Virus genome (UHGV): UHGV-0176277
Source of the DNA: a virus
Length of the DNA stretch: 11,027 nt
Strand: one strand, 5' to 3'
Part shown: piece by piece, positions 1-11,027 of the stretch
Layout of the letters: each line of letters opens with the position of its first letter
How positions within the stretch are numbered: the stretch's first letter is position 1
Program-made: the position numbers and the translations under genes
The notes under the pieces: model-generated
What the model was told of the DNA's origin: nothing
The model's database searches: none
The model's input: the letters and a program-made list of their open reading frames with translations, nothing else

Positions 1-49
1 TTTGCCAGCAGTCCTTGTCGTGTGCTGGCGTATTTGATTTGATAGTCAT
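1..49 (-). CDS. Hypothetical nin-region protein, 5-prime fragment (N-terminus MTIKSNTPAHDKDCWQ...), continues beyond window start
   Basis: ATG at 49-47 overlaps the ninB stop (ATGA overlap, translational coupling); open to the window edge; GGAAGG-like SD inside the ninB 3-prime end. Confidence 0.4.
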   Translation of the reverse strand, partial: MTIKSNTPAHDKDCWQ

Positions 50-492
50 GCAGCCTTCCCTTTTCGTTGTGACCATTCATACTCTCGCCGGGAGTCATCA
101 CTCCACCGCACGTTGCGCTCTGAGCCGAACCAGAACATGATTTCGATAAGCTCAGTCATGCTGGCCTTTCGCATTTTGCTGGTACGCACGCCAAGCATGA
201 CAACGCCACCGTCGATACCAGGCACACTTCGTTGCTCCAGTTTTTTGGTCTTAAGCCACAGGGCAGTGAACAGGTCTTTCCAGTCTTCCGGCGCCAGCCG
301 TTGACCATGCCATAGCACCTGACGCGAAACATCGTTCAGCATCGGCCACATACGGTCATTCTGCGCTTTGCTGCGTTTGGGTTCTCTAACGTGGACTTCG
401 TGAGGTGACTTGTCGTCGATCGGAAGTGAGAGTATTGCGTCTATGGCGTTGTTTCTGATTGCTTCGTTGCGAAGCATGTATATTTGCTTCAT
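46..492 (-). CDS. ninB: NinB-family recombination protein (lambda NinB/Orf-like)
   Basis: 148-aa translation contains the NinB-type block ...QNDRMWPMLNDVSRQVLWHGQRL...WKDLF... and C-terminal RNVRWSDD...EWSQRKG; position downstream of the replication genes as in lambda; ATG with GAGG SD 5 nt upstream. Confidence 0.8.
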   Translation of the reverse strand: MKQIYMLRNEAIRNNAIDAILSLPIDDKSPHEVHVREPKRSKAQNDRMWPMLNDVSRQVLWHGQRLAPEDWKDLFTALWLKTKKLEQRSVPGIDGGVVMLGVRTSKMRKASMTELIEIMFWFGSERNVRWSDDSRREYEWSQRKGKAA

Positions 493-494
493 CG

Positions 495-701
495 TTACCT
501 CAACTCACAAAACGCCACTTTTGCTACGACAACAGGCATAACACCGATAATCACCCACAGGAAAATGCTACCGAAAAGCACACCCACCAGGTCTTTACCT
601 TCGCCTACCAACCGGACAAAACTGCTGGCAACCACAATGAATGTCGCCACCATCCACATAGCACCGAGAATCCTCAATGCAGAGAAAATTAACTCAGCCA
701 C
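495..701 (-). CDS. Small hydrophobic membrane protein (68 aa, two predicted TM helices), unknown function, at the position lambda uses for ren
   Basis: GTG start with GGGGAGAG SD about 8 nt upstream; translation MAELIFSALRILGAMWMVATFIVVASSF...IFLWVIIGVMPVVVAKVAF is almost entirely hydrophobic; stop lies 2 nt before the ninB start. Confidence 0.5.
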   Translation of the reverse strand: MAELIFSALRILGAMWMVATFIVVASSFVRLVGEGKDLVGVLFGSIFLWVIIGVMPVVVAKVAFCELR

Positions 702-715
702 GATTTACTCTCCCC

Positions 716-748
716 CAAATAAAAAGGCCTGCGATTACCAGCAGGCCT
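716..748 (-). terminator. Rho-independent terminator downstream of the helicase gene (tR2-like position)
   Basis: On the minus strand AGGCCTGC-TGGTAATC-GCAGGCCT (8-bp GC-rich stem) is followed by TTTTTATTT; it sits between the helicase stop (777) and the small membrane ORF. Confidence 0.7.
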
Positions 749-776
749 GTTATTAGCTCAGTGATGTAGATGGTCA

Positions 777-2213
777 TCAGAATCCTCCTTTCTTCTTGGA
801 CTGCGGTTCCTCGCGTTCACGTCGGCGCATTTCAGCAGACTGTTGGTCTGTGTCATAAATAGCGCCATTTGCCTGAATGCAATACACCGTACCGGTATTG
901 CCATGACGATTGAGACGAAGGATTAGTTCGGTTTCACCAGGTGGAACACTGTCACCAAAAGCGCCTTCACGATGGATCCCAACCCAATAATCGCAATCCT
1001 GTTCAATCTGCCCTGTATCTCGTGAGTCACTTGGTAATGGGCGTTTATTGGTTCGGCTTTCCAGTGCGCGGTTAAGCTGCGTCAGAAGCACAACAACGCA
1101 ATCAAGCTCTTTGGCAAGGTTCTTCAGTCCTTTGGTGATCATGCCGTAAGCAAGGTCGTTGCGATCGGCCTTCTCAGCGGTCATTAGTGTCAGGTAATCG
1201 ACCAGAATCATGCCAACACATCCTTTTTCTCGCTTGATTCGACGGCTTTCGCTGACGATTTGAGCCAGAGATAATCCCGGCGTGTCGTCGATGTAAAGCA
1301 GGTCGATTTCACTCAAGCGATTGGCTGTTTCGATCGCCCTGTTGAAGTCACCATCGTAATCACCCTGATAGCCGTCATCAGCGTCATTTGTCGCCGGAAG
1401 GTAAAAAATATTCGGGTTAACACCAGACTTCTGCCCTACCAGTTTTTCCAGTATCTGGTCACCTGGCATTTCAAGGCTGAACATAAGAGCGGGCTTTTTC
1501 TCATGCACTGCGCAGTTGATTGCCATCTGGCTGTATAGCGTCGTTTTCCCCATCTTAGGGCGAGCACCAATGACAAACAGAGAGCCTTTCACCAGACCTT
1601 TCGGTGACAGCATCCTGTCCAGCGATGGGATCCCTGTGCTCATTCCTCGTTGTTCGCCTGATGGGTCAAATCGCTTCTCAAGGTCGCTAACCCAGTCTTC
1701 CATGACCTCGCCAAATGAGCGAAGGCCGCGACGCGATCCGGTTTTTGCATGGTCTGTCAGTTGCGTGAAAATCGCCTGAATAGCTTCGTACTTCTGCGTT
1801 GCAGTCATTCCGTTGCGGGAATAGAGCAATTCCGTCGCTTCAGTCATGCGGTTGATGGCGTAGCGTTCCATTGCGGTTTCGCGAACCTGCATTGCATAGG
1901 CAACGATGTTTGCGGCGCTCGGCGTGTTCTTTGCGATCTCAGAGATATAAGCAAAACCGCCAACAGACGCCGTTAACGATTTACGCTCCAGTTCATCGAA
2001 AAGCGTCAGGCCATCTACTGGCTTTTGCTCCCGGTGCATTCTGGTTATTTCTTCGAAAAGGATTTTGTGTGGTCGGCTGTAAAATGAATCAGGCTTCAGC
2101 ATCGCCAGAACTTTCTGGACGCGCTCACTGCTGTCATCATCCAGAAGCAATCCACCAATCACCGCCTGCTCTGCCTCGATGCTATGTGGCGGCGCATAAA
2201 AATTATCGGTCAT
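777..2213 (-). CDS. Replicative DNA helicase, DnaB family (phage P22 gp12-like)
   Basis: N-terminus MTDNFYAPPHSIEAEQAVIGGLLLD matches the DnaB N-terminal signature; Walker A GARPKMGKTT; start ATG at 2213 with GAGGGTGA SD, overlapping the upstream O-like gene end (2203). The track's longer ORF (to 2267) has no support for the extra 18 codons. Confidence 0.9.
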   Translation of the reverse strand: MTDNFYAPPHSIEAEQAVIGGLLLDDDSSERVQKVLAMLKPDSFYSRPHKILFEEITRMHREQKPVDGLTLFDELERKSLTASVGGFAYISEIAKNTPSAANIVAYAMQVRETAMERYAINRMTEATELLYSRNGMTATQKYEAIQAIFTQLTDHAKTGSRRGLRSFGEVMEDWVSDLEKRFDPSGEQRGMSTGIPSLDRMLSPKGLVKGSLFVIGARPKMGKTTLYSQMAINCAVHEKKPALMFSLEMPGDQILEKLVGQKSGVNPNIFYLPATNDADDGYQGDYDGDFNRAIETANRLSEIDLLYIDDTPGLSLAQIVSESRRIKREKGCVGMILVDYLTLMTAEKADRNDLAYGMITKGLKNLAKELDCVVVLLTQLNRALESRTNKRPLPSDSRDTGQIEQDCDYWVGIHREGAFGDSVPPGETELILRLNRHGNTGTVYCIQANGAIYDTDQQSAEMRRREREEPQSKKKGGF

Positions 2214-3093
2214 CGTGTTCACCCTCACGAACTTTAAGGTAGGTATTGTCGTTAAGCAGGAAATCAAATCCCTTTTTGTGCCAGACGGTTCCGCGTTGAT
2301 GGTTTGGGCGTTCTTCGAACATCCATCGGCAATTTTCGCCTACGTAGCTCAAATAATTTCTCCAGTCCTGCATCGTGAAACCATGCCCGTCAAGCTGGCG
2401 GGTTATCACTCCGGCTTTGCGCCAGAACGTTCGGATCTGGTTTTTACGCTTGTCATTCAGTGCGCGGATTCTTGGCGCTTCAGGAAGGATTTCGTGGTAA
2501 GCATCGACAACATCCTGACAGCTAACGGAAGGTTTTTTCTTGTCAGACTTTTTGTCTGCTGTGGCACTCTCTAATACGTCAGTATTAGAGATATTATTTA
2601 TATTATTGTTTATGGACAACCGTTGGACAACCGTTGGACAATCTCCGCTGAGAGCCGCGCCATCACTGGTGTTTGCGTTGGACAACCGTTGGACAACCGT
2701 TGGACAATTTTTTGCCTGAAAATCGTCATATTTAACGATTGTAAACAGGCTAAATTTCTTCCCCATCGAGCAAATATTAAGCATCCCTTTCGACTCAAAA
2801 GTCCGTAATAAGCTCCGAACTTTGTTGTCGGGGATGAATGTTTCTCTGACCAGCGACGGGCGTCCAGTTATCATCTGACCGCGATCAACAGTTATCGGAC
2901 CGATATCCGTATTGACGACAGTAGATTCGTGATTAGCCTTGAGGATTAAGTGAAGCCAAAGATGTACTGCCTGAGAGTCCTTATAGAGCCTGCTGTCCAT
3001 AAACTGGCGGTGTATAGAGACATACCCCATACTGGATGCCTCCTGATGTTGTACAGGGTTATGCCTGTAATCAGCTAACTTAACGACGCCCAT
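2203..3093 (-). CDS. Replication initiation protein (lambda O / P22 gp18 functional analogue) with the origin embedded in its coding sequence
   Basis: Lies between cII and the helicase; coding region contains phased direct repeats that translate as repeated CPTVVQRLS; ATG at 3093 has AGGAG 6 nt upstream; an alternative start at 3030 (MGYVSIH...) has AGGAGG 8 nt upstream, so the true N-terminus is uncertain. Confidence 0.7.
   Translation of the reverse strand: MGVVKLADYRHNPVQHQEASSMGYVSIHRQFMDSRLYKDSQAVHLWLHLILKANHESTVVNTDIGPITVDRGQMITGRPSLVRETFIPDNKVRSLLRTFESKGMLNICSMGKKFSLFTIVKYDDFQAKNCPTVVQRLSNANTSDGAALSGDCPTVVQRLSINNNINNISNTDVLESATADKKSDKKKPSVSCQDVVDAYHEILPEAPRIRALNDKRKNQIRTFWRKAGVITRQLDGHGFTMQDWRNYLSYVGENCRWMFEERPNHQRGTVWHKKGFDFLLNDNTYLKVREGEHDDR
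2614..2707. repeat. Origin iterons: six copies of an 11-bp direct repeat (GGACAACCGTT) in two triplets, flanked by an AT-rich tract
   Basis: GGACAA begins at 2614, 2625, 2636 and at 2680, 2691, 2702; all six are in 11-bp register with a 44-bp GC-rich spacer; AT-rich 2582-2612 (tattagagatattatttatattattgtttat) lies on the downstream side of the O-like reading frame, as in ori-lambda. Confidence 0.75.
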
Positions 3094-3251
3094 GCTTCAC
3101 TCCTGCTTTGGCTAGTCTGTAAACACCAACAAGGCGCTCTGCGAACGCCCTGTTATTTGCTGCGGCTACCACTAATCCCTCAGGTGAATCAGGGTGTCGA
3201 ATCTCTTCTTTTTCCTGGTATTTCTTACGACGTTTTGTCATAATTACTCCT

Positions 3252-3328
3252 GTGGATTGATCCAGTAATGACCTCAGAATTCCATCTGGATTTGTTCAGA
3301 ACGCTCGGTTGCCTCCGGGCGTTTTTTA
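3252..3328 (+). ncRNA. oop: oop-like antisense RNA overlapping the 3-prime end of cII
   Basis: Sequence tgattgatccagtaatgacctcagaattccatctggatttgttcagaacgctcggttgcctccgggcgtttttt closely matches lambda oop RNA as I recall it; ends in a GC hairpin plus T6; CATAAT -10 at 3239-3244; convergent with cII (stop at 3274). Confidence 0.7.
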
Positions 3329-3567
3329 TTGGTGAGAATCGAAGCAACTTGTCGTGCCAATCGAGCCATATCGTCGTCGACGACGCCCCATTCAAGAACA
3401 GCAAGCAGCATTGAGAACTTTGGAATCCAATCCCTCTTCCACCTGCTGATCTGCGACTTATCAACTCCCACAGCTTCCGCTGTCTTCTCAGTTCCAAGCA
3501 TTGCGATTTTGTTAAGCAACGCACTCTCGATTCGTAGAGCCTCGTTGCGTTTGTTTGCACGAACCAT
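3274..3567 (-). CDS. cII: Transcriptional activator CII (97 aa)
   Basis: Translation from the internal ATG at 3567 (MVRANKRNEALRIESALLNKIAMLGTEKTAEAVGVDKSQISRWKRDWIPKFSMLLAVLEWGVVDDDMARLARQVA...ERSEQIQMEF) is essentially lambda CII; SD and leader TAAGGAAATACTTACATATG match lambda. The track's 126-aa ORF is an upstream in-frame extension. Confidence 0.95.
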   Translation of the reverse strand: MVRANKRNEALRIESALLNKIAMLGTEKTAEAVGVDKSQISRWKRDWIPKFSMLLAVLEWGVVDDDMARLARQVASILTNKKRPEATERSEQIQMEF

Positions 3568-3584
3568 ATGTAAGTATTTCCTTA
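3545..3584 (+). promoter_or_regulatory. PRE-like CII-dependent promoter (direction of cI, antisense to cro)
   Basis: TTGC-N6-TTGC CII-binding repeat at 3545-3558 (TTGCGTTTGTTTGC) straddling the cII start, with a weak -10 (AAGTAT) about 3572-3577, as in lambda PRE. Confidence 0.6.
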
Positions 3585-3587
3585 ACA

Positions 3588-3618
3588 AATAAGAAGTTAT
3601 GCGCATCAACTTATGCGC
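3588..3618 (-). terminator. tR1-like terminator hairpin between nutR and cII
   Basis: On the minus strand GCGCAT-AAGTTG-ATGCGC (perfect 6-bp stem) followed by AUAACUUCUUAUUUGUU; lambda tR1 is at the same position and is largely Rho-dependent. Confidence 0.45.
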
Positions 3619-3626
3619 GTTGTATT

Positions 3627-3669
3627 CCCGCATTTCGGCGGGAATGAGGACCATGACTGTTAAAGAGCG
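3627..3669 (-). promoter_or_regulatory. nutR (boxA + boxB) N-utilisation site
   Basis: Minus-strand boxA CGCTCTTTAACA (plus 3658-3669) begins 7 nt after the cro stop; boxB hairpin CCCGC-CGAAAT-GCGGG (plus 3627-3642); the same boxA core and boxB recur at nutL (5299-5338). Confidence 0.75.
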
Positions 3670-3675
3670 GTGTTA

Positions 3676-3870
3676 CTATTTGTTTTTCTTGTTGCTTGGG
3701 AAAGGACGAACTTCCTCTCCAATCACACTGCCATCAGGCTTTACCGTAACCATAATGTTACGACCTGCCAGAATGGCCTTGCTGATAGCGCACTGGATTA
3801 CACCAAAGTCACTGGCTGCTTTAGCCTGTCCATGGATTTTGGCGTAATCGGCAAGTGTCATTCGAATCAT
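3676..3870 (-). CDS. cro: Cro repressor (64 aa)
   Basis: [62 protein letters not shown] aligns along its length with lambda Cro; ATG at 3870 with GGAG 7 nt upstream; divergent from cI. The track's GTG start at 3876 is a short extension. Confidence 0.85.
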
Positions 3871-3892
3871 ATGCACTCTCCGTTATTAACCA

Positions 3893-3976
3893 TGAACAAA
3901 GAATACTACAGGTATTCAAAGCAATCAATACTCAGGGTATTTTTAGTTTAAGTACCTTAGCTATTAGAATTAAGCT
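3893..3976. promoter_or_regulatory. Right operator region: three operators (AATAC-N5-GTATT type) with divergent PR and PRM
   Basis: Palindromes AATACTACAGGTATT (3902-3916), AATACTCAGGGTATT (3927-3941) and a degenerate AGTACCTTAGCTATT (3951-3965), spaced 24-25 bp. PR on minus: -35 TTGATT (plus 3923-3928), 17-bp spacer, -10 TATTCT (plus 3900-3905). PRM on plus: -10 TAGAAT 3965-3970 ending 6 nt before the cI ATG, so cI is leaderless with no SD. Confidence 0.7.
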
Positions 3977-4693
3977 ATGGAAAATAAAAAATCACTGACG
4001 ACAGAACAGCTCGAAGACGCTAAGCGGCTTAAGGCTTTGTATGAGTCAAAAAAGAAAGAATTGGGAATAACCCAATACTCAATCGCTGATGAACTGGGTA
4101 TCACCCAAGGAGCGGTAGGGCATTATCTTAATGGCAGAAACGCGCTAAACGTTGAGGTTGCATCTGGTTTTGCACGGCTGTTGCAAGTCTCAATTGCTGA
4201 TTTTAGCCAGTCAATTGCTGCCAAGGTTGCAGAACAGGCAGAAAGCCTTAAGAGCGATGCCAACGTAAGGTATGCAGGGGAATACAGAGCAGGAAAGAGG
4301 TATCCGGTGTTAAGCAGTATCCAGGCTGGCTCGTGGTGTGAAGCATGCGAACCATACACCATTAAAGACATAGATGTTTGGCTTGAGTCTGACGCGCATA
4401 TTCAAGGTAATGCGTTCTGGCTTAAAGTGGAAGGTGATTCAATGACGGCACCGGTTGGGTTAAGCATTCCAGAGGGGACATTCGTTCTTTTCGATACCGG
4501 AAGGGAGGCGATCAACGGCAGCTTGGTCATAGCAAAACTTTCTGACTCTAACGAAGCAACATTCAAGAAGCTGATAATCGACGGCGGAAATAAATACCTC
4601 AAGGGACTTAATCCTGCATGGCCTCTCGTGCCAATCAATGGAAACTGCAAGATTATAGGCGTTGCAATTGAGACAAAACTAAGGCTGGTTTGA
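3977..4693 (+). CDS. cI: CI repressor (HTH N-terminal domain plus S24/LexA-type autocleaving C-terminal domain)
   Basis: N-terminus ...LTTEQLEDAKRLKALYESKKKELGITQYSIADELGITQGAVGHYLNGRNALN parallels lambda CI; Ala-Gly cleavage site in SIQAGSW; catalytic Ser in EGDSMTAP and Lys in TFKKLI. Confidence 0.95.
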   Translation: MENKKSLTTEQLEDAKRLKALYESKKKELGITQYSIADELGITQGAVGHYLNGRNALNVEVASGFARLLQVSIADFSQSIAAKVAEQAESLKSDANVRYAGEYRAGKRYPVLSSIQAGSWCEACEPYTIKDIDVWLESDAHIQGNAFWLKVEGDSMTAPVGLSIPEGTFVLFDTGREAINGSLVIAKLSDSNEATFKKLIIDGGNKYLKGLNPAWPLVPINGNCKIIGVAIETKLRLV

Positions 4694-4710
4694 TCACGCA
4701 AGGGGCGATT

Positions 4711-5079
4711 ATGGTTGGAACCGCTATAGCAAGCTTTTTTGGGATGTTGGCAATCTCGACAATTTACGGCTTAGCGCATGCTTTTATTGCGAAATCTCTA
4801 TCAGAAAAAATAAGCCAGGCTTGGGCGCATAGATCAGCTCGTTTCATGATTCTGGTGATCATAGCAATACAAGGGATATCTGCATTTATCCTCTATGGAT
4901 CAAGCTTATACCTATTGTATCAAGGCGCGACATTTACGCCTTACACCAGTGATTACGGAACTCTATACGATGGTAGTGAAGACATCACTGTGGCTTGGAT
5001 CGTCTTTGGTTTATCTATGGCCGTGTCTGTTGTAGCAGACATCATTAAGGTAATTCTCGTCTTAACCTTCGCTGACTAA
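4711..5079 (+). CDS. Integral membrane protein (122 aa, about three TM helices), unknown function, directly downstream of cI
   Basis: ATG at 4711 with AGGGG SD 5 nt upstream, 17 nt after the cI stop, same strand with no intervening promoter or terminator; hydrophobic segments VGTAIASFFGMLAISTIYGLAHAFIA, FMILVIIAIQGISAFILYGSSLYLLY, ITVAWIVFGLSMAVSVVADIIKVILVLTF. The track's TTG start at 4690 is less likely. Confidence 0.6.
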   Translation: MVGTAIASFFGMLAISTIYGLAHAFIAKSLSEKISQAWAHRSARFMILVIIAIQGISAFILYGSSLYLLYQGATFTPYTSDYGTLYDGSEDITVAWIVFGLSMAVSVVADIIKVILVLTFAD

Positions 5080-5165
5080 CCTATAATCCCGGCAGCAATA
5101 GCTATCGGGATCCACTTCACATATCCCGCATAAAAAGCACTGAACAAGCAGACACCGAAAAAATA

Positions 5166-5260
5166 AATATCCTTTGTATTCATTTGCTTATCATTATTTC
5201 ATCAAAAATAAATACCTTGGGTATTTACATAATAAAATACCTACAGTATTCTTTAGCCAT
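5166..5260 (+). promoter_or_regulatory. Left operator region with PL promoter
   Basis: Operators AATATCCTTTGTATT (5166-5180), AATACCTTGGGTATT (5211-5225), AATACCTACAGTATT (5236-5250) share the OR consensus; PL candidate -35 TTTACA (5224-5229), 17-bp spacer, -10 TATTCT (5247-5252), mirroring the PR architecture. Confidence 0.6.
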
Positions 5261-5297
5261 CAGCAGGACGCTGGAAGCCAAACGGAACAGATTGGCA

Positions 5298-5339
5298 GGC
5301 TCTTTAACATTGATGGGATTGTCCCGCCGAAATGCGGGA
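5298..5339 (+). promoter_or_regulatory. nutL (boxA + boxB) N-utilisation site
   Basis: boxA GCTCTTTAACA (5299-5309) about 40 nt downstream of the predicted PL start; boxB CCCGCCGAAATGCGGG (5323-5338), identical to the nutR boxB. Confidence 0.75.
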
Positions 5340-5652
5340 ACCAAAGAGTAGTTGGCTTTGGGGTGACGTGAAGTGCAGCTGCACGACGGCAACCGGAAGA
5401 TAAGCACCCGGCGCGTCACCGCCAAAGTCAATTCCATAGGCGTTATGCAGCCGCCACCATATTCAAGAAAGCTGCACAAGAGGTAGGAGGATTTATGTGA
5501 ATGCATAACTTCAAAACCGAGGTTAATTAAATCTCTCGATCCGAGCATCGACCTATTAGGTGGTGAGATGCTCTTTCTGCCCCTCAATTCGAGGGGCCAG
5601 AAACCACTTTGCAATCACTATCAATTCCAAAGTTGTTTCATCGGAGGTCAAC

Positions 5653-5958
5653 ATGACAGTAGTCATTACATATCTGGCTGACGATAACGCCAGAAATCGC
5701 CGCAGAGCACGCAGACAGGCTCAACGTGAACAGGCAATGCAAGAACAGCGACTGGCGCGAAAAATTGCGCTAAAGCTCTCTGGTTGCGTCAGAGCAGATA
5801 AAGCAGCATCACTCGGAAGCCTTCGCTGCAAGAAGGCAGAAGAAGTCGAGCGTAAACAGAATCGTATTTACTACCGCAAGCCACGCAGTGAAATGGGTGT
5901 GACTTGTGTTGGACGCCAGAAGCAACGCGGAAAATCAATTCCAGCTTATTACGATTGA
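5653..5958 (+). CDS. N: Antitermination protein N (101 aa)
   Basis: Arginine-rich motif NARNRRRARRQAQREQA near the N-terminus; C-terminus VERKQNRIYYRKPRSEMGVTCVGRQKQRGKSIP parallels lambda N; ATG with GGAGG SD 5 nt upstream. The track's ORF from 5560 is an upstream in-frame extension. Confidence 0.85.
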   Translation: MTVVITYLADDNARNRRRARRQAQREQAMQEQRLARKIALKLSGCVRADKAASLGSLRCKKAEEVERKQNRIYYRKPRSEMGVTCVGRQKQRGKSIPAYYD

Positions 5959-5963
5959 GGTTA

Positions 5964-6233
5964 ATGATGAAGTTCAAATTGAACGATGAAGTTAAATGGT
6001 CAAGCTCATCAAACGGTGTAACGAAGGTAAAAATAGGGTTTATCGTCGAGGTGATCCCTCCTGGTGTCAACGTAAAAAAATTCGAACTAGGCCGTCTGCT
6101 AAATGCCCCTGGCCTTCCGAGGAAAGAAGAGAGCTATATAGTTTGTGTAGGTCCAAGACCCGGATCTCGTGCCAAGCCAAAATATTACTGGCCGCGAGTT
6201 AATAACCTGCGTCACTTACACGATGACAAATAG
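5964..6233 (+). CDS. Hypothetical protein (about 89 aa) immediately downstream of N (position of lambda ral)
   Basis: ATG at 5964 and 5967 follow a GAGG SD; translation MMKFKLNDEVKWSSSSNGVTKVKIGFIVEVIPPGVNVKKFELGRLL...; no family recognised by eye. Confidence 0.55.
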   Translation: MMKFKLNDEVKWSSSSNGVTKVKIGFIVEVIPPGVNVKKFELGRLLNAPGLPRKEESYIVCVGPRPGSRAKPKYYWPRVNNLRHLHDDK

Positions 6234-6290
6234 AAGTGAATATCATTGTTTTACTTTTTCGCAGCAAACCACTTATTTGATGACTGATAC

Positions 6291-6533
6291 ATGAGAGTAA
6301 AAACCATGGGCGCAAGCCCATTAAGTGGTCGTATTTTTCAAGGAACATTAAACACTGAAAAAGGAATGTGGGTGGGAAAGAAAGAAGATGTAACCGAACA
6401 GGCAGTTAAGGCAGTAGCTGAACACCTGATGATAAAAGACCAAAAATATGCATACGAAACGAAGGATGGCAAATGGCTGATAATAAGTCATCAACTGGTT
6501 GATAAATTACCAGAAGAGTTTGTTGATGGTTAA
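6291..6533 (+). CDS. Hypothetical protein (75-80 aa), PL operon
   Basis: ORF with possible starts at 6291 (no SD) and 6306 (GAGAG 8 nt upstream, MGASPLSGRIF...); soluble and charged, no recognisable motif. Confidence 0.5.
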   Translation: MRVKTMGASPLSGRIFQGTLNTEKGMWVGKKEDVTEQAVKAVAEHLMIKDQKYAYETKDGKWLIISHQLVDKLPEEFVDG

Positions 6534-6661
6534 ATTTGCTTTGGCATAAACAACAGAATAAACATTGCACTGTGTATTCATTCCAACGAGTGAATACACG
6601 GAGCAATGTCGCTCGTAACTAAACAGGAGCCGACTTGTTCTGATTATTGGAAATCTTCTTT

Positions 6662-6686
6662 GCCCTCCAGTGTGAGGGCTTTTTTA
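6662..6686 (+). terminator. Rho-independent terminator within the PL operon (tL-like), upstream of cIII
   Basis: GCCCTC-CAGTGT-GAGGGC hairpin (6662-6679) followed by TTTTTT (6680-6685). Confidence 0.7.
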
Positions 6687-6751
6687 TATGCATACCAATA
6701 ACGCTTCACGAGAGGCATTTTCGTTATGCAATCAAACAGAAGGAGCATCCT

Positions 6752-6922
6752 ATGCAACAGTTCGCTATTGCAGGGGCGGCATCGGTTCGCCCTTTCAACC
6801 CGATTTTATCGGTACAGCATTCACGAAAAAACATTTTAACCGGAGCAGACTTTAAACAACCAAGAATGAAAAGCTTGCTCGAAAAGCTTTGGGATATTTT
6901 GAAACAACAAGGCCGTCCATGA
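6752..6922 (+). CDS. cIII: CIII-like protein (56 aa; FtsH/HflB protease inhibitor that stabilises CII)
   Basis: MQQFAIAGAA... N-terminus and ...SLLEKLWDILKQQGRP parallel lambda CIII (MQYAIAGW...LRDGWKRLIDILNQPGVP as I recall it); AGGAG SD 6 nt upstream of ATG 6752. Confidence 0.65.
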   Translation: MQQFAIAGAASVRPFNPILSVQHSRKNILTGADFKQPRMKSLLEKLWDILKQQGRP

Positions 6923-7077
6923 GTTTTACGGATAACTGGTCAGACGAAGAATTCATTCGTCAGATGAAAGAATTAATCGGTAACGAAGGAGATATTCATG
7001 TCACTTGCAACTACAGTGAAGGAGAGCAAGTTACAGAGACGCATGTACACGCAGAAAGCTCTCTGGTATCGCCATAA
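6919..7077 (+). CDS. Hypothetical small acidic protein (52 aa) at the kil-equivalent position
   Basis: ATG at 6919 overlaps the cIII-like stop (ATGA); translation MSFTDNWSDEEFIRQMKELIGNEGDIHVTCNYSEGEQ...; no similarity to lambda Kil that I can see. Confidence 0.45.
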   Translation: MSFTDNWSDEEFIRQMKELIGNEGDIHVTCNYSEGEQVTETHVHAESSLVSP

Positions 7078-7176
7078 TGGCGACCGCGAAGGAATGCGGG
7101 TATGCCTTAATTTGTCCCGAGTCGAAGTATTAAATCAGCGTTATTTTCTTGGGCCATGTCCATTCTGAGGTGATTT

Positions 7177-7884
7177 ATGGATTTGAATAAATTAGATGAG
7201 CCATTCTGCCCTGAAGATATCGAATGGCGAATACAGCAAAGCGGTAAAACACGCGATGGCAAGGTGTGGGCTATGGTGCTGGCTTATGTCACGAACCGGG
7301 CAATCATGAGACGCCTGGACGATGTTTGCGGCAAAGCAGGATGGCGCAATGAATACCGCGATATTCCCAACAACGGAGGCGTTGAATGCGGCATATCAAT
7401 CAGGATTGATTCCGAATGGGTAACCAAATGGGATGCCGCTGAAAACACGCAGGTAGAAGCCGTCAAAGGCGGTCGTTCCGGTGCAATGAAGCGCGCTGCC
7501 GTTCAGTGGGGAATCGGTCGGTATCTGTATAACCTTGAGGAAGGTTTCGCACAAACATCTCTCGATAAAAAGCAGGGATGGCACAGGGCAAAACTCAAGG
7601 ATGGAACAGGATTTTACTGGCTCCCTCCATCGCTGCCGGGATGGGCAATACCAGCATCAGATAACAAACCATCACCAGAAAATACCAACCAGAAATCTCC
7701 ATCGGTTGACTGCGAACAAATCCTGAAAGACTTCAGCGATTATGCGTCAACAGAAACTGACAAGAAAAAACTCATCGAGCGTTATCAGCGTGACTGGCAA
7801 TTAATGGCTGGCAACGAGGAGGCGCAGGCTAAATGCGTTCAGGTAATGAACATCAGAGTTAACGAACTAAAACAGGCGGCATAA
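7177..7884 (+). CDS. Single-strand annealing protein, Rad52/22 superfamily (phage recombinase)
   Basis: Central block GKAGWRNEYRDIP...GGVECGISIRID...GAMKRAAVQWGIGRYLYNL resembles the Rad52-family annealing-domain signature; GAGGTGA SD; immediately followed by ssb. Confidence 0.75.
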   Translation: MDLNKLDEPFCPEDIEWRIQQSGKTRDGKVWAMVLAYVTNRAIMRRLDDVCGKAGWRNEYRDIPNNGGVECGISIRIDSEWVTKWDAAENTQVEAVKGGRSGAMKRAAVQWGIGRYLYNLEEGFAQTSLDKKQGWHRAKLKDGTGFYWLPPSLPGWAIPASDNKPSPENTNQKSPSVDCEQILKDFSDYASTETDKKKLIERYQRDWQLMAGNEEAQAKCVQVMNIRVNELKQAA

Positions 7885-8358
7885 ATGGGAAGTAGAGGCG
7901 TAAATAAGGTGATCATTATTGGTCGCCTTGGGCATGATCCAGAAATCAGATATTCACCATCAGGAACGGCATTTGCAAACCTTACAGTTGCTACGTCAGA
8001 ACAATGGCGTGATAAGCAAACTGGAGAGCAAAAGGAGCAGACGGAGTGGCACCGTGTGGTAATGAGCGGGAAACTGGCAGAAATTGCCAGCGAATATCTG
8101 CGAAAAGGCTCTGAGGTTTATCTTGAAGGCAAATTACGGACAAGAAAATGGCAGGATCAAAGCGGACAGGATAGGTTCACTACCGAAGTCATCGTGGGCG
8201 TTGGTGGAACCATGCAAATGCTTGGTGGCAAGCAAGGAGGCAATGAACAGTCTTCACCTCAGCGAAATAACGGTCAGCAACAAAGACAGCAGCCTCAGCA
8301 GCAGGGAAATCACAGCGAACCACCTATGAACTTCGACGATTCGGATATTCCGTTCTAG
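7885..8358 (+). CDS. ssb: Single-stranded DNA-binding protein (phage-encoded SSB)
   Basis: [59 protein letters not shown]... is near-colinear with E. coli SSB; Gly/Gln-rich linker and acidic tail DDSDIPF. Confidence 0.95.
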
Positions 8359-8367
8359 GAGCTGAAT

Positions 8368-8847
8368 ATGAAAATCTGCTCAAGATGCCATCAACAGAAG
8401 GAAGAAAGGGACTTTCAAATCAGAAGAGCATCCAGAGATGGATTAACTGCCGCTTGCCGTGCTTGCCTGGCTGAATACGACAAAGAACGCGCTGGATTGC
8501 CACATCGAGTATCAGCAAGGAGAGAATATCAATCATCGGAACGCGGCAGAGAACGGTGTAACGCAGCCAAAAAGCGGTTCATTCAGAGCAACCCATGGAA
8601 AAGAAAAGCCCACATCATTGTGGGTAATTTTTTGCGCGACGGTAAGCTAATCCGACCACCACAATGTGAGTGCTGCGGATCAGAATGTAAACCACAGGCG
8701 CACCACTGCGACTACAGTAAACCAACCGATGTGATGTGGCTCTGCAAGTCATGTCATGTCGAGTGGCACAAACATAACAAACCTATCTACCCAGATGAGG
8801 AACCAGTAACTCTCCCCTTCCCTCGTCACGCTATTCACGCAATTTAA
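8368..8847 (+). CDS. Cysteine-rich zinc-binding protein with an HNH-like motif (putative HNH nuclease or zinc-ribbon protein)
   Basis: N-terminal CSRCH...CRAC pair; C-terminal CECCGSEC...AHHCDY...WLCKSCHVEWHKH resembles the CxxC...HH...CxxCH arrangement of HNH nucleases but lacks a clear Asn; AGGAG SD 6 nt upstream. Confidence 0.5.
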   Translation: MKICSRCHQQKEERDFQIRRASRDGLTAACRACLAEYDKERAGLPHRVSARREYQSSERGRERCNAAKKRFIQSNPWKRKAHIIVGNFLRDGKLIRPPQCECCGSECKPQAHHCDYSKPTDVMWLCKSCHVEWHKHNKPIYPDEEPVTLPFPRHAIHAI

Positions 8848-8860
8848 TCAGGAGAAAATC

Positions 8861-9157
8861 ATGCCAGCGCCTCTGTATGGTGCGGATGACCCGCGCCGCT
8901 GTTCCGGCAATTCCGTATCGGAGGTGCTGGATAAATTCAGAAAAAACTACGACCTGATAATGTCTCTACCGCAGGAAACGAAAGAGGAAAAGGAATTTCG
9001 CCACTGTATATGGCTTGCAGAGAAAGAAGAACGCGAGCGAATTTACCAGACATCAATCCGACCATTCCGCAAAGCCACATATACCCACTTCCCTGAATAT
9101 ATCGACCCGCGCCTGCGTAATTACCGCTCACGCTATTGCGCTATCAGTAATGACTGA
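8861..9157 (+). CDS. Hypothetical protein (98 aa)
   Basis: AGGAG SD 6 nt upstream of the ATG; ORF fills the gap between flanking genes; no recognisable motif. Confidence 0.55.
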   Translation: MPAPLYGADDPRRCSGNSVSEVLDKFRKNYDLIMSLPQETKEEKEFRHCIWLAEKEERERIYQTSIRPFRKATYTHFPEYIDPRLRNYRSRYCAISND

Positions 9158-9167
9158 GGAATTAACA

Positions 9168-9458
9168 ATGAAAACAATGAAGCTAAACATCGACCTCGGA
9201 AAATACGTTATTACCGTAACCAAACACGATCTGATTCTTAGCGAAAGAGGAATTATCAAAGAAGGCGAGAATGCAGGGAAAGAAACACTAAGCCGTATCG
9301 GTTATTACAGCAAGTTTGAGCATCTGGTTAAAGAGTTATGCAACCGTGAAATTCTGTTATCTCAGGCGCGGACGCTACAGGATATTCAGCAGCATATCGA
9401 AGCTTTAGGTATGTCACTTAGCATGGCTATTGACCAGTTCGTGGAGAGTAAATCATGA
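9168..9458 (+). CDS. Hypothetical protein (96 aa)
   Basis: ATG at 9168 with GAGGAA SD; the track's 147-aa ORF from 9015 overlaps the previous gene in another frame, so the internal start is preferred. Confidence 0.55.
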
Positions 9459-9622
9459 GAGGACTTGCATACAATCCCGGCATTCTTCCGGCAGAAATGA
9501 TTATTCGCCAACGCGTAAAGCCAATGCCATCGAGAGAGGAATTACTTAAGAGAAATTCTTTTCCATCAGTGAATGAAAACAAATATCTGAATGCGATGTG
9601 GCGCAAAGGAGGCAGCCAGTGA
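9455..9622 (+). CDS. Small hypothetical protein (55 aa), absent from the supplied ORF track
   Basis: ATG at 9455 overlaps the upstream stop (ATGA) with GGAGAG SD 6 nt upstream; its TGA stop overlaps the next gene's GTG start (GTGA); translation [55 protein letters not shown]. Confidence 0.45.
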
Positions 9623-10263
9623 CTAACCGTTTTTACATGATGTGCTCGCGTGAAACTGTGGGCAATAACGCTTCATTCCATTGCCATAACGGCAATGGTT
9701 ACAGTTCTGATATCGATCGCGCTCATGTTTACACGCTGGAAGAAGCCCAAAAAGCCTGGAATTGTGGGCGAGATATCGATCAGCCTGTTTGCGCTGATAG
9801 CGTGGATGCAATGGCAGTGTGGCACGTTGATTGCCAGTACATCCCTACAGAAAGCCTGATTGAGTCAGATTGCACTGCGTATGTGGCCTACAAAAAAGGT
9901 AGCTGGAACGGCAACGATGTTTACTGGCTTCAACACGGTGGATTGCCAACAGATGACTTCAGTAAAGCGACCATCTTTAGCGTCGCCAACAAAAACGAAC
10001 CAGGAATAGTTTGGTTGCCATTTTCCATTGCTGATGCAGCAAAGCGCAGGACGTTCAATATCAATAACTTTAACCGCAGAACAATGGTTCAGGGCGCAGG
10101 TTTGGTCATGCCTGACTGGTTGAAAGAGCAGAACAGAAGAAAGAAGTCGCGAAGCGGGAAGGTGCGTTGGAATTGTCCGCATTGCGGAAAAATCTCCTGG
10201 CAGTACAGCCCATATGATTTTGAAGGCTGTAGTGATTACAACTGTGAAGGATGGCGAGAATGA
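9619..10263 (+). CDS. Hypothetical protein with C-terminal zinc-ribbon motif (about 214 aa)
   Basis: GTG at 9619 preceded by AGGAGG 6 nt upstream (preferred over the track's 9598); C-terminus [29 protein letters not shown] has CxxC...C..C spacing; several additional conserved-looking Cys/His. Confidence 0.6.
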
Positions 10264-10673
10264 CAATTGACTATCAGGCACTGCGTGATGCGGCAGAAGC
10301 AATAAAAATAGCAGCCACACCACAAAAATTGCTGGCATTTCGTATGAAGGTCACACCTCAGGTTGTGCTGGCACTACTGGATGAACGGGAAAGGAACCAG
10401 CAATACATCAAATCCCGCGACCAGGAGAACGAGGAAATTGCGCTAACGGTAGGGAAGCTGCGCGTTGAGCTTGAAGCAGAAAAACAGCGGGCAAAAGTTC
10501 TATTTATGGAAAATGCTCGGCTTAAGTCAGGCATAGCCGGTCTGATACACCTCGGTATTCGATATGCAGATGTTGAGGTCATGAAAATTGCTGGAGATGC
10601 CCAGCTTTCTACCCCATGCACTGACAGCATCATAAACAGCATTGCAACAGGCATTCGCATCAAAGGAGAGTGA
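10260..10673 (+). CDS. Hypothetical early-region protein, possibly Ead/Ea22-like (137 aa)
   Basis: ATG at 10260 overlaps the upstream stop (ATGA); [19 protein letters not shown]... N-terminus and central heptad-like charged region (coiled coil) resemble prophage Ea22-like proteins as I recall them. Confidence 0.5.
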   Translation: MTIDYQALRDAAEAIKIAATPQKLLAFRMKVTPQVVLALLDERERNQQYIKSRDQENEEIALTVGKLRVELEAEKQRAKVLFMENARLKSGIAGLIHLGIRYADVEVMKIAGDAQLSTPCTDSIINSIATGIRIKGE

Positions 10674-10674
10674 G

Positions 10675-11027
10675 ATGGCCACTTTCACCGACAAAGAACT
10701 GATTAAAGAAATCAAAGAGCGAATCGGCAGTCTGGACGTGCGAGACAATATTGAGCGCCGGGCTTATGAAATTGCTCTGGCATCGCTGGAAGCGGAGCCT
10801 GTAGCGTCATGCATTATTGAAGATGGGGGGATGTGTGTTGACGGGTTCGGTGAGTATGTGGGTCACTCGCTGCCTGATGGAACGCACCAGCTTTACACTG
10901 CCCCTCCAGTGCCGGTAGTGCCGGAAGAAGCAACTCCGGAAAACGTAGAAATGCTCTCTGGCTATGTTTCCACGTACAAATTAACCGATAGCGAGCGCGA
11001 TATTGCTGCCGGAATATGGAACGCCTG
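10675..11027 (+). CDS. Hypothetical protein, 5-prime part only (continues beyond window end), possibly Ea22-like
   Basis: ATG at 10675, 1 nt after the previous stop; open with no stop for 117 codons to the window edge (MATFTDKELIKEIKERIGSLDVRDNIERRAYEIALASLEAEP...LYTAPPVPVVPEE...). Confidence 0.5.
   Translation, partial: MATFTDKELIKEIKERIGSLDVRDNIERRAYEIALASLEAEPVASCIIEDGGMCVDGFGEYVGHSLPDGTHQLYTAPPVPVVPEEATPENVEMLSGYVSTYKLTDSERDIAAGIWNA

Follow-up and report, generated by a model that had tools for sequence, protein, structure and literature searches.

The stretch of DNA analysed here, referred to as the window, comprises 11,027 nucleotides of the UHGV virus genome UHGV-0176277, and every gene between its positions 1 and 3900 lies on the minus strand. 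Read along that strand, Cro (3876..3676) is followed by CII, an O-like initiator (3093..2203), a DnaB-like replicative helicase, a 27-codon ninA mini-ORF, the 68-codon ORF68 and NinB. Cro, CII and DnaB were assigned by Pfam and the O-like initiator by PHROGs. Between 2600 and 2710, matches to TGGACA...GACAAT are repeated 66 nt apart and the peptide CPTVVQRLS is repeated in the O-like protein, a pattern that would fit iterons of an origin within the O gene, as lambda has. The coordinates of the main features are collected in Table 1.

Table 1. Positions of the genes and signals surrounding ORF68 and of the antitermination components encoded in the window
Feature	Position	Strand	Details
ninB (Orf-family recombination mediator)	46..492	minus	Pfam NinB, E 1.7e-48; next gene downstream of ORF68
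ORF68	495..701	minus	68-codon GTG-start gene, PHROG 1165; predicted two-helix inner-membrane hairpin; start GTG 701-699, stop TAA 497-495
ninA mini-ORF	694..777	minus	27 codons; phrog_5907 match; contains the entire tR2 hairpin
Shine-Dalgarno of ORF68	708..716	minus	GGGGGAGAG; GGAG core 713-710, 8 nt 5' of the ORF68 GTG
Intrinsic terminator, lambda tR2	717..748	minus	stem 748-741/732-725, loop 740-733, U-tract TTTTATTT 724-717
DnaB-like replicative helicase	777..2213	minus	Pfam; gene preceding ninA in the chain
nutR-like site just after cro	3624..3669	minus	boxA CGCTCTTTA 3669-3661; boxB-like 8-bp hairpin 3645-3624
N-like antitermination protein	5650..5958	plus	phrog_271, E 1e-36; arginine-rich N-terminal motif

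ORF68 is embedded in a chain of coupled genes: the ATG of ninA overlaps the TGA of the helicase gene (TGATG), and the TGA of ninA overlaps the GTG of ORF68 (GTGGCTGA). The encoded protein has a GRAVY of 1.57, with a short polar loop between two hydrophobic segments. The first-pass annotation had described a 68-aa hydrophobic ORF with a GTG start and a good Shine-Dalgarno, placed immediately behind a strong terminator; all of these features are present on the minus strand, at correct coordinates, and the terminator consists of an 8-bp stem and a U-tract. The further remark that ORF68 ends 2 nt before ninB is true in the window and fails as a general feature, as the gap is peculiar to this copy.

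The ninA-tR2 segment and transcription of the operon

The terminator hairpin has a G+C-rich stem and an 8-nt loop, and folds with an energy of -16.1 kcal/mol (z = -2.65). Hairpin and U-tract together (AGGCCTGCTGGTAATCGCAGGCCTTTTTATTTGG) are base-for-base identical to lambda tR2, at 40.6 kb of lambda, and the whole interval from the ninA ATG to the ORF68 GTG of the window is essentially identical to lambda 40.57-40.64 kb. The position between the replication genes and ninB likewise matches the lambda context ren-ninA(tR2)-ninB, and the same hairpin is labelled tR2 in the HK620 record and a terminator in the HK75 record. The initial reading of the locus had missed three points, namely that the terminator is identical to lambda tR2, that it lies inside ninA and that the 2-nt gap to ninB is specific to this copy. 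In lambda, tR2 stops unmodified RNA polymerase and is overridden by N. Its maximal efficiency in vivo is ∼0.9, ribosomes close by repress termination and the start of NinA translation has been noted upstream of it (PMC4824070).

The 27-codon mini-ORF that encloses the hairpin encodes a hydrophobic product and is annotated as ninA in the HK620 and HK630 records. Its Shine-Dalgarno in the window is AGGAGG at 789-784, and a Shine-Dalgarno-like motif lies 6-9 nt 5' of the ninA ATG in all six upstream contexts that keep this ATG. The six contexts are unrelated to one another, and the recurrence of the motif suggests that ninA is translated; translation across the hairpin may in turn modulate termination at tR2. 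In a set of 87 related loci, the ∼85-nt piece consisting of ninA, tR2 and the Shine-Dalgarno is almost invariant. A diverged relative (L103) retains a NinA-like ORF and keeps the hairpin stem through a compensatory C-G to G-C change, and this preservation indicates that the terminator is under selection. Two further terminator-like hairpins are located on the plus strand at 437-486, antisense to the first ninB codons; terminator-like sites in the region number 5 in total, versus 3.0 ± 1.6 in shuffled sequence, and are thus not above expectation.

ORF68 lies in the rightward early operon, and its transcription is probably delayed-early. No promoter-like site was detected on either strand within 1-2600, the coding-strand stretch 700-2600 included, and no terminator was found downstream of ORF68 before ninB. 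The earlier proposal that expression depends on N-mediated read-through is a reasonable one, since the terminator is lambda tR2 and the window encodes both an N-like protein and a nutR-like site with boxA and boxB-like elements. In the proposed scheme, ORF68 would belong to a pR operon in the order cro, nutR, cII, O, helicase, ninA/tR2, ORF68 and ninB, and, having no promoter of its own, would be transcribed only by polymerases that pass tR2. These would be N-modified polymerases, supplemented by leakage or by read-through aided by ribosomes translating ninA. Because only polymerases beyond tR2 would reach it, ORF68 is expected to be off in a repressed lysogen and to be produced in lytic growth. 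Translation would start from the Shine-Dalgarno that follows tR2, and possibly also by coupling to the termination of ninA. Read-through-dependent, delayed-early expression of ORF68 is thus what we infer from the arrangement of the signals.

The ORF68 family and the slot behind tR2

ORF68 gives a full-length match to PHROG 1165 with an E-value of 3.8e-33, residues 1-65 aligning to profile positions 1-65 of 68. The related proteins form 189 clusters at 90%, all labelled 'hypothetical', from E. coli, Salmonella, E. albertii and E. marmotae. A tblastn search revealed relatives in 107 phage records that fall into two deep clades. The close clade, at 82-98% amino acid identity, includes the laboratory phages HK75, HK630, HK022 and mEp235, as well as Stx2 phage 86 and many Stx2a phages, and the second, at 39-56%, includes HK620, HK633, mEp213 and Salmonella P22-like phages. 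Clade-A copies are present in 451 of 5,426 complete E. coli genomes (∼8%), where they are always annotated as hypothetical. The carriers span several genera and virion types, namely P22-like Lederbergvirus, Lambdavirus and Stx phages. ORF68 is therefore already catalogued as a hypothetical protein in many genomes; it is an ordinary accessory gene.

Beyond these clades the family is small. A profile search of 1.84 billion representatives returned just 27 clusters, among them relatives of 60-66 aa from other Enterobacterales phages at 25-35% identity, and the two named distant relatives are from Pantoea and Izhakiella. On viral contigs, distant relatives occupy the first slots, or lie a few genes, after a DnaB-like helicase; a NinB-like gene is located downstream in most of these loci and the starts often overlap the upstream stop. 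Most distant relatives lack an upstream terminator, so that dependence on read-through appears limited to the E. coli and Salmonella versions. Further small hydrophobic ORFs adjoin distant relatives in three loci (L094 2783-3004, L096 3385-3666 and L098 3229-3498), and this end of the replication module may harbor clustered small membrane proteins.

Two other observations concern the distribution and history of the family. A species-level genome scan yielded five loci, three of which (L009, L011 and L012) come from bins labelled Cellvibrionaceae, Bacillota and Collinsella; all three are short contigs whose copies are 82-98% identical to the E. coli phage gene, and they are probably mis-binned phage contigs that give no evidence of a wider host range. 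One protein (P0147) combines an N-terminal half of the E. coli clade with a C-terminal half of the HK620/Salmonella clade, switching at the GKD loop, and by its sequence is an intragenic recombinant of the two clades. Literature searches covering ninA and tR2, nin-region small membrane proteins, Stx prophages studied by ribosome profiling and the PHROG identifier yielded no study of the ORF68 protein or its family; articles dealing with phage L, epsilon34 and P22 deletions refer to ninA alone or to the nin region in broad terms.

The sequences on either side of the ninA-tR2 segment vary widely. The 87 loci display at least seven upstream contexts, which include the 3' end of ren, the 3' ends of helicase genes and an Emek orf74D-type gene. 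In most contexts the upstream join falls exactly at the ninA ATG, with unrelated sequences beyond it; in one context (L010/L022), which lacks the ninA start, the join is at the hairpin itself. Downstream, at least four different genes are present behind tR2. The slot is occupied by ninB in lambda and by an unrelated 92-aa protein in Sakai Sp5 and in 933W. The latter two, examined for a link to EHEC translatome data, do not contain ORF68, and the unrelated gene they carry at this position indicates that the slot behind tR2 holds alternative cargo genes. The joint between tR2 and the Shine-Dalgarno looks like a recombination boundary for alternative cargo.

The same loci bear on the idea, raised in the first-pass annotation, that ORF68 stands at the ren position in place of ren. 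The 3' end of ren lies upstream of ninA/tR2 and ORF68 in ∼19 of the 87 related loci, and in phage H-19B the order is P, ren, ninA/tR2 and the ORF68 homologue. Ren is thus encoded upstream of the terminator and ORF68 downstream of it. No match between ORF68 and Ren was found in Pfam, NCBIfam or PHROG. The interpretation of ORF68 as a replacement for ren was rejected on account of their co-occurrence.

Coding status, predicted fold and rival readings of ORF68

The first-pass annotation had proposed that the ORF be judged by its conservation and Ka/Ks ratio across related prophages. The frame is conserved across relatives: among 41 distinct DNA versions drawn from both deep clades, the sense frame is open in all 41 and is the sole frame of which this is true. 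All intact copies consist of 68 codons, and none has an indel even where nucleotide identity falls to 52-62%. GTG is the start codon in 39 of the 41 and ATG in the Salmonella clade. Between the clades, dN/dS ranges from 0.26 to 0.45 (NG86), and the excess of synonymous over non-synonymous change is significant in two pairs (Fisher p = 0.004 and 8e-5). Within the close clade, where 20 synonymous and 36 non-synonymous variant types were counted, purifying selection on ORF68 appears only moderate. We conclude with high confidence, on comparative grounds, that ORF68 is a genuine protein-coding gene.

The copy in the window is an unusual allele of this gene. Relative to HK75 and to the closest genome, which is 98.6% identical over 3.2 kb, it is 5 nt shorter near 513-518, where one copy of GTGGC|GTGGC has been deleted. 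The deletion rewrites the last five residues from ...AKVAWRFVS* to ...AKVAFCELR*, removing the near-invariant W64, and shifts the stop from 7 to 2 nt before ninB; most relatives followed by a ninB-type gene have the 7-nt spacing. The allele is rare, with only two of the 451 genome matches being ≥99% identical, yet one protein cluster of 42 members has it. Judging from the loss of W64, the function of the window allele may be impaired. In H-19B and in a Stx1a-converting phage, a GGA to TGA change introduces a nonsense codon at position 15; the H-19B homologue (L006 698-904, stop at ∼740-742) is unannotated and lies downstream of ren and tR2. Truncated forms are also present among the relatives. 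The circulation of nonsense and frameshift alleles, the C-terminal frameshift of the window included, argues that ORF68 is dispensable, and the comparisons as a whole clearly point to a dispensable gene that is freely exchanged between phages.

The predicted structure is a simple helical hairpin. An AlphaFold model built with the family alignment places helices at residues 2-33 and 38-67, with a mean pLDDT of 84.6. Across the family, W16 and P56 are invariant, W49, G53, K61 and W64 are kept in at least 90% of members, position 10 is often basic and a G-x-D-P turn is frequent. The window copy has K10, W16, the G-x-D-P loop, W49, G53, P56 and K61, and lacks W64. The helices contain almost no polar residues, basic residues are located at the outer ends of both and the turn harbors a conserved acidic residue. 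Topology prediction is based on the positive-inside rule, which, applied to the flanking basic residues, predicts an N-in/C-in orientation with a very short periplasmic loop. On the strength of this model, we infer an inner-membrane location and N-in/C-in topology for ORF68.

A sceptical account of these data is that ORF68 is a non-functional frame, either a by-product of a hydrophobic-looking spacer or of a DNA or RNA element near tR2, or a decaying pseudogene copy. Two antisense frames are indeed often open as well (17 of 41 and 37 of 41), nonsense and frameshift alleles occur, the window copy is without the conserved C-terminus and the ORF was not called in the HK620 and H-19B annotations. 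These points are outweighed by the sense frame being the only one open in every version of both deep clades, by the constant length at 52% nucleotide identity with dN/dS below 1, and by relatives at 25-30% identity that retain the hydrophobic pattern, the motifs and the genomic position; no Rfam family matches either, and the account is very improbable. A membrane-damaging toxin or holin-like protein, which would oligomerise in the inner membrane and depolarise or permeabilise it, with a part in host shut-off or in the timing of lysis, would be in keeping with a small, very hydrophobic protein of two helices, and the close clade also has a GxxxG-like motif, G40-G44. A parallel is offered by the class II holins, such as the S68 pinholin of phage 21, which resemble ORF68 in size, in their two hydrophobic helices and in the predicted N-in/C-in topology. 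In contrast, class II holin genes sit beside the endolysin gene in the late-operon lysis cassette, and their products have a charged cytoplasmic C-terminal tail, whereas ORF68 lies in the early operon between helicase and NinB genes, beside the replication and recombination functions, and has only ∼7 residues after helix 2, one or two of them basic. The dual-start motif of pinholins is not present in ORF68, and the near absence of polar residues from its helices also speaks against a pore. No holin or toxin family was matched in Pfam, where the best hit was YgaP-like_TM with an E-value of 0.87, far below threshold. A type I toxin organisation of the Hok, Ldr or TisB type was rejected, since the promoter-like site and antisense transcription unit expected of such a toxin are missing and Rfam gave no match; the cognate antisense RNA for which a search had been suggested at the outset did not emerge. 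Overall, we consider a toxin or holin improbable.

The same predicted location would suit a superinfection-exclusion or defence factor that acts at the inner membrane by blocking DNA entry of other phages. It would work either in lytic growth, as T4 Imm does, or from the prophage, as P22 SieA and HK97 gp15 do. In keeping with this role, ORF68 encodes a predicted inner-membrane protein of temperate phages, has the patchy distribution of accessory cargo and moves as a mosaic module. It is however located behind tR2 in the repressed pR operon, without a promoter-like site, and would for this reason not be expressed in the lysogen, the usual setting for exclusion genes. Carriage by several genera and virion types is also not what an entry block specific to one pathway would predict. 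PADLOC returned no match for ORF68, NinA or two relatives, and searches of ORF68 against NCBIfam and PDB profiles were without match; Foldseek comparison of the AlphaFold model with PDB and BFVD retrieved only generic helical hairpins, all with E > 1, and at gathering thresholds no Rfam family was found anywhere in the window. Suggestions of a toxin, holin or exclusion factor thus find no support from homology in Pfam, NCBIfam, PADLOC, PDB or Foldseek, and exclusion carries the same small probability as the toxin or holin. A moron was rejected as well, because the terminator is upstream of ORF68, none follows it ahead of ninB and no promoter-like site was seen.

Another hydrophobic protein in the window touches on exclusion. 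At 4690-5079 (plus), the place of rexA/rexB in lambda, a TTG start that overlaps the end of cI opens a frame for a 129-aa protein (phrog_6534) that apparently spans the membrane several times. Placed for expression in the lysogen, it would be a better exclusion candidate than ORF68.

Proposed role and comparison with known systems

The best overall explanation, which we hold to be probable, is that ORF68 is an accessory gene of PHROG 1165 in a nin-region slot, expressed by read-through and encoding a predicted membrane hairpin. The product would be a two-helix inner-membrane hairpin with both ends in the cytoplasm, given the conserved K/R10 and K61, and a periplasmic turn of ∼6 residues carrying the conserved G-K-D(-P) motif. 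It would act in lytic development as a small modulator or inhibitor through specific helix-helix binding to an inner-membrane protein of the host or phage. The pattern of small and aromatic residues (G13, W16, W49, G53, P56, K61 and W64) is kept down to 25-30% identity, and such position-specific conservation of Gly, Pro, Trp and Lys, together with the scarcity of polar residues in the helices, favours binding. A pore, holin or depolarising toxin is ranked as less likely than a binding modulator. Provided that the gene is functional, specific helix-helix binding in place of a pore is put forward as a tentative suggestion. It is offered with low confidence, and many small hydrophobic proteins are toxic without a specific partner.

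A more ambitious extension, which we regard as doubtful, is that PHROG 1165 represents an unrecognised class of delayed-early two-helix effectors that bind a specific host inner-membrane protein, with ninA serving as a translation-sensitive valve. If this were true, such effectors would be kept beside the helicase gene in lambdoid phages of Enterobacterales, and a protease, a transporter or a component of DNA entry would be the candidate targets. In lytic growth they would tune replication, exclusion or the choice between lysis and lysogeny, and the ninA valve would set the output of both the effector and the remainder of the nin region.

No result of the analysis points to a new kind of system, and the main value of the analysis is in annotation hygiene: the terminator is lambda tR2, and ORF68 is a genuine gene and not a substitute for ren. 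PHROG 1165 is common in many lambda-like, P22-like and Stx phages, and older records, such as those of HK620 and H-19B, leave a genuine ORF68 unannotated. Were ORF68 to modulate a host membrane protein in lytic growth, this would give the poorly understood nin region a further function.

The arrangement around ninA in the window is that of the nin region in lambda, P22 and HK620, with the same overlapping stop and start codons. In lambda, the ren stop overlaps the ninA ATG, the ninA stop overlaps the ninB ATG directly and the Shine-Dalgarno element found here before ORF68 serves ninB. In contrast, the window has ORF68 inserted between ninA and ninB, and a DnaB-type helicase upstream instead of ren. 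Lambda ren resembles ORF68 in being non-essential and in lying between the replication genes and ninB; Ren differs in being a 96-aa protein encoded upstream of tR2 with no sequence similarity to ORF68, which is a predicted membrane hairpin encoded downstream. The occupants of the same slot directly behind tR2 in Sp5 (ECs_1192, L105 9316-9594) and 933W (ST933Wp31, L106 5551-5829) are non-hydrophobic as well as unrelated to ORF68, while ECs_1192 has a GTG start and the same kind of Shine-Dalgarno. The closest counterparts are members of PHROG 1165 itself: HK75 gp43 (ADO67670), HK630_052 and orf70 of Stx2-converting phage 86, like ORF68, have 68 codons and lie behind ninA/tR2, and so do orf68 of Salmonella phage Emek and SPN9CC_0027. 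The window copy is distinguished from these members by its C-terminus, where FCELR replaces WRFVS.

Follow-up and report, generated by a model that had tools for sequence, protein, structure and literature searches.

Within the predicted replication initiator gene of the virus genome UHGV-0176277 lie six short direct repeats, and the question is whether they form the origin of replication of the phage or owe their presence to some other property of the gene. The analysis covered a stretch of 11,027 nucleotides, referred to here as the window. The element is, with a probability that we place at about four in five, a putative theta-replication origin of a lambdoid phage of the Sf6/HK633/phage L type, situated in the linker-coding part of the gene for its own initiator. 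This reading is supported by the earlier annotation of related phages, by selection at the DNA level, by a scaffold shared among homologues, by the tracking of the repeats with the N-terminal domain of the initiator, by the homology of the protein to G38P of SPP1, by an order of elements like that of lambda, and by the adjoining helicase gene.

The early-right region of a lambdoid phage occupies the minus strand of the window. It comprises cII (3274-3654), a 53-codon open reading frame (3080-3241), the initiator gene (2203-3093; an open reading frame of 296 codons whose translation is O-like and resembles phage L gp18) and a gene for a DnaB-like replicative helicase (777-2213; Pfam DnaB and DnaB_C, E = 1e-59), the start of which, at 2213, is the same as that of Sf6 gene 44. 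The 53-codon frame overlaps the start of the initiator gene by 14 nt (3080-3093), and the helicase start overlaps its 3' end by 11 nt (2203-2213); these overlaps at both ends suggest translational coupling along the operon. A strong terminator-like hairpin followed by a T run is located on the plus strand at 3298-3325, within the 3' end of cII and antisense to it. The terminator of the lambda oop antisense RNA sits at the equivalent position. The initiator gene shows 99% nucleotide identity to Sf6 gene 43, and is 98-99% identical to its counterparts in Huey, HK633, HK106, mEp234, mEpX2, IME10, HK75 and Sf6; its product shares 77% of its amino acids with L gp18.

Over its full length the initiator belongs to phrog_345, "replication initiation O-like" (E = 1e-84). 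Pfam and NCBIfam yielded no usable family, the sole match being a sub-threshold one to DUF7376, and no relative was found among solved structures searched by sequence. An AlphaFold model, built with a 40-sequence alignment, is confident for an N-domain (residues 27-129) and for a C-domain (residues 189-296), and of low confidence for the segment between them (residues 130-188, pLDDT <50); the C-domain is presumed to be the partner of the phage DnaB-like helicase. Judging from the model, the middle segment is probably a disordered linker; it is encoded by the DNA of the repeats, of an AT-rich tract (INNNINNI) and of a palindrome (SNTDVLE). The N-terminal winged-helix domain (pLDDT 73-90; coding part 2707-3015, minus strand), presumed to bind the repeats, has a coding part that ends in a conserved KYDDFQ motif (2716-2733). 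Its Foldseek matches in the PDB are weak (best E = 0.015, none at or below 0.001), and all of them are winged-helix DNA-binding domains. The domain is homologous to G38P of SPP1 (hhalign 97.8%, E = 9e-13, residues 20-130 against 2-115), a relation that tblastn also supports (E = 1e-5). Between the initiator and lambda O, no similarity was detectable (BLASTP E = 4.7; hhalign probability 0.1%; no Pfam replication-protein-O domain).

The repeats are arranged in two minus-strand blocks of three 11-bp units each. An exact 30-nt block, TGGACAACCGTTGGACAACCGTTGGACAAT, is present at 2613-2642, nearest the AT-rich tract (plus-strand cores at 2613, 2624 and 2635), and again at 2679-2708, nearest the N-domain (cores at 2679, 2690 and 2701). 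The two are offset by 66 bp (6 x 11), which bears out the three empty register positions described in the sequence-only reading of this DNA. All six copies of the 7-nt core TGGACAA that the 11-kb window contains lie in these blocks, in strict 11-bp register; of 200 shuffles, one reached six matches anywhere. That reading had also described both triplets as copies of one 11-mer. The full sequence GGACAACCGTT is indeed exact at four positions (2614, 2625, 2680 and 2691), but the third unit of each triplet (2636 and 2702) is truncated, with GGACAA alone retained; set against the register CGTTGGACAAY, it agrees at 10 of 11 positions. Read on the sense strand, the block at 2679-2708 is TTGTCCAACGG TTGTCCAACGG TTGTCCA. 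The repeats begin about 25 nt past the end of the N-domain coding sequence and encode initiator residues 129-160, between the coding parts of the N- and C-domains. Their minus-strand translation, NCPTVVQRLS...DCPTVVQRLS, contains the repeated linker peptide that had been pointed out, its two copies lying 22 residues apart and both within the segment of pLDDT <50. The spacer (2643-2678, minus strand; 33 nt between blocks by unit definition) is GC-rich (64%, against 47% for the whole window) and the flanks are AT-rich (5% GC at 2592-2612 and 29% at 2709-2760), again in agreement with the earlier description.

Several other signals were sought in the same DNA. A second copy of the repeats, analogous to oriR of SPP1, was not found in the 11-kb window, where only a two-mismatch match at 4476 appeared, at chance level; the DnaA box consensus TTWTNCACA likewise had no match in the window. 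We considered lambda-like dyad iterons, built on the 9-bp junction palindrome CAACnGTTG, and rejected them because that palindrome is not conserved in L, HK022, ENT47670 or the Klebsiella class. In a simple promoter scan the repeat units score as -35-like (9/12; 2613-2642 and 2679-2708 on the plus strand, 2630-2602 on the minus strand), probably a side effect of the likeness of TTGGACA to TTGACA. Tandem Repeats Finder reports two 9-bp tandem repeats of about two copies each at 8826-8844 and 9164-9181, unrelated to the origin.

The placement of all six units on one helical face, as had been proposed, is exact only if the helix has 11.0 bp per turn. With 10.5 bp per turn the units drift by 17 degrees each, by 34 degrees across a block and by 103 degrees between blocks. 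The value that brings all units into phase is equivalent, by simple arithmetic, to about 4.5% underwinding. Two homologues with a 12-bp period (L103 and L104, described below) argue against a strict phasing rule.

Next to the block at 2613-2642 lies the AT-rich tract (2592-2612, minus strand; 5% GC), A-rich on the sense strand and presumed to be the DNA-unwinding element. It is adjoined in turn by a perfect 10-bp inverted repeat around a 4-nt centre (2568-2577/2582-2591, assigned to neither strand; TCTCTAATAC GTCA GTATTAGAGA), which was absent from the sequence-only reading. Folded as DNA, the palindrome (2568-2591) gives -7.5 kcal/mol (z = -5.8). Homologues of the initiator number about 1,600. 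Those used here were drawn from annotated phages and 29 bacterial genomes, and 33 were compared, at 34-95% amino-acid identity; they span many genera of the Enterobacterales and include Escherichia, Citrobacter, Enterobacter, Raoultella, Yersinia, Xenorhabdus, Morganella, Erwinia and Pantoea, among others. All 33 possess an AT-rich tract (12-24 nt, mostly 21-24 nt; 5-23% GC), and all 33 have at the equivalent place a palindrome with a perfect 9-10-bp stem and a 4-nt loop. Covariation was counted over 21 distinct homologous sequences: 97.6% of the cells pair, as compared with 29-63% in shuffled and slid controls, and double changes occur at all 10 pairs (60 cells altogether). Neither a G-T pair nor a mismatch appears in the 189 cells that make up the nine inner pairs. 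The amino acids vary where the symmetry stays, for example from SNTDVLE to SSTDVEE; it is the symmetry of the palindrome that is conserved, and not its sequence. Strict Watson-Crick symmetry without wobble fits duplex DNA better than an RNA hairpin.

The element in the window is a rediscovery. The Sf6 record AF547987 marks a putative rep_origin in gene 43 at 28385-28480, which corresponds to window 2613-2708; the element is the same there, with 99% nucleotide identity and no material difference. Equivalent putative origins are marked in the records of HK620 (gene O) and phage L (gene 18), and these annotations uphold the proposal that the origin lies inside the initiator gene. For phage L, six imprecise 11-bp repeats have been described as the likely origin (PMC8022706, 2020). 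The public annotations are all "putative", and a literature search on the Sf6/HK620/L-type family found no binding, unwinding or origin-mapping experiment. Only the family-wide regularities described below might be new; we found no published family-wide description of them.

With the conserved KYD(D/E)(F/Y)Q motif as the zero point from which fixed distances are counted, the scaffold follows a common plan in 31 of the 33 homologues: three 11-nt units, a 33-nt spacer, three further 11-nt units (the last truncated), AT-rich DNA and the palindrome, with 66 nt from block to block. In nearly all homologues the initiator gene matches itself most strongly at period 11, and the same two-block layout was checked in L, HK022, ENT47670 and a Klebsiella phage. 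The two exceptions, from Silvania hatchlandensis (L103) and a Leclercia MAG (L104), have a 12-nt period (TTACCA... three times, twice over) and blocks 68 nt apart, located approximately 50-150 nt past the KYDE motif, and they keep the same AT-rich tract and palindrome. Enterobacterial-type initiator genes also appear in three assemblies assigned to unrelated phyla (51-86% identity over the best matching segment), namely CACSKA010000001.1, "Chryseobacterium sp. 18061" (L087), Catenulispora (L112) and Xanthomonas pisi (L114); the latter two are tiny contigs, and all three may represent contamination or mislabelling.

On this common scaffold the repeat unit itself falls, on the sense strand, into at least seven classes, with CC(A/G) at one shared position in every class: TTGTCCAACGG in the window, Sf6 and L; ATTACCAGCAG in HK022 and HK620; GTGCCAACAG in Klebsiella, Raoultella and Yersinia; AATCCAAAGG in homologues L092 and L093; TGTCCAGCC in L094; TGTCCGG in L105; and TTCCCAGAAG in L113. 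Phage L, at 77% amino-acid identity, thus has the repeat class of the window (TGTCCAACGGA), whereas HK620 and HK022 share the scaffold but differ in the repeat (CTGGTAAT...) and have a diverged N-domain. The number of 66-bp (22-residue) modules, each made up of repeats plus spacer, is one, two or three among natural variants. Initiator lengths of 274, 296 and 318 residues occur in E. coli and Shigella, and of 277 and 299 residues in Salmonella; in each series the step from one length to the next is exactly one 22-residue module (length variants: P0001-P0022, 318 aa; P0032-P0042, 274 aa; P0096, P0098, P0103 and P0110, 277 aa; also L084). The 274-residue variants keep only the block nearest the AT-rich tract, equivalent to window 2613-2642. 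The single-block form was not found in the isolated-phage collection, in which the best-matching phages all have two blocks; the single-block example examined belongs to a Shigella flexneri prophage disrupted by IS1/IS4 (L119, 6385-6415).

The class of the repeats follows one half of the protein. Across 29 sequences, the similarity of the repeats is correlated with the identity of the N-domains (r = 0.77, Mantel p = 2e-4) and hardly with that of the C-domains (r = 0.21); in partial correlations the N-domain retains 0.76 given the C-domain, and the C-domain falls to 0.00. The identities of the two domains are themselves nearly uncorrelated (r = 0.27). Individual pairs illustrate the pattern: HK022 has a C-domain 100% identical to that of the window, an N-domain 49% identical and different repeats, and homologue L089 has a C-domain 44% identical, an N-domain 88% identical and identical repeats. 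These comparisons indicate that the repeat class tracks the N-terminal winged-helix domain and not the C-domain, with the qualification that the correlation is confounded by physical linkage, to which it owes a part because the repeats directly follow the N-domain coding sequence. A recognition code relating helix residues to repeat bases gave suggestive patterns (for example RVQYLL with CCAG) but was rejected, L094 being inconsistent with it and phylogeny being a confounding factor.

In layout, the candidate origin resembles that of lambda. Both lie in the middle of the initiator gene, both initiators have two domains with specificity in the N-terminal half, and in both the order is repeats, AT-rich tract and inverted repeat, the last being of 12 bp with a 4-nt centre in lambda (L115; AT-rich tract 520-560, inverted repeat 563-590). 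The description of the locus as ori-lambda-like but with short direct repeats therefore holds. Lambda has four iterons of 18-20 bp at a spacing of 20-24 bp, each of them internally dyad-symmetric and a binding site for O dimers, whereas the window has six direct 11-bp units without a conserved dyad; and the helicase partner in the window is a phage DnaB-type helicase, in contrast to the P-type loader for host DnaB in lambda. Since no relation of the initiator to lambda O could be detected, the lambda mechanism serves only as an analogy.

The closer relative of the initiator is found in SPP1. There, G38P binds direct repeats beside an AT-rich unwinding element inside gene 38, at oriL, and replication in vitro has been obtained from a 356-bp fragment of oriL (PMC5737612, PMC6316719). 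As in the window, oriL is located in the gene of its own initiator, directly after the N-domain coding sequence, and by our own reading of its sequence it consists of short direct repeats with a period of approximately 10-12 nt followed by an A-rich AT tract. It differs in its repeat sequence, in the absence of a two-block arrangement and in the Gram-positive host, and an inverted repeat sought in gene 38 was not found. SPP1 also encodes the helicase loader G39P (gene 39) between the initiator and helicase genes; the window has no room for such a gene, because the helicase start at 2213 overlaps the initiator stop at 2203-2205. A second G38P-binding region of SPP1, oriR, has been proposed to stall forks. 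The candidate origin is like ori-lambda in layout, and its initiator belongs with G38P. In iteron plasmids such as pPS10, F and R6K, winged-helix initiator domains bind direct repeats beside an AT-rich unwinding element, but plasmid iterons are typically 17-22 bp long and lie outside the rep gene. The Foldseek matches of the N-domain to plasmid initiators (4pql, 4pt7; E of about 0.06-0.08) are below significance, and no sequence homology was found between the initiator of the window and the Rep proteins of iteron plasmids.

Could the repeats simply be a by-product of a duplicated linker peptide, with no function as DNA? CPTVVQRLS is duplicated in a low-confidence, probably disordered segment, and the number of 22-residue modules is variable, as is often the case in linker repeats. 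The 11-nt period, however, places the units of a block in three frames, which give no peptide repeat within the block, so that selection on the peptide cannot yield the period. Mean pairwise identity at third codon positions, calculated within two repeat classes, is 0.85-0.98 in the repeat blocks (0.87-0.98 in the block at 2679-2708) and 0.83-0.85 in the AT-rich tract, as against 0.43-0.45 in the flanking N-domain coding sequence. The spacer is intermediate (0.56-0.60); its sequence is poorly conserved, with a pairwise identity of 0.60, but its length is fixed, although it encodes a linker in which in-frame indels would in principle be tolerated without harm. The comparison points to selection on the DNA of the repeats and the AT-rich tract, and we regard the peptide explanation as extremely improbable. 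The AT-rich tract and palindrome might instead serve chiefly as a recombination joint, at which the N-domain with its repeats is swapped against the C-domain with its helicase. In favour of this, the O genes of HK022, HK620, VT2-Sakai and other Stx phages match the window at about 97% of nucleotides only over 2203-2613, their homology going no further than 2613, precisely at the border of the repeats, and the two domains vary almost independently of each other, as noted above. From these alignments, position 2613 looks like a recurrent mosaic joint between a specificity half and a helicase-partner half. A joint would nevertheless leave the repeats, their period and the symmetry-only conservation of the palindrome unexplained, and is more readily seen as a consequence of the origin layout than as its purpose; as the main function it is very unlikely.

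Two further explanations accept a role for the nucleic acid but not that of an origin. The repeats could be initiator sites used mainly for control, in autoregulation, titration or a transcription block, with the true origin elsewhere. Intragenic binding could keep the initiator and helicase genes from being transcribed or translated, the fork-stalling role proposed for oriR offers a precedent, and the -35-like scores of the units are compatible with such a role. On the other hand, the repeats are always joined to the AT-rich tract and palindrome, in the order of the proven lambda origin and with the pairing of repeats and AT tract seen in oriL, and the window holds no second copy of them. Origin and control functions are not mutually exclusive in any case, and a mainly regulatory role seems unlikely. 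The palindrome at 2568-2591, for its part, could be an RNA element, for instance an intrinsic terminator for antisense (plus-strand) transcription that uses the T-rich tract: the simple scan calls it terminator-like on the plus strand, if weakly, and the phage L record has predicted terminators at the equivalent place. Yet just three pairs of the stem are G-C and the T run is not continuous, G-U pairs, which RNA helices usually tolerate, are missing from all 189 inner-pair cells, the lambda origin has the same element, and an Rfam search of the window matched no family. We consider the RNA interpretation improbable.

If the element is an origin, as we favour, initiation might proceed as follows. 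Each of the six 11-bp direct repeats would be bound by one N-terminal winged-helix domain, and an ordered nucleoprotein array would form over the two three-unit blocks, 66 bp from centre to centre. On negatively supercoiled DNA this array would destabilise the adjacent 21-bp AT-rich tract, and the flanking palindrome might then be free to form hairpins or a cruciform, or might mark the limits of the bubble in another way. The C-domain of the initiator would recruit the phage DnaB-type helicase encoded immediately downstream. A bolder and more tentative proposal, possible but in our estimation more likely wrong than right, is that the family comprises seven or more initiator/origin pairs, orthogonal to one another, on a single unchanging scaffold, in which the palindrome is essential and the 11-bp spacing couples assembly of the array to melting of the AT-rich tract. 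In that case the palindrome might extrude as hairpins that position or load the phage helicase, and the bound domains would come into phase only if the DNA were underwound to about 11 bp per turn.

Lamassu-type defence is reported to target phage origins and palindromes. The widespread family to which the element belongs takes in Sf6, HK620, HK022, phage L, VT2-Sakai and other Shiga-toxin phages, in all of which the origins are putative. For these phages the comparison predicts which residues and bases would set specificity, and that block spacing and palindrome symmetry would be important; it further predicts the natural occurrence of origins with one to three 66-bp modules. Orthogonal initiator/origin pairs, if they prove to be such, would be useful as replicon parts.

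Follow-up and report, generated by a model that had tools for sequence, protein, structure and literature searches.

The 106-bp interval between cro and cI at positions 3871-3976 of the DNA examined here (11,027 nucleotides of UHGV virus genome UHGV-0176277, hereafter the window) very probably belongs to the lysis/lysogeny switch found in lambdoid phages of the HK620 immunity group, here within a genome or prophage that is a lambdoid mosaic. The control region is that of ordinary, previously annotated, lambda-like E. coli phages. Window positions 3600-5300, which cover cro, OR, cI, hkaS and OL, share 99.8% nucleotide identity with mEpX2 and 99.2% with HK620. The OL sites are identical to those of HK620, and the CI N-terminal domain is 99% identical to that of HK620 and 100% identical to those of mEpX2, HK140 and HF4s. 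The region therefore has the CI DNA-binding domain and the operators that define the HK620 immunity group; the TATCACCGC-type operators and the lambda CI N-terminal domain that define the lambda immunity group are absent, the half-site here being nAATAC. The initial annotation of this DNA had held that the sites set an immunity group of their own, distinct from that of lambda, and had suggested comparing the operator consensus with known lambdoid immunity regions. This comparison leads to the HK620 immunity region, with 100% identity to both HK620 and mEpX2 across the OR segment (3860-3990) and likewise across the cro-cI spacer, and so bears out a separate group and gives it a name.

The HK620 GenBank record (AF335538), whose source paper is Clark, Inwood, Cloutier & Dhillon (2001, J Mol Biol 311:657), already marks OR1-3, OL1-2, pR and pL at identical bases. 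Mapped to the window at an offset of +2099 and without indels, its features fall at 3901-3917 (OR1), 3926-3942 (OR2), 3950-3966 (OR3), 5235-5251 (OL1), 5210-5226 (OL2), 3893-3928 (pR) and 5224-5259 (pL), and for this reason the operators and promoters cannot be regarded as new; pRM is not annotated in the record. The same module is found in HK630, HK140, HF4s, HZ41, two EHEC podophages and two Stx2c phages, and in 146 of 5,426 complete E. coli genomes; it is thus common in E. coli prophages, some Stx2c phages among them. Outside the immunity module the mosaic of the window differs from HK620, with a lambda-type cII where HK620 has a P22-c1-like one, and the phage records each account for at most 58% of the window. 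A mosaic joint is visible at approximately 3668-3676, at the end of cro, beyond which the window has the lambda-type cII and both HK620 and mEpX2 the P22-c1-like cII. The match to the IME10, N7 and JEP4 records is limited to window 3600-3668. As a textbook switch of the lambda type whose sequence and annotation date from 2001, the module is of low general importance, and the gains from revisiting it are modest: a correction to the public annotation of OL3, a correspondence between operators and recognition helices, and comparative support for a leaderless cI.

Compared with the usual map of lambda, the window shows the early region of a lambdoid phage or prophage in inverted orientation: P (DnaB-like) comes first on the left, followed by O, cII, cro, the spacer, cI, a small hydrophobic ORF, a control region rich in A+T, an N-like gene and genes for recombination. 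The lambda-type cII (PF05269) lies at 3274-3567 on the minus strand. The cro gene (3676..3870, minus strand, coordinates equal to those of HK620 cro) encodes a 64-aa protein with the N-terminus MIRMTL that matches the Pfam Cro family over its full length (PF09048, E = 3.6e-26), matches lambda Cro in PDB 1cop (E = 2.3e-18) and is 61% identical to lambda Cro, placing it in the lambda Cro family. A Shine-Dalgarno sequence, GGAG at 3881-3878, precedes its ATG by 7 nt, and the anti-SD pairing energy is -7.0 kcal/mol. The cI gene (3977..4693, plus strand) encodes a 238-aa protein with Pfam HTH_3 and Peptidase_S24 matches and the recognition helix (helix 3) QGAVGHYLNGRN; it aligns with full-length lambda repressor (3bdn) at E = 2.9e-52. 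It consists of a lambda-repressor-like N-terminal domain and an S24 autopeptidase C-terminal domain in which the Ala-Gly site, the Ser and the Lys are kept, QAG, GDSMT and FKK aligning with QAG, GNSMT and FKK of lambda, as expected of a self-cleaving repressor. The view that cI and cro are of the lambda family, taken in the initial annotation, is upheld by these structural and Pfam matches. Downstream, between cI and OL, the position of rexAB in lambda is taken by a further gene of the module's cI operon, an hkaS-like gene (4711..5079, plus strand, coordinates equal to those of HK620 hkaS) for a hydrophobic protein of 122 aa with no Pfam family above cut-off. The divergent cI (3977-4693, plus) and cro (3870-3676, minus), about 100 bp apart with three operators between them at 3901-3966, together with a second cluster, OL, that overlaps PL beyond the cI operon, make up a lambda-type switch.

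The operators are six palindromes of the form AATAC-N5-GTATT, three at OR and three at OL, all of them where they had been placed originally and all among the top six in the window. OR1 (3901..3917; 15-bp site 3902-3916, AATACTACAGGTATT; 17-bp site, GAATACTACAGGTATTC) has a perfect core and overlaps the PR -10, while OR2 (3926..3942; 15-bp site 3927-3941, AATACTCAGGGTATT; 17-bp site, CAATACTCAGGGTATTT), also with a perfect core, overlaps the PR -35 and adjoins the PRM -35. OR3 (3950..3966; 15-bp site 3951-3965, AGTACCTTAGCTATT; 17-bp site, AAGTACCTTAGCTATTA) has two mismatches and is the weakest OR site. On the left, OL1 (5235..5251; 15-bp site 5236-5250, AATACCTACAGTATT; 17-bp site, AAATACCTACAGTATTC) has a perfect core overlapping the PL -10, OL2 (5210..5226; 15-bp site 5211-5225, AATACCTTGGGTATT; 17-bp site, AAATACCTTGGGTATTT) has a perfect core and both abuts and overlaps the PL -35, and the distal OL3 (5165..5181; 15-bp site 5166-5180, AATATCCTTTGTATT; 17-bp site, AAATATCCTTTGTATTC) has one mismatch. 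Over the whole window, AATAC-N5-GTATT with at most one mismatch has 5 matches against 0.22 expected, and at least 5 were seen in 0 of 200 dinucleotide shuffles; with at most two mismatches there are 12 matches against 4.3 expected, a count (at least 12) again reached in 0 of 200 shuffles. A symmetrised 17-bp weight matrix trained on the four perfect sites (3902, 3927, 5211 and 5236) ranks the six sites 1-6 of 11,011 window positions, OL2 being first, OL3 fifth and OR3 sixth, and the best position outside these six scores about half as high as the weakest of them. These best six occur only in the cro-cI spacer and in the stretch between hkaS and N, both of which flank the cI operon.

The operators and the recognition helices are conserved together. 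With the CI N-terminal domain as query, tblastn returned relatives in Serratia phage vB_SspS_OS31, Hafnia phage Pocitis76 and Erwinia phage vB_EhrS_49 (Ehr49). In these three the CI N-terminal domain is 65-79% identical with an identical helix 3, the Cro helix matches fully or almost fully, and each has exactly three OR and three OL AATAC-N5-GTATT sites in which the half-sites are kept and N5 is variable. Their OR spacing and their -10/ATG geometry are as in the window, whereas the N5 and spacer sequences differ. We also assembled a wider panel of IMG/VR viral contigs chosen solely by the OL2-OL1 DNA pattern. All 100 cI genes of this panel have helix 3 QGAVGHYLNGRN (one with a G to A change) and all 104 cro genes encode QCAISKA, while the CI N-terminal domains diverge to 72% identity and the Cro proteins likewise to 72%. 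At OR, 32 distinct segments were found and 31 were read (locus L074 was left out); each of these 31 has three sites whose centres are 25 and 23-24 bp apart, and L068 has an additional two-mismatch chance match inside cro. A fourth relative, Escherichia phage Fostie (PP925832; locus L004, 2400-2510), has the CI helix QSAVGHYLNGRN (QSAVG...) and the Cro helix QIAISKAL, and its three OR sites have half-sites of the form A(C/G/A)TAC; it may be a neighbouring specificity variant. The cro region is annotated on the wrong strand in the Fostie record.

How far these operators depart from those of lambda can be stated base by base. Both systems have 17-bp odd-centred operators, a tripartite OR and OL, PR and PL hexamers overlapping O1 and O2, an OR3 that ends 10 nt before the cI ATG, and a PRM -10 that shares its first 2 bp with the end of OR3 and stops 6 nt short of the AUG. 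The centres are 25 bp (OR1-OR2) and 24 bp (OR2-OR3) apart, compared with 24 and 23 bp in lambda, each OR spacer thus being 1 bp longer, and at OL they are 25 bp (OL1-OL2) and 45 bp (OL2-OL3) apart, compared with 24 and 20 bp. OR1 and OL1 are separated by 1.33 kb (centres 3909 and 5243) and not by the 2.4 kb of lambda, because one small gene replaces rexAB. The half-site n-A-A-T-A-C-(C/T) shares A2, A5 and C6 with lambda T-A-T-C-A-C-C and has A-T for T-C at positions 3-4. The sites had been called unlike those of lambda; this is right as regards immunity but overstated, since the half-site differs at positions 3-4 only and the layout of OR is that of lambda. On the protein side, the Cro helix is QCAISKAI compared with QSAINKAI in lambda (S28C, N31S), and CI helix 3 is QGAVGHYLNGRN compared with QSGVGALFNGIN (S45G, G46A, A49H, L50Y, F51L). 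Heteroimmunity with lambda is expected because the CI N-terminal domain is only approximately 50% identical to that of lambda. Synthetic circuits might also draw on the module as an extra lambda-like repressor/operator pair, which the operator differences lead one to expect to be orthogonal to lambda.

The two-base change in the half-site goes together with changes in the residues facing it. We take Ser28 and Asn31 of Cro and Ser45 of CI to be the residues that read half-site positions 3-4 in the lambda co-crystal structures, and these are the ones changed here, to Cys and Ser in Cro and to Gly in CI. The residues reading positions 2, 5 and 6 are kept (Gln27, Ala29 and Lys32 of Cro; Gln44 and Asn55 of CI). 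An “evolutionary code” described for Cro proteins pairs Gln at helix position H1 with A+2, Ala at H3 with A+5 and Lys at H6 with C+6 (PMC6649833). For the Cro of the window it predicts nAnnAC and the observed half-site is nAATAC, with all three residues and bases in agreement. Two bases of the half-site thus track two or three residues of the recognition helices, in a manner consistent with the Cro code.

The conservation of the operators together with the recognition helices is strong indirect evidence that CI and Cro would be the proteins that read these sites. We consider it extremely improbable that the palindromes are bound instead by a host regulator or by some other phage regulator. Such a regulator would have to account for sites confined to the two regions that flank the cI operon, where they overlap the PR, PL and PRM hexamers, and for their company with one CI helix (100/100) and one Cro helix (104/104) in proteins otherwise diverged to 72%; the sites moreover fit the Cro recognition code.

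The promoters lie among the operators. PR, on the minus strand at 3893..3928, has the -35 TTGATT (reverse complement of 3923-3928) and the -10 TATTCT (reverse complement of 3900-3905) with a 17-nt spacer and a predicted start near 3893, and it coincides with HK620 pR. Its consensus score of 8/12 is under the threshold of the promoter scan, and the PR call therefore rests on position and homology. PL, on the plus strand at 5224..5259, has the -35 TTTACA (5224-5229) and the -10 TATTCT (5247-5252), again with a 17-nt spacer; the scan recovered it at 9/12 and it coincides with HK620 pL. The symmetric design described at the outset, with the TATTCT of both promoters overlapping the proximal operator and the -35 at the second operator, is thus confirmed from the sequence. 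PRM (3942..3977, plus strand) combines a weak -35, TTTAGT (3942-3947), with the -10 TAGAAT (3965-3970), the first 2 bp of which are the last 2 bp of OR3; the -10 is followed by the 6 nt TAAGCT and then by the cI ATG at 3977.

By analogy with lambda, the PRM transcript is predicted to start at or next to the A of this ATG and to yield a leaderless cI mRNA. In lambda the cI mRNA made from pRM is leaderless, and a downstream box, AGCACA, is reported to boost translation of the leaderless message (PMC10491246). The HK620-type cI differs from that of lambda in lacking AGCACA, the sequence after its AUG being GAAAAUAAAAAA. Anti-SD pairing of the 20 nt that precede cI amounts to only -0.6 kcal/mol, compared with -6.1 to -7.0 kcal/mol for cro, hkaS, cII and O. 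The -10 lies 6 nt from the ATG in the window, lambda, Hafnia phage Pocitis76, Erwinia phage Ehr49 and Fostie and 7 nt from it in OS31, and in all 31 distinct OR segments that were read the end of OR3 is 11-12 nt from the ATG. The bases between -10 and ATG vary freely (TAAGCT, ATGAGT, GAGGTT, GGCATT, GACTGTT and others). A leaderless cI is supported because the distance is conserved, the intervening sequence is unconstrained and a Shine-Dalgarno sequence is absent. What the initial annotation reported here stands as far as the TAGAAT 6 nt from the ATG, the missing Shine-Dalgarno sequence and the lambda geometry are concerned, while leaderless translation itself is something we infer from that geometry.

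The alternative is that cI is not leaderless, with PRM lying further upstream or with a leader of a few nucleotides and translation independent of a Shine-Dalgarno sequence, and this we regard as unlikely but worth keeping in mind. The 7 nt between -10 and ATG in OS31 and in three viral contigs leave room for a 1-nt leader, some relatives have GAGG or GGGG immediately 5' of the ATG, and the AGCACA box is missing. However, these G-rich runs are 0-2 nt from the ATG, too near to serve as a Shine-Dalgarno sequence, and in the window the anti-SD pairing is slight. TA(G/C)AAT is fixed 6-7 nt from the ATG in all lineages examined while the sequence between them varies, and the geometry is base for base that of lambda, in which a leaderless cI is established. 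The comparative support therefore favors a leaderless cI, and an AUG-starting cI mRNA would then be a conserved trait of this repressor lineage rather than a lambda peculiarity. In the record of Serratia phage OS31 (MT843276; locus L003, 2453-2503) the cI start is placed at an ATG within OR2, 48 nt ahead of the ATG that is homologous to the leaderless-type start, and is probably mis-called.

From these parts, and by analogy with lambda, a mechanism can be proposed in which CI and Cro binding, the order of site filling, activation, cooperativity, looping and the transcript start are all things that we infer. Dimers of CI would bind the 17-bp operators through the half-site nAATAC(C/T), and on OR1/OR2 and OL1/OL2 they would block the -10 and -35 of PR and PL and keep the prophage silent. 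At OR2, CI would adjoin the weak PRM -35 and would probably activate PRM. PRM transcription would start at, or within 1 nt of, the cI AUG and supply a leaderless cI mRNA in the maintenance mode. The weak OR3 and the distal OL3 would be filled last, shutting PRM off, and in lytic growth PRM would be repressed by Cro on the same sites. Prophage induction would follow when CI, stimulated by RecA, cleaves itself at Ala-Gly. The searchable literature yielded no experiments on CI or Cro binding, cooperativity, transcript starts, operators or immunity of the HK620 type, and the matches found in it only cite the genome paper.

The layout had also been read as predicting cooperative repressor binding, which it does not imply by itself: the repressor of the lambdoid phage 933W apparently lacks pairwise cooperativity (PMC3317979). 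In the CI of the window the lambda cooperativity interface appears to be only partly kept. Of the positions that we assume to form this interface in lambda (Arg196, Asp197, Ser198, Phe202 and Tyr210), Asp197 is kept, Phe202 is replaced by Tyr and Tyr210 by Trp, and Arg196 and Ser198 are not conserved in the alignment. In the lambda activation patch Asp38 is kept, and Glu34 is not conserved.

The third left operator is where our reading departs from the public record. The HK620 record has OL3 at window 5188-5204 (AF335538 7888-7904; TTATCATTATTTCATCA), which differs from the site at 5166-5180. The 17 bp at 5188-5204 score -20.7 on the weight matrix, compared with a window mean of -22.8, and rank 4268 of 11,011; they are the least conserved OL columns (0.63 bits/col) and are poorly kept in Serratia phage OS31. 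The half-sites of the distal OL3 hold 1.69 bits/col across 11 non-redundant OL segments (<85% identity, 45-bp class), the spacers of these segments being otherwise unalignable. All four named relatives have a third OL site; the OL2-OL3 distance is 45 bp in the window and OS31, 29 bp in Hafnia phage Pocitis76 and 21 bp in Erwinia phage Ehr49, compared with 20 bp in lambda. Of 58 unique IMG/VR OL segments, 45 have a start-to-start distance from OL2 to OL3 of 44-45 bp and 11 one of 28-29 bp, while 2 have no good third site (3 and 4 mismatches at best). Across IMG/VR loci L008-L127 OL3 is semi-conserved in its central 5 bp and its right half (CCTTA-ATATT), its N5 holding 1.24 bits/col against 0.5-0.9 in OL1 and OL2. 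We prefer the distal OL3 at 5166-5180, which was also the initial choice, because it ranks fifth and is conserved in sequence and position whereas 5188-5204 is at background. The OL3 annotation of the HK620 record is probably wrong and 5188-5204 probably not an operator. We also considered this stretch as the true third operator or as a decayed one, its position 22-23 bp from each neighbour suggesting a lost fourth site, and rejected both on its background score and its place as the least conserved stretch.

It could still be held that only two OL operators are functional, as in 933W, with 5166-5180 a chance or vestigial match, or that the true OL3 is the one in the record, and we think either version quite improbable. 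The recorded OL3 does lie 22 bp from OL2, a lambda-like distance (20 bp in lambda), near-matches come cheaply in a region with an A+T content of 74%, and the shuffle p for the third site, 0.0098 in the window, is weak in OS31 (0.085) and in Hafnia phage Pocitis76 (0.117). One viral contig has a decayed site with 4 mismatches at the 45-bp position. Against this, the distal site is fifth in the window and keeps its information content at exactly 44-45 bp in 11 non-redundant lineages, a third site is found in 4/4 named relatives, and the recorded site scores no better than background and is the poorest in conservation. With a third operator at 5166-5180, the lambda OL3/OR3 model may not transfer unchanged, because OL3 is 45 bp from OL2 and not about 20 bp. 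It is conceivable, though on the doubtful side, that the HK620-type group holds its third left operator at a discrete, evolutionarily fixed distance (44-45 bp in most lineages, 28-29 bp in a sister lineage and 21 bp in an Erwinia phage) and not beside OL2, with a spacer free to vary, and that this reflects a different OL3-OR3 loop geometry for PRM shut-off or a second function overlapping OL3. By eye, the OL3-OL2 spacer has no convincing IHF-like site or promoter, and the tIMM of the record (window 5161-5191) has no convincing intrinsic terminator by eye and none in the terminator scan.

Several smaller observations concern the antitermination elements on either side of the module. A putative nutR lies at 3625-3669 (minus strand) and a putative nutL at 5299-5339 (plus strand), with the boxA-like sequences CGCTCTTTAA and GGCTCTTTAA, each of which is followed by an identical boxB hairpin, TCCCGC-CGAAAT-GCGGGA. 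An N-like ORF within 5560-5958 has the arginine-rich motif NARNRRRARRQAQ and a weak Pfam N_peptide match (E = 0.0016). In Hafnia phage Pocitis76 (OL512804; locus L006, 3923-4002) a tRNA-Gly is annotated between PL and N, the place expected for nutL. Finally, the end of the 254-kb record of the Aeromonas jumbo phage AP1 (MT713136.1, 253449-253659) contains 211 bp that are 99.1% identical to window 3600-3810; this stretch corresponds to nutR and the 3' part of cro and may be assembly contamination.

What the first reader, a model, noticed from the sequence alone, without database searches (positions are those of the whole stretch)
4690..5079. Uncharacterised membrane protein co-transcribed with cI at the rexAB-equivalent locus: candidate lysogen-expressed exclusion or abortive-infection determinant
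In lambda the genes immediately downstream of cI, between cI and OL/PL, are rexA-rexB, expressed from PRM/PRE in the lysogen and responsible for exclusion of other phages. Here that slot holds a single 122-aa protein with about three TM helices, starting 17 nt after the cI stop with its own SD and no intervening promoter or terminator, so it should be made whenever cI is made. It does not resemble RexB or SieB by eye. A repressor-linked membrane protein is a plausible single-gene superinfection-exclusion or membrane-depolarising abortive-infection effector.
Basis: partly seen in the sequence, partly recalled or inferred. Interest (0 to 1): 0.72.

Follow-up and report, generated by a model that had tools for sequence, protein, structure and literature searches.

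The report
Unstudied membrane gene behind phage repressor
The ORF is a real, conserved 122-residue inner-membrane protein (gene hkaS of coliphage HK620, function never studied) that follows the prophage repressor gene cI; it is optional cargo and a reasonable but untested candidate for blocking other phages.

Summary
ATG 4711 to stop 5079 encodes a 122-aa protein, 17 nt after the cI stop, with its own Shine-Dalgarno (AAGGGG, 4700-4705). It lies upstream of OL3/OL2/OL1-PL, so PL and PR cannot transcribe it; a promoter scan found none upstream except the cI promoters. It is HK620 gene hkaS ('unknown', 2001), equal to PHROG 6534 (unknown function).

The family is a compact orphan. It has 33 clusters, all 121-122 aa and at least 52% identical, from six enterobacterial genera. 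It has no Pfam, NCBIfam, PADLOC, PDB or fold relative, and no similarity to RexB, SieB or SieA.

In every locus examined the gene sits in a Cro / cI-HkaS / OL-PL / N cassette, while the flanking modules are mosaic. It is under purifying selection (dN/dS about 0.14, against 0.03 for cI) and intact in 78 of 79 viral contigs.

Three phages with a cI of the same clade lack it and carry a canonical terminator there instead. So it is dispensable cargo, not part of the switch.

The AlphaFold2 model (pLDDT 92) shows three transmembrane helices. The most conserved motifs lie on the predicted cytoplasmic face.

Function is untested. An anti-phage role (about 0.5 in total) rests on analogy with rexAB and bstA in the same slot and with small inner-membrane exclusion proteins.

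The parts
3676..3870 (-). cro (64 aa from the ATG used in HK620; the mechanical ORF extends to GTG 3876)
   Evidence: Pfam Cro, E 3.6e-26. Annotated as cro in HK620.
3901..3966 (.). OR1 (3901-3917), OR2 (3926-3942) and OR3 (3950-3966), with divergent PR and PRM
   Evidence: Six matches to AAATACCNNNGGTATTT in the window against 0.53 expected by chance. Coordinates coincide with the OR1-3 annotation of HK620.
3977..4693 (+). cI repressor (238 aa; HTH_3 plus Peptidase_S24), first gene of the immunity operon
   Evidence: Pfam hits. 99.6% identical to HK620 cI.
4700..4705 (+). Shine-Dalgarno AAGGGG of hkaS
   Evidence: Read from the sequence. An AAGGA-type site at the same distance is kept in all lineages.
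4711..5079 (+). hkaS: 122-aa protein with three transmembrane helices (PHROG 6534), second gene of the immunity operon
   Evidence: phrog_6534, E 2.4e-79, full length. HK620 hkaS 99% identical. Purifying selection. AlphaFold2 pLDDT 92.
5086..5111 (+). Stem-loop 7 nt after the hkaS stop; candidate 3' end or terminator of the immunity transcript (no U tract)
   Evidence: -13.7 kcal/mol, z -2.6. A hairpin of different sequence sits at the same place in the Salmonella-type, L007-type and Hafnia-type loci.
5165..5251 (.). OL3 (5165-5181), OL2 (5210-5226) and OL1 (5235-5251)
   Evidence: Operator pattern search. The block is conserved in all orthologous loci.
5224..5252 (+). PL (TTTACA, 17 nt, TATTCT), reading away from hkaS towards N
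   Evidence: Promoter scan. Matches the pL annotation of HK620.
5653..5958 (+). N antiterminator (101 aa), first gene of the PL operon
   Evidence: phrog_271, E 1.7e-36. Pfam N_peptide, sub-threshold.

Best explanation
Shown: hkaS is the promoter-distal gene of the cI immunity operon of HK620-immunity lambdoid phages. It encodes a 122-aa protein of three long hydrophobic helices. It is conserved under purifying selection, and it is optional cargo, because close cI relatives exist without it.

Inferred: it is transcribed from PRM in lysogens and from PRE during establishment, and the transcript ends at the hairpin before OL3. It inserts in the inner membrane with the N-terminus out and the C-terminus in.

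Committed mechanism (inference only): HkaS is a constitutively present, non-toxic superinfection-exclusion protein. It acts at the cytoplasmic membrane to stop an incoming phage from completing genome entry or an early membrane step. In this it would resemble the small polytopic inner-membrane proteins P22 SieA, T4 Imm and HK97 gp15. It probably acts through a host inner-membrane component, which it would contact through two features. One is the small-residue face of TM1. The other is the invariant cytoplasmic-face motifs QAWxHRxARF and D110-xx-K113-x-IFVLTFAD.

My probability for any anti-phage role is about 0.5. For this entry-block version specifically it is about 0.3.
For: Operon anatomy and conservation:
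- 17-nt gap, own Shine-Dalgarno, no promoter or terminator in between, and PL pointing away.
- Every one of about 20 examined loci from six genera has the order Cro / cI - HkaS / OL-PL / N, with mosaic flanks.
- dN/dS 0.135; 78 of 79 loci intact.

Optional cargo:
- L109-L111 have a cI 87-89% identical to the window's, yet cI is followed directly by a canonical terminator and then OL3.

Positional prior:
- Lambda rexAB sits in the same slot. So does BTP1 bstA, which is transcribed from the cI promoter (PMC7067206).
- The cI-N interval is described as a hotspot of accessory loci (PMC8585504).

Architectural prior:
- P22 SieA is a 162-164-aa inner-membrane protein with three predicted TM domains that blocks DNA injection (PMC10883804).
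- HkaS has three TM helices and essentially no soluble domain. This leaves little room for an intracellular sensor of the RexA kind.

Other points:
- Protein-level change is faster than in its neighbours. dN is 4-5 times that of cI. 28 of 122 codons carry amino-acid polymorphism, against 1 of 64 in Cro. This is compatible with a conflict interface.
- The window has no sieB, hkaP, sieA or rex homologue.
Against: - There are no functional data at all: no PADLOC, Pfam, NCBIfam, PDB or fold relative and no literature.
- Known entry-blocking Sie genes that target their own virion type tend to sit with virion genes. P22 sieA lies next to ejection genes 7/20/16. hkaS instead travels with the immunity module, in podoviruses (HK620, vB_EcoP_*), siphoviruses (HK140, HK630, mEpX2) and Stx2c phages.
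- The best conserved surfaces are on the predicted cytoplasmic face. The periplasmic loop, where an incoming conduit would first be met, is the most variable region.
- The two characterised occupants of the slot are abortive-infection systems, not entry blocks.
- The polymorphism ratio (16 synonymous-only against 28 amino-acid-changing codons; my rough estimate is pN/pS about 0.5) shows relaxed constraint, not demonstrated positive selection.
- The slot also carries cargo of unknown or other kinds.
Confidence: 0.3

Rival explanations
1. Rex-like abortive infection without a RexA partner. HkaS oligomerises into a latent pore or channel in the inner membrane. A membrane event of an infecting phage triggers it, the membrane potential collapses, and the infected lysogen dies.
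For: - Both characterised occupants of the cI-N slot (rexAB, bstA) are abortive-infection systems.
- Linkage to the immunity module rather than to a virion type fits a generic defence against unrelated phages.
- There is an invariant intramembrane D110/K113 pair, conserved polar residues (Q54, S65, Y67, Y70) and many small-xxx-small motifs. These are what an oligomeric channel or holin-like protein might carry.
Against: - No RexA-like sensor is present, and the only cytoplasmic loop is about 17 residues.
- No similarity to RexB (hhalign probability 0.7%) and no PADLOC hit.
- The protein is made constitutively with cI, so any pore would have to be tightly silent.
- I know of no precedent for a sensor-less protein of about 120 aa acting alone as an abortive-infection system (own knowledge).
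Confidence: 0.2
2. Lysogenic conversion unrelated to phages. HkaS changes host envelope physiology (stress, antimicrobial peptide, bile or acid tolerance, or colonisation), as lambda bor and lom do, and so raises lysogen fitness.
For: - It is expressed with cI in the lysogen (inferred).
- It is widespread in animal, human and sewage E. coli, including Stx2c phages.
- bstA in the same slot was first reported as a virulence-associated gene (PMC5322425).
- The conserved cytoplasmic face could dock a host membrane protein.
Against: - No similarity to any transporter, sensor or resistance family.
- The family is confined to one cI clade of lambdoid phages and has no chromosomal or plasmid relatives. 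That distribution is unusual for a generally useful host-fitness gene.
Confidence: 0.2
3. Modulator of the phage's own life cycle. HkaS would be a membrane protein that tunes establishment or induction, for example by acting on FtsH/HflKC and so on CII stability, or by delaying lysis. It is made from PRE and PRM alongside cI.
For: - It is co-inherited with cI and Cro in every hkaS-positive lineage.
- The conserved surface faces the cytoplasm and membrane interface, where FtsH/HflKC act (the link to FtsH rests on own knowledge).
- It would be produced during establishment from PRE (PRE is annotated in HK620).
Against: - Phages with a cI of the same clade lack the gene entirely (L109-L111), so the switch does not need it.
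- Co-inheritance is explained trivially by the gene lying between cI and OL, which must stay together.
- It evolves 4-5 times faster than cI and Cro.
Confidence: 0.12
4. Hitch-hiking ORF with little or no function, retained only because it is trapped inside the immunity module.
For: - It is dispensable.
- Many amino-acid polymorphisms (31 protein variants among 78 intact copies) and one frameshifted copy, L075.
- No recognisable domain.
Against: - The ORF stays open and 121-122 aa long, with at most one single-residue gap, across synonymous saturation in six genera. It has 22 invariant residues and a C-terminus (TFAD) that is 98% conserved.
- dN/dS 0.135.
- The Shine-Dalgarno is conserved.
- The AlphaFold2 model is confident from only 7 sequences.
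Confidence: 0.05

Closest known systems
HK620 hkaS (AAK28867.1) / PHROG 6534
   Same: It is the same gene: 99% identical, same length and same position between cI and OL.
   Different: Nothing differs. The family carries no functional annotation ('unknown', 'hypothetical protein').
Lambda RexB (with RexA)
   Same: Same slot (downstream of cI, upstream of OL/PL) and same strand as cI. Both are polytopic inner-membrane proteins of similar size (144 against 122 aa), expressed from the repressor operon.
   Different: No sequence relation (hhalign probability 0.7%). Three helices rather than four (the RexB helix count is from own knowledge). No RexA partner in the window.
P22 SieA
   Same: A prophage-expressed inner-membrane protein with three predicted TM domains and little else. 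SieA alone blocks DNA injection (PMC10883804).
   Different: No sequence relation (hhalign probability 0.6%). SieA is 164 aa, has its own promoter and sits next to ejection-protein genes 7/20/16. hkaS is in the cI operon and occurs in phages of several virion types.
BTP1 BstA
   Same: A single gene immediately downstream of cI, transcribed from the cI promoter, and an accessory defence locus.
   Different: BstA localises to sites of phage DNA replication and is described without any membrane role. It also has an internal anti-BstA DNA element. HkaS is a small membrane protein. No relation to BstA was found by family scans (PADLOC); the two sequences were not compared directly.
Lambda / P22 SieB and HK620 hkaP
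   Same: Membrane-associated exclusion proteins of the early-left region of lambdoid phages.
   Different: They lie on the other side of N, on the opposite strand, with their own promoter. No similarity to HkaS (hhalign probability 1.8% for lambda SieB and below 1% for P22 SieB and hkaP). They are absent from this window.

Membership tests
HkaS / PHROG 6534 | Full-length match to the family profile | tested here: met
   E 2.4e-79, residues 1-122 on profile positions 1-122 of 122. 97-100% identical to 15 of the 16 phage records that carry it, and 91% to the sixteenth.
HkaS / PHROG 6534 | Position directly after a HK620-type cI and before OL/PL | tested here: met
   Gap of 17-20 nt in all loci from E. 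coli, Hafnia, Salmonella, Klebsiella, Citrobacter and Cronobacter.
Accessory (moron) locus of the cI-N slot of lambdoid phages | Lies between cI and OL/N, and its presence varies among phages with related repressors | tested here: met
   Present in 5 and absent in 3 of 8 loci sampled cI-first outside the E. coli type. Other cI families carry rexAB, bstA, a 134-aa secreted protein, a 200-aa soluble protein, or nothing.
Accessory (moron) locus of the cI-N slot of lambdoid phages | Expressed in the lysogen | not testable with these tools
   Inferred from anatomy only: no promoter or terminator between cI and hkaS, and PL and PR read away. No transcriptome of an HK620-immunity lysogen was found.
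RexAB abortive infection | RexB homology | tested here: not met
   hhalign probability 0.7%. No Pfam or PADLOC hit.
RexAB abortive infection | Adjacent RexA sensor gene | tested here: not met
   cI is followed by hkaS only. tblastn of RexA against the window gives nothing significant (best E 0.41).
SieA superinfection exclusion | Sequence similarity to a SieA type | tested here: not met
   hhalign probability 0.6% against P22 SieA. Only one of the three SieA sequence types was compared.
SieA superinfection exclusion | Small inner-membrane protein with three TM segments | tested here: met
   Three hydrophobic segments and three modelled helices. Membrane localisation itself was not tested.
SieA superinfection exclusion | Blocks DNA injection of a defined phage group | not testable with these tools
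   Needs plating and DNA-entry assays.
SieB / HK620 hkaP | Sequence similarity | tested here: not met
   hhalign probability 1.8% (lambda SieB), 0.04% (P22 SieB) and 0.2% (hkaP).
Known anti-phage defence systems (PADLOC-DB 2.0) | Match to any model | tested here: not met
   0 families at E <= 1.
Holins | Holin family match and location in a lysis cassette | tested here: not met
   No holin hit in Pfam or PHROGs. The gene lies in the immunity operon, not next to an endolysin.

The most novel reading that the evidence does not exclude
HkaS founds a new family of anti-phage determinants. It would be a single 122-aa three-helix inner-membrane protein, hard-wired to the prophage repressor transcript, that protects lysogens from unrelated phages. 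Its fold and mechanism would be unrelated to Rex, Sie, Imm or any catalogued defence system. It would be carried by about 2.7% of complete E. coli genomes, including Stx2c-converting phages.
Probability: 0.4. Interest if true: 0.6.

Novelty: new member of a known kind. Interest (0 to 1): 0.42.

Why it matters
If HkaS excludes phages, it would be one of the smallest single-gene prophage defences known. It would also be a third, unrelated solution in the same cI-downstream slot, after rexAB and bstA. That would strengthen the idea that this slot can be mined systematically for lysogen-expressed immunity.

It is present in about 1 in 37 complete E. coli genomes and in Stx2c-converting phages. It could therefore affect phage typing, phage therapy host range, and the spread of Stx phages.

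The test is cheap: one in-frame deletion and one expression clone. Natural hkaS-less relatives provide ready controls.

If it turns out not to be anti-phage, it remains an example of how genes trapped between cI and OL are co-inherited with immunity specificity.

Tried and rejected
- **TTG 4690 as start (129 aa), rejected.** The extension is not conserved, and an in-frame TAA precedes the ATG in the Salmonella-type loci.
- **Convergent 35-aa hydrophobic ORF on the minus strand (5183..5076), which would overlap the hkaS stop and could have been a small toxin, rejected.**
  - It exists only in near-identical E. coli versions.
  - The few differences among those versions are all amino-acid changes.
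  - It is absent or interrupted in the Salmonella-, L007- and Hafnia-type loci.
  - Its ATG lies inside OL3, and its hydrophobic core is the translation of the conserved hairpin.
- **Remote homology, nothing found.**
  - phmmer against 1.84 billion representatives found one real cluster, one 44-aa fragment, and two spurious multi-stretch hits in proteins of 2200-2400 aa.
  - A profile search found only relatives of at least 52% identity.
  - Pfam gave only sub-threshold transmembrane noise (Cation_ATPase_C, E 0.0035, 17.6 bits against a cut-off of 27.3).
  - NCBIfam, PADLOC and PDB sequence searches were empty.
- **Fold searches, uninformative.**
  - BFVD and PDB Foldseek gave no hit below E 0.3.
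  - afdb50 was unavailable.
- **HkaS as an integral part of the switch, rejected.** hkaS-less phages exist in the same cI clade.
- **Literature.** Searches for hkaS, accession numbers, mEpX2 and 'repressor protection protein' gave nothing relevant.
- **svsR.** The svsR small RNA reported at the 3' end of another prophage's cI (PMC12803456) was looked at and not pursued. Rfam finds no RNA family in the window.
Full report
**What the window is.**
The 11-kb window is the early region of a lambdoid (pro)phage. On the minus strand it carries NinB, a DnaB-type helicase, an O protein, cII and cro. On the plus strand it carries cI, the ORF in question, N, and then an early-left operon. That operon includes a Rad52-type recombinase, SSB, Abc2 and an Ead/Ea22-like gene.

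The immunity region is that of coliphage HK620. A 2.1-kb stretch around the finding is 98-99.8% identical to HK140, mEpX2, HK620, HK630, HF4s, several vB_EcoP phages and two Stx2c-converting phages.

**Check of the observation.**
- cI runs from 3977 to 4693.
- The mechanical ORF 4690-5079 starts at a TTG that overlaps the cI stop. The real start is ATG 4711, which gives 122 aa, 17 nt after the cI stop.
- AAGGGG lies at 4700-4705.
- The ATG and an AAGGA-type ribosome-binding site are kept in all diverged orthologues. In the Salmonella type an in-frame TAA sits immediately before the ATG, so the upstream extension is not used.
- The consensus scan sees no promoter or terminator between cI and the ORF.
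- A search with the operator consensus AAATACCNNNGGTATTT finds exactly six sites, against 0.53 expected by chance. These are OR1-3 at 3901-3966 and OL3, OL2 and OL1 at 5165-5181, 5210-5226 and 5235-5251. PL (5224-5252) reads towards N.
- The gene therefore lies wholly inside the immunity module bounded by OR and OL. Of the early promoters, PL and PR read away from it, and no internal promoter was detected. That leaves the promoters that serve cI (PRM, PRE) to transcribe it. This last step is inference from anatomy, not a measurement.

**Identity.**
The protein is HK620 gene hkaS, annotated 'unknown' in 2001. It matches PHROG 6534, a family of unknown function, over its whole length (E 2.4e-79).

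It has no hit in Pfam above threshold, NCBIfam, PADLOC or PDB sequences. I found no paper that mentions it.

**How wide the family is.**
- A word-indexed search of 5.8 billion proteins gave 12 clusters.
- An exhaustive phmmer pass over 1.84 billion 50%-identity representatives gave a single real cluster.
- A profile search gave 33 clusters. All are 121-122 aa and at least 52% identical. They come from E. coli, Hafnia, Salmonella, Klebsiella aerogenes, Citrobacter and Cronobacter. Nothing falls between E 3e-38 and 1.
- This is a compact, enterobacterial, phage-only orphan family.
- In E. coli it is in 146 of 5426 complete genomes, always chromosomal, next to a 'LexA family protein'.

**Is it a real gene?**
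- The ORF keeps its length, with at most one single-residue gap, down to 52% identity, while synonymous sites are saturated.
- Where dS is measurable (0.69, window against the Hafnia type), dN/dS is 0.135. The value for cI over the same pair is 0.03.
- Of 79 IMG/VR loci with an essentially identical cI that extend far enough, 78 have an intact copy. One (L075) has a 1-nt deletion.
- The protein changes faster than its neighbours. dN is 4-5 times that of cI in every comparison. 28 of 122 codons carry amino-acid polymorphism, against 1 of 64 in Cro. cI itself was the selection criterion for these loci, so it is not a fair comparator there.
- The ratio of changes indicates relaxed purifying selection. 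It does not demonstrate positive selection.

**Context elsewhere.**
In about 20 loci reached through HkaS itself, from six genera, the order is always Cro (64-66 aa), divergent cI (238-240 aa by homology; some gene calls run from 210 to 254 aa), HkaS 17-20 nt later, then operators, PL and an N gene. Everything outside this cassette is mosaic:
- four different replication modules (O with DnaB, with lambda P, with a primase-helicase, or with a DnaC-like protein);
- two N types;
- Erf, Rad52 or RecT recombinases.

That sampling is circular for the question 'is hkaS always there?', so I also sampled cI-first.
- In the phage collection, the 16 records with cI at least 99% identical are exactly the 16 with hkaS. 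The next cI relatives (71% or less) have none.
- In IMG/VR, 8 loci have a non-E. coli-type cI that is 85-89% identical to the window's. Five of them carry hkaS.
- The other three (L109, L110, L111) lack it. There the cI stop is followed after about 25 nt by a textbook GC-stem and U-tract terminator, and then by OL3-OL2-OL1.
- So the switch works without hkaS. The gene is optional cargo. Its otherwise strict co-inheritance with cI follows simply from lying between cI and the operators that cI must recognise.

**The transcript end.**
All hkaS-bearing lineages have a stable stem-loop within about 10-30 nt of the hkaS stop. In the window it is at 5086-5111 (-13.7 kcal/mol, z -2.6).

Its sequence is unrelated between the E. 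coli, Salmonella and L007 types, and none has a U tract. It is a plausible 3' end or stabiliser of the immunity transcript.

The GenBank features 'tIMM' and 'OL3' of HK620 project onto 5161-5191 and 5188-5204. They do not fit the operator consensus; the conserved operator-like block is 5165-5181.

**The protein.**
- Hydropathy gives three segments: TM1 is moderate, TM2 and TM3 are strong.
- AlphaFold2 with only 7 sequences gives mean pLDDT 92.1 and pTM 0.79. The model has helices 2-29, 41-73 and 89-121, a short amphipathic helix at 31-38, and a small beta-hairpin in the second loop.
- Loop 1 has four Lys/Arg. Loop 2 has four Asp/Glu and no Lys/Arg. By the positive-inside rule this predicts N-terminus out and C-terminus in. 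This topology is an inference.
- Across 28 clusters the most conserved parts are loop 1 with the start of TM2 (Q36-A-W38-x-H40-R41-x-A43-R44-F45-I-I47-L48), and the end of TM3 to the last residue (D110-x-x-K113-x-I-F/L-V-L-T-F-A-D, with the last four residues 98% conserved).
- A conserved stretch, S65-x-Y-L-L-Y70-x-G-A-T74-F, lies at the outer end of TM2. A face of small residues lies on TM1 (G3, A5, S8, G11, S16).
- The periplasmic loop and TM2 are the most variable parts (mean column conservation 0.64 each).

**Comparison with known exclusion proteins.**
Profile comparisons give the following probabilities of relationship:
- lambda RexB, 0.7%;
- lambda SieB, 1.8%;
- P22 SieA, 0.6%;
- P22 SieB, 0.04%;
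- HK620 hkaP, 0.2%.

The window contains no homologue of any of these, nor of RexA.

**What occupies the slot in other phages.**

| Phage | Cargo between cI and OL/N |
|---|---|
| Lambda | rexA and rexB |
| BTP1 | bstA |
| 434 and Huey | a 134-aa protein with a signal peptide, overlapping the cI stop; annotated 'repressor protection protein' in one record and 'PagP' in the other |
| Erwinia phage Eho49 | a 200-aa soluble protein |
| P22, CUS-3, Serratia OS31 | nothing |

Published work states that the cI-N interval is a hotspot of mosaic diversity and a common site of accessory loci. It also states that bstA is transcribed from the cI promoter under all conditions tested (PMC8585504; PMC7067206).

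**Interpretation.**
Shown:
- a real, conserved, optional, three-helix membrane-protein gene;
- placed as the distal gene of the cI operon.

Inferred:
- lysogen expression;
- inner-membrane location;
- N-out / C-in topology.

The function is not shown by anything here. Two kinds of prior point to an anti-phage role. One is the slot, where rexAB and bstA sit. The other is the architecture: P22 SieA has three TM domains and blocks DNA injection (PMC10883804), and T4 Imm and HK97 gp15 are similar by my own knowledge. I put the total probability of an anti-phage role at about 0.5.

I favour a constitutive entry or early-step block (about 0.3) over a Rex-like depolarising abortive infection (about 0.2). 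The protein has almost no soluble part to act as a sensor, and it must be harmless when made continuously.

The balance is delicate, for three reasons:
- The gene travels with the immunity module through podoviruses, siphoviruses and Stx phages, whereas P22 sieA is linked to the ejection-protein genes it targets.
- Both characterised occupants of the slot are abortive-infection systems.
- The conserved surface faces the cytoplasm.

Non-phage lysogenic conversion (0.2), a role in the phage's own life cycle (0.12, weakened by the hkaS-less relatives) and a near-functionless hitch-hiker (0.05, contradicted by the conservation) remain open.

**Novelty and score.**
The gene has been catalogued since 2001, and the idea of cI-linked accessory defence is established. 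What is new here:
- the demonstration that it is a conserved but dispensable orphan family;
- its confident three-helix model;
- its cytoplasmic-face motifs;
- its exact boundaries.

It is a well-defined, cheap-to-test candidate rather than a surprise. Interest is 0.42.

Noticed in passing
window 5076-5183 (minus strand): A 35-aa very hydrophobic ORF (MNTKDIYFFGVCLFSAFYAGYVKWIPIAIAAGIIG) converges on hkaS and overlaps its stop codon. It is not conserved outside near-identical E. coli phages. Its ATG lies inside OL3, and its core is the translation of the post-hkaS hairpin. It is probably spurious.
   Followed up: yes
window 5161-5204 (projected from L001 3062-3105): The GenBank HK620 features 'tIMM' and 'OL3' do not coincide with the operator-like site found here (OL3 at 5165-5181) or with the conserved hairpin (5086-5111). 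The deposited annotation of these two features looks imprecise.
   Followed up: partly
window 5433-5638: A 206-bp insertion sits in the N leader, immediately upstream of the N Shine-Dalgarno. It is shared with HK140 and absent from HK620 and mEpX2. It contains a GC-rich stem-loop (GCCCCTCAATTCGAGGGGC). HK140 annotates a 41-aa ORF that starts just upstream and runs into it. Its nature is unknown.
   Followed up: partly
L109, L110, L111 (about 2215-2330): Phages with a cI 87-89% identical to the window's lack hkaS. They carry a canonical rho-independent terminator right after cI and then OL3-OL1. They are natural minus-hkaS controls.
   Followed up: yes
L100 2109-2513 (phage 434); L104 2109-2513 (phage Huey): The cI-downstream gene of imm434 encodes a 134-aa protein with an N-terminal signal peptide and overlaps the cI stop. 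One record calls it 'repressor protection protein' and the other 'PagP'. No paper was found for the first name.
   Followed up: partly
window 4987-4992 (HkaS residues 93-94): There is a common two-residue allele, T93S/V94M, at the loop 2 / TM3 boundary. It occurs in many of the IMG/VR copies and in the largest database cluster (P0002). Some copies also carry T93Y.
   Followed up: no
L008-L011, just after the hkaS stop: A poly-C tract of variable length (about 9-11 C) follows the hkaS stop in the Hafnia-type loci, upstream of the hairpin.
   Followed up: no
L075 3736-4103; proteins P0007, P0006, P0009: These are rare damaged or variant copies. L075 has a 1-nt deletion at nt 76 of hkaS (frameshift). 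P0007 has a divergent N-terminal 30 residues, suggestive of frameshifts. P0006 and P0009 align over only 84% of the query.
   Followed up: partly
window 5959-7170: No sieB or hkaP homologue follows N here, unlike HK620 (hkaP) and HK140 (sieB). Instead there are small plus-strand ORFs, including an 89-aa ORF with no family hit and an 80-aa DUF7446 protein (6291-6533).
   Followed up: partly
L096 3367-4535 (Cronobacter sakazakii): In one Cronobacter locus, 1.1 kb after hkaS has no called gene and no N gene is called. The sister locus L097 has N at the usual place.
   Followed up: no

What the first reader, a model, noticed from the sequence alone, without database searches (positions are those of the whole stretch)
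5340..5652. Long structured N leader: perfect 12-bp palindrome within a long inverted repeat, plus a second boxA/boxB-like element just upstream of N
The distance from nutL to the N start codon is about 315 nt, longer than in lambda. It contains an imperfect inverted repeat with arms of about 17 bp (5351-5368 and 5414-5431) enclosing a perfect palindrome GTGCAGCTGCAC (5373-5384). Further on, GCTCTTTC (5570-5577) is followed directly by a 7-bp GC stem-loop GCCCCTC-AATTC-GAGGGGC (5579-5597), about 55 nt before the N ATG. These could be an RNase III processing site, an N autoregulation element as in lambda, a second nut-like site, or a small regulatory RNA.
Basis: seen in the sequence. Interest (0 to 1): 0.45.

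Follow-up and report, generated by a model that had tools for sequence, protein, structure and literature searches.

The report
Structured N-gene leader with accessory module
This is the untranslated leader of a lambda-like prophage's N antiterminator gene: its long inverted repeat matches lambda's known RNase III processing stem, and the supposed second nut site is really part of a 206-base structured RNA insert with a tiny reading frame, which also turns up in some other phages and on conjugative plasmids and whose function is unknown.

Summary
The window is a lambdoid immunity region: cII, cro, cI, pL, nutL, N.

Element 1 (5350-5433) is a 21-bp stem with one bulge. It is homologous to the RNase III / N-autoregulation stem of the lambda N leader. 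Across 19 alleles 92.5% of cells pair, against 32-45% in slid controls, and 12 of 21 pairs show compensatory changes. The 12-nt palindrome is only the tip of one allele and is no more than chance.

Element 2 is not a nut site. The real boxB (CCCGCCGAAATGCGGG) is identical in nutL and nutR and differs from this hairpin. The same hairpin occurs with P22-type and other N/nut specificities, and on plasmids that have no N gene next to it. The 'boxA' octamer is the junction of two covarying helices.

It belongs to a 206-nt module (5433-5638) that HK620 and lambda lack. The module has a strong Shine-Dalgarno sequence, an AUG-UGA start-stop, a 9-codon mini-ORF, two abutting hairpins and a hairpin just before the N ribosome-binding site. 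It is present in 163 of 5426 complete E. coli genomes and matches no Rfam family.

Its function is only inferred. Most likely it acts in cis on N mRNA stability or translation after RNase III processing. Interest is moderate.

The parts
5224..5252 (+). pL promoter (TTTACA, 17-nt spacer, TATTCT) overlapping the OL operators. The transcript starts at about 5259 (ATCAGCAGGACGC, identical to the first 13 nt of the lambda pL transcript).
   Evidence: Promoter scan; HK620 annotation of OL1-3 and pL; alignment with the lambda leader.
5299..5338 (+). nutL: boxA GCTCTTTAACA (5299-5309), spacer hairpin GGGATTGTCCC (5315-5325), boxB CCCGCCGAAATGCGGG (5323-5338).
   Evidence: HK620 nutL annotation. The same boxA and boxB are in nutR on the minus strand (boxA 3668-3658, boxB 3642-3627).
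5350..5433 (+). H1: long leader stem, 5350-5370 paired with 5412-5433, 21 bp, bulged G at 5421. It has two small apical hairpins, 5373-5384 (the palindrome) and 5393-5411. It is the homologue of the lambda N-leader RNase III stem.
   Evidence: Fold -41.3 kcal/mol, z = -4.8. Homology of the stem base to lambda. Covariation: 92.5% paired, 12 of 21 pairs changed on both sides.
5433..5638 (+). Accessory leader module 'M3': a 206-nt insertion relative to HK620 and lambda, flanked by imperfect direct repeats TCAATTCCATAGGCGTT (5428-5444) and TCAATTCCAAAGTTGTT (5621-5637).
   Evidence: Alignment with HK620, HK140 and CUS-3; direct repeat D4; module map of 83 loci.
5446..5476 (+). H2: weak hairpin UGCAGC (5446-5451) paired with GCUGCA (5471-5476) and a variable 19-nt loop. 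It ends 8-9 nt before the Shine-Dalgarno sequence. Tentative.
   Evidence: Fold -7 kcal/mol, z = -0.1. The stem is kept while the loop differs in HK140-type alleles. A different hairpin occupies the same place in L124 and in the plasmid (by eye).
5485..5530 (+). Strong Shine-Dalgarno AGGAGGA (5485-5491), start-stop ATG TGA (5495-5500), then mini-ORF ATG 5501 to TAA 5528-5530 (MHNFKTEVN).
   Evidence: Sequence. Shine-Dalgarno plus ATG-TGA/TAA is kept in types A and B and in the plasmid allele. Type B has lost the second ATG.
5543..5573 (+). H3: hairpin GAGCAUC (5543-5549) paired with GAUGCUC (5567-5573), with inner pairs 5551-5553/5562-5564. Its 3' arm holds the first half of the 'boxA-like' octamer (GCUC, 5570-5573).
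   Evidence: RNAalifold. Covariation: 95.7% paired, 5 of 10 pairs changed on both sides.
5574..5603 (+). H5: the GC hairpin, UUUCUGCCCCUC (5574-5585), loop AAUUC (5586-5590), GAGGGGC(C)AGAAA (5591-5603). It is 12 bp with one bulged C and abuts H3 with no spacer. Its 5' arm holds the second half of the 'boxA-like' octamer (UUUC, 5574-5577).
   Evidence: Folds. Covariation: 96% paired, 6 of 13 pairs changed on both sides, loops vary.
5600..5639 (+). H4: hairpin GAAACCACUUUGCAAU paired with AUUCCAAAGUUGUUUC, immediately 5' of the N ribosome-binding site. It shares GAAA (5600-5603) with the base of H5.
   Evidence: Inverted repeat I3, 88% complementary. Fold z = -2.1. A C-to-A change in three alleles turns a C.U mismatch into an A-U pair. 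No double compensatory change was seen.
5643..5958 (+). N ribosome-binding site (GGAGG 5643-5647) and N gene (ATG 5653 to stop 5956-5958, 101 aa, arginine-rich motif NARNRRRARRQAQ).
   Evidence: Translation. 98% DNA identity to the HK620/HF4s N region. Weak Pfam N_peptide hit, below the cut-off.

Best explanation
The interval is the roughly 395-nt 5' leader of the N antiterminator mRNA of an HK620/HK140-like lambdoid prophage. It has two independent parts.

(1) 5350-5433 is this phage's version of the lambda N-leader stem. In lambda this long double-stranded RNA lies between nutL and the N ribosome-binding site. RNase III cleaves it, and it sets how strongly the N-Nus complex bound at nutL represses N translation. 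I infer the same role here.

(2) The 'second boxA/boxB' is not a nut site. It is the junction and second hairpin of a 206-nt accessory leader module (5433-5638), inserted between the RNase III stem and the N ribosome-binding site. The module is a conserved structured RNA. It has a weak 5' hairpin, a strong Shine-Dalgarno sequence with an AUG-UGA start-stop and a mini-ORF of about 9 codons, two abutting hairpins (H3, H5), and a hairpin before the N ribosome-binding site (H4).

If RNase III cuts H1, the module becomes the 5' UTR of the processed N mRNA. It does not depend on the N type or on the sequence of the N ribosome-binding site. I therefore propose, by inference only, that it acts in cis and generically: a ribosome held at the strong Shine-Dalgarno/start-stop, together with the flanking hairpins, protects the long processed leader from RNase E and Rho and so tunes how much N is made.
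For: Shown:
- Gene context is cII, Cro, cI (S24 peptidase + HTH), then N, with 96-98% identity to HK140, HK620 and HF4s. pL, OL and nutL are as annotated in HK620.
- H1 is very stable.
- The lambda leader shares its first 13 nt, boxA, and the stem base GGCTTTGGGGTG...CACC.CCAAAG. The L026 allele has lambda's 3' arm CCACACCACCAAAGCTAA.
- 19 distinct alleles with non-homologous interiors keep the stem: 92.5% paired against 32-45% slid, 12 of 21 pairs changed on both sides, score 0.438 against at most 0.09.
- In lambda, N represses its own translation through nutL across a highly structured leader, and RNase III modulates this (PMC5725501, citing Wilson 1997 and 2002; PMC8708148; PMC5371410, citing Steege 1987).
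- The module is an exact 206-nt indel relative to HK620.
- It has divergent alleles (A, HK140-type, B, L093 group, L124, L140, plasmid) that keep H3 and H5 through compensatory changes.
- The 123-nt core folds at -47.8 kcal/mol, z = -5.4.
- A covariance model finds exactly one copy per phage locus among the 66 loci that hold the element, which had been retrieved through its own SD/start-stop motif (about 0.7 Mb searched). In the 12 leaders read in full it lies in the N leader.
- The module occurs with HK620-type, P22-type and two other N/nut types whose N ribosome-binding sites differ.

Inferred: RNase III cleavage of H1, translation of the start-stop/mini-ORF, and the protective or tuning role.
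Against: - No experimental data exist for this phage. RNase III cleavage is inferred from homology only.
- The stem arms used for the covariation count were chosen partly by duplex energy, which favours pairing.
- Several module alleles were retrieved with a pattern that contains the Shine-Dalgarno/start-stop motif, so its invariance is partly ascertainment.
- Few independent lineages exist, perhaps 5 to 7.
- The mini-ORF peptide is not conserved. Type B, the commonest allele in E. coli genomes, has lost the second ATG and carries an early stop.
- HK620 and lambda do without the module, so it is dispensable.
- A homologous unit on plasmids lies at the end of a gene run beside hok, not in front of an obvious target gene. 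That fits a self-contained RNA at least as well as a cis-acting leader.
- No alternative pairing that links the module to the N ribosome-binding site is conserved.
Confidence: 0.6

Rival explanations
1. The GCTCTTTC + GC hairpin is a second, functional nut-like site. It would recruit NusB/NusE and/or N close to the N start, for antitermination or for suhB-like translational repression.
For: - It matches the boxA core GCUCUUUA at 7 of 8 positions and is followed by a stable hairpin.
- BoxA elements can repress a downstream gene from up to 100 nt away (PMC5725501).
Against: - The cognate boxB is CCCGCCGAAATGCGGG in both nutL and nutR. The GC hairpin has a different stem and a non-GNRA-like loop.
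- The same hairpin occurs in leaders with P22-type boxB/N and two other N types, and on plasmids without N.
- Its loop is free to vary: AATTC, AGTTC, ATGTC, TTAT, TATAT, GACAG, TAATT, CAAT.
- All 8 boxA-like bases are paired in H3 and H5. GUUCUUUC alleles (plasmid, L140) carry the compensating G-to-A in the opposite arm, and L124 has GGCUUUCU.
- The boxA-to-hairpin spacing is 1 nt, against 13-15 nt in this phage's real nut sites.
Confidence: 0.05
2. The module is a self-contained RNA gene: a stable processed RNA of about 170 nt, possibly dual-function. RNase III cleavage of H1 releases it at the 5' end, and H5 protects the 3' end. It would act in trans on host or phage targets.
For: - The unit from the Shine-Dalgarno sequence to H5 moves as a discrete block. 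It is found alone on 11 conjugative plasmids and as tandem related units on about 100 plasmids.
- It is independent of the N type and of the N ribosome-binding site.
- It is bounded by stable hairpins.
Against: - There is no promoter of its own.
- There is no U-tract terminator after H5 on either strand.
- No Rfam family matches.
- No target is known.
- A strong Shine-Dalgarno sequence with a start codon is unusual for a pure base-pairing sRNA.
Confidence: 0.15
3. H3 and H5 form a cis-acting element that modifies RNA polymerase or blocks Rho, working like HK022 put. It would let early transcription proceed without N, which would be useful in plasmid operons and in the first pL transcripts.
For: - There are two abutting stem-loops in an early leader, and related units lie in long one-directional arrays of plasmid genes downstream of mobI.
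- From my own knowledge: put RNAs are two adjacent stem-loops in the same genomic position.
Against: - The covariance model finds no match in the HK022 pL-nun region (best hit 10 bits, E = 0.18).
- These phages already have nutL and N upstream.
- This idea does not explain the preceding Shine-Dalgarno sequence and mini-ORF.
Confidence: 0.08
4. The module has no RNA function. It would be a mosaic 'boundary/linker' sequence or a decayed remnant of a small gene, kept because it serves as a homologous recombination joint between phage modules.
For: - CUS-3's authors annotated the stretch as 'bsq5; boundary sequence'.
- The N leader is a hot spot of insertions and replacements. Other inserts sit at the same point, including a small hydrophobic ORF in L026 and an extra ORF in L119.
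- Type B looks like a decayed mini-ORF.
- HK620 lacks the module.
Against: - Compensatory changes maintain H3 and H5 across alleles that differ by 20-30% or more, which a neutral relic would not show.
- The core folds far better than shuffles (z = -5.4, -3.7 and -3.0 in three alleles).
- The unit also occurs outside phages.
Confidence: 0.1
5. The region codes for protein: either the 42-aa HK140_048 ORF starting at the GTG of the palindrome, or the 129-aa minus-strand ORF 5225-5614 that PGAP annotates in some genomes.
For: Both are annotated as hypothetical proteins in public records, and the ORF appears in the mechanical list.
Against: - The plus-strand ORF ends at a TAG at 5484 in this window (37 codons) and is destroyed in HK620 and in every leader with another H1 allele.
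- The minus-strand frame is broken into different pieces in HK140, L004, L093, L119, L122, L124 and L140.
- It would run antisense through nutL.
Confidence: 0.02

Closest known systems
Phage lambda N-gene leader: the RNase III processing stem between nutL and the N ribosome-binding site, and N/nutL translational autoregulation (Steege 1987; Wilson 1997, 2002; summarised in PMC5725501)
   Same: - Same promoter-proximal sequence, with the first 13 nt identical.
- Same order: pL, boxA, boxB, long stem, ribosome-binding site, N.
- Same stem-base sequence GGCUUUGGGGUG / CACC-N-CCAAAG, with a one-base bulge.
- In HK620-type leaders the stem ends 6-11 nt before the Shine-Dalgarno sequence, as in lambda.
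   Different: - The interior of the stem is unrelated. Here there are two mini-hairpins including the palindrome, and lambda has a longer irregular arm.
- In this window a 206-nt module separates the stem from the N ribosome-binding site, so the looping geometry and the processed 5' UTR differ from lambda.
- Cleavage has not been shown for this phage.
Coliphages HK620, HK140 and CUS-3 (sequenced relatives)
   Same: - HK140 has the same long leader at 96% identity.
- CUS-3 has the module as allele B.
- HK620 has identical pL, nutL, H1 and N ribosome-binding site.
   Different: - HK620 lacks the module.
- In those records the region is annotated only as a 'hypothetical protein' (HK140_048) or as 'boundary sequence bsq5' (CUS-3). 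No RNA feature is annotated.
nut sites (boxA + boxB) of lambdoid phages
   Same: A pyrimidine-rich GCUCUUU motif followed by a hairpin.
   Different: The motif is base-paired, the spacing is 1 nt, the hairpin differs from the cognate boxB, and it is independent of N specificity.
Upstream mini-ORF / start-stop leaders and ribosome-dependent 5' stabilisers (ermC and SP82 leaders in Bacillus; start-stops seen by ribosome profiling in E. coli). Cited from my own knowledge, not tested here.
   Same: A strong Shine-Dalgarno sequence, AUG followed directly by a stop and a very short ORF in a 5' leader. It sits next to an RNase III site (as in SP82) and is flanked by hairpins.
   Different: No evidence of translation or stabilisation here. 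No conserved alternative pairing that would gate a terminator or the downstream Shine-Dalgarno sequence, as classical attenuators have.
HK022 put RNAs (cis-acting, N-independent antiterminator RNAs)
   Same: Two adjacent stem-loops in the early leader of a lambdoid phage.
   Different: No sequence or profile similarity. The phage has nutL and N. The module includes a translated-looking mini-ORF.

Membership tests
Lambda-type N-leader RNase III / autoregulation stem | Located on the pL transcript between nutL and the N ribosome-binding site | tested here: met
   nutL is at 5299-5338, the stem at 5350-5433 and the N ATG at 5653. In HK620 the stem abuts the ribosome-binding site.
Lambda-type N-leader RNase III / autoregulation stem | Sequence homology to the lambda stem base | tested here: met
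   GGCTTTGGGGTG is shared, as is CACC-N-CCAAAG. The L026 allele carries lambda's 3' arm.
Lambda-type N-leader RNase III / autoregulation stem | About two helical turns of double-stranded RNA maintained by selection | tested here: met
   21 bp with one bulge, -41.3 kcal/mol. 92.5% paired and 12 of 21 pairs with compensatory changes in 19 alleles.
Lambda-type N-leader RNase III / autoregulation stem | Cleaved by RNase III, with cleavage changing N translation | not testable with these tools
   Needs rnc+/rnc- end mapping or in vitro cleavage.
nut site (boxA + boxB) | boxB hairpin is the one recognised by the phage's own N, and is the same in nutL and nutR | tested here: not met
   nutL and nutR both have CCCGCCGAAATGCGGG. 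The 5579-5597 hairpin is GCCCCTC-AATTC-GAGGGGC.
nut site (boxA + boxB) | The hairpin co-varies with the specificity of the N arginine-rich motif | tested here: not met
   The same stem occurs with HK620-type, P22-type and two other N types, and on plasmids without N. The loop varies freely.
nut site (boxA + boxB) | Single-stranded boxA matching GCUCUUUA | tested here: not met
   It matches 7 of 8 positions, but all 8 nt lie in covarying helices H3 and H5. The alleles GUUCUUUC and GGCUUUCU break the consensus.
Intrinsic (Rho-independent) terminator | GC-rich hairpin followed by a U-tract | tested here: not met
   The hairpin is followed by CAGAAACCAC on the plus strand and AGAAAGAGCA on the minus strand. 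The terminator scan finds none there.
Any curated RNA family (Rfam 15) | Covariance-model match | tested here: not met
   No hit in 5259-5652 at E <= 1. The only hit in the window is a chance mir-137 match at 6563-6608.
HK022 put RNA | Similarity to putL | tested here: not met
   The module's covariance model scores at most 10.4 bits (E = 0.18) anywhere in the HK022 pL-nun region. Functional equivalence was not tested.
Leader-peptide attenuator | Short translated ORF whose translation switches alternative hairpins that gate a terminator or the downstream Shine-Dalgarno sequence | tested here: inconclusive
   A short ORF with a strong Shine-Dalgarno sequence is present. One alternative hairpin (UCGAU/AUCGA competing with H3) exists in type A but is not conserved in type B or the plasmid allele (by eye). 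No terminator, and no sequestration of the N Shine-Dalgarno sequence, was found.

The most novel reading that the evidence does not exclude
The block from the Shine-Dalgarno sequence through the start-stop/mini-ORF to the twin hairpins may be a member of an undescribed family of mobile leader RNA modules. The family would be shared by the early leftward (pL) leaders of lambdoid phages and by one-directional arrays of small genes next to the transfer origin/mobI on large conjugative plasmids. On some plasmids it occurs as tandem units. It would work independently of N, as a ribosome-engaging element that secures or times expression of the first genes transcribed after the DNA enters a new cell. 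Possible modes are protection from Rho or RNase E, or action as a dual-function small RNA.
Probability: 0.25. Interest if true: 0.65.

Novelty: new variant of a known kind. Interest (0 to 1): 0.45.

Why it matters
The level of N sets the pace of early lambdoid gene expression and feeds into the lysis-lysogeny decision. In lambda it is controlled by the nutL / RNase III-stem / ribosome-binding-site geometry of the leader.

This work shows that the stem is conserved by covariation across many lambdoid immunity and N types, which generalises the lambda mechanism.

It also shows that a sizeable minority of prophages place a conserved structured module with a start-stop mini-ORF between the stem and the N ribosome-binding site. 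These make up 3% of complete E. coli genomes and include UPEC/K1 strains such as UTI89, IHE3034 and RS218 (CUS-3). This is a natural test of the RNA-looping model of N autoregulation, and a testable candidate for a new post-transcriptional control element.

Related units on conjugative plasmids hint at a more general function in early expression. The practical gain is better annotation: the region is currently annotated as hypothetical proteins or as a 'boundary sequence'.

Tried and rejected
- **Rfam scan of the whole window at E <= 1:** nothing in the leader.
- **Second nut site:** rejected, as set out above.
- **Intrinsic terminator on either strand:** no U-tract.
- **Own promoter inside the module:** none found.
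- **Protein-coding readings** (HK140_048; the minus-strand 129-aa ORF annotated by PGAP): the frames are not conserved.
- **put-like element:** no match in HK022.
- **The palindrome as a feature in its own right:** it is no more than chance and is present only in the HK620-type H1 allele. Other alleles have unrelated interiors.
- **Alternative pairing between the palindrome and H2** (inverted repeat I6): not conserved, because H1 alleles swap independently of the module.
- **Conserved pairing between the module and the N ribosome-binding site:** rejected, because the module occurs with unrelated N ribosome-binding sites.
- **Scan of GTDB species representatives with the Shine-Dalgarno/start-stop 17-mer:** mostly chance hits, with only 3 relevant contigs.
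- **Pfam on the plasmid neighbour genes:** uninformative.
- **Papers:** Wilson 1997 and 2002 and Bubunenko 2013 are not held in the library, so details of the lambda cleavage sites are not cited. The literature searches run here (nutL + sRNA + prophage; N leader + RNase III; CUS-3 / HK620 + boundary sequence) turned up no description of this module.
Full report
**Context.** The window is the immunity and early-regulation region of a lambdoid prophage, in reverse orientation to the lambda map.
- On the minus strand lie CII (3277-3564) and Cro (3679-3876).
- On the plus strand lie a cI-type repressor (3977-4693; HTH + S24 peptidase), a 129-aa ORF, the OL/pL region, and N (5653-5958).
- The DNA is 96-98% identical to coliphages HK140, HF4s and HK620.
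- HK620's authors annotated OL1-3, pL and nutL at the homologous positions.
- The pL transcript should start near 5259 with ATCAGCAGGACGC, which is identical to the first 13 nt of the lambda pL transcript.
- nutL has a boxA GCTCTTTAACA (5299-5309) and a boxB CCCGCCGAAATGCGGG (5323-5338). nutR on the other strand has the same boxA and the very same boxB (boxA 3668-3658, boxB 3642-3627). That hairpin is therefore the cognate N-binding site.

**Observation check.**
- The N ATG is at 5653, and the distance from boxB to the ATG is 314 nt.
- The inverted repeat is part of a 21-bp stem with one bulge (5350-5370 paired with 5412-5433), at -41.3 kcal/mol and z = -4.8.
- The whole leader folds much better than shuffles (z = -5.3).
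- The 12-nt palindrome alone is unremarkable: 2 in the window against 2.8 expected.
- The GC hairpin is longer than described. UUUCUG pairs with CAGAAA and extends it to 12 bp with one bulged C (5574-5603).

**Element 1 is the lambda-type N-leader stem.**
- The lambda leader has, at the same place, the stem GGCUUUGGGGUGUGUG...CACACACC-A-CCAAAGCU. The window has UUGGCUUUGGGGUGACG...CGUCACC-G-CCAAAGUCAA.
- One related allele (L026) even carries lambda's 3' arm.
- I collected leaders upstream of 80 N homologues from IMG/VR, plus other loci. This gave 19 distinct arm pairs whose interiors are unrelated in sequence and length, with spans of 62-152 nt.
- On these, the 21 pairs are 92.5% paired, against 32-45% when the partner is slid. 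Twelve pairs change on both sides. The covariation score is 0.438, against at most 0.09 for the slid controls.
- Caveat: the arms were anchored on the TTTGG/CCAAA motifs and picked by duplex energy, which favours pairing.
- In lambda, N bound at nutL represses its own translation over a highly structured leader, and RNase III modulates this (PMC5725501, citing Wilson et al. 1997 and 2002; PMC8708148; PMC5371410, citing Steege et al. 1987).
- Homology, position and covariation make the same role likely here. Cleavage itself is inferred.
- The palindrome is simply the apical mini-hairpin of the HK620-type allele.

**Element 2 is not a nut site.**
1. The hairpin differs from the cognate boxB.
2. 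The pattern AGGAGGATTTATGTRAAT retrieved 70 viral loci. Among them the same element sits in N leaders with a P22-type nutL (boxB GCGCTGACAAAGCGC) and a gp24-like N, with two further N types, and in one case with an extra ORF before N. The stem is kept while the loop varies freely.
3. A homologous unit lies on conjugative plasmids that have no N gene nearby.
4. The 'boxA' octamer GCUCUUUC is the last four bases of the 3' arm of one helix (H3, 5543-5549 paired with 5567-5573) and the first four bases of the 5' arm of the next (H5). Both helices are supported by compensatory changes.
   - H3: 95.7% paired, 5 of 10 pairs changed on both sides.
   - H5: 96% paired, 6 of 13 pairs changed on both sides.
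   - The GUUCUUUC alleles, which break the boxA consensus, carry the matching G-to-A change in the opposite arm.

**What element 2 belongs to.**
- Aligned with HK620, the window has an exact 206-nt insertion (5433-5638) between the end of the stem and the N ribosome-binding site. HK140 and CUS-3 share it.
- Imperfect 17-nt direct repeats flank it.
- The module contains, in order:
  - a weak hairpin (5446-5476);
  - a strong Shine-Dalgarno sequence AGGAGGA (5485-5491);
  - ATG TGA (5495-5500);
  - a second ATG opening a 9-codon ORF (5501-5530, MHNFKTEVN);
  - H3;
  - H5;
  - a hairpin (5600-5639) that ends 3 nt before the N Shine-Dalgarno sequence.
- The 123-nt core folds at -47.8 kcal/mol (z = -5.4). 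The B and plasmid alleles fold with z = -3.7 and -3.0.
- The mini-ORF peptide is poorly conserved. Type B has lost the second ATG and has an early stop. The Shine-Dalgarno sequence and the AUG-stop are kept, with TGA or TAA as the stop.
- Part of that invariance is ascertainment, because several alleles were retrieved through that motif.

**Distribution.**
- Among the 80 best N-homologue loci, 38 have the short HK620-type leader and 26 carry the module. The rest have other replacements or insertions at the same joints.
- In complete E. coli genomes the module is in 163 of 5426.
- In the phage collection it is in only HK140 and CUS-3.
- A covariance model of the core finds exactly one copy in each of the 66 loci that hold the element, loci that had been retrieved through its own SD/start-stop motif, in about 0.7 Mb. 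In every leader read in full it lies in the N leader. It finds none in module-less leaders.
- The model also detects related units on plasmids.
  - A single unit scores 96 bits on 11 MOBH conjugative plasmids, beside hok.
  - Tandem units score 35-38 and 22-24 bits on about 100 large Citrobacter and Klebsiella plasmids.
  - In pKPC_CAV1321-244 the tandem units lie about 6.5 kb downstream of mobI, within a one-directional run of small hypothetical genes.

**Mechanism.**
- Shown: the secondary structures and their conservation; the modular insertion; independence from N/nut specificity and from the sequence of the N ribosome-binding site.
- Inferred: (a) RNase III cleaves H1 as in lambda. (b) The module then forms the 5' UTR of the processed N mRNA. 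(c) Its strong Shine-Dalgarno/start-stop binds ribosomes and, with the flanking hairpins, protects the long leader from RNase E or Rho and tunes N synthesis.
- I put about 0.85 on the structural and homology statements, about 0.7 on RNase III processing, and about 0.35 on the specific role proposed for the module.
- Rivals are a trans-acting processed RNA, a put-like or anti-Rho element, a functionless mosaic joint, a real nut site, and protein coding. The last two are effectively excluded.

**Comparison and novelty.**
- The first element is a new member of a known kind, the lambda N-leader RNase III stem.
- The module matches no Rfam family. In public records it is annotated only as a hypothetical protein or as a 'boundary sequence'. 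The literature searches I ran turned up no description of it.
- It is best called a new variant of a known kind: an N leader with an accessory upstream-ORF and hairpin module. There is an outside chance that it represents a wider family of mobile leader RNAs shared with plasmids.

Noticed in passing
window 6562-6608 (+): A near-perfect 21-bp hairpin (CATTGCACTGTGTATTCA...TGAATACACGGAGCAATG) lies in the pL operon downstream of N, at -28.8 kcal/mol and z = -7.6. It gave a chance mir-137 hit in Rfam. No U-tract follows it. It is long enough to be another RNase III-type site or a processing/retroregulation element.
   Followed up: partly
window 6662-6690 (+): GCCCTCCAGTGTGAGGGCTTTTTTAT looks like an intrinsic terminator. 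It is a candidate for tL1, the first terminator that N-modified polymerase must read through.
   Followed up: no
window 5315-5338 (+), and 3650-3627 (-): In nutL a small spacer hairpin (GGGATTGTCCC) overlaps the 5' arm of boxB (CCCGC...), so the two structures exclude each other. nutR has a different spacer. This recalls the two-hairpin nutR described for H-19B (PMC3526286).
   Followed up: no
L026, L028, L045, L054, L062, L066 (about 190 nt between the stem and N): At the same insertion point as the module, these leaders carry a small ORF with its own Shine-Dalgarno sequence. It encodes a hydrophobic peptide of about 40 aa (MLDIMTNPILGGLVTTFAICFGFTIWSEVDDWMWERKNK). Their stem allele is nearly identical to lambda's.
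   Followed up: partly
L055, L058, L070, L072, L075 and L034, L037, L048, L051: A different insertion of about 250 nt sits between nutL boxB and the RNase III-type stem, with or without the module. The N leader is thus a hot spot with at least three independent insertion or replacement joints.
   Followed up: no
L209 5281-5625 (-), L228, L234, L238 7001-7345: Large Citrobacter, Klebsiella and Serratia plasmids (about 100 in PLSDB) carry two tandem related units. Each has a strong Shine-Dalgarno sequence, a 7-10-codon ORF and one or two hairpins. Unit 2 encodes MRTRNFKSESM, which shares N/K-F-K-S/T-E with the window's MHNFKTEVN and the other plasmid's MHKFKSESK. The units lie after a terminator-like hairpin and about 6.5 kb downstream of mobI(A/C).
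   Followed up: partly
L085 1498-1626 / L235 9014-9142: On MOBH/MPF_F conjugative plasmids of Klebsiella, E. coli, Serratia and Citrobacter, a single homologous unit lies between a 166-aa hypothetical gene and a convergent hok/mok (FlmC) toxin locus. It is followed by a methyltransferase gene and many small hypothetical genes.
   Followed up: partly
window 4690-5079 (+): A 129-aa ORF with no Pfam hit lies between cI and pL, in the position of lambda rexB and HK620 hkaS. It is followed by a terminator-like inverted repeat, ATCCCGGCAGC/GCTATCGGGAT (5086-5111), which corresponds to HK620 tIMM. It is likely a gene expressed from the prophage.
   Followed up: no
L119 (downstream of the module): One phage has a 66-aa ORF (MSSRISNEQKDRLCRLLSEFGV...) between the module and N. 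It uses the ribosome-binding site that serves N in the window, and N follows with a different ribosome-binding site.
   Followed up: no

Follow-up and report, generated by a model that had tools for sequence, protein, structure and literature searches.

What do two small genes encode that lie between the antiterminator gene N and cIII of a lambdoid phage, at the position where lambda carries ral, when would their products be made, and on what might they act? We considered these questions for an 11,027-nucleotide stretch of the virus genome UHGV-0176277 (the window), for which a preliminary description had placed two ORFs, here ORF1 and ORF2, in this interval and offered them as candidate anti-restriction, anti-defence or exclusion proteins. 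According to the open reading frame listing and profile searches, the window covers the immunity and early genes of a lambdoid phage; its leftward (PL) operon runs on the plus strand, and the features are:

777-2267, minus strand: DnaB-like helicase
2203-3093, minus strand: O-like replication protein, with probable iterons inside
near 3274-3654, minus strand: possible cII-like ORF, assigned from position alone
3676-3876, minus strand: cro-like gene
3977-4693, plus strand: cI
4690/4711-5079, plus strand: 3-TM protein (phrog_6534), 122-129 aa with three hydrophobic segments
5224-5252, plus strand: probable PL promoter (TTTACA-17-TATTCT), from a promoter scan and sequence reading
5568-5599, plus strand: probable nutL, a boxA-like TGCTCTTT followed by a hairpin with a 7-bp stem (GCCCCTC-AATTC-GAGGGGC), from sequence reading
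5653-5958, plus strand: antiterminator gene N, 101 aa (phrog_271, E 1.7e-36)
5920-5966, plus strand: left flank of the ORF1 cassette, where identity to the window starts in two loci (L021, L024) whose upstream gene is otherwise unrelated
5967-6233, plus strand: ORF1, 88 aa, pI 10.0, phrog_11941 member; alternative ATG at 5964
6261-6282, plus strand: 22-nt boundary sequence GCAGCAAACCACTTATTTGATG, from comparison of the window's junctions with those of L001, L002, L009, L010, L016, L017, L018 and L022
6291-6533, plus strand: ORF2, 80 aa, near neutral (pI 6.7), DUF7446 member; alternative ATG at 6306
6540-6690, plus strand: predicted PreS/LPR1 sRNA-tL2a element, about 97% identical to the lambda ral-ea10 intergenic region (alignment A3)
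6752-6922, plus strand: cIII, 56 aa (phrog_550, E 1e-22)
downstream of cIII: gene for a 52-aa phrog_2123 protein
7177-7884: Rad52/Erf-type annealase
7885-8358: SSB

Both ORFs and both flanking genes are therefore where the preliminary description had put them, with the ORFs running on the plus strand from 5964 or 5967 to 6233 and from 6291 or 6306 to 6533. N also retrieves the Pfam N_peptide model at an E-value of 7.7e-4, which falls under the gathering score; its central part is 91% identical to the N protein of phage 21, and its C-terminal tail is an alternative one. Operator-like palindromes (AATACCnnnnGGTATT) read from the sequence overlap the probable PL and recur at OR (about 3900-3945), and the nutL call follows from the general layout of nut sites. 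Within the O-like replication gene, 11-bp repeats (TGGACAACCGT) at 2602-2719 form two clusters of three and are probably the iterons of the origin.

ORF1 matches the phrog_11941 profile over its full length (positions 1-87 of 88, E 1.3e-45), and the same profile is matched by distant members of its superfamily. Its start is most likely the ATG at 5967, going by a GAGG motif that overlaps the stop codon of N and by the homologues, which begin MKFKLNDEV. A database of 5.8 billion proteins contains 30 relatives at 55-93% identity, from Cronobacter, Pluralibacter, E. coli and other Enterobacterales, and a profile search of 1.84 billion cluster representatives recovers 1788 clusters at E <= 1e-3 and 370 at E <= 1e-10, where the clusters are drawn at 50% identity and 1788 is a lower bound. 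This superfamily spans several proteobacterial genera, including Enterobacterales, Pseudomonas, Burkholderia and Ideonella, and its proteins are mostly single-domain and of 80-100 aa, with a few containing two or three tandem copies and with no Pfam domain fused in the longer ones. The family is characterized by the signature F-x-x-GD-x-V-x-W-x-SQA-x-G...K-x-G-x-V...PR-x-HESY-x-V...AKPK-(Y/L)-YWPR. None of the family members examined scores above a Pfam or NCBIfam threshold; sub-threshold matches to Hva1_TUDOR over the first hairpin are seen in 10 of 53 members, and weak matches to a phage ProQ C-terminal-like domain in two of the 53.

The AlphaFold2 model of ORF1 is confident (pLDDT 85.4) and forms a five-stranded barrel that superposes on known Tudor/SH3-like small beta-barrels, and we confidently predict that ORF1 belongs to this fold. 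Among the small barrels that the model resembles at the fold level is the type II dihydrofolate reductase R67, an enzyme linked to NADP(H). To Hva1_TUDOR/DUF2945 (PF11160; Cryptococcus Hva1, PDB 4p5n) ORF1 is likewise related at the level of the fold only: it has no Pfam match of its own and does not reach the gathering threshold of 24.1 bits, and its family differs in its phage early-operon context and in an invariant basic and aromatic C-terminal motif of its own (PGSRAKPKYYWPR in ORF1, AKPK(Y/L)YWPR in the family). This motif, together with W11, K22, R52 and S56-Y57, suggests that ORF1 may bind nucleic acid, a nucleotide-type ligand or a nucleic-acid enzyme. 

ORF2 is a clear member of Pfam DUF7446 (PF24233; profile positions 2-70 of 70, E 8.5e-29, 99.6 bits against a gathering score of 24.1) and also matches phrog_1578 (E 4e-40). 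All the invariant residues of DUF7446, namely G13, I15, G18-T19, W27, D33-V34 and E44-H45, are present. Its most likely start is 6291, because residues 1-8 are conserved in the family and are modelled as a beta-strand. In the 5.8-billion-protein database 61 relatives were found, from E. coli, Shigella, Salmonella, Klebsiella, Yersinia, Serratia and Aeromonas, and relatives at approximately 50-60% identity occur in 273 phage records, which include virulent Ackermannviridae and have Salmonella, Klebsiella, Escherichia, Dickeya and others as hosts. In the Ackermannviridae genome that we inspected, that of Kuttervirus ECML-4, the DUF7446 gene lies among small hypothetical genes 3' of the major head gene. 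The AlphaFold2 model (pLDDT 91.2) displays a beta3-alpha-beta2 topology for which we obtained no match among solved structures, the family itself being without one, and only uncharacterised viral proteins in BFVD. ORF2 thus combines a confidently modelled fold lacking a solved relative with a distribution common to temperate lambdoid phages and virulent Ackermannviridae.

We conclude that ORF1 and ORF2 are real, conserved protein-coding genes under purifying selection, since family membership, homologues, selection and confident structure models all agree. For each, dozens of homologues at 40-96% identity have undisrupted frames and show long invariant stretches in the alignments, and Nei-Gojobori estimates of dN/dS are 0.04-0.1 for ORF1 where dS is unsaturated and 0.04-0.07 for ORF2 at deeper divergence. 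Both proteins are soluble and without recognisable catalytic motifs; the maximal 19-residue hydropathy (KD19) is 1.16 for ORF1 and 0.17 for ORF2, with no hydrophobic or membrane segment in either. A PC4-like ssDNA-binding fold was rejected, as there was no structural superposition with a meaningful Z, and the sequence profiles A1, A2 and A4 found nothing below an E-value of 0.3 among solved structures. The two ORFs had been described as unrecognisable, which does not hold for ORF2 and is not fully right for ORF1, a member of a large, unnamed Tudor-like family; profile and structure searches place ORF1 in phrog_11941 and in a Tudor-like barrel and ORF2 in DUF7446, with the fold of the latter left without a solved counterpart. 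ORF1 opens up a superfamily of nearly 1800 clusters for which neither Pfam nor NCBIfam has a model and which annotation pipelines often overlook: the gene was left unannotated in L001, the one RefSeq locus inspected in full, and under the ORF1 stretch of several other E. coli matches only N or a "regulator" is annotated. Its DNA is found in 50 of 5426 complete E. coli genomes, and tblastn against 50,697 deposited phage genomes gave no match.

We then examined the surroundings of these genes by mapping reference proteins onto more than 60 related loci; a search of the genome collection with alignment A1 supplied one related locus. As the preliminary description had supposed, this is a variable cargo slot: between N and the PreS element related prophages carry Ral, DUF7685, DUF7446, ORF1 or many other small genes. 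ORF1 begins 8-12 nt past the N stop codon in most of the close, enterobacterial loci, where the adjoining N allele may be as much as 98% or as little as 36% identical to N of the window while ORF1 itself stays 99% identical, and in L024 it sits after a gene that is not N. The 3' neighbour of ORF1 is Ral, DUF7685 or DUF7446 in some loci and, in others, one of ten or more further small genes unrelated to these. DUF7446 genes of other E. coli prophages, in turn, follow N by 10-14 nt or come after Ral, and usually end 10-16 nt before the conserved PreS element. An ORF1-family gene followed by a diverged DUF7446-like gene is found in three other lineages (L007/L008/L047 and L056), and the particular combination seen in the window is absent from the complete E. 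coli genomes and phage records that we searched. From this distribution, including the absence of any ORF1-family gene within 3 kb of the 80 DUF7446 loci in IMG/VR, we conclude that ORF1 and ORF2 are independent cassettes and that their pairing in the window is a rare mosaic.

Neither protein is Ral, in agreement with the impression first recorded by eye: there is no match to PF11058 at E-values up to 1, and tblastn with lambda Ral finds nothing in the window and does find Ral in other related loci. Lambda Ral is comparable in being small, in being expressed early and in having its gene in this slot of the PL operon (N to PreS/tL2a), but shares no sequence similarity with either ORF. Moreover, Ral occurs alongside ORF1 in L001, L004, L005, L024 and L025 and alongside DUF7446 in at least 13 IMG/VR loci, which argues that ORF1 and ORF2 are additions to Ral and not substitutes for it. 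The ral gene beside ORF1 in L001 has an internal stop and is annotated as a pseudogene.

The junctions give a concrete picture of cassette exchange at the 3' end of N. The ORF1 cassette carries its own left flank of 30-50 nt, which encodes an alternative tail for the upstream gene (...KSIPAYYD*) and contains the ribosome-binding motif of ORF1, a GAGG overlapping the stop codon of N. Its right flank ends at 6261-6282 in GCAGCAAACCACTTATTTGA(G/T)G, which corresponds to the final 22 nt of an N gene of the phage 21 type. Other phages have this remnant, reading ...TTTGAGG, ahead of ral, DUF7446 and other cassettes, and there it supplies their GAGG ribosome-binding site. These comparisons indicate that ORF1 entered inside the 3' end of N, and that the end of N thereby displaced has become the junction to the cassette that follows. 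At position 6281 of the window a G-to-T change has turned GAGG into GATG ahead of ORF2, which may weaken translation of the latter. Taken together, the sequences show exchange by recombination at short conserved boundaries, with the N remnant (6261-6282) on one side and the element at 6540-6690 on the other. The lambdoid accessory or "moron" cassettes of HK620 and CUS-3 are similar in that short conserved junctions flank interchangeable genes, the junctions in the window being the N 3'-end remnant and the 5' flank of PreS; the CUS-3 record has a "boundary sequence" feature (bsq5) annotated under its match to the N-to-tL2a stretch of the window. Classical morons carry their own promoter and terminator, whereas the ORF1 and ORF2 cassettes appear to have neither. 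By sequence, each of the two genes thus adds a new member to a known though uncharacterised family, and the accessory slot is also of a kind already known.

At the right boundary of the slot, the ral-ea10 interval of lambda is reported in a 2024 preprint to encode LPR1/PreS, an Hfq-dependent sRNA that has the terminator tL2a as its 3' end and up-regulates the host gene dnaN (bioRxiv 10.1101/2024.10.31.621285). The stretch at 6540-6690 resembles this interval both in sequence and in ending with a GC-rich hairpin and U tract (stem 6662-6679, T run to 6687, from the terminator scan), although here it is a predicted element and lies outside both ORFs. The terminator that had been noted after ORF2 is accordingly genuine as a hairpin with a T run at 6662-6687, and what changes is its status, in that it is the 3' end of the PreS/LPR1 sRNA-tL2a element instead of a stand-alone signal. 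Rfam, which has no model for PreS, detects no family in the whole window. A query of 6280-6700 has some match in 2237 of the 5426 E. coli genomes, mostly in its downstream part only, and is covered to at least 80% in 44. The element forms the right boundary of the slot and the end of the predicted early transcript. A further hairpin with 22-bp arms (6562-6609) lies 5' of the terminator and immediately precedes the expected sRNA; it might be a site of processing.

With respect to expression, no promoter-like or terminator-like site is predicted on the plus strand between 5252 and 6662 by scans that are blind to Rho-dependent termination and weak promoters, making the early expression from PL (5224-5252) envisaged in the preliminary description plausible. 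Because no terminator is predicted before 6662 and the ribosome-binding motif of ORF1 overlaps the N stop codon, ORF1 and ORF2 are probably co-transcribed with N from PL, early in lytic growth, and silent in lysogens. On these grounds we propose that they are two independent, promoterless accessory cassettes in a hypervariable slot that extends from N to PreS/tL2a in the lambdoid PL operon. Synthesis of their products would fall within the first minutes after infection or induction and be absent from the lysogen, and each would most likely act as a small stoichiometric binder of a host component, serving counter-defence or host takeover and not the protection of the lysogen. We put the probability of this reading, early co-transcribed binders of host components, at roughly 0.4. 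It draws on the fact that the slot also houses the known anti-restriction gene ral, and on the relatives of ORF2 in virulent Ackermannviridae, which have no lysogens to protect. Against it, neither protein is similar to characterised anti-defence proteins, and Pfam, NCBIfam and PHROGs give no such annotation; two phage accessory-gene screens have no peptide strings from either protein in their supplements, neither phrog_1578 nor phrog_11941 appears in those of a machine-learning study of anti-defence prediction, and DUF7446, PF24233 and both PHROGs are unmentioned in the searchable literature. The altered ribosome-binding site of ORF2 in the window also speaks against it, and the strict position of ORF1 after N could reflect a link to transcription or RNA biology instead.

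The main alternative, possible if somewhat doubtful, gives both genes roles internal to the phage: ORF1 would be a Tudor/KOW-like factor binding RNA, DNA or RNA polymerase and modulating early transcription, N function or the fate of an mRNA or sRNA, and ORF2 would act in a conserved lytic step shared with Ackermannviridae. The basic character of ORF1 (pI 10), its Tudor/KOW-like fold, the weak ProQ C-terminal-like matches in two of 53 relatives and the occurrence of the family in early-left operons of Pseudomonas prophages are all compatible with such a function, as is its spacing of 8-12 nt after N in most close loci, which would permit translational coupling. Furthermore, slow evolution (dN/dS 0.04-0.1), with strong purifying selection on both genes, and the wide distribution of ORF2 relatives in Ackermannviridae fit a phage-internal role at least as well as an arms race. 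Both genes are, however, rare among lambdoid prophages, and the 50 E. coli genomes with ORF1 DNA stand against 2237 that match 6280-6700, mostly in its downstream part; this rarity implies that ORF1 is dispensable for N function and lambdoid development. ORF1 also pairs with N alleles that are only 36% identical and, in L024, follows a gene other than N. A different proposal, that the genes exclude other phages from the lysogen, was among those put forward in the preliminary description and has the precedent of sieB, which lies in the N-proximal region of lambda and P22, and of rex at a comparable position; prophage accessory genes also often protect the host. It is nonetheless weakened to the point of being improbable. 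With no plus-strand promoter-like site within or just upstream of them, ORF1 and ORF2 should be repressed along with PL in the lysogen; neither has a membrane segment (maximal KD19 1.16 and 0.17) or a Pfam SieB match, which disfavours a SieB-type function; PADLOC gives no defence match apart from a weak similarity to DndE (PDLC02671); and homologues of ORF2 reside in strictly virulent phages. A better candidate for an exclusion or defence protein expressed in the lysogen is the 3-TM protein at 4711-5079, whose gene lies directly 3' of cI and overlaps the cI stop codon, the position at which lambda has rexAB.

Early binders of host factors or of defence components thus fit the data better than lysogen exclusion. 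A more specific reading would have the ORF1 class act as oligomeric sponges or blockers of a conserved nucleotide-type or nucleic-acid immunity target, and DUF7446, separately, as an inhibitor with a new fold, possibly a mimic of part of DndE directed against phosphorothioate-based defence. We regard this as a long shot. For ORF1 it rests on the fold-level likeness to R67 and to Hva1, which has been proposed to interact with NADPH (PMC5008624), and on a distant family member in Burkholderia (L067/L068, 3754-4273) that lies 23 nt 3' of a small gene with a weak Tad2-like (PF11195) match. That the two genes might form a single functional unit is the least probable of the proposals and one that we reject. 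The succession of an ORF1-family gene and a diverged DUF7446-like gene in L007/L008/L047 and L056 would favour a unit, but the distribution largely refutes it: the count of zero in 80 IMG/VR DUF7446 loci, the absence of both genes in the arrangement of the window from every complete E. coli genome and phage record searched, the other downstream neighbours at most ORF1 loci and the recombination boundary between the two ORFs all run counter to it.

Since Ral was found in the N-proximal slot of lambdoid phages, uncharacterised genes in it are rational candidates for early counter-defence or host takeover. If the counter-defence reading is true, two widespread families will have been named; if it is false, the case cautions against equating the "ral position" with "anti-defence". 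Both proteins are small and soluble and hence easily tested, and their value lies in this testability and in the size of the unmodelled ORF1 superfamily. The wider ORF1 family is found in accessory regions of temperate phages, in early-left operons of Pseudomonas prophages, in a nin-like region and in Burkholderia, contexts that fit an accessory status and point to no specific target. An HD_4 gene and an H-NS-like gene also belong to the Burkholderia cluster mentioned above, which is a possible anti-defence neighbourhood. Among the further early-left ORFs 3' of SSB in the window, on the plus strand at 8368-8847, 8861-9157, 9598-10263 and 10251-10673, there is no PADLOC match, and the first of them is rich in cysteine and histidine. 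Occasional copies are damaged, ORF1 being frameshifted in L046 (4004-4266) and ORF2 truncated in L133 (3001-3240). Finally, the range of cargo found in the slot is widened by a prophage of E. coli strain 573 (NZ_CP102853.1, 1453537-1455314), whose match to the N-to-tL2a stretch of the window carries the annotation "Nmad5 family putative nucleotide modification protein".

Follow-up and report, generated by a model that had tools for sequence, protein, structure and literature searches.

A probable P22/Sf6-type recombination module combining a Rad52-family annealing protein, a bacterial-type SSB and Abc2 in a lambdoid phage genome

The window analyzed here, i.e. the whole 11,027-nucleotide stretch of the virus genome UHGV-0176277, carries at positions 7177-8358 what is probably (roughly three chances in four) the core of a P22/Sf6-type recombination (Rec) module belonging to a temperate phage or prophage of the lambdoid or P22-like kind. 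This module would comprise two small open reading frames (ORFs), a single-strand annealing protein (SSAP) with a Rad52 fold and an Erf C-terminal domain, an SSB, an HNH protein and Abc2. Resection would be carried out by the host RecBCD enzyme, and the HNH gene would be an optional homing-type element and not an equivalent of the lambda exonuclease Exo. On sequence comparison, the SSAP-SSB-HNH-Abc2 arrangement is already known and equals Sf6 gp28-gp25. It was described in 2008 for epsilon34 (PMC2629481) and catalogued in 2025 as the 'ES18' and 'HK75' Rec-module types, together with other lambdoid modules that join an annealing protein to an SSB and an anti-RecBCD protein, in some cases along with a nuclease (PMC12315714). 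A previous sequence-only reading had placed two plus-strand ORFs (7177-7884, 235 aa, and 7885-8358, 157 aa) in the recombination slot of the early-left operon and had proposed that this pair stands in place of the lambda Red genes. The ORFs and their operon position are as described. The bare pair is not, since a Gam counterpart, Abc2, had been overlooked at 8861-9157 and the system is of the P22 type (Erf/Abc-like). The features discussed below are the following.

6752-6922, plus strand: cIII homologue of 56 aa, upstream neighbour of the module (PHROG 550 'CIII', E 1e-22)
6919-7077, plus strand: small ORF of 52 aa, homologue of Sf6 gp30 and HK97 gp42.1 (PHROG 2123, E 6e-41)
6998-7168, plus strand: small ORF of 56 aa, homologue of Sf6 gp29 and HK97 gp42 (PHROG 1723, E 9e-36)
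7177-7884, plus strand: predicted SSAP of 235 aa (PF04098 match, AlphaFold model)
7645-7884, plus strand: C-terminal domain of the SSAP (aa 157-235), matching the C-terminal domain of P22 Erf by BLASTP
7885-8358, plus strand: bacterial-type SSB of 157 aa with an OB fold, a Q-rich linker and the acidic tip DDSDIPF (PF00436, TIGR00621)
8340-8801, plus strand: HNH cassette relative to HNH-less alleles, comprising re-coded last ssb codons (..SDIPF, then stop), a ribosome-binding site and most of the HNH ORF
8368-8847, plus strand: predicted HNH-type endonuclease of 159 aa with an N-terminal CxxC...CxxC zinc ribbon, a helical middle and a C-terminal beta-beta-alpha-metal motif
8803-8847, plus strand: last 14 codons and stop of the HNH ORF (PVTLPFPRHAIHAI, then stop), nucleotide-identical to the ssb 3' end of HNH-less loci
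8861-9157, plus strand: Abc2 anti-RecBCD protein of 98 aa (PF11043 match, identity to P22 Abc2)

The composition of the module was compared across 83 related loci, whose SSAPs are at least 98% identical. The order SSAP-SSB-Abc2 is invariant in 83/83 loci and the genes of the module are tightly packed, with gaps of 0-13 nt. Between ssb and abc2, 41 loci have no further gene, 22 have an HNH gene, 18 have a DnaQ-like exonuclease gene (PF16473) and two have both. The same four genes are found in the same order in Sf6 (genes 28-27-26-25, 98.3% nucleotide identity over 7177-9157) and in the E. coli phages IME10, N7 and CurroJimenez_Bas106. Sf6 differs upstream by an extra gene of about 1 kb (gene 33) and by its cIII and kil alleles, and elsewhere the window forms a mosaic with segments from mEpX2, IME10, Sf6 and HK620. 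Of 5426 finished E. coli genomes, about 97 carry the whole module and about 1100 a part of it.

Upstream of the module, the cIII homologue shows the pattern MQQFAIAG...SLLEKLWDILKQQG. Between this gene and the SSAP lie just two small overlapping ORFs and no homologue of Exo or Gam, as had been noticed before; Pfam and PHROG scans of the ORFs from 5560 to 10673 detected no homologue of Exo (YqaJ), Beta or Gam. The ORF at 6919-7077 occupies the place of arf in P22 and precedes the SSAP gene in the majority of the 83 related loci. Its identification as an Arf homologue was rejected, the likeness to P22 Arf being limited to a stretch of seven residues (WSDEEFI/FSDEEFI, E 0.013) and Pfam giving no Phage_Arf match. 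The ORF at 6998-7168 overlaps it in another frame and is likewise conserved ahead of the SSAP gene in the majority of these loci.

By profile search, the SSAP is a member of the Rad52/Rad22 family (PF04098, Sak-type) and a predicted annealing protein. The Rad52-like character that had been recognized from the sequence alone was thus borne out: PF04098 (Rad52_Rad22) matches with an E-value of 8.2e-26 (91.2 bits for a cutoff of 20.3) over profile positions 7-153 of 153, and neither ERF (PF04404) nor RecT (PF03837) was matched in Pfam at E <= 0.01. Its homologues form 5578 clusters, and PF04098 is present in all of the 120 listed. Searches of the PDB by sequence and profile alone returned no meaningful match for the SSAP or for the HNH protein, so that fold comparison was needed. 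In the AlphaFold model of the SSAP (mean pLDDT 79), the N-terminal annealing domain has a Rad52 fold (about aa 1-136) and is joined by a linker to three helices that form the C-terminal domain (aa ~179-235). In a Foldseek comparison of this model with the PDB, each of the top 16 matches was either human RAD52 or yeast Mgm101 (with probability 0.98-1.00, E about 1e-3, target-normalised TM-score 0.27-0.48), the following ones having E > 0.3, in agreement with the beta-beta-beta-alpha core of the Rad52 N-terminal fold. The Sak protein of lactococcal phage ul36 and the eukaryotic RAD52 and Mgm101 belong to the same Pfam family and have the same predicted fold. Unlike them, the SSAP described here carries an Erf-type C-terminal domain and lies in an enterobacterial Abc2 context; its ring formation and annealing activity are only predicted.

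The C-terminal domain is shared with the annealing protein of Salmonella phage P22 (63% identity to Erf aa 134-205, E 2e-30), whereas BLASTP detected no similarity between the N-terminal domains. The label 'Erf-like' attached to the SSAP in PHROG and RefSeq is explained by this domain, the only Erf-type part of the protein. The same domain is found on the Erf-type SSAPs of L085, L087, L088 and L089, and the same domain swap was remarked on in epsilon34 (PMC2629481). It is a candidate partner-interaction domain. A stretch at aa 129-160 (GW..DG..FYW....W..P) resembles a WW domain, its top PDB sequence match being the WW domain of PRP40 (E 0.07-0.1). The isolated segment has no WW match in Pfam, and the stretch is treated as an unproven WW domain.

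The second protein of the pair had been read as a full-length SSB with an acidic tail, and the profiles agree: it matches PF00436 (131 bits, E 1.7e-38) and TIGR00621 ssb (181.8 bits for a cutoff of 53.95). The disordered linker leads to a free acidic C-terminal tip of the D-D-D-I-P-F type, DDSDIPF being followed directly by the stop codon. The protein is 61% identical to E. coli SSB, and the tip is essentially the same. This proximity to the host protein could mean that the phage SSB mainly serves phage replication or single-strand DNA protection, its adjacency to the SSAP reflecting mosaic gene order and the SSAP relying on the host SSB in the manner of P22 Erf and lambda Beta. The Rec modules of P22 and lambda contain no SSB, and neither do 177 of 246 Enterobacteriales Rec modules (PMC12315714). 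Such a separation of the two proteins is nevertheless very unlikely, given that in all 83 relatives ssb lies between the SSAP gene and abc2, its start codon adjoining the stop codon before it (here the ATG of the SSB and the TAA of the SSAP), while the replication genes are in the other operon (777-3093, minus strand). Moreover, in tested systems phage annealing proteins are stimulated by their cognate SSB and its C-terminal tail, and for other pairs it is already established that SSAPs and SSB C-terminal tails cooperate in recombineering (PMC5928155, PMC12054835).

The gene that sets the type of the module is abc2. Its product matches PF11043 (207 bits, E 3.7e-62), is 93% identical to P22 Abc2 and retains Pro68, the proline of the SIRPF motif; it is encoded downstream of ssb in 83/83 related loci. 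By homology, Abc2 would be the functional counterpart of Gam and, via host RecBCD, the likely source of the nuclease activity of the module. The near-identity of Abc2 to its P22 homologue and the Erf C-terminal domain of the SSAP both point to a P22-type module in which Abc2-modified RecBCD is probably the resecting enzyme. The 'missing' nuclease is thus most likely host RecBCD co-opted by Abc2. Abc2 binds RecC, the phages that encode it characteristically have no exonuclease, and a co-opted RecBCD is proposed to load Erf (PMC9836394, PMC5928155). No Chi site occurs in the window, which is uninformative since only 0.29 is expected by chance.

The P22 genes arf-erf-abc1-abc2 occupy the same operon position, and the module, like the P22 system, probably relies on Abc2-modified RecBCD and not on a phage exonuclease. 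The two differ in the annealing domain (ERF, PF04404, in P22; Rad52_Rad22, PF04098, here), in the slot between SSAP and abc2 (Abc1 in P22; a bacterial-type SSB here) and in Arf, of which no clear homologue is found here. The order annealing protein, cognate SSB, Abc2 is also that of HK620, although HK620 Sak4 is an ATP-dependent RecA-core protein in contrast to the Rad52 fold of the SSAP, and the HK620 SSB is of a non-canonical type ending in NDYPPF. Both annealing and recombineering are stimulated in HK620 by the SSB and by its six C-terminal residues, whereas Abc2 has no effect on oligo recombineering (PMC5928155). The lambda Red genes (exo-bet-gam) occupy the same genomic slot and accomplish the same task with a Rad52-superfamily annealing protein and the neutralisation of RecBCD. 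Lambda has Exo and Gam; in the module described here there is neither, RecBCD would be modified instead of blocked and a phage SSB is added.

A mechanism can be proposed, all steps of which are inferred from homology. The module would be transcribed from pL. Abc2 would bind the RecC subunit of host RecBCD, halt the response to Chi and make the enzyme a resection engine, which would render a phage exonuclease unnecessary. The phage SSB would coat the 3' single strand, and rings of the annealing protein would be recruited through their C-terminal domain and the SSB tip, complementary strands being then annealed. Provided that the injected DNA has terminal redundancy like that of P22-like phages, this annealing would circularise it. 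Annealing would also feed recombination-dependent replication. Two published observations count against the proposed reading: the coupling of Abc2 with the annealing protein is still a hypothesis for P22 (PMC9836394), and the Sf6 and ES18 proteins are described as unstudied (PMC12315714). In addition, HK620 and L084 pair Abc2 with Sak4, which has no Erf-type C-terminal domain, so that this domain cannot be the sole route to Abc2-RecBCD.

The Cys-rich ORF at 8368-8847, previously suggested as a possible nuclease partner of the pair, is real, and its product is an HNH-type endonuclease as far as motif and predicted fold can tell. The motif shows the catalytic His-His pair and the C-terminal His, framed by CxxC...CxxC zinc ligands: among homologues, C100, C103, H112, H113, H130 and H134 are invariant and C126 and C129 are at least 90% conserved; the Asn position of the HNH motif is an acidic residue (D121) in 32 homologues. 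No model of Pfam or NCBIfam matches the protein. It is 100% identical to Sf6 gp26 and shares 35% identity over 84% of its length (E 1e-20) with KsaII, encoded in an intron of the polA gene of Staphylococcus phage K. Its relatives, found in 532 phage records, occur in varied unrelated contexts. The DnaQ-like exonuclease found at this position in mEp235 shows no similarity to the HNH protein.

According to an alternative explanation, the SSAP and the SSB form a self-contained pair and the adjacent HNH protein is their dedicated nuclease, which would take the place of lambda Exo and generate the substrate for annealing through nicks or cuts in the DNA. The HNH gene is tightly packed in the operon, and the enterobacterial relatives, including the homologues of Cronobacter, Hafnia and Pantoea prophages in Erf- or Sak4-based modules, always lie directly downstream of ssb across three SSAP families. 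Other related modules have a different nuclease, the DnaQ-like one, in the same slot, and tightly packed HNH genes of Rec modules are considered probably genuine module members (PMC12315714). For these reasons a role of the HNH protein in recombination may stand. As the module nuclease it is an unlikely candidate: the gene is absent from 59/83 near-identical modules, 41 of which have no nuclease gene at all, whereas Abc2, a documented nuclease route, is always present. Annealing proteins, moreover, need long 3' tails, which an endonuclease alone does not make, and the family is widespread in unrelated contexts, a group I intron included. Being optional in near-identical modules and having an intron-encoded relative in KsaII, the HNH protein is more likely a homing endonuclease than a substitute for Exo. 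Its gene indeed follows, on sequence comparison, the pattern of free-standing homing genes, with presence or absence at a precise site and relatives in introns or unrelated sites. The presence/absence polymorphism in near-identical genomes is shared with KsaII and free-standing phage HNH homing endonucleases; KsaII lies in a polA intron, whereas the gene described here is free-standing and sits in frame in the ssb 3' end, of which it takes the last 14 codons.

This position is a new detail. The alignment with HNH-less loci is gapless up to 8339 and resumes at 8802, the cassette of 462 nt replacing 15 nt. In the 59/83 loci that have no HNH gene, the SSB tip DDDIPF is followed by a conserved 15-residue extension (APVTLPFPRHAIHAI), encoded by the DNA that corresponds to 8803-8847; here this extension of the SSB ends the HNH protein, in a region modelled as disordered (aa 148-159, pLDDT < 50). 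The gene has the same borders in the 24/83 modules that carry it, and two HNH alleles only 47% identical occur at the same site. Transposon-like borders were searched for and not found, there being neither target-site duplication nor terminal inverted repeats. The opposite scenario, in which HNH-less alleles arose by deletion, was also rejected, since the extension is ancient and selected for on SSBs that have diverged widely, and since the HNH relatives found elsewhere do not have it. The extension is present on SSBs of five other enterobacterial genera, whose OB domains are 28-57% identical to that of the SSB described here, and there its codons show 30 synonymous and 4 non-synonymous differences. 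The SSB extension junction was found in 297 of 5426 complete E. coli genomes and the HNH junction in 99. The database 'hybrids' P0131, P0134, P0144, P0173, P0180 and P0183 look like products of deletion in, or fusion of, neighbouring genes.

These observations offer a tentative reading, to which less than even odds are given, of what had been called the intact acidic tail of the SSB. It would be a secondary state, a homing-type HNH gene having inserted exactly between the DIPF tip and the extension; if the extension is functional, the insertion would unmask the SSB tip and move the peptide to the nuclease. A free Phe carboxylate at the SSB tip is needed by host SSB partners. A functional extension could mask this carboxylate or be a docking peptide for a partner of the module, and it could also dock the HNH protein to the same partner, which would favour the HNH protein as the nuclease partner of the pair. 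The WW-like stretch of the SSAP is unlikely to be the receptor, because the Erf-type and Sak4 SSAPs paired with extended-tip SSBs have no comparable segment in the sequences inspected. The extension peptide string was not found in the literature searched.

Overall, the finding mainly confirms existing annotation and adds one more copy of a common module. Its practical interest lies in a module type that has no tested member, while related SSAP and SSB pairs improve recombineering. The four-gene cassette and its natural variants, with an HNH gene, a DnaQ-like exonuclease gene or neither, constitute a ready-made experimental series. The module could also probe the proposal that Abc2 hands the single-stranded DNA made by RecBCD to the annealing protein via the shared Erf-type C-terminal domain. 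Both the extended SSB tip and the insertion of the HNH gene touch on a current question of recombineering, i.e. how SSB C-terminal tails determine partner specificity. If the extension is functional and the proposed origin of the free tip is true, SSBs with an extended tip would form a new class, and the rewiring of a phage recombination module by a selfish endonuclease would be of a kind hitherto undescribed.

The window spans the immunity and early region of a temperate phage or prophage of the lambdoid, P22-like kind, and carries the following features.

Minus strand: genes for NinB, a DnaB-type helicase, an O-like replication protein, cII and cro
3977-4693, plus strand: cI; an N-like antiterminator gene comes next on this strand, ahead of the early-left genes
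6752-6922: cIII, upstream of the annealing-protein gene
6919-7077: small ORF, homologue of Sf6 gp30 and HK97 gp42.1
6998-7168: small ORF, homologue of Sf6 gp29 and HK97 gp42
7177-7884, plus strand: single-strand annealing protein (SSAP), 235 aa
7885-8358, plus strand: single-strand binding protein (SSB), 157 aa
8368-8847: Cys-rich HNH protein
8861-9157: Abc2
9598-10263: 221-aa protein of unassigned function (PHROG 2457, no Pfam match), in few related loci only
10251-10673: Ead/Ea22-like protein (PF13935), after the 221-aa ORF in the downstream early-left region

The SSAP stop codon directly abuts the SSB start codon, and two more genes follow 3' of ssb, the HNH gene after a 9-nt gap and abc2 after a 13-nt gap. 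The sequence-only reading had seen no exonuclease or Gam homologue between cIII and the SSAP gene; this interval indeed holds only the two small ORFs, which lie in different frames and share 80 nt. Both lie 5' of the SSAP gene in most of 83 compared loci (80 IMG/VR loci whose SSAP is at least 98% identical to that of the window, plus Sf6, mEp235 and the window). PHROG tags both as 'recombinase', with no visible support for the label. They occupy the position of P22 arf; similarity to Arf was sought and nothing convincing was found, SDEEFI being the sole motif common to Arf and the 6919-7077 ORF. Just 5' of cIII, a GC-rich terminator-like hairpin with a T-run (6662-6689) may be the counterpart of the tL2-type terminator annotated in Sf6, through which N-modified polymerase would read.

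The SSAP and SSB ORFs are exactly as first read. The SSAP covers the full Pfam Rad52_Rad22 profile (PF04098) with 91.2 bits (curated cutoff 20.3; E 8e-26), and neither ERF nor RecT was matched in the Pfam scan. Its AlphaFold model, for which 24 homologues were given as input (mean pLDDT 79), was compared with solved structures: the best 16 matches are without exception to human RAD52 or yeast Mgm101, and unrelated folds appear only at E > 0.3. The product of 7885-8358 is an SSB of canonical bacterial type (PF00436, E 1.7e-38; TIGR00621 score far over cutoff) with the acidic tip DDSDIPF. Against a manually entered E. coli SSB reference it is 61% identical and keeps W40, W54, H55 and W88; residue 61 (8065-8067) is Ser where the same reference has F60, one of the aromatic residues that contact ssDNA. 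The observation of a Rad52-like SSAP followed by an SSB is confirmed by these profile and fold matches. Its interpretation as a replacement of lambda Red is partly supported: the SSAP/SSB pair stands, but the counterpart of Gam had been missed. This functional counterpart is Abc2 (PF11043, E 3.7e-62), with 93% identity to the anti-RecBCD protein of P22, Pro68 included.

The SSAP consists of a Rad52-fold domain (approximately aa 1-136), a low-complexity linker and a three-helix C-terminal domain (aa 179-235). Residues 157-235 (7645-7884) match the P22 Erf C-terminal domain at 63% identity, whereas the N-terminal domains of the two proteins are unrelated; the widespread 'Erf-like' label is due to this C-terminal domain. 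The latter also occurs on the Erf-type SSAPs of four comparison loci (L085, L087, L088 and L089). It is a shuffled domain and a candidate for partner interaction; the literature on epsilon34 already mentions it. Residues 129-160 (7561-7656), GWHRAKLKDGTGFYWLPPSLPGWAIP, are WW-domain-like (W..DG..aromatic..W..P, with 21 residues between the tryptophans). Their best PDB sequence match is the PRP40 WW domain (E 0.07-0.1), the Pfam WW model is not matched, and the resemblance may be due to chance.

The adjacent HNH protein had been proposed as a possible nuclease partner. It matches no Pfam or NCBIfam model; C100, C103, H112, H113, H130 and H134 are invariant among 32 homologues, C126 and C129 nearly so, and its structure model is confident (pLDDT 91.5). 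The gene order SSAP-SSB-Abc2 is kept in 83/83 loci. The slot that separates ssb from abc2 has no gene in 41 of them, the HNH gene in 22, a DnaQ-like 3'-5' exonuclease (PF16473) in 18 and both genes in 2. Only part of these near-identical modules have the HNH gene, which is therefore dispensable there. Its relatives are found in 532 phage records in unrelated contexts, including KsaII (35% identity, E 1e-20), intron-encoded in polA of Staphylococcus phage K. Flanking direct or inverted repeats were looked for and none were found. Judged from sequence, the pattern is the one shown by homing endonucleases of the free-standing kind. The enterobacterial relatives, however, are without exception found directly 3' of ssb, in modules with Rad52-like, Erf or Sak4 annealing proteins, which a target-site preference or a real functional link to SSB would explain. 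This constancy across three SSAP types speaks against the homing reading and for a dedicated nuclease partner, but such a role is improbable given the empty slots, those with the exonuclease alone, and the scatter of relatives over unrelated contexts. The nuclease of the module is most likely host RecBCD under Abc2 control rather than the HNH protein. As to the DnaQ-like exonuclease (20/83 loci; in mEp235, L002 4402-4950, PF16473 E 1e-73), its 3'-5' polarity is not that required by the annealing pathway. Six database proteins (P0131, P0134, P0144, P0173, P0180 and P0183) join fragments of SSB and HNH, or of HNH and exonuclease, and presumably arose through deletions as prophages decayed.

Comparison of 8340-8847 with HNH-less loci (L005, L014 and L059) shows the HNH gene inserted in-frame at the point where the DIPF tip of SSB meets a conserved 15-residue extension; 8340-8801 (462 nt) takes the place of 15 nt in the HNH-less alleles. 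In 59/59 HNH-less loci, SSB has 168 or 171 aa and runs past the tip as ...DDDIPF-APVTLPFPRHAIHAI; in 24/24 HNH loci it stops at DIPF (DDSDIPF in most, DDEIPF in L034 and L035) and the HNH ORF ends in ...EEPVTLPFPRHAIHAI, encoded by the same DNA and stop codon as the extended ssb end. The link between HNH gene and tip type is perfect over the 83 loci. Another HNH allele, sharing just 47% identity, is found at this site in L034, L035 and phage Huey. Of 5426 finished E. coli genomes, 297 have the extended-tip junction and 99 the HNH junction.

In species-representative genomes (L083-L090), the extension also ends SSBs of Enterobacter, Kluyvera, Pseudescherichia, Buttiauxella and Citrobacter. The OB domains of these SSBs share only 28-57% identity with that of the window, and the neighbouring annealing proteins are of Rad52-like, Erf or Sak4 type. 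A sixth such SSB (72% identical) is in a record labelled Chryseobacterium. An Abc2-like ORF lies downstream in the latter and in four of the five divergent loci, the Kluyvera sequence stopping short of that region. In the Chryseobacterium-labelled record (L090, CACSKA010000001.1), this enterobacterial module comprises an SSAP with 78% identity, an extended SSB, a DnaQ-like exonuclease and the Abc2-like ORF, and contamination of the assembly or mislabelling seems likely. The 15 extension codons of the six loci differ from the common allele by 30 synonymous and 4 non-synonymous changes. This, and the presence on very divergent SSBs, argue that the extension is old and under selection. HNH relatives elsewhere lack it, so that the event is an insertion into ssb; an origin of the HNH-less alleles by HNH deletion was rejected on the same grounds. 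The 'intact acidic tail' of the window SSB thus appears to be the derived state in this lineage. In SSB-partner complexes the tip is normally bound via the free carboxylate of the terminal Phe, and hence the extension could mask the tip, or it could itself serve as a docking peptide. A literature search for the string APVTLPFPRHAIHAI found no paper containing it; the GenBank note on Sf6 gene 26 mentions 14 residues shared with an 'E. coli SSB'.

P22 Abc2 binds RecC beside the Chi-recognition domains, and Abc2-encoding phages are typically devoid of an exonuclease; in the standing model, RecBCD is co-opted by Abc2 for resection and for loading of the phage annealing protein, not RecA (PMC9836394; PMC5928155). 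By homology, host RecBCD redirected by Abc2 would resect DNA and load the phage annealing protein in place of RecA, and the resected strand would be coated by the phage SSB. Cognate SSBs and their C-terminal tails stimulate annealing and recombineering for HK620 Sak4 and RecT-type proteins (PMC5928155; PMC12054835). Since Abc2 is nearly identical to that of P22 and the SSAP has only its C-terminal domain in common with Erf, this domain is the best candidate, on sequence comparison, for the element coupling the SSAP to Abc2-RecBCD. The module would serve to circularise injected DNA, provided that this has terminal redundancy like the DNA of P22-like headful packagers, and also in recombination-dependent replication. 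Rec modules occur in nearly all headful packagers (PMC12315714).

Comparative genomics has already recorded the module, which is common. Over 7177-9157, identity to genes 28, 27, 26 and 25 of Shigella phage Sf6 is 98.3%; this block is also present in phages IME10, N7 and others, and about 97 of 5426 finished E. coli genomes have it in full. The same SSAP domain swap and gene set (Abc2, nuclease, SSB and 'Erf') were described in epsilon34 in 2008 (PMC2629481). A 2025 survey of 325 lambdoid phages catalogued Rec modules by function, with an 'ES18' type (anti-RecBCD, SSB, nuclease and annealing protein; 25 phages) and an 'HK75' type (the same set without nuclease; 27 phages), and noted that the Sf6 and ES18 proteins had yet to be studied by experiment (PMC12315714). 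The remaining interest lies in the want of experiments on this module type, and in the HNH insertion and the extension of the SSB tip, both described here rather than explained.

Follow-up and report, generated by a model that had tools for sequence, protein, structure and literature searches.

What does the small cysteine-rich protein encoded between ssb and abc2 in an Sf6-like phage do, and is its gene kept there in the service of the phage? The window, that is, the whole 11,027-nt stretch of DNA that was analysed (UHGV virus genome UHGV-0176277), is the early-left region of an Sf6-like phage or prophage of the P22 group. On its plus strand the gene of a Rad52-like annealing protein (7177-7884) is followed by ssb (7885-8358; Pfam SSB, E 1.7e-38; PHROG 44), by the open reading frame in question (8368-8847) and by the anti-RecBCD gene abc2 (8861-9157; Pfam Anti-RecBCD_p2, E 3.7e-62). 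The original prediction described the product as a double zinc-ribbon protein with an HNH-like motif and offered three functions for it: the nuclease partner of the annealing protein, a homing-type nuclease, or a zinc finger with an anti-defence or regulatory role.

The reading frame is complete and real, being present in the ORF listing of the window with an ATG start and 159 codons for amino acids. As had been predicted, it lies directly downstream of ssb, with 9 nt between the ssb stop codon and its own start, and an AGGAG at 8357-8361 that overlaps this stop codon serves as its ribosome-binding site. It corresponds to gene 26 of phage Sf6 (NP_958202.1; 99.2% nucleotide identity), and PHROG 2340, a family labelled 'endonuclease', matches it with an E value of 2.6e-47; the RefSeq label of Sf6 gene 26, also 'endonuclease', was taken from this PHROG. 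The sole remark on gene 26 in the original annotation of Sf6 was that it has 14 identical residues in common with an 'E. coli SSB'. The E. coli genomes of RefSeq contain these 480 bp too, without annotation, between ssb and the anti-RecBCD gene.

The cysteines and histidines lie where the original prediction had placed them (C4-x2-C7, C30-x2-C33, C100-x2-C103, H112-H113, C126-x2-C129-H130 and H134). Their spacing had been described as atypical, but it is the norm of the family (CxxC...HH...CxxCH...H), since a very large number of relatives keep the same pattern: a profile search returned 64,152 representatives of clusters built at 50% identity at E<=1e-3 and 30,827 at E<=1e-10, and most family representatives are 140-170 aa long and share one architecture. 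Among 33 homologues, C100, C103, H112, H113, D115, Y116, P119, L125, H130, W133 and H134 are invariant and C4, C7, C30, C33 and C126 are at least 90% conserved, while C64, C102, C107 and C114 show no conservation. The Cys/His pattern is also kept in 131 more distant representatives, in which H130 and H134 are at least 90% conserved, and the position of C129 is occupied by either Cys or His across the family. The catalytic Asn of HNH nucleases is missing, as had been noticed; residue 121, which is in register with it, five residues before C126 and just before the second strand, is Asp in the window protein, Asp or Glu in most members and variable in the others.

An AF2 model of the protein (mean pLDDT 92.6 overall and 97.2 for residues 76-142) suggests a protein in three parts: an N-terminal Cys4 module, probably for DNA binding, then a linker of helices, and last a beta-beta-alpha-metal nuclease domain that zinc would stabilise. 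The N-terminal module, delimited by conservation and by the model, comprises residues 1-36 (8368-8475) with C4, C7, C30 and C33, short strands at 16-18 and 26-30 and a helix that begins at residue 31. It is an independent unit that is found in 7-10 tandem copies in other proteins, and it probably recognises the target. The linker (residues 31-90; 8458-8637) consists in the model of four helices, at residues 31-42, 45-56, 58-74 and 76-90, with pLDDT values of about 97-98. In the C-terminal domain (8653-8778, delimited by motif and predicted fold), strands 110-113 and 122-125 and a helix at 127-136 form the beta-beta-alpha unit, and from about residue 145 onwards the chain is modelled as a disordered tail (pLDDT 46-66).

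On its motif and predicted fold, the C-terminal domain can be placed in the HNH / His-Me finger superfamily. The model has the beta-hairpin and following alpha-helix of the metal finger fold, and histidines are invariant both at the end of the first strand (H112, H113) and in the helix (H130, H134), which makes these four residues putative catalytic or metal-binding positions. C100, C103, C126 and C129 are the predicted ligands of a structural zinc site like that of the superfamily. The cysteine pairs of the proposed double zinc ribbon are thus present, but the two at the C-terminus more plausibly hold the structural zinc of an HNH domain than make up another ribbon in its own right. The central Asn that braces the hairpin is absent, and the protein stays below the curated sequence thresholds for HNH, its sole match being PHROG 2340. 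Several accepted His-Me finger nucleases likewise have no central Asn, and its absence does not exclude a protein from the superfamily.

Searches against reference collections agree with a family that lies outside their models. Pfam gave no HNH match and no meaningful match of any kind for the window protein, and scans with NCBIfam and PADLOC gave nothing meaningful. The Pfam HNH model PF01844 reached an E value of 0.68 in 2 of the 33 members and matched none of the 131 relatives at E<=0.01; the Pfam matches in these two sets were weak zinc-ribbon or DUF6510 matches in the N-terminal module, and no homing-type HNH family such as HNH_3 was matched by the protein or its relatives. Searches of PDB sequences with the protein, with a full-length profile and with a profile of the C-terminal domain returned nothing significant, the best nuclease being SciA of phage T5 (E 0.13), and Foldseek found no significant match in the PDB. 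The nearest folds to the C-terminal domain are nonetheless active nucleases, among them nicking enzymes. Since these include nicking enzymes and each chain would have a single HNH site, nicking is a reasonable guess for the activity of the protein.

The same results bear on the regulatory or anti-defence zinc finger of the original prediction, a protein that would be non-catalytic, a regulator or a Lar-like restriction-alleviation factor, and whose HNH-like motif would be a structural zinc scaffold. The absence of the canonical Asn, the failure of Pfam HNH to match and a match to the Lar-like PHROG 5558 would all agree with such a role. That match, however, is partial (residues 1-69 to profile positions 8-76 of 130; E 7.5e-7) and confined to the N-terminal end, and it arises from a zinc module that is common to different proteins. 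H112, H113 and H134 vary little or not at all, which is more conservation than zinc binding would call for, the nearest folds are those of active nucleases, and PADLOC found no match, so that we regard a regulator of this kind as very improbable. Endonuclease VII was also considered and set aside, as there is no match to Pfam PF02945 and PHROG 2633 covers residues 1-55 alone (E 1.6e-4), again through the N-terminal zinc module. Confident homology to a non-nuclease zinc-ribbon family, which the original prediction had named as a result that would refute it, was looked for and was not found.

If the protein is a nuclease, the distribution of its gene indicates what kind of nuclease it may be. 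The gene is present in the window, in Sf6 and in Huey and is absent from HK75, from loci L025 and L065 and from others, with both flanks in common and at one exact site. HK75 has the same genes for the annealing protein, SSB and Abc2 as the window, and there ssb is followed directly by abc2, the right-hand flank shared by the gene-less alleles, with no open reading frame between them. Among 80 abc2-anchored viral loci the empty allele was found 13 times and the filled allele once, and the empty allele occurs on both Sf6-type and HK75-type ssb backgrounds. The whole gene is present in 98 of the 406 E. coli genomes that match any part of it. Derivatives that are truncated or fused, including fusions of SSB with the gene's protein and of that protein with an exonuclease, are common.

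A comparison of filled and empty alleles places the two ends of the polymorphic segment. At the right end, the last 46 nt of the open reading frame (8802-8847; query 435-480), which encode residues 146-159, PVTLPFPRHAIHAI, and the stop codon, are by Megablast 100% identical to the ssb ends of the gene-less phages HK75, mEp235, mEpX2, epsilon34, g341c and others. The SSB of HK75 ends in ...DDDIPF-APVTLPFPRHAIHAI*, with a 15-aa extension after DDDIPF, and the empty ssb-abc2 junction of this phage contains ...GATTTTGACGACGATATACCCTTTGCACCAGTAACTC.... The reading frame thus runs into 14 codons that form the ssb end of empty alleles, and its disordered C-terminal tail would be borrowed from the locus. 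This right-hand flank, made of the tail and abc2, hardly differs between filled and empty alleles over about 360 nt.

The left end looks different. The last 10 sense codons of ssb with the stop codon, a 3-nt TCG insertion and the AGGAG (8326-8361) form a variant that is linked to the gene. When filled and empty alleles on matched backgrounds are compared, 8-11 of the final 40 positions of ssb differ, whereas the 1,100 nt upstream show about 0-3 differences per 40 nt. The differences at the ssb end are mostly synonymous: both filled types read ATG AAC TTC GAC GAT..., whereas both empty types read ...TTT GAC GAC GAT ATA CCN TTT GCN. The TCG insertion changes the SSB tip of the window to DDSDIPF, within the codon string AAC TTC GAC GAT TCG GAT ATT CCG TTC. 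We infer that the left junction is a modified copy of the target site, immune to the enzyme.

These junctions also bear on an explanation by gene loss, in which the gene would be an accessory one, a single in-frame deletion would have fused the ssb tip to its last 14 codons, and the resulting empty allele would have spread by mosaic recombination. The 15-aa extension of SSB after DDDIPF in the empty allele does resemble a fusion scar, and deletion and fusion derivatives of other kinds are numerous. The tail moreover stays with the gene where the downstream gene is an exonuclease rather than abc2, and a diverged version of it is found on a homologue that is 41-44% identical (L135). Yet loss fails to explain why the divergence at the left junction is limited to about 35 nt, and it fails to explain the version in Huey (L126-128), which is 47-50% identical and occupies the same slot between identical flanks, next to an HK75-type ssb whose product is 69% identical. 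A deletion origin of the empty allele would also fit a homing cycle of invasion, decay and loss, and we consider gene loss by itself improbable. The 14-codon tail may have been first in ssb, with the gene inserted into it, or first in the gene, with an in-frame deletion leaving it in ssb. Similar 15-aa extensions in the L166 locus and in Klebsiella phage ZCKP1 overlap, in another frame, the 5' end of the copies of the gene that these carry. It is speculative, but the extension of HK75 might be the relic of an older copy, in which case one site would have seen successive invasions and decay.

The gene also appears to have moved from one ssb to another. Versions of the window type that are 91-100% identical adjoin SSBs that are 63-99% identical, and versions that are 78-80% identical adjoin SSBs that are 31-36% identical; all SSBs beside window-type versions (78-100%) end in M[N/D]FDDSDIPF. 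From these comparisons, the gene and SSB have had decoupled histories, which indicates that the gene moves horizontally and independently of its host gene. Although the identities of the gene and of SSB are rank-correlated (rho 0.84), this correlation was set aside, because about 25 near-identical loci produce it and the discordant cases are the informative ones.

What most of these locations share is an SSB-type tip. Of 75 related viral loci, 71 have a codon string for ...[DEQSN][IVL]PF that ends 5-54 nt before the start codon of the gene, where about 0.035 occurrences of the motif would be expected per 150-nt window. The 75 are those loci with a recognisable catalytic core among 80 fetched with the family alignment, and the 80, as the best matches to the window protein, describe one subfamily and not the whole family. 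The association is kept down to about 34-36% identity, and the upstream proteins at the tip-linked loci are 95-395 aa long, many of them with little or no similarity to the SSB of the window. A deletion model fails to explain such diverged versions at the tips of unrelated SSBs. The association is found as well in prophages of Cronobacter (in the order ERF, SSB, gene), Hafnia and Pantoea and in phages of Yersinia, Vibrio and Klebsiella. Alleles that carry the gene often have a non-canonical SSB tip; the tip of Vibrio phage D70 is interrupted before DIPF by 9 inserted nt, with a stop codon among them, that separate GACGAC from GACATCCCGTTCTAA. The exceptions are Erwinia phage Y2, with the gene upstream of ssb, E. 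coli phage SKA49, with the gene between polA and the gene of a 288-aa protein that ends in ...GMPF, and the polA intron of Kayvirus.

We therefore put forward, tentatively and with less than even confidence, that the subfamily uses the DNA for the near-universal SSB tip (...DDDIPF-stop) as a portable homing site across unrelated ssb genes. If so, one selfish gene would move among the unrelated ssb genes of many phage groups and bring its own 'immune' tip codons with it. The end of SSB would sometimes be remodelled on the way, through an added Ser, a truncation or extensions of 9-15 aa, and such extensions should mask the SSB tip that partner proteins bind. The ssb genes of rival phages, and conceivably that of the host, could then be cut too.

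The position beside ssb might instead reflect a service to the phage. The protein would in that case be an active HNH nuclease that works with SSB or with the recombination module; it would be encoded beside ssb for co-expression and would not be selfish. It might make the nicks or breaks that start recombination dependent on the annealing protein and Abc2, or it might degrade the DNA of the host or of rivals. The gene follows ssb directly and in the same orientation, its ribosome-binding site overlaps the ssb stop codon, it belongs to the recombination module in the early left operon, and tens of thousands of relatives keep the predicted catalytic residues, all of which a partner nuclease would explain. 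The gene is dispensable, however, as near-identical phages without it keep the genes of the annealing protein, SSB and Abc2. Its history differs from that of the body of SSB, family members are found in introns and at unrelated sites, and filled alleles often alter the SSB tip, by the extra Ser or by the stop insert of D70, which would be odd for a protein that works at this tip. We consider such a role unlikely. The narrower claim of the original prediction, a nuclease partner of the annealing protein, did not hold up: HK75-type phages keep the Rad52-like annealing protein together with SSB and Abc2 and have no such gene, and the gene tracks the 3' end of ssb whatever annealing protein is encoded upstream, be it Rad52-like, ERF or another. 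A partner exonuclease of the lambda Exo or RecE type was rejected as well, since there is no obligatory co-occurrence with an annealing protein and the predicted fold is that of an HNH domain.

Taken together, our results favour the second function that had been offered. With a probability of roughly 0.65, we interpret the open reading frame as the gene of a free-standing HNH-type homing endonuclease, that is, one not borne by an intron, which is tied to the 3' end of ssb. Of the three proposed functions the homing-type nuclease fits best, and homology to I-KsaII, which is annotated as intron-encoded, presence and absence at one site, and the unrelated ssb neighbours speak for it. The mobile cassette would consist of the gene and the final ~35 nt of ssb in a variant form, placed directly after the SSB tip codons (...DDDIPF). 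When a phage or prophage with the gene meets a gene-less relative, the enzyme would nick or cut that relative's empty allele in or close to the sequence of the ssb tip and junction. Repair on the filled allele as template would transfer the gene along with the adjoining ssb codons, and would probably be carried out by the products of the adjacent recombination genes, the annealing protein, SSB and Abc2. The filled allele would be protected, its site being split by the insertion and further changed by substitutions and a small insertion.

Some observations weigh against homing. The canonical Asn is not conserved, and the steady placement beside ssb would be expected equally of a functional partner of SSB. 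Presence and absence and the pattern of the junctions could come from deletion and ordinary mosaic recombination, and other members of the family reside elsewhere, in the polA intron, upstream of ssb in Y2 and after a methyltransferase gene.

An HNH homing-type endonuclease in a phage is a known and ordinary kind of gene; a link of such a gene to the conserved ssb end seems to be unreported. In searches of the literature on Sf6 gene 26, on HNH or homing endonucleases that adjoin ssb, on PHROG 2340 and on T5 SciA, no account of the gene or of its link to ssb came up. To our knowledge, few homing endonucleases have been documented in temperate phages of the P22-like and lambdoid groups. The gene opens a very large family, of tens of thousands of clusters, that is missed by Pfam, NCBIfam and PDB sequence searches and whose members in E. 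coli prophages are left unannotated by the RefSeq pipeline. It sits within the recombination module that would repair its own breaks, and its tight link to the ssb end points to the codons for the conserved SSB tip as a specific target. This link would explain a mosaic boundary in these phages, as well as the odd SSBs of HK75, mEp235, epsilon34 and about 300 E. coli genomes, which continue for 15 residues beyond DDDIPF.

Among known systems, the closest in sequence is I-KsaII, the Staphylococcus Kayvirus match among the 536 phage records that a tblastn search with the C-terminal domain returned, where its open reading frame lies between the exons of polA. The two proteins are full-length homologues (35% identity over 146 aa; E 2e-29), both are phage-borne, and they share the N-terminal CxxC...CxxC, the helical linker and the C-terminal C-x2-C...AHHxDYxKP..V.WLCxxCH...H, though I-KsaII is itself annotated as a 'putative' endonuclease. 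I-KsaII is described as encoded in a group I intron of polA of Staphylococcus phage K and Kayvirus (PMC5618024), whereas the window gene is a free-standing one, flanked by ssb and abc2. Rfam found no intron at the Kayvirus polA locus, where the intron status of I-KsaII rests on the annotation of the record and on that study, and it found neither a group I intron nor any other RNA family around the window gene. Distant relatives of the gene are found at unrelated sites, one of them after a methyltransferase gene and another as a lone plus-strand gene among minus-strand genes.

Other HNH proteins are more remote. HK97 gp74, which assists terminase, is likewise a small HNH protein of a lambdoid phage, but its gene adjoins packaging genes and it has neither the zinc Cys pairs nor the N-terminal module; an hhalign comparison with it gave a probability of 0.27%, the position of the window gene also speaks against a terminase cofactor, and this role was dropped. 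Gme HNH (PDB 4h9d) and T5 SciA (PDB 9qgx) are small zinc-containing HNH nicking endonucleases with solved structures; both are without the N-terminal Cys4 module and the helical linker, and their sequence similarity to the window protein is not significant. We know of no report of either as a homing endonuclease or as linked to ssb. HNH enzymes of the I-HmuI type from Bacillus phages nick DNA and drive gene conversion. They have the HNH domain at the N-terminus and DNA-binding modules at the C-terminus, the reverse of the order in the window protein, and they are intron-encoded and have no Cys4 zinc sites.

In its genetic logic, the arrangement proposed here resembles that of SegG of phage T4. 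SegG is a free-standing homing endonuclease encoded between gene 32, the gene of the phage SSB, and gene 59, and it reportedly cuts the SSB gene of relatives that have no SegG, with co-conversion of flanking markers. In both cases, a free-standing endonuclease gene adjoins a phage SSB gene and the same reasoning would apply to its spread. The enzymes themselves differ, since SegG belongs to the GIY-YIG family, comes from a virulent T-even phage, acts at another site and has no sequence relationship to the HNH protein of the window.

In prophages of E. coli and Citrobacter, many chimeric ORFs involve the endonuclease gene, the ORF between ssb and the anti-RecBCD gene abc2 that probably encodes an HNH-type enzyme (proteins P0011, P0014, P0024, P0053, P0057, P0060, P0063 and P0064). 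The C-terminal half of the endonuclease is joined to N-terminal parts of SSB in one type of chimera, and in others its N-terminal part is joined to a 3'-5' exonuclease, a helix-turn-helix protein or other partners. The abundance of these fused sequences indicates that deletions around the endonuclease gene are frequent. The slot directly upstream of abc2 is also strongly mosaic (loci L012-L090), with four unrelated cassettes that alternate there, each joined right at the abc2 ribosome-binding site: two SSB types (one ending ...DDSIPF, the other ...DDDIPF plus the 15-residue extension), a protein ending ...NDYPPF, and a 3'-5' exonuclease. The early-left operon includes another Cys-containing gene that is uncharacterised, the 221-aa ORF at 9598-10263 (+) of the window, which matches PHROG 2457 (unknown function; E 9e-119), carries a CxxC...C...C cluster at its C-terminus and matched no Pfam family.

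Endonuclease homologues were found at other positions in Chaseviridae, located upstream of ssb in Erwinia phage Y2 (L176, 1174-2165) and between polA and a gene for a 288-aa protein ending ...GMPF in E. coli phage SKA49 (L177, 1264-2707). Proteins of 350-2,046 aa (P0090, P0098, P0104, P0108, P0119 and P0130) carry 7-10 copies in tandem of the N-terminal CxxC...F...DG...CxxC module of the endonuclease, and several of them have no HNH domain. This distribution suggests that the module is a widespread, uncurated zinc-finger repeat, and such a repeat may bind nucleic acid.

RefSeq (PGAP) records of E. coli leave about 500 bp without annotation between ssb and the anti-RecBCD gene, corresponding to the conserved 159-aa endonuclease gene (L171, 1492-1993, in the E. 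coli EJN001 chromosome), and the same gap is present in all E. coli genomes listed as matches. Several phage records (IME10, N7) likewise have no feature at this position. The endonuclease start of Klebsiella phage ZCKP1 appears to be annotated too far downstream, with the first CxxC thereby lost, and the homologues in SKA49 and phage Calisson are wrongly labelled 'baseplate wedge protein'.

Where the endonuclease gene is present, the upstream SSB end can be altered or read through. The SSB tip codons of Vibrio phage D70 are split by a 9-nt insert (GACGAC-CGGTCTTAG-GACATCCCGTTCTAA; L173, 1150-1190), and because this insert carries a stop codon, the annotated SSB stops at ...DFDDDRS without the IPF residues. 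Codons for IPF nevertheless persist just downstream, and the endonuclease gene lies 84 nt beyond the annotated ssb end. The SSB-tip protein is read through for 15 extra codons in ZCKP1 (APIGLQYGRNFLHCF; L174, 1229-1300) and in locus L166 (SPVGLQYGRHRIYAL; about 2950-3010), in both cases overlapping the endonuclease gene start in another frame.

SSB of phages without the endonuclease gene has 15 residues (APVTLPFPRHAIHAI) added past the canonical DDDIPF tip, as seen in HK75 (L002, 2040-2546), in L023, L025, L027 and L065, and in others. The same sequence as this HK75-type extension is found at 8802-8847 of the window. The extended form is common: of the 80 viral loci anchored on abc2, 13 have it, and among 5,426 E. 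coli genomes there are about 300 in which the tail is the only part matched. Since partner proteins of E. coli SSB require the tip at a free C-terminal position, by analogy the 15-residue extension should mask it.

Follow-up and report, generated by a model that had tools for sequence, protein, structure and literature searches.

Exchangeable accessory genes and shared junction sequences in a probable early-left operon of a P22/Sf6-like lambdoid prophage

A chain of six genes and its setting

Does the run of closely spaced open reading frames (ORFs) at the end of virus genome UHGV-0176277 encode one co-functional system, or is it assembled from separately acting, exchangeable genes? The window (the whole stretch of 11,027 nt that was analysed) contains six ORFs between position 8861 and its end at 11027, all on the + strand and all confirmed as open: ORF1 (8861..9157, 98 aa), ORF2 (9168..9458, 96 aa), ORF3 (9455..9622, 55 aa), ORF4 (9619..10263, 214 aa, GTG start), ORF5 (10260..10673, 137 aa) and ORF6 (starting at 10675 and running off the end of the window, with 117 aa or more). 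ORF2 and ORF3 overlap in an ATGA at 9455–9458, ORF3 and ORF4 in a GTGA at 9619–9622 and ORF4 and ORF5 in an ATGA at 10260–10263, while ORF5 and ORF6 are joined as TGA-G-ATG, a lone base (10674) separating the stop from the ATG at 10675. An earlier note, made from the DNA letters, had described six tightly packed same-strand ORFs with these four junctions, and all of them were found where it had placed them. Its picture of a tight chain from 8861 holds for these junctions and fails at the front: ORF1 and ORF2 do not overlap, being separated by a 10-nt spacer with GAGGAA, and the packing begins further upstream, where Rad52/Erf-like, SSB and HNH-like genes precede ORF1 on the + strand, spaced by 0, 9 and 13 nt.

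A Shine-Dalgarno (SD) sequence lies 5′ of every ORF in the chain. The Pfam gathering scores are passed by ORF1, ORF2, ORF3 and ORF5, and all six ORFs match a PHROG family; the six are true genes and not chance ORFs. The earlier note had called them unknown and had expected its reading to fail if they individually matched characterised families whose functions are unrelated. ORF1 corresponds to the characterised protein Abc2 and ORF2, ORF3 and ORF5 fall in named Pfam families, so that the absence of a Pfam match is confined to ORF4 and ORF6. A search for defence and anti-defence genes had been suggested as a further check; with an E limit of 0.1, the PADLOC defence-protein models matched neither the HNH-like gene nor any of ORF1 to ORF6. 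An Rfam scan of the window found no RNA families, a repeat search of 7000–11027 gave nothing meaningful and an NCBIfam search of the ORFs nothing useful.

The genes upstream, all on the + strand, encode a homologue of HK446/HK75 Gp33 (6919..7077; tblastn, 86.5% identity over 52 aa), a Rad52/Erf-like single-strand annealing protein (7177..7884; PF04098, E=8e-26; phrog_1097, E=2e-129), a phage SSB (7885..8358; PF00436, E=2e-38) and a Cys-rich HNH-like endonuclease of the Sf6 gp26 type (8368..8847; phrog_2340 ‘endonuclease’, E=3e-47). The N-terminal residues 1–69 of the last of these also match the Lar-like phrog_5558, and its Pfam search gave no match. NinB, DnaB, CII and Cro are encoded on the − strand of the window, and a CI-type repressor, the recombination genes and ORF1 to ORF6 follow one another on the + strand; the stretch is placed on the PL side because of these positions of the immunity and replication genes. 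Very probably the prophage is lambdoid and P22/Sf6-like, and the stretch forms the distal end of its early-left operon (PL, N-antiterminated), directly 3′ of the recombination genes. This agrees with the earlier assignment to an early-left region like lambda ea/b2, as do the immunity-gene layout and a gene order like that of P22, Sf6 and HK446. A scan of the + strand from 8861 to 11027 detected no sigma-70 promoter-like or terminator-like sites, which fits a single transcript; the genes would be transcribed from PL and translationally coupled.

Abc2, the small ORFs and their counterparts in known phages

ORF1 is, as judged by its sequence, Abc2 (Anti-RecBCD protein 2), the anti-RecBCD protein of P22, which is known to hijack RecBCD. 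It matches PF11043 over its full length (E=3.7e-62; 207 bits, cut-off 25; residues 1–98 on profile positions 1–97), phrog_656 (E=4e-55) and PDB 8B1T chain A (E=1.6e-57), and is about 90% identical to the P22 protein in that entry. Residues 1–64 agree with the 8B1T chain at every position, and Pro68 is kept; in the solved RecBCD complexes 8B1T/8B1U, the RecC-binding helical part comprises residues 3–66 and Pro68 engages PpiB (PMC9836394, which also treats the mechanism of Abc2). The gene also has the expected place, 3′ of the annealing-protein gene (7177–7884) on the same strand, in the order seen in P22, Sf6 and HK446.

ORF2 encodes a DUF5405 family protein (Sf6 gp24, HK446 gp29). Its match to PF17399 is marginal (24.7 bits, cut-off 21.6) and is backed by phrog_154 (E=3e-32) and by the PGAP name ‘DUF5405 family protein’. 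PHROG 154 is labelled as a replication initiation protein, a label that finds no support here: Pfam and NCBIfam searches gave no replication family, and the PDB gave no match; the Sf6 record itself notes for gp24 only ‘similar to P2 Orf83’. There is likewise no similarity to Abc1. ORF3, the 55-aa ORF that the earlier note had picked out below the threshold of its ORF track, proved to be a genuine gene of the DUF2737 family (P22 orf56, Sf6 gp23, HK446 gp28): residues 1–51 match PF10930 (E=1.4e-32; 111.8 bits, cut-off 25), its size fits a family of about 55 aa, and P22 orf56 belongs to the same family (E=7e-42). By tblastn, DUF2737 is present in 635 phage records; the literature searched gave one passing mention of it and none of DUF5405.

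ORF5 is an Ead/Ea22-family protein (PF13935, E=1e-20; 75.1 bits, cut-off 27) with an Ea22-type N-terminus, a coiled coil and a differing C-terminal part. It is 63% identical to lambda Ea22 over residues 3–77, shows no similarity to it over residues 78–130, and ends in the same seven residues, GIRIKGE, including their DNA. It therefore lacks the lambda-type C-terminal domain, for which an NMR structure is available (PMC10834534). ORF6 encodes an acidic protein (phrog_5117, E=1e-33) of which only residues 1–45 are widely shared, with EaA-annotated proteins of Stx phages; a full-length homologue of 128 aa occurs in an SPI-7-type island. Of the suggestion that the last two ORFs are Ea22-like, the part on ORF5 thus stands, and that on ORF6 does not, since ORF6 matches nothing in Pfam and its BLASTP comparison with lambda Ea22 gave nothing significant.

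Known phages carry much of this arrangement. The early-left order of P22 is erf-abc1-abc2-orf56-eaE-orf45-eaF-eaD-eaI, and as in the window a recombinase is followed by abc2, DUF2737 and then ea genes including an Ea22-like one, tightly packed on the same strand. P22 differs in having Erf and Abc1 where the window has the Rad52/Erf-like recombinase, SSB and HNH-like gene, in having no DUF5405 gene between abc2 and DUF2737, and in carrying EaE where the window has ORF4. In Sf6 the counterpart is genes 28–21, with 98% nucleotide identity over window 8861–9622 (abc2, gp24 DUF5405, gp23 DUF2737), the same Erf-like, SSB and endonuclease genes upstream and the same GTGA after gp23, which is followed by gp22 (DUF7739, 99 aa) in place of ORF4 and by another Ea22-like gene. 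HK446, with the order gp33-Erf-gp31-Abc2-gp29-gp28-Oad2, has homologues of the window's genes in the same order (Gp33 86.5%, Abc2 96.9%, gp29 95.8% and gp28 94.2% identity); after DUF2737 it carries Oad2 where the window has ORF4, with no similarity between the two, and its junction after gp28 is an ATGA whose upstream end is unlike that in the window. The lambda exo-xis region resembles the stretch in lying between the recombination genes and xis/int, and Ea22 resembles ORF5 in its N-terminal domain and coiled coil, whereas ea8.5, orf60a, orf61 and orf63 are absent from the stretch. In the hea operon of P7 (upf87.4-upf87.6-upf88.3), Upf87.6 is an ORF4 homologue of 214 aa with about 94% nucleotide identity, followed, as in the window, by an Ead/Ea22-like gene across an overlapping junction; unlike the window, P7 is a P1-like plasmid prophage with C1 operator control, another upstream gene and no abc2. 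As a whole, then, the stretch is best described from its gene content as an ordinary, well-known P22/Sf6-type ea region, with nothing new about it.

Junction sequences shared by different gene pairs

The junction between ORF3 and ORF4 is an 18-nt sequence, AAAGGAGGCAGCCAGTGA (9605..9622, + strand), that contains the SD sequence and GTG start of ORF4 and the TGA stop of ORF3. Among related loci gathered by homology to ORF4 or ORF3, mostly close enterobacterial relatives, it is kept in 81 ORF4 loci and in 79 of 80 DUF2737 loci, regardless of the partner gene. Its general form, GGAGG-N3-4-CAGTGA, joins 19 upstream contexts or clusters to 10 downstream families or clusters in 35 combinations, counts that are biased by sampling and by the common ancestry of the loci. 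No match to the 18-nt sequence arose in 200 shuffles, and its occurrence is beyond chance expectation. A second such sequence, GGCATTCGCATCAAAGGAGAGTGAGATG (10650..10677, + strand), comprises the end of ORF5 followed by the SD sequence and start of ORF6; it shares its first 26 bases (GGCATTCGCATCAAAGGAGAGTGAGA) exactly with the 3′ end of lambda ea22, and its core, ATCAAAGGAGA[GA]TGA, has 80 occurrences in related loci, preceded by 23 and followed by 34 different sequences. The junctions are conserved adaptors, each uniting an SD sequence, a downstream start and an upstream stop, that are common to many unrelated gene pairs.

Short conserved junctions whose flanking genes are non-homologous from one phage to another are what is meant by the ‘boundary sequences’ of lambdoid mosaics, a concept of Clark et al. 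2001 as cited in PMC3029335, and the Sf6 record annotates ‘boundary sequence’ (bsq) features in the same region. (Deletions reported from Sf6 experimental evolution were set aside, as they sit in the nin region and not in the ea region.) The adaptors would couple the translation of each gene to that of the preceding one, and may also serve as short homologous sites at which recombination swaps modules; such swapping would account for the gene combinations, which differ from one relative to the next. Their conservation could also mean that ribosome binding and coupling are all that is selected, with no role in recombination.

The gene sets themselves bear on the choice between mosaic and system. 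On the reading drawn from the earlier note, ORF1 to ORF6 would form a single anti-defence or host-takeover operon, inherited as a unit and with cooperating products, and a good deal speaks for it: all junctions are tightly coupled and kept in relatives; Abc2 and DUF2737 adjoin, or have only ORF2 between them, in about 76 of the 80 DUF2737 loci and in P22, Sf6 and HK446; and of 81 close loci, 80 have an Ea22-type start after ORF4, as P7 does. Yet close relatives differ in their gene sets. ORF2 behaves as an optional module, which only some 17 of 80 DUF2737-anchored loci possess and most relatives lack through an exact ATG-to-ATG indel; DUF2737 is followed by at least nine different genes across those loci, with at least eight others taking the place of ORF4; and the ORF4-anchored loci have many different architectures, including 13 different contexts 5′ of ORF4. 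Virulent Jersey-type phages have DUF2737 and no Abc2, just 3 of the 138 neighbours surveyed around diverse ORF4 homologues resemble Ea22, no neighbour family recurs in more than 5 of 45 diverse ORF4 loci, and the PADLOC result likewise speaks against a cooperating system, which we consider very improbable. What survives of the single co-translated operon is the coupled same-strand chain; the modules assort independently. ORF2 to ORF6 are accordingly classed, from their sequences, as interchangeable accessory (‘ea’) modules (DUF5405, DUF2737, a PHROG-2457 zinc-ribbon protein, an Ea22-family and an EaA-like protein) that would act singly. With swappable modules joined by shared adaptors, this part of the PL operon is very probably a mosaic and not one co-functional system.

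The zinc-ribbon protein encoded by ORF4

ORF4 encodes an uncharacterised protein of PHROG 2457 (phrog_2457, E=5e-119; 863 profile matches) made up of an acidic N-terminal domain, a basic linker and a C-terminal Cys4 zinc ribbon. Its GTG start is backed by the conserved N-terminus of the family and by one relative that has ATG there. Searches against Pfam, NCBIfam and PADLOC gave no match, and the AF2 model, with a pLDDT of 92.7, found no fold match among solved structures. The ribbon noted earlier as CPHCG...C..C is present, with the difference that its second pair is CxxxxC and not CxxC: the cysteines are C186-x2-C189 and C204-x4-C209. Among 34 family sequences C209 is at least 90% conserved and the other three never vary. 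Strands 182–185 and 192–195 are modelled at pLDDT of about 85–91, and with Cys pairs on beta-hairpin knuckles the C-terminus is predicted to be a Cys4 zinc ribbon. A PDB profile search listed eL43/L37a zinc ribbons at non-significant values (E about 0.1). The N-terminal domain carries a charge of −6 and the C-terminal part +5, a split kept across the family; secondary structure hints at an internal duplication in the N-terminal domain, a reading set aside because the hhalign match is weak (26 columns, P=0.007).

In lambdoid phages the gene has an early-operon position, and IME10 carries it too. Temperate phages of Vibrio and Pseudomonas have homologues in their early regions, and others occur in prophages of 45 species, in P1-like plasmid prophages and in Acinetobacter prophages. 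Longer relatives gave no Pfam matches when searched for fused domains, and a conserved-neighbour analysis of the 45 diverse loci identified no partner. The P7 record's note on Upf87.6, ‘putative tyrosine phosphatase’, was rejected, as no family or fold match bears it out; the literature searched does not mention Upf87.6.

The place of ORF4 invites comparison with HK446. The recombination locus has been called an anti-defence hotspot, in which HK446 carries Oad2, a proven anti-defence gene encoding an inhibitor of OLD, and Gp33 of HK446/HK75 is reported to trigger the P2 OLD defence (bioRxiv 10.64898/2026.07.10.737580). The earlier note's view of this as an anti-defence locus is upheld in that Abc2 sits here and Oad2 occupies the corresponding position in HK446. 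ORF4 could on this view be a functional replacement of Oad2, inhibiting OLD-type or other RecBCD-guarding defences, with the need for it set by the OLD trigger Gp33 and by Abc2: it lies in the Oad2 slot, right after DUF2737 with a 4-nt overlap, and the window keeps the Gp33 homologue while tblastn finds no match to Oad2 as far as 11027. Several observations make this replacement improbable. Oad2 (HK446 gp27, P22 EaE family) has no sequence similarity to ORF4, nor to ORF5 or ORF6 (E of at least 0.5); an Oad2/EaE-like gene lies directly 5′ of ORF4 in at least eight loci, and the two are therefore not mutually exclusive; the homologues in P1-like plasmid, Vibrio, Pseudomonas and Acinetobacter prophages have no evident connection with OLD; and, as the window stops at 11027, an Oad2-like gene may lie further downstream.

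ORF4 might instead modulate the lysis-lysogeny decision or host physiology by binding DNA or RNA polymerase, as a counterpart of the lambda exo-xis proteins (Ea22, Ea8.5, Orf60a/61/63/73) and not a counter-defence factor. It shares its genomic region with the exo-xis genes, whose effects extend to lysogenisation and induction (PMC7093339, PMC3824215) and among whose products small zinc-binding proteins and transcription modulators are known (PMC9239242). The basic linker and zinc ribbon of ORF4 are compatible with such a role. Ea8.5 is a further exo-xis example among such zinc-binding proteins and modulators. ORF4, however, has no similarity to Ea8.5 or to any Pfam family, and its presence in non-integrating P1-like plasmid prophages argues against a lambda-specific regulatory circuit; we regard this role as unlikely. 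Our own suggestion, tentative and held with low confidence on the basis of position and charge, is that ORF4 may work by itself as an early factor for host takeover or counter-defence. Its acidic N-terminal domain, of tandem alpha/beta build, would bind a conserved host target, and the basic linker and Cys4 ribbon would contact nucleic acid or a nucleic-acid enzyme. ORF4 (PHROG 2457/P7 Upf87.6) could then conceivably be the founder of a new family of early counter-defence or host-takeover effectors in temperate phages of Gammaproteobacteria, a reading to which we give well under even chances.

The adaptors offer a clean case of SD-start-stop units that would serve both translational coupling and as swap points for accessory genes. 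For annotation they imply that the ribosome-binding site of the following gene fixes a gene's last residues, and that small ORFs such as DUF2737 are real. If the suggestion for ORF4 is true, its family would combine an N-terminal fold without a detectable solved relative with a nucleic-acid-contacting ribbon, in the hotspot of Abc2, Gp33 and, among relatives, Oad2; well conserved, confidently modelled and outside any named family, ORF4 is a reasonable candidate for anti-defence screens.

Gene layout and lambdoid context

From 8861 onwards, the predicted ORFs and the nucleotide sequence itself agree with the six tightly packed + strand ORFs described in the earlier note: ORF1 (8861-9157, 98 aa), ORF2 (9168-9458, 96 aa), ORF3 (9455-9622, 55 aa), ORF4 (9619-10263, 214 aa, GTG start), ORF5 (10260-10673, 137 aa) and ORF6 (10675 to beyond the window end). 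ORF1 and ORF2 are separated by a 10-nt spacer, the next three pairs overlap at ATGA (9455), GTGA (9619) and ATGA (10260), and ORF5 and ORF6 meet at TGA-G-ATG with a single spacer base (10674). A purine-rich Shine-Dalgarno-like sequence precedes every start (e.g. AAAGGAGG at 9605-9612). The packed chain starts upstream of 8861, with three more + strand genes encoding a Rad52/Erf-like annealing protein (7177-7884), an SSB (7885-8358) and an HNH-like protein (8368-8847), followed by gaps of 0, 9 and 13 nt. Promoter and terminator scans found no + strand promoter-like or terminator-like site within the ORF1-ORF6 stretch, and an Rfam scan found no RNA family in the window. The stretch would be transcribed from PL, the early-left promoter of lambdoid phages, and, as proposed earlier, translated by coupling.

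NinB, a DnaB-type helicase, CII and Cro are encoded on the - strand, and a CI-type repressor followed by the recombination genes and ORF1-ORF6 on the + strand, so the + strand is the PL direction of a lambdoid prophage. The placement of the ORFs in an early-left accessory region is borne out by this layout and by a gene order common to the window, Sf6, P22 (erf-abc1-abc2-orf56(DUF2737)-eaE-orf45-eaF-eaD(Ea22-like)-eaI) and HK446 (gp33-Erf-gp31-Abc2(gp30)-gp29(DUF5405)-gp28(DUF2737)-gp27). Between 8861 and 9622 the window and Sf6 are 98% identical, and the Erf-like, SSB and endonuclease genes upstream are also common to both. The arrangement was already known from these three phages.

Three other genes in the window deserve mention. 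The Cys-rich 159-aa protein encoded at 8368-8847 (+) is of the Sf6 gp26 type and has no Pfam match; it hits a PHROG labelled 'endonuclease' (E=3e-47) and, through its N-terminal 69 residues, a Lar-like restriction-alleviation PHROG as well, and it carries an HNH-like HHC...C..CH..H motif at its C-terminus. The replication gene (2203-3093, - strand) encodes a predicted protein without a Pfam match in which the peptide CPTVVQRLS.. occurs twice (2540-2800), suggesting direct DNA repeats inside the gene that are possibly origin iterons by analogy with lambda O. A 129-aa hydrophobic ORF without a Pfam match (4690-5079, +) begins within the CI-type repressor gene, 4 nt from its end, which is where rex/sieB-type exclusion genes sit.

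Identities of the flanking ORFs

The ORFs had been described as unknown, but ORF1 is the characterised protein Abc2 and three others fall into named families; ORF4 is assigned to PHROG 2457 only. On sequence comparison, ORF1 matches PF11043 over its full length (E=3.7e-62) and the Abc2 chain of the RecBCD-Abc2 cryo-EM structures 8B1T/8B1U (E=1.6e-57), with residues 1-64 identical and Pro68 conserved. The proposed effect of Abc2 is that RecBCD loads the phage recombinase in place of RecA (PMC9836394). Pfam and PHROG profiles place ORF2 in DUF5405/PHROG 154. The PHROG label 'replication initiation protein' was unsupported, with no match to a replication family or in the PDB; the Sf6 counterpart was originally noted only as 'similar to P2 Orf83'.

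ORF3, the 55-aa 'untracked' ORF, belongs to DUF2737 (E=1.4e-32), as does P22 orf56, and has homologues in 635 phage records (tblastn). The DUF2737 core (residues 23-51) also occurs, with no abc2 beside it, among small early genes of virulent Jersey- and Kaguna-type siphoviruses (e.g. Salmonella virus VSt10, a Jerseyvirus, at 2441-2596 of locus L219), so DUF2737 is not tied to Abc2.

The last two ORFs had been suggested to be Ea22-like, which applies to ORF5 and not to ORF6. ORF5 is a member of the Ead/Ea22 family (PF13935, E=1e-20) with 63% identity to residues 3-77 of lambda Ea22; the middle and C-terminal part differ, and the last heptapeptide, GIRIKGE, is identical. In lambda and Stx phages alike, Ea22 shifts the balance towards lysogeny (PMC7093339, PMC10834534). 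ORF6 has no Pfam match and no similarity to Ea22; its first ~45 residues are common to Stx-phage proteins annotated as EaA or Ea22. Among full-length relatives the best one (128 aa, ~97% nucleotide identity across 83% of the query) is located outside any prophage, in an SPI-7-type integrative island of the E. coli MS1657 chromosome (locus L087, 3441-3827), with DUF2857-type and HNH endonuclease genes on either side.

Combinatorial reuse of junction adaptors

Conservation of the junctions in relatives had been set beforehand as a test of the proposed operon. The ORF4 5′ junction, ...GGAGGCAnCCAGTGA, was present in 80 of 81 ORF4-anchored loci (...CCAATGA in the other), and the same GTGA junction in 79 of 80 DUF2737-anchored loci, where the gene starting at the GTG varies. 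Upstream of the junction, the ORF4-anchored loci are completely different between groups: the preceding protein may be DUF2737, a 79-aa protein or one of the Oad2/EaE-like proteins, which vary in length; each has the C-terminus ..(K/Q)GG(S/N/I)Q. In the other contexts the junction coincides with no ORF end in that frame. All copies of the motif GGAGG-N3-4-CA[GA]TGA in 166 loci were counted, 219 junctions in total; between them they connect 19 clusters of upstream sequence with 10 clusters of downstream proteins, in 35 different pairings. The 18-mer of the ORF3/ORF4 junction had no match in 200 shuffles and is not due to chance; Sf6 carries the same adaptor before its gp22. At the second adaptor (10650-10677), the sequence joining ORF5 and ORF6, GGCATTCGCATCAAAGGAGAGTGA, is identical to the lambda ea22 3′ end, and its core recurs 80 times with 23 upstream and 34 downstream sequences. 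ORF2 is itself present or absent through an indel (9168-9454) running exactly from the ORF2 ATG to the ORF3 ATG (loci L004, L005, L009 and L010, among others); the same TGAGGAATT..ATGA junction follows abc2 with or without it, and only about 17 of 80 DUF2737-anchored loci contain it.

The junctions are examples of the brief conserved 'boundary sequences' that have long been invoked for lambdoid mosaicism, a concept cited in PMC3029335; the Sf6 record has bsq features of this kind. Conservation of the junctions shows module exchange and not a fixed multi-gene system; the view of the ORFs as one functional unit fails on the adaptor combinations and on the absence of a recurrent ORF4 neighbour. 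The adaptors would be recombination joints, and ORF2 to ORF6 would act individually.

ORF4 and the anti-defence hotspot

ORF4 is a widespread family without a family assignment or detectable fold relative. Its PHROG is categorised as function unknown, and searches of Pfam, NCBIfam and PADLOC gave no match. Well-conserved homologues abound: word-index matches (160, all 'hypothetical', 50-99% identity) range from Escherichia to Acinetobacter and Methyloprofundus, and a profile search returned 863 representatives at E<=1e-3 (202 of them at E<=1e-10), mostly of 200-220 aa, with no Pfam domain in the longer members. Homologues are carried by lambdoid phages, P1-like plasmid prophages (P7, SJ46), temperate Vibrio phages, Pseudomonas F116 and Burkholderia phiE058. 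In P7 (locus L003, 1490-3830) the homologue Upf87.6 and an Ead/Ea22-like gene lie in the 'hea' operon behind a C1 repressor operator, an arrangement that resembles a transfer of lambdoid ea modules into a P1-like plasmid prophage; the annotation 'putative tyrosine phosphatase' that Upf87.6 has in the record was unsupported. In one close relative (locus L015, around 4001-4642) the homologue contains an in-frame TAG (..GTTTACTAGCTT..) and is therefore probably a pseudogene. The setting of the homologues is always an early region, close to recombination, Gam, methylase or integrase genes. No neighbour family occurred in more than 5 of 45 loci from different species, where annotated neighbours included integrases, excisionase, DnaB, O, Dam, RecT and Ea22, and ORF4 behaves like a stand-alone module.

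The zinc ribbon noted earlier is predicted across the family alignment: C186, C189 and C204 are invariant and C209 nearly so (CPxCG-x14-C-x4-C), with a basic RRRK-type linker ahead of them. Net charge is -6 over the acidic N-terminal 150 residues (family mean -5.4) and +4.8 over the basic C-terminal part (family mean +6.9). An AlphaFold2 model built with the family alignment reached pLDDT 92.7 and pTM 0.76, and the profile gave only weak eL43/L37a zinc-ribbon matches to PDB sequences (E about 0.1). Secondary structure hints at a two-fold internal repeat, with weak sequence backing.

According to a July 2026 preprint, Gp33 of HK446/HK75 is by itself enough to trigger the abortive-infection nuclease P2 OLD, OLD is directly inhibited by HK446 gp27 (Oad2, related to P22 EaE), and the recombination-linked locus is an anti-defence hotspot (bioRxiv 10.64898/2026.07.10.737580). 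The window encodes a Gp33 homologue (52 aa, 6919-7077, +; 86.5% identity to HK446 Gp33 over 6919-7074) and resembles HK446 in Abc2 (96.9%), gp29 (95.8%) and gp28 (94.2%). The expectation that the region carries anti-defence genes agrees with the presence of Abc2 here and of Oad2 at the ORF4 position in HK446. Comparison with Oad2 found no counterpart within the window limits, and its slot is taken by ORF4, which is unrelated to Oad2 in sequence. That ORF4 replaces Oad2 is less likely, since several loci have Oad2/EaE-like genes immediately upstream of ORF4; a role as lysis-lysogeny modulator akin to the lambda exo-xis proteins is somewhat less likely. Our best guess, a tentative one, is that ORF4 is an early counter-defence or host-takeover factor. 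In this reading, nucleic acid or a nucleic-acid enzyme would be contacted through the zinc ribbon and basic linker, and the acidic N-terminal domain would be the part binding a conserved host target. ORF4 is a reasonable candidate for anti-defence screening.
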